From: Octopus sinensis
Lineage: Eukaryota
Reading direction: 5' to 3'
Assembly (NCBI RefSeq): GCF_006345805.1
Contig: NW_021826392.1
Location: 1 to 12,866, forward strand
DNA: 12,866 nucleotides
Shown here: one piece after another, positions 1 through 12,866 of the stretch
How positions within the stretch are numbered: position 1 is the first letter of the stretch
Layout: each line of letters opens with the position of its first letter
Program-made: the position numbers and the translations under genes
Notes under the pieces: generated by a model
Databases searched by the model: none
Told to the model about the DNA's origin: nothing
The model's input: the letters and a program-made list of their open reading frames with translations, nothing else

Positions 1-302
1 CAACGCGAATCCTACCTCTCAGCCTCAACAATGCTATCGATTCACATATGACCAATTATGCTAATGTTCTTCCGAATGATCGATCTCCTAAAGTGTCCTC
101 TTAATCTGTATTATTAAGCTAGCAATGGGTTATAGCCACGTGTAGGATTAGGAACGCTCAAATGTTTGTTTGGACATGGACAACCTAACGCTCTCAAATG
201 CCTTTCTACATGTGTACGCAGCTAATCATACAGAAATAAGCACACAGAAGCGAATATATAATGCATACGCGCACATAAACGCACATATATAGACACTTGT
301 GT

Positions 303-337
<35 letters not shown>

Positions 338-471
338 CACACACAGATTCACACATGTTTGTGTGTTTGTTATTTATAAACATATAGATGTATGCAAATA
401 TTTACACGTAAAAGTTAGACACGCGCTCACAAACACACTCAAACACACAAATACATACAGTTCTTATGTTG

Positions 472-604
<133 letters not shown>

Positions 605-709
605 GCTGCTATGAAAAGCCTTTTACGGGTTCGAATATCTTCTATATTTGAGCTACACTCAATCACATTTTTATTCTCAGTTATTACTTCGCATCTTCAC
701 ACGATTTTG

Positions 710-743
710 TATGTGTGTGTGCATGTGTATATATATATATATA

Positions 744-785
<42 letters not shown>

Positions 786-833
786 TTGTGTATAGGTAAC
801 ACATATCTATATATTTGTATATGTATGTATGTA

Positions 834-888
<55 letters not shown>

Positions 889-978
889 TTATATATATGT
901 TGTAATATATGTATATATACATACATACATACACTTGTAAATATATACACTTGTATATATACATATTATATATATATT

Positions 979-1022
<44 letters not shown>
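710..1022. repeat. Mixed (TG)/(TA)n, (TATC)n and (TA)n microsatellite block
   Basis: Direct reading; (TATC)n ~835-887 and pure (TA)n ~983-1022. Confidence 0.95.
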
Positions 1023-1026
<4 letters not shown>

Positions 1027-1125
1027 GATACATTAGGCTATATAATACCACTTACTAAAATCAGAGCCAATGCTGTAACGGTGTGAACTTGCTAGCATTC
1101 TTACTATAAATAACAGTAAGATAAC

Positions 1126-1133
1126 TCTTTATT

Positions 1134-1187
<54 letters not shown>

Positions 1188-1554
1188 GGCAGTTTGTCTG
1201 TGCGTGTTTCTGTGTGTCTGTTTGCTTGTACCCTCACCCTGACCACGGCTTTCAACCGATTCTGATGAAACTTGACACACACATAGCCCAATGTCATAAT
1301 TCAAAACTAACGCAGCGAAAATTTTGAAAAGTTCCCCCAGTTCTGAAAAAAAATCGATAAATTCGACATGGGGTCGAGAATCAGAAACACAAACCGCAAA
1401 CTGTCTAGGGGACGCAACTCCACCTTTTTTAACTAAAAAAAAAATTTACCATCATTTTTTCCCATTTTTTTGCTATTTTTTGGCTATAACTCTCTAAAAA
1501 TGCTTTATAGTTATTTCCCTTACAAACCTGAGCAACGCCGGGCGATACTGCTAG
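1126..1554 (+). mobile_element. Non-autonomous Helitron-like element
   Basis: 3' end CTAG (1551-1554) followed by T. GC-rich hairpin CCTGAGCAACGCCGGG (1527-1542) lies 8 nt upstream. The 5' part is (TA)n, then GTCTGT-like microsatellite and ACCGATTCTGATGAAACTT, the layout typical of short animal Helitrons. The 5' boundary is uncertain because the start is blurred by the (TA)n expansion; TC at 1126-1127 is only a candidate. Confidence 0.75.
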
Positions 1555-1804
1555 TATATATATATATGCACGCATGTTTAGAGATATCCAAAATGAGGGC
1601 TTTGGTCTGGTGGCAGAACGTCTCGCAAGTTTACAGTAGATGTTTTGGGTTCCAGTTCCTCTACAGTTCCCTCGAGGCCAAATACAATACAACGGCTTCG
1701 TACACGATGGTCCAGCTGCTGGAATATAGCGGGCAAACATCCCTGGAATCATCCTTACCTATCGTCTAAATACACAAAAGGTATGTCAATGTAACCCTTC
1801 CTTT

Positions 1805-1920
1805 CCGTAGTAAAAGTTAAAAGGTAACTCGGCGGGATTTAAATTCAAATTCTGAAGAGCCGAAATGAATAACGCAAAACATCTTTTCGGATGCACAATC
1901 CATTTTGCCAGTTCGTCATT
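1805..1920 (-). mobile_element. Old, diverged fragment of the tRNA-derived CORE-SINE (head and start of core)
   Basis: AACTCGGCGGGATTTAAATTC...GAAGAGCCGAAATGAATAACGCAAAACAT...TTTTGCCAGTTCGTC aligns by eye to the reverse complement of the younger copies (CTCGGCGGAATTTGAACTC...GATTCTGCCAGCTCGCC). Confidence 0.65.
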
Positions 1921-1999
1921 TTAATAAAAACCAATATATTCCCCCAAAATACGAGTATGCCAAGTTTGGAACCCCTTTTGTTCATAGAAGTCCACTCAT

Positions 2000-2228
2000 G
2001 GTAATCCTTTCTACAAATTGTACAAGGTCTGAAATTTTTTGGGGGGTGGGGTGTAGTAGATTACATAACATCGACCCCGGTGTTTCACTGGTACTTAATT
2101 TATCGACCCCGAAAAGATGAAAGGTAAAGTAGACCGCGGCGGAATTTGATCTCAGAGCGTAGCAACGAGCGAAATGCTGCAAAGCATTTCGTCCAGAGTG
2201 CTAACGATTCGGCCTTAACATCCACCTT
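2000..2228 (-). mobile_element. tRNA-derived CORE-SINE (OR1/OR2-like), tail type 1, near full length
   Basis: Core ATCGACCCC...GGTACTTAATTTATCGACCCCGAAAAGATGAAAGG, B-box region GGAATTTGATCTC and head GCTAACGATTC on the reverse strand; tail ACAAGGTCTGAAATTTTTTGGGGGGTGGGG. Confidence 0.9.
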
Positions 2229-2234
2229 AATAAT

Positions 2235-2404
2235 GAGCAGTTTTGGAAAGAGGGTCTAAGGCAATAATATCGACCCCAGTGCTCAACAGGTGCTTATTTC
2301 ATCGACCCCTAAATGATGAAATGCAGGTGTCGATCTCAGCAGAATTTCAACTCAGAACATAAAGACGGACGAAATACTGCTAACCATTCTTCCTGGTTGT
2401 CGCC
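2235..2404 (-). mobile_element. CORE-SINE copy with internal head deletion
   Basis: Core and B-box present. About 20 nt between two GCTAA direct repeats of the head are missing relative to the copy at 2437-2650. Confidence 0.85.
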
Positions 2405-2436
2405 GTGAAAATAGCAATAACAATAACAATAATAAT

Positions 2437-2650
2437 GGTTTCAGATTTTGCCAAAAGGGAAGACATTTTGGTGGAGGGGACTAGTCCATTACATTGACTC
2501 GAGTCTTTCACTTGTAATTAATTTATCGACCCAGAAAGGATGAAAGGCAAAGTCGACCTCAGCAGAATTTGAAATCAGAACTTAACAGCAAACGAAATAC
2601 CGCTAAGCATTTCGCCCGGCGTGCTAACGATTCTGCCAGCTCGCCGCCTT
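2437..2650 (-). mobile_element. CORE-SINE, full length, tail type 1
   Basis: Intact head GATTCTGCCAGCTCGCCGCC (A-box TGGCAGAATCG on minus), core AGAAAGGATGAAAGGCAAAGTCGACCTC, tail GGTTTCAGATTTTG...TTTTGGTGGAGGGG; flanked by (AAT)n. Confidence 0.93.
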
Positions 2651-2662
2651 AATAATTATGAA

Positions 2663-2729
<67 letters not shown>

Positions 2730-2736
2730 TAATAAT
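2651..2736. repeat. (AAT)n microsatellite between SINE copies
   Basis: Direct reading. Confidence 0.97.
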
Positions 2737-2938
2737 AGTTTCAAATTTTGGCCAGATGAAAGGAGTATGTCGATAATATTGACCCCCAAGTGCTCAACTG
2801 GTACTTATTACATCAAGCCCGAAAATATCAACTGCAAATTTGACCTCAGTTGAATTTGAACTCAGAACATTAAACACGGACGAAATACTGCCAAACATTT
2901 TATCCCGTTCGATAATGCCTCTTCCTGGTCGTCGACCT
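2737..2938 (-). mobile_element. CORE-SINE, diverged, tail type 1
   Basis: AGTTTCAAATTTTGG tail, GACCCCCAAGTGCTCAACTGGTACTTATT core, GAATTTGAACTCAGAAC B-box. Confidence 0.85.
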
Positions 2939-2940
2939 CA

Positions 2941-3125
2941 TAACAACAACAACAATAATATTAATAATAATAGTGATAATATTAATAATAATAACAACAA
3001 CAATAATATATATATATATACATGTATATATGTGTGTGTATATATGTGTATGTGTAGATATACATATATATATATTTGTGTGTGTGTATGTATGTATGTA
3101 TGTATTATGTAAGTGTGTATTTATA
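2941..3125. repeat. (AAC/AAT)n followed by (TA)/(TG)n
   Basis: Direct reading. Confidence 0.93.
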
Positions 3126-3401
3126 TACGTATGAATGATACATTGAGAGAGAAAATGCACATAAGGATGTACAATTCAACTGCACACACATTCACACGCG
3201 TTTGCATACAAGCGGACTGTGTGCAGTCAGAGGGTAAGCACACACACACACATATATTCGCATTATACACACACACGTACATATATATATATATACACTG
3301 TGTTTGTATACGAGGCAACTATGTGTAATCAGATGGCAAACTCGTAAAAATCAAGACATCATTACAATGAGAAGGTTAAAAGACTCGCCACGTCGAAACA
3401 G

Positions 3402-3512
3402 TAATAATGTTACTACTACTACTACTACTACTACTATTATTATTACTAAAAATGATAATAATAATGATACTAAATAATATTAATAATAATAAGAAGAATA
3501 ATAATAATGACA
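3402..3512. repeat. (TAC)n/(AAT)n microsatellite
   Basis: Direct reading. Confidence 0.93.
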
Positions 3513-3652
3513 ATAAAGTGAATAAACAAATTGTATGCATGGTGTCTCCCCAGAGACTCGAATCGTATTCATGGGCAAATTTTAATTTAAACTCTGCATC
3601 GGCCATTTTAAAACAGCAATTTCTTATTACTGTTGGGAATTCCATCTACAAT

Positions 3653-3753
3653 TCTCTCTCCCCTCCCTCCCTCTCCTTCTTTCTCTTTTTCTCCCTCTCT
3701 CGCTTTCTCCCTCTCTCTCTCTCTCTCCCTCTTTCTCTCTCTCTTCTCTCTTT
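3653..3753. repeat. (CT)n-rich polypyrimidine tract
   Basis: Direct reading. Confidence 0.95.
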
Positions 3754-3756
3754 CTA

Positions 3757-3985
3757 CCATTCCATCGTCGTCACCGTCAACACAGCAACGACGGCCATCA
3801 TCATCATCATCATCATCATCATCCGCATCATCATCGCTATCATCGTAATCCTCCTCCTCATCATCGATAAAATCATCATCATCATCATCACTACAATACC
3901 AACACCACCACCATCATCATAATCATCATCATCATAATCATCATCATCATCATCATACGCATTATCACTATCATCGTAATCTTCC

Positions 3986-4027
<42 letters not shown>

Positions 4028-4237
4028 CCATCTTCATCATCATCATCGTCGTCATCTTCATCAGCAGCACGTCCTTCGGCTCCATCCTGCAAGTCATTAG
4101 CATAACCTATGACATCATCATTACCATCATCGCTGTCATCATAACCCTCGTCATCAGCAACGTCGCCAACTTCATCGTCTTCACCACAACCACCATTTTC
4201 ATTTTCATCATCATAATCATTAGCATAATCAATGACG

Positions 4238-4293
<56 letters not shown>

Positions 4294-4345
4294 GCCATCA
4301 TCATCATCACTATAATTGTCATTGACGTTATCGTCGTAATCAGCA
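3757..4345. repeat. Long degenerate (CAT)n trinucleotide array
   Basis: Pure CAT runs interspersed with CGT/CAC/AAT variants; source of the poly-I, poly-M, poly-D and poly-S ORFs. Confidence 0.95.
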
Positions 4346-4364
4346 TTTTAAAATTGTCCAGGTA

Positions 4365-4662
4365 TAATACATATATACATATATACATATATATATGTGT
4401 GCATGTGTGTGGTATGTGTGCGTGTGTGCGCATATATATATATGTGTGTGTATGTGCGTGTGTGTATGTGTGTGTGTGTGTGTGTGGATACACGCGCAAA
4501 CACATATGCATATATACATTTACACGTGTATGCTTACATTCATACCCACACTTACAAATCCATATATTTTCGTTAATTCCTGTATCAATAGATGTGTGTG
4601 TATATCTGCATGCATATGCATATGTGTGTATGTGCATGTGTGTGCGCGTGTGTATGTATGTT

Positions 4663-4711
<49 letters not shown>

Positions 4712-4712
4712 A
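4365..4712. repeat. Mixed (TA)/(TG)n dinucleotide block
   Basis: Direct reading. Confidence 0.93.
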
Positions 4713-4855
4713 AATATGTGTGTATTGTTCTCTGTACTTTTGTCTGTATATATATGCATATAATTAATAATATCAGGGTAATAAAGATTCTAGAATTTTT
4801 TTACTACTAGTGGCCTAGCGTATAGAAAAATTAGTGAATAGACTATATAGTATTC

Positions 4856-5100
4856 ATATAAATACAGTGTACATTTAACCACATAAGAGGTATCTGTCAT
4901 AGGAATCCTAACACGCTAGAAGGAACAGCCAAAGTCCAAACCACTATTAGGGATAAAAACTTCGAAGGGAATGACAAATAAAAACATTTACCATCTATCG
5001 CCTGGAACTAATAGTGGTTTGGACTTTGGCTGCTCCTTCTAGCATGCCAGGATTCCTATGATGGATACCTCTTATGTGTTTAAATGTACACTATTTATAA
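4856..5100. mobile_element. MITE/foldback-like element with long terminal inverted repeats
   Basis: Arms 4866-4950 and 5008-5092 are reverse complements at 78/85 positions, with a 57-bp spacer. Symmetry extends a few bases outward with a 2-bp gap. The left end reads TA-CAGTG, reminiscent of Tc1/mariner termini. Confidence 0.75.
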
Positions 5101-5128
5101 GCATATATGTATATATATATATATATAT

Positions 5129-5306
5129 ATCGCTAGCCACTACACACATTTTTTCTCTCTCCTTGTTTCTTTCTGTGTTCCTTTCTGTGGAAGAGCGTAG
5201 GCTCGAAACGTTAAAGACTTCTTCAATTCCCGAGTGTTATATTAATACATCTATTTGTTTTCTACACCACCTGTCTTCGTCTTTTGTATTTTTCGTGAAT
5301 TCTCCC
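5129..5306 (+). mobile_element. ~180-bp Penelope-like/retrozyme-like element inserted in (TA)n
   Basis: Unique sequence bounded by (TA)n on both sides and carrying a minimal hammerhead motif. Such motifs are established markers of Penelope-like terminal repeats and metazoan retrozymes. Confidence 0.6.
5181..5216 (+). ncRNA. Minimal type-I hammerhead ribozyme motif (variant core, predicted dimer-dependent)
   Basis: Stem I CTTT(5181-84)/AAAG(5213-16); core CTGTGGA (5185-91; consensus CUGANGA, A6 replaced by U); extra A; stem II GAGC-GTAG-GCTC; GAAA (5205-08); palindromic ACGT stem III; predicted cleavage after GUU (5212). Confidence 0.6.
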
Positions 5307-5452
5307 TATATATATACACACACACACATATATATATATATATTGCGTGTATATATGCGTGTATATATACGTATATATATATATATATATAATATATATA
5401 TATATATATACATACGTAATTATATACGTGTGTATGTATACACACACACACA
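5307..5452. repeat. (TA)n/(CA)n block
   Basis: Direct reading. Confidence 0.93.
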
Positions 5453-5930
5453 CTTATACACACAGAAGCACAAAGTGCTTAATACAGATTTACGTTAGAG
5501 CATCGCAGAGAGAACGAGGCGACAATAATACAGAAATATTAAAAGTAAGAACAATTCCTGGACCTTGTAGGTTTCACGTGGCTCAGCACTATCGTCAGCG
5601 GGAAGAAACTTAAAGAGAATTACGGAAGGAATTAAGAACTGTAGGCATCTAATTGTTCAATGTACTTTTGTAAAATGTAAAATGGCAGAGTCCATTTGCA
5701 TATCACAGGATGTATTGCGACTGCAACGAAAAATGAATACAAAAGGAAAGTAATGAATAAATGAAAGTCATTTGGTTTCTTAATCATCATTGCTATATTT
5801 AAAATGTATGAGTGCTCAATAATTAGGTGCTATGTTACTTGAAATATATCAGACGCGAGAATATTTTAACATTTATATCCAATTTTTATAATTTATTCTA
5901 CATATCTCTAACACATCTTCCGTATAGAAC

Positions 5931-5966
<36 letters not shown>

Positions 5967-5969
5967 TTG

Positions 5970-6030
<61 letters not shown>
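5931..6030. repeat. Compound (ATG)n-(ATA)n microsatellite
   Basis: Direct reading. Confidence 0.97.
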
Positions 6031-6031
<1 letters not shown>

Positions 6032-6149
6032 TCCTTCTACTACAGACACAAGACCTATAAATGTAGAGTACATATATACTCTACAAACTGTTTTGAGCGA
6101 TCTTTCAGTTTAAAGGTAAATTATTAAAATTCGACGTAAAAATCAAACA

Positions 6150-6172
6150 TCACCATCATCATTATTATTATT

Positions 6173-6255
<83 letters not shown>

Positions 6256-6313
6256 GGCTGTTCTTCTTCTTCGTGTTATTATTATCATTATTGTTATTAT
6301 TATTATTATTATT
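6150..6313. repeat. Compound (CAT)/(ATT)/(GTT)n/(ATT)n microsatellite
   Basis: Direct reading; the distal (ATT)n is probably the tail of the adjacent element. Confidence 0.95.
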
Positions 6314-6816
6314 GAGTGAGAGAGCAGTTCATGCCATCAAAGTGACACTGGGGTAAAATATACGAAGCCCAATATACCCATCATGACTACCCGTCTGATA
6401 AAGGTACACCAGGCACATGCATCACAACCATATGTGCGCGACATGGTGATCTCATATCAAGATAAACAGCACATGACCTTGCAGGTGGGGCCCAGTTAGA
6501 ATTTTCTTGAGGTTGAGTAGCCCATCCCGCTCAAACGGTCCCTGAATAAGGGTTGTTTAAGGATGTTGAAAGAACCACCCATGTTTCCAGAGGTGAACTA
6601 TTCAAACCCCAAAGAATCCCTCTCAACACATGGCTATGATGCTCCCCCCACTACTTCTGCTCGTGATCAGAGATGCACATATAGTCAGCCACTAAGGGAC
6701 ATGCTCAACTGGTTAAGGTCAAACAACTGACAAGCAAATCTGTGGTATTGAGCAGAATATTTGCTGTAAAACCCATCTTTTATACCAAGACAAAACAATG
6801 TACTTGATAACACTTC
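6314..6816 (-). mobile_element. ~500-bp non-coding interspersed element, probably the 3' region of a non-LTR retroelement or a non-autonomous derivative, family unassigned
   Basis: Balanced-composition unique sequence with sharp edges, bounded by (ATT)n on both sides. On the minus strand it ends ...CTCTCTCACTC(AAT)n. Candidate 17-bp TSD TTATTATTATCATTATT at 6276-6292 and 6820-6836 (low complexity). It resembles a high-copy octopus repeat as I recall it, not verified. Confidence 0.65.
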
Positions 6817-6862
6817 AAATTATTATTATCATTATTATTATTATAATAATTATTATTATTAA

Positions 6863-7059
6863 GGTGACGAGTTGGCAGAATCGTTAGCACACCGGGTAAA
6901 ATACCCTGCAGCAGTATTTCCTCTGTCTTCGTGTTCTGAGTTCAAATTCCGCTGAGGTCGACTTTGCCTTTCATTCTTTTGGGGGTCGATGAATTGTGTT
7001 CCAATGAATCACTGGGGTCGATGTAATAGACTAGTCCCGTCTCCCCAAAATTTCAGACC
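6863..7059 (+). mobile_element. CORE-SINE, tail type 1, with 12-bp TSD
   Basis: A-box TGGCAGAATCG, B-box GAGTTCAAATTCC, core GGTCGACTTTGCCTTTCATTC, tail CTCCCCAAAATTTCAGACC; TSD TATTATTATTAA at 6851-6862 and 7060-7071. Confidence 0.93.
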
Positions 7060-7976
7060 TATTATTATTAAAGCAGAAACTGTTATTTAGTTTAAAAGAA
7101 TTATATATATATAAAATAATGTATAATATATTTACACATAAGGTCTGCAAATCTAACGGAGGCGCGAAAAACACTATGAGATCCATAAAGTGCAGTTCTT
7201 GGTGGTTCAAATATGCAATTTATGTGGGACTCTTTTTAAAACATTGCCTGGTTTAAAAAGCCACGTAAGACACGGTGATAGATCTAAGGTGTTTAGAACA
7301 AAAGATTGTCAGACTCTGCTTAAGGACTAGATAGCTACTATATATATATATATGATTTTCTCATCAGTCGGTTTCCCAGAAGGTCTTAGTGGTTTCACGT
7401 TATATACATTCACACACACACTCCCAACTGAACGAGTGTTAATTACGGGGCAGGCTAGAAGTGTCAAACATTGTCACCAATACGCCATCTTGTCTGCACT
7501 ATCTTATTTCTCTCATTGACATCATGTCATGTGATCTAGCATCAACACCGCTTCCCTCCTCCTGCTTCTGTCTCCTCCACCCTGCATCTTAGTAAATCGA
7601 TCAAACCTCTCTACAGGCACCATCACAACAACCACCGCGGCACCATACCACTTTGTCTCGACGCTCCTCGACACAGACTGATCCGGGCCCCATCATTAAC
7701 ACCTCCAGACAACTACATCGCACCATTACTCTCTTGCTCTCACTCTACCACACGACGACACATAGATTGTGACCAGCCTTGTCACAATCTATGTCACACT
7801 GAACCTCTCTGAAAACTACGTTAAGGTTACGCATGTCAATGGAGTTCTCAGCCACTTGCACGTTAATTTCGCTAGCAGGCTGTTCCGTCGTTCCGTTGAT
7901 CGAATCTGCTGGAACACTCGTCGGCGTAAACGACGGAGAACCGGGTCATATGTACGTAGGTATATACGTACGTACG

Positions 7977-8160
7977 TATTTCGTCCGCCGCTACGTTCTG
8001 AGTTCAAATTCCGCCGAGGTCGACTTTACCTTTCATCCTTTCGGGGTCAATAAATTAAGTACCAGTTACGCACTGGGGATCGATGTAATCGACTTAACCC
8101 GTTTGTCTGTCCTTGTTTGTCCTCTCTGTGTTTAGCCCCTTTGTGGGTAATAAAGAAATA
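7977..8160 (+). mobile_element. 5'-truncated CORE-SINE, tail type 2, with 22-bp TSD
   Basis: Starts at TATTTCGTCC, has B-box and core, ends GTGGGTAATAAAGAAATA; TAGGTATATACGTACGTACGTA is repeated at 7957-7978 and 8159-8180. Confidence 0.95.
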
Positions 8161-8500
8161 GGTATATACGTACGTACGTACGTACGTATGTATGTATGTA
8201 TGTATATATGTATGTATGTGTGTGTGTATGTATGCATGTATGTGTGTATGTATGTATATGGCGAAGCATACCACTGAATATATGTGTGTTTGCGTGTGTG
8301 TAGATGTATCTGTAAAGGTGGTGGTAGGTAGTGGTGATATAGTGATATATATGTGTGTATATGTGTGTGTATATGTATCTATATATGAATGTGTATGTGT
8401 ATATATGTATTTGTATGTGTATATATGTATTTGGCAAAGCATACCAGCATATATATATGTGTGTGTGTGTGTGTAAATGTGTATATGTGTAGATGTGTCT
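8161..8500. repeat. (TACG)/(TATG)/(TG)n block containing a diverged ~175-190-bp tandem duplication
   Basis: TGGC(G/A)AAGCATACCA at 8259 and 8432; GTGTAGATGT...GGTGGTGG at 8298 and 8487. Confidence 0.85.
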
Positions 8501-8504
8501 AAAA

Positions 8505-9020
8505 TGGTGGTGGTGGTGGTTGTGGTGATATTCATACACCGTACCCCTATAAAACTACAACACCACCATCATCCGCAACCCCATCCCCGCACACACACAC
8601 ACACACCACACACCACACCACCACCATGTCACTCCTAAGCACCACGCCACCACAGGAGTGCACTACCATGCTGTCACACCAGACACACCACCGTCACTAC
8701 ACCGCAGCTACGTAGGCCGTACCACATCACCCGTCTAACCACACCGCCGCCGCCACCACCACGCCACCACCATGCTGCCACCACCACGCCACCACCATGC
8801 CGCCACGATGCCATGTTTCGTCGCCGCCACACCGCCACCACCATAACCACCACCACCATAACCACCACCACCACCACAGCCAGCAATGCTTCCATGTCTC
8901 AATCACAGATATATATTGCCATCTTCACAACCATACCCACTACCACCATCGCCAACGATACCATGTTCTACCAATGCCATCGCCACTGCTGCCAACAACA
9001 ACAATAACAACAACAACAAC
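8505..9020. repeat. Degenerate (CCA/CAC)n-rich array
   Basis: Direct reading; includes repeated CGCCACCACCATGC units. Confidence 0.9.
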
Positions 9021-9159
9021 CCTGCCGTGTCTTAACCGCCATGTTGATAGTAGGAGGTCAAACGGGGTTAACGTTATCGTTTCTCCAAGGTCGAGGTCAT
9101 TGGTCGTACGATGTAAAAGATGAATTAAAATGCATCTGTTAATGGAGACAGAATGCTGA

Positions 9160-9194
<35 letters not shown>

Positions 9195-9717
9195 TGTGTG
9201 TTTAATACGTAAATGTGTGTGTGTGGAGGTGGGGTGGAATACGCATAGAATACGTAGGTGTGTGAGTGGGGGGAAGGGATTACGTACGCAATACGTATAT
9301 TTGTGTGTGTAATTATGTGTATATATGCATAGGTATATGCATATATATATATATATATCATATATATATATTTATATATGCATACGTATACAATTATATA
9401 TATGTATATGCATATATTCTTGTATGTATGTATGTATGTATGTATATATGTATGTATGCGCATATATACATATATGTACAGAAGTGCGTATATATATATG
9501 TATACATATATGTATATATGCGCGTATATGTATATTATATATATACGTACATAATATATATATCCATGCATACATATATATATATACATATGAATATATG
9601 TCTATGTATGTATATATACGTATGTATGTAAATGTGTATAAATATATGTACGTATATTATGTACCTGCTTGGTGTGTGAATGTGTGTGTATATGTATATA
9701 TATGTGTGTTTGTGTGT

Positions 9718-9750
<33 letters not shown>
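9160..9750. repeat. (TG)n/(TA)n/(TATG)n block
   Basis: Direct reading. Confidence 0.93.
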
Positions 9751-9756
<6 letters not shown>

Positions 9757-9932
9757 TGTAGGGATGTGCCTGTGCTATTCATTTCGGATGCTTGTGTATT
9801 GTGTCGATTTGAAAGACAAAGAAAGGCGAAGAAAAGAAGCGGGTGGGGTGTTAACAGATTACATTTGTCTTTATTCGGAGAACATTAATCTGACAGCATG
9901 TATGTGTGTGTGTGTGTATTAAATCACTTTCT

Positions 9933-10127
9933 GTCTATCTAGTTATCTATCTATCTATCCATCTATCTATCTATCCATTTATGTGTCTGTCTATGTATCT
10001 GTCTGTCTATCTATCTATCTGTCTGTCTATCAATTTATCTATCAGGTAGGTAGATAGTTAGATAGATAGATTGACAGACAGACACATAGATAGATAGATG
10101 GATAGATGGATAGTAGGATATAGATTA

Positions 10128-10215
<88 letters not shown>

Positions 10216-10256
10216 ATGGATGGATAGATAGATAGTCGGATATGGGTAGATAGACG
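9933..10256. repeat. (TATC/TGTC)n immediately followed by inverted (GATA/GACA)n
   Basis: Polarity switch at ~10044. Confidence 0.95.
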
Positions 10257-10627
10257 CACACAAATATCTAATAGTGTCTCATGAGTGTCAACCAGAAACA
10301 ATCGGATGAAATTTTTAACTTCGCAGACATTACCTTGCAATATGGAGACAAAATCTTCACGTATCGGCGTTTAATACCTAAAACTATACGTGAGATATCT
10401 CCAATAACGTGTTGCAATAAAGCCGGTCTACCTATTAGGGTCACATGATCTGATTATGCCGCAGTGTCCATACATTATATATATATATGTGTGTGTGTTT
10501 TAGACATTTGCATTGATATATTTTGTACTTGCGTTCCTCAAGTGTCAGTGATGTTCTCATTCAAGTACACATTGAAAGCCTCTTTAATGAGGCTTTGAAT
10601 GTGTCCTTGAAGTGCATTTGCTATCAA

Positions 10628-10696
10628 CACGCACACACTCACACACGCACACACACACACACACACACCACACACACACACACTCACACACACACA
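10628..10696. repeat. (CA)n microsatellite
   Basis: Direct reading. Confidence 0.95.
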
Positions 10697-10973
10697 TTGA
10701 ACAAGCTGATTAAGCGAAACTGGAAGTTCTAATCAACTCAGAGTTGATTAATACATTTGACTTTAGAATCCAGTCACCAGTAGATGCTCTTGTATTCTTA
10801 TAAACTGATCGACAATGCCAATTGCTGCAATTTATACAAATATGCTTGGGAGGCAAGACGTTTGTTTCACAACCGCAATGGTTCCGGATGCAGTTTGTCT
10901 GCGCGTCATACGTGAGATATGCAGGGATACTGCATCTGCAGTTCCATTATTTAAGCAGAATGGTATGAATATA

Positions 10974-11206
10974 TATTTCTTTACTACCCACAAGGGGCTA
11001 AACACAGAGGAGACAAACAAGGACAGACAAAGGGATTAAGTCGATTACATCGACCCCAGTGCGTAACTGGTACTTAATTTATCGACCCCGGAAGGATGAA
11101 AGGCAAAGTCGACCTCGGCGGAATTTGAACTCGGAACGTAACGGCAGACGAAATACGGCAACGCATTTCGCCCGGCGTGCTAACGTTTCTGCCAGCTCGC
11201 CGCCTT
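10974..11206 (-). mobile_element. Full-length young CORE-SINE, tail type 2, with 16-bp TSD
   Basis: Minus strand reads GGCGGCGAGCTGGCAGAAACGTTAGC...GAGTTCAAATTCC...core...GTGGGTAGTAAAGAAATA; TSD GAATGGTATGAATATA at 10958-10973 and 11214-11229. Confidence 0.96.
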
Positions 11207-11689
11207 CTGGTATGAATGGTATGAATATAAGTTTCCTGTACCTTGTGTGTAAGTTCCCATAGTATTTAAAATTGGTCATTCCAAGCATAGTGTTTGTAAA
11301 CGGTGTTATTATTAACACACGCACACGCACATAACGATGCATGGAAAAGCATTAGTGAGCATGTGTGTATGTGTGTGTAGTGTTTGTGTGCGTTCGCTTC
11401 TATAAATAGCACTCACTCGATTACCCTTGATAATTTCCAGTCTTGTAGACTAATCAGTCATATATCATTTGTCAGACAAAATTCATACATCATCTGTTAG
11501 TCACAGCATTGCGAAGACTAGTTAATGACGTCATATCATCTGTTCGCCATATTCGTATATGATTCCGTTGTGTGATTACGACAAACTAGAGTTTAACGGG
11601 CAAAGAGATTCCCTAACTGTATCGTTATTGTCATCATCAGTCGGATGGTGCGATGGCAGAATCGTTAGAGCGCCGGATCGGAAATATTT

Positions 11690-11861
11690 ATTTTTTTCAT
11701 TGCCCACGAGGGGCTAAACATAGAGGGGACAAACAAGGACAGACAAACGGATTAAGTCGATTATACCCACCCCAGTGCGTAACTGGTACTTATTTAATCG
11801 ACCCCGAAAGGATGAAGGGCAAAGTCGACCTCGGCGAAATTTGAACTCAGAACGTAACGGC
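11690..11861 (-). mobile_element. 5'-truncated CORE-SINE, tail type 2 (3' module of composite insertion)
   Basis: Tail TTGCCCACGAGGGGCTAAAC, core, B-box; truncated at AACGTAACGGC. Confidence 0.93.
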
Positions 11862-11922
11862 CACGATGCCATGTTTCGTCGCCGCCACACCGCCACCACC
11901 GCCACCACCACCACCACCACCA

Positions 11923-12153
11923 CCTATTTCTTTACTGCCCACAAGGGGCTAAACATAGAGGGGACAAACAAGGACAGACAAACGAATTAAGTCGATTACA
12001 TCGACCCCTAGTGCGTAACTTAATTTATCGACCCTGAAAGGATGAAAACCAAAGTCGACCTCGGTGGAATTTGCACTCAGAACGTAACGGCAGACGAAAT
12101 ACCGCTAAGCATTTCGCCCGGCGTGCTAACGTTTCTGCCAGCTCGCCGTCCTT
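11923..12153 (-). mobile_element. Full-length CORE-SINE, tail type 2 (5' module of composite insertion)
   Basis: CCTATTTCTTTACTGCCCAC tail through GTTTCTGCCAGCTCGCC head. Confidence 0.95.
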
Positions 12154-12505
12154 CGGATCTGAAATATTTCAAACCCTACCAATATCAAATTTGCTTTTTC
12201 TTTCTTCAGGATCGATCAAATAAAGTACGACTAAAATACCGAGGTCGACGACATACCCCTCCCCTCAAAATTTTTGGCCTTCTGCTTAAATCAGGGGCAA
12301 TTATAATCATTATCATTAATGGGTGGTTACACTGGGTGGAGTATCGGGGTAGAGGATGAACAGTGGGTGGAGTATCGGCGTGGCACAATGGCAAAGTTTG
12401 TAATATATTCGCATACCTCATTCACCAAATTCTGTGTGTTTGTATCCATGTTTGAAACAGTTTGTAAACAACTTCTCTTTCATGGTTTTTATTGAAGCGT
12501 TAAAC

Positions 12506-12620
12506 AGGCAGAATCTTTAGCGCGCCGGACGAAATGCTCAGAGACATTTCTTCCGGCTTTACGTCATAAATTCAAGTTCCACCCCATCAGAACGACTTTG
12601 TCTTCCATTCTTTTTGGATC
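12506..12620 (+). mobile_element. Old CORE-SINE head/core fragment
   Basis: GGCAGAATCTTTAGCGCGCCGGACGAAATGC...TTCAAGTTCC...CGACTTTGTCTTCCATTC. Confidence 0.75.
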
Positions 12621-12639
12621 TTTTTGTAGTCACTGTTGT

Positions 12640-12866
12640 TGTTCTTGTTGTTATTGTTGTTGTTCTTCCTCTCCTTCTTCTCCTACTTCCTCTCCTTCTT
12701 CTTCTTCCTCCCCTTCTTCTCCTTTTTTCTTCTTTTTCTTCTTCTTCTTCTTCCTCTCCTTCTTCTCTTTCTTCTCTTTCTTCTCCTTCATCCTCTCCTC
12801 CTCCTCCTTCTTCCTCTCCTTCTTCTCCTACTTCCTCTCCTTCTTCTTCTTCCTCCCCTTCTTCTC
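12640..12866. repeat. (GTT)n then (CTT/CCT)n polypyrimidine tract, running off the window
   Basis: Direct reading; contains an exact 56-bp internal duplication (12666-12721 = 12811-12866). Confidence 0.95.

What the first reader, a model, noticed from the sequence alone, without database searches (positions are those of the whole stretch)
11674..12169. Tripartite chimeric retro-insertion: SINE + 41 bp copied from 3 kb upstream + SINE, within one TSD and nested in an older SINE
Seen: CGGATC(G/T)GAAATATTT (11674-11689 and 12154-12169) brackets a 5'-truncated SINE (11690-11861), a spacer, and a full-length SINE (11923-12153). The spacer's first 41 bp (11860-11900, GCCACGATGCCATGTTTCGTCGCCGCCACACCGCCACCACC) are identical to 8802-8842, where no SINE is adjacent and the sequence is embedded in related CCA repeats, so that site is the likelier source. 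Junctions show microhomology: GC with the first SINE, and (CCA)n with the ...AATAGGT end of the second. Inference: one target-primed event with two template jumps (SINE RNA, then local DNA or pre-mRNA, then a second SINE RNA). That would be cis-capture of neighbouring sequence by a SINE-mobilising RT and would report physical proximity at the time of insertion.
Basis: partly seen in the sequence, partly recalled or inferred. Interest (0 to 1): 0.78.

Follow-up and report, generated by a model that had tools for sequence, protein, structure and literature searches.

The report
SINE dimer with locally copied filler
Two SINE copies inside one target-site duplication are this octopus-like genome's ordinary head-to-tail SINE dimer, and the only unusual part is a 62-base filler at the joint between them, 41 bases of which were copied from a CCA-rich tract about 3 kb upstream by a template switch whose timing and enzyme cannot be settled from sequence alone.

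Summary
A 16-bp target-site duplication (TSD; 11674-11689 and 12154-12169, 15/16) brackets a 5'-truncated SINE (11690-11861), a 62-nt spacer and a full-length SINE (11923-12153), all inside an older SINE. Spacer bases 11860-11900 equal 8802-8842 exactly, and that 41-mer occurs only at those two places in the 2.72-Gb genome.

The interpretation needs trimming. "SINE + 5'-truncated SINE in one TSD" is the family norm. The canonical unit junction (…AAATAGG|TATTTCGTCTGCC…, second unit starting at consensus position about 51) occurs 40,430 times. At least 42% of one 3'-end variant run straight into another unit, and several dimers sit inside a single TSD. So one unusual step is needed, not two: about 10 nt of the canonical junction are replaced by a filler copied in cis, with 2-3 nt of microhomology at each side. 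Non-SINE filler of this length is unique among about 6,900 junctions sharing the same exact anchors.

My odds are:
- about 0.45 for a reverse-transcriptase (RT) detour during insertion;
- about 0.35 for later templated repair at the junction;
- about 0.08 for an assembly artefact.

Template-switch chimeras, including tripartite ones, are already known. Interest is modest.

The parts
11674..11689 (.). Left copy of the 16-bp target-site duplication (host SINE sequence)
   Evidence: 15/16 identical to 12154-12169. Host-family relatives carry this stretch once and contiguously.
11690..11861 (-). SINE1: 5'-truncated unit, consensus position about 63 to the 3' end (ends ...AAATA). It lacks the A box. 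Bases 11860-11861 (GC) are shared with the filler.
   Evidence: Alignment to the 48-copy consensus: about 13-15 substitutions in 172 nt, about 7 of them private.
11860..11900 (+). 41-nt exact copy of 8802-8842, in direct orientation: the first part of the filler
   Evidence: exact, the only two hits in the genome, and none of 200 shuffles gave a match.
11901..11922 (+). Rest of the filler: a GCC(ACC)n run. It aligns in register with 8843-8866 except at the donor's two ATA interruptions. It ends in (A)CC, shared with the SINE2 3' end.
   Evidence: 8802-8866 against 11860-11924, 92% over 65 nt; TRF.
11923..12153 (-). SINE2: full-length unit with A- and B-box-like motifs and the complete 3' end AAAGAAATAGG. 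It has a 6-nt internal deletion.
   Evidence: 90-94% identical to genome copies, 9 substitutions in 230 nt against the consensus.
12154..12169 (.). Right copy of the target-site duplication
11646..12303 (+). Older host SINE of a different tRNA-derived family (about 70% identical to its relatives), split by the insertion. It carries a private internal deletion of about 35 nt that lies within the TSD.
8802..8842 (+). Donor of the 41-mer
   Evidence: Its two ends belong to local tandem arrays.
8739..8877 (+). Degenerate CCA/CCG-rich tandem-repeat tract that contains the donor. It is C-rich on the + strand and G-rich on the - strand.
   Evidence: TRF. It is about 75-79% similar to many other CCA-rich tracts in the genome, but none of them holds the 41-mer.

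Best explanation
**Shown.** A head-to-tail dimer of an abundant tRNA-derived SINE sits on the minus strand. It consists of a full unit followed by a unit that lacks roughly the first 60 nt. It was inserted once, by target-primed reverse transcription, into an older SINE, and made a 16-bp TSD. This dimer form is the family's normal multimer. At the joint between the two units, about 10 nt of the canonical junction are replaced by a 62-nt filler. The first 41 nt of the filler (perhaps 65 nt) were copied, in direct orientation, from a CCA-rich tract 2.95 kb upstream on the same contig. There are 2-3 nt of microhomology at each side.

**Inferred (most likely, about 0.45).** The filler was written during the insertion itself.
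1. The first-strand cDNA is the window's + strand, growing rightwards from 11689.
2. It left the SINE1 template at position 63, about 12 nt short of the family's habitual jump point at 51-52.
3. It annealed by GC to a minus-sense template from 8802 onwards. That template was either nascent RNA or exposed G-rich single-stranded DNA.
4. It copied 41-65 nt, slipped in the CCA run, and then made the usual landing on the very 3' end of a SINE RNA (…AAATAGG). It copied that RNA to full length.

So this reading needs one detour within a routine unit-to-unit jump, not two exceptional jumps.
For: - **Structure and TSD:**
- **The dimer is the family norm:** 40,430 canonical junctions; 42% of one 3'-end variant run on into the next unit; single TSDs surround whole dimers or trimers at L032 (15/15), L029, L028 and L006.
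- **Units look like separate templates:** adjacent units are no more alike (91.6%) than units from different loci (92.1%). SINE1 and SINE2 (88.6%) carry different sub-variants. Both points fit separate templates rather than a recent DNA duplication.
- **The filler is local and unique:**
- **SINE2 keeps its exact 3' end at the filler boundary.** That is what landing on an RNA 3' end predicts.
- **The exit point lies within 12 nt of the family's fixed jump site.**
- **Rarity:** non-SINE filler of this size is the only one among the 6,920 junctions with the same exact anchors and gaps of 10-64 nt.
- **Precedent:** RT template-switch chimeras, including tripartite ones inside a single TSD and switching at specific sites, are documented (PMC2104539).
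Against: - **Age lean.** The 41-mer pair has no mismatch. The dimer's private substitutions (about 2.5% per lineage) and the TSD (1/16) predict about 2 mismatches if the filler were as old as the dimer (P(0) about 0.13). That gives roughly a 3-fold lean towards a younger filler.
- **Break hot spot.** The junction region is also a target hot spot for this family's endonuclease, with nested insertions at the same SINE-head position in L023 and L013. A later break exactly there is therefore not a great coincidence.
- **No transcript evidence.** Nothing shows a minus-sense transcript over the donor.
- **One case only,** on a 12.9-kb unplaced contig that cannot be checked against reads.
- **Microhomology is not diagnostic.** It fits DNA-level repair equally well.
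Confidence: 0.45

Rival explanations
1. Post-insertional templated repair. A canonical dimer was inserted first. Later, a break at the unit junction removed about 10 nt and was repaired by microhomology-mediated, synthesis-dependent end joining or replication template switching (TMEJ, SD-MMEJ or MMBIR type). The repair copied 41-65 nt from the CCA-rich tract 2.95 kb upstream. The break could have come from the family's own endonuclease, or from an abortive second target-primed reverse transcription (TPRT) that copied a short local RNA.
For: - The site shows a deletion-plus-insertion signature relative to the 40,430-fold canonical junction.
- There are 2-3 nt of microhomology at both sides.
- The donor is in cis and in direct orientation.
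- The 41/41 identity compares with about 2 mismatches expected if the filler were as old as the dimer, a Bayes factor of about 3 for a younger event.
- The junction and position 51-66 are a recurrent nick site: the nested insertion in L013 has a TSD equal to positions 52-66, and L023 and the window's own host SINE were hit at the same head position.
Against: - The filler abuts the exact 3' end of SINE2. A random break would rarely do that, although the hot spot softens this point.
- Templated repair insertions usually copy from within about 100 bp rather than 3 kb away (general knowledge, not tested here).
- At an internal control site, indels of 13-43 nt are almost all local tandem duplications and not foreign filler.
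Confidence: 0.35
2. Assembly or polishing artefact. The real locus has a canonical junction. The 62 nt were introduced when CCA-containing reads from the 8.8-kb tract were misplaced during consensus building or polishing of a short, microsatellite-rich, unplaced contig.
For: - The window is a whole 12,866-bp unplaced contig with no allelic copy elsewhere in the assembly.
- The copy is perfectly identical over its complex part.
- It borders a CCA run that could attract mismapped reads.
Against: - Both junctions are clean microhomology joins to precise SINE positions.
- The CCA part differs from the donor at its two ATA interruptions, which a straight copy-paste error would not produce.
- A 62-nt insertion with a 10-nt deletion is not a typical polishing error (general knowledge).
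Confidence: 0.08
3. Retrotransposition of a ready-made composite. A master locus elsewhere already had SINE-filler-SINE, or a SINE with the 41-mer just downstream, and its read-through transcript was inserted here (3' transduction or composite master).
For: Multimers of this family do propagate or arise as units inside single TSDs.
Against: - The 41-mer has only the two hits in the 2.72-Gb assembly at up to 3 mismatches. Neither is a second composite.
- The only other hit is embedded in its own tandem-repeat context and has no adjacent SINE in the required orientation.
- A donor 3 kb away would be an unexplained coincidence under this model.
Confidence: 0.04

Closest known systems
Chimeric retro-insertions made by LINE RT template switching, bipartite and tripartite (Gogvadze, Buzdin et al., PMC2104539; also U6-L1 type chimeras, PMC4476161)
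   Same: - Several retro-copied parts are fused head to tail in one orientation inside a single TSD.
- The 3' part is 5'-truncated, and the 5' part begins at its template's 3' end.
- Switching is favoured at specific positions of the first template.
   Different: - The middle part here is not a known abundant cellular RNA. It is a 41-65-nt copy of non-genic, CCA-rich sequence 2.95 kb away in cis, and an RNA origin is unproven.
- The two outer parts are the same SINE family in its habitual multimer arrangement.
- This family has no A-tail.
Complex (dimeric or oligomeric) SINEs and SINE-derived tandem arrays (definitions in SINEBase, PMC3531059); octopus tRNA-derived SINEs (Ohshima & Okada 1994, as cited there)
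   Same: - A tRNA-derived head carries A- and B-box-like motifs.
- Units are joined head to tail at a fixed point and are present in tens of thousands of copies.
- Arrays have a 184-185-bp period.
   Different: - The window's copy has foreign filler at the unit joint, which canonical multimers lack.
Templated 'filler DNA' insertions at repaired double-strand breaks (polymerase-theta or SD-MMEJ type; replication-based template switching)
   Same: There is a small deletion plus an insertion copied from nearby sequence in cis, with short microhomology at both joints.
   Different: - The donor distance of about 3 kb and the copy length of 41-65 nt are at the long end for such events (general knowledge).
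- The filler sits exactly at a retroelement unit boundary.
3' transduction by retroelements
   Same: Non-element sequence is carried inside a retro-insertion's TSD.
   Different: Transduced sequence must lie directly downstream of a source element. Here the only other copy of the 41-mer has no such element.

Membership tests
tRNA-derived SINE, head-to-tail multimer form of this genome's abundant family | Sequence match of both units to the family consensus | tested here: met
   SINE2 is 90-94% identical to genome copies and 3.9% from the consensus. SINE1 is about 8% from the consensus.
tRNA-derived SINE, head-to-tail multimer form of this genome's abundant family | Full unit followed by a unit that lacks the first 50 nt or so, both in the same orientation | tested here: met
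   SINE2 covers positions 1-231 and SINE1 runs from about 63 to the end, both on the minus strand. Canonical second units start at 51-52.
tRNA-derived SINE, head-to-tail multimer form of this genome's abundant family | Canonical junction AAATAGG|TATTTCGTCTGCC | tested here: not met
   Ten nt of the junction are replaced by 62 nt of filler. This is the only such case among the 6,920 junctions with the same exact anchors and gaps of 10-64 nt.
tRNA-derived SINE, head-to-tail multimer form of this genome's abundant family | Single TSD around the whole multimer | tested here: met
   The 16-bp TSD matches at 15/16. The same is seen at L032, L029, L028 and L006.
tRNA-derived SINE, head-to-tail multimer form of this genome's abundant family | Recognisable tRNA gene or tRNA-like fold in the head | tested here: inconclusive
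   A-box-like (TGGCAGAAACG) and B-box-like (GAGTTCAAATTCC) motifs can be read in the consensus. ARAGORN and Rfam report nothing.
RT template-switch chimera (tripartite retro-insertion) | All parts in one orientation inside one TSD, with direct fusion and the 3' part 5'-truncated | tested here: met
RT template-switch chimera (tripartite retro-insertion) | Upstream part ends exactly at its template's 3' end | tested here: met
   SINE2 ends at AAATAGG, the family's 3' end as defined by TSD-flanked solo copies.
RT template-switch chimera (tripartite retro-insertion) | Each part is a copy of an RNA | not testable with these tools
   No expression data are available for the donor tract. No gene is evident there; there are only low-complexity ORFs.
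RT template-switch chimera (tripartite retro-insertion) | All parts are of the same age | tested here: inconclusive
   There are 0 mismatches in 41 nt against about 2 expected (P about 0.13), so power is too low.
3' transduction | The carried sequence lies immediately downstream of a source element elsewhere | tested here: not met
   There are only two genome hits, and the other one has no adjacent SINE in the required orientation.
Post-insertional templated repair insertion | Microhomology at both joints, local deletion, donor in cis | tested here: met
   The joints are GC and (A)CC. Ten nt of the canonical junction are missing. The donor is 2.95 kb upstream in direct orientation.
Post-insertional templated repair insertion | An allele or orthologue exists with the unmodified (canonical) junction | not testable with these tools
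   The assembly holds no second copy of the locus. No other individuals or species are available.

The most novel reading that the evidence does not exclude
The reverse transcriptase that mobilises this SINE jumps habitually from position about 51 of one template to the 3' end of the next. On this occasion it took a detour through a G-rich, possibly R-loop-exposed, single strand or nascent RNA from 2.95 kb away on the same chromosome. The filler would then be a fossil record of which sequence was physically next to the integration complex. Screening the tens of thousands of unit junctions for such fillers could give a proximity map written by the RT.
Probability: 0.35. Interest if true: 0.55.

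Novelty: new member of a known kind. Interest (0 to 1): 0.3.

Why it matters
If the filler was written during insertion, a SINE-mobilising RT can use nearby chromosomal sequence as a template partway through an insertion. That would make chimeric junctions usable as records of spatial proximity, and it would be a route for short-range sequence shuffling. If the filler is a later repair product, it is one more example of templated filler DNA, here at a retroelement junction that is also an endonuclease hot spot.

Either way, the more general result concerns the family. At least 40,000 fixed-position unit junctions exist, at least 42% of one 3'-end variant run into another unit, and single TSDs surround whole multimers. 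Two SINEs in one TSD in this genome should therefore not be read as an exceptional double jump.

Tried and rejected
- **Age test**. I compared divergence of the two units from a 48-copy consensus, their private substitutions and the TSD mismatch with the 41/41 identity. Raw consensus divergence (3.9% and about 8%) would make the identity surprising. However, much of that divergence is shared sub-family variation. Private changes give a pairwise rate of about 5% and P(0) about 0.13, so the test is inconclusive. The copies used were chosen by similarity to SINE2, which biases its estimate downwards.\n- **Tandem duplication of one SINE.** Rejected. The two units are 88.6% identical and carry different sub-variants.\n- **Two separate insertions, or a nested insertion.** Rejected. 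Neither unit has its own TSD, and the only TSD brackets the whole block.\n- **Reverse direction (8802 copied from the spacer).** Rejected. Both ends of the 41-mer belong to tandem arrays at 8802.\n- **Internal control for foreign fillers**. That site is slippage-prone and its denominator differs, so it is not a clean control.\n- **Other foreign fillers at junctions**. Local origin of other fillers was therefore not tested.\n- **Rfam and ARAGORN** found nothing.\n- **Earlier scan notes.** None exist for this place or these words.\n- **Literature search for octopus SINE multimers** found no direct description.\n- **Species.** The contig is not human. It looks octopus-like, from its SINE and microsatellite content and from the assembly size. 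This is my inference and is not verified.

Full report
**Context**

The window is the whole of a 12,866-bp unplaced contig (C2863) of a 2.72-Gb, 13,516-contig assembly. Its SINEs match chromosomal copies at 90-94%, and it is packed with microsatellites. It is not human. The repeat landscape and assembly size look octopus-like. That is my inference, and nothing below depends on it.

**Observation**

- The 41-mer at 8802-8842 recurs exactly at 11860-11900. None of 200 shuffles gave a match.
- A whole-genome scan at up to 3 mismatches finds only these two places.
- It is the only long exact repeat in the window that is neither SINE-derived nor periodic.
- With the CCA run, the two sites align in register over 65 nt at 92%. 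All differences fall at the donor's two ATA interruptions.
- At 8802, the two ends of the 41-mer belong to local tandem arrays (TRF 8752-8813 and 8830-8877). That site is therefore the donor.

**Anatomy**

The SINE sense strand is the window's minus strand. From 48 genome copies I derived a 236-nt consensus. It begins AAGG(C/A)GGCGAGCTGGCAGAAACG and has A- and B-box-like motifs. It ends …GTGGGTAGTAAAGAAATAGG and has no A-tail. TSDs of 8-16 bp define that end.
- SINE2 (12153->11923) is full length and keeps the exact 3' end.
- SINE1 (11861->11690) starts at position 63-65 and runs to the 3' end.
- The 16-bp repeat (11674-11689 and 12154-12169, 15/16) is a real TSD of an older host SINE in + orientation. 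Relatives of the host carry that stretch once. Both TSD copies include the host copy's private junction of a roughly 35-nt deletion, so the deletion predates the insertion.

**The key correction: the dimer is normal for this family**

- Of 29 loci fetched with SINE2, about a third have a full unit followed immediately by one or more units starting at position 51-52, with a 1-2-nt overlap.
- The canonical 30-nt junction (AAAGAAATAGG|TATTTCGTCTGCCGTTACG) occurs 40,430 times at up to 2 mismatches, often in arrays with a 184-185-bp period.
- Of 44,638 exact copies of one 22-nt 3'-end variant, 18,722 (42%) run straight on into TATTTCGTC.
- Whole dimers or trimers sit inside single TSDs at L032 (15/15), L029 (12/12), L028 and L006.
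- In my sample, adjacent units are no more alike (mean 91.6%, range 86.5-97.8%) than units from different loci (92.1%). The window's pair (88.6%) is within that range.
- Some long arrays do share private junction variants between neighbouring units. Both RT-level and DNA-level array growth probably occur.

"SINE + 5'-truncated SINE in one TSD" is therefore not evidence of an exceptional event.

**What is exceptional**

Relative to the canonical junction, about 10 nt (TATTTCGTCT) are replaced by 62 nt (11861-11922). I counted junctions that share the exact anchors AAAGAAATAGG…CCGTTACGTTCTGAGTTC:

| Gap between anchors | Count | Content |
|---|---|---|
| 10-12 nt | 6,843 | canonical junction |
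| 13-29 nt | 41 | small slippage duplications |
| 30-60 nt | 31 | almost all pieces of SINE head |
| 61-64 nt | 5 | only the window's has non-SINE filler |

**Mechanism**

The first-strand cDNA of this insertion is the window's + strand, growing rightwards from 11689. The order of synthesis is SINE1, then filler, then SINE2. The filler's template must have been minus-sense, either RNA or the G-rich DNA strand of the donor tract.

Three points favour an RT detour during insertion:
- SINE2 abuts the filler with its exact 3' end, as expected for landing on an RNA end.
- The exit point (position 63) lies within 12 nt of the family's fixed jump site.
- RT template-switch chimeras, including tripartite ones in one TSD and site-specific switching, are documented (PMC2104539).

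Three points favour a later DNA-level event:
- The site has a deletion-plus-insertion signature.
- The junction and position 51-66 are a recurrent nick site for this family. The nested insertion in L013 has a TSD equal to positions 52-66. L023 and the window's own host were hit at the same head position.
- The 41/41 identity compares with about 2 mismatches expected if the filler were as old as the dimer. Private substitutions are about 2.5% per lineage and the TSD is 1/16, giving P(0) about 0.13 and roughly a 3-fold lean.

Microhomology (GC and (A)CC) fits both readings.

An assembly artefact is unlikely but cannot be excluded without reads. A composite master or 3' transduction is essentially excluded by the two-hit result and by the donor's context. 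The nearest SINE unit, at 7979-8162, is 640 bp away and wrongly oriented.

**Odds**

| Explanation | Probability |
|---|---|
| RT detour at insertion | about 0.45 |
| Later templated repair | about 0.35 |
| Assembly artefact | about 0.08 |
| Composite master or 3' transduction | about 0.04 |
| Other | remainder |

**Comparison with known systems**

The event works like a Buzdin/Gogvadze-type template-switch chimera, or alternatively like templated filler DNA at a repaired break. It meets the structural criteria of the former: one TSD, direct fusion, a truncated 3' part, and an upstream part ending at its template's 3' end. The criterion that the middle part is RNA-derived cannot be tested here. 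It fails the defining criterion of 3' transduction.

**Novelty and verdict**

This is a new member of a known kind. It is a single, unresolved case, so interest is modest (0.3). The tests that would settle it are long reads, orthologous or allelic typing, and a genome-wide filler screen.

Noticed in passing
genome-wide (e.g. G000:C1:16064918-16065867; C1:30020835-30022171): This SINE family forms head-to-tail arrays [1-231][51-231]n with a 184-185-bp period. There are 40,430 canonical junctions, and at least 42% of one 3'-end variant continue into another unit. The junction overlaps by GG, and many solo copies are followed by TAT…, which suggests that the RNA 3' end pairs with position 51-55 (GGTAT). 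Whether RT jumping or DNA-level amplification makes the arrays is open. Some arrays share private variants between neighbouring units.
   Followed up: partly
window 7957-8180: A solo 5'-truncated SINE unit (about 7979-8162, + sense) starts at about position 55, the family's jump point. It is flanked by an exact 22-nt direct repeat TAGGTATATACGTACGTACGTA (7957 and 8159) whose first bases mimic the SINE 3' end.
   Followed up: partly
window 10959-11229: A full-length SINE (10974-11206, minus sense) has a perfect 15-nt TSD (aatggtatgaatata). Between its 5' end and the right TSD copy lie 8 extra bases (ctggtatg) that repeat part of the TSD. This is a small, locally templated filler at a 5' junction.
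   Followed up: no
L023:1700-1780, L013:1720-1760; window 11674-11689: Nested insertions of this SINE into the heads of other SINEs recur at the same head position (after …GAAATGCTT / before TATTTCG). The window's host SINE was hit at the equivalent place. This suggests an endonuclease or priming hot spot inside SINE heads.
   Followed up: partly
window 11680-11689 / 12165-12175: The host (older) SINE copy lacks about 35 nt between its …GAAAT and TTCAAA… segments relative to its family. The deletion junction lies inside the TSD, so it predates the insertion.
   Followed up: yes
window 8797-9123 (+): A 108-aa His/Thr-rich ORF overlaps the donor tract. It looks like a by-product of CCA/CAC low complexity and not like a gene. 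It was not searched.
   Followed up: no
window 12663-12866: The contig ends in a TTC/CTC-rich minisatellite (21-nt period) with a 59-nt exact internal repeat (12663 and 12808). The whole contig is dense in microsatellites (AT, GT, TAGA, CAT, AAT), which may be why it is unplaced.
   Followed up: no
window 2065-2650, 2759-2900, 6868-7032, 12507-12583: Further older or fragmentary copies of related tRNA-derived SINEs (76-90% identical to SINE2) lie in both orientations.
   Followed up: no
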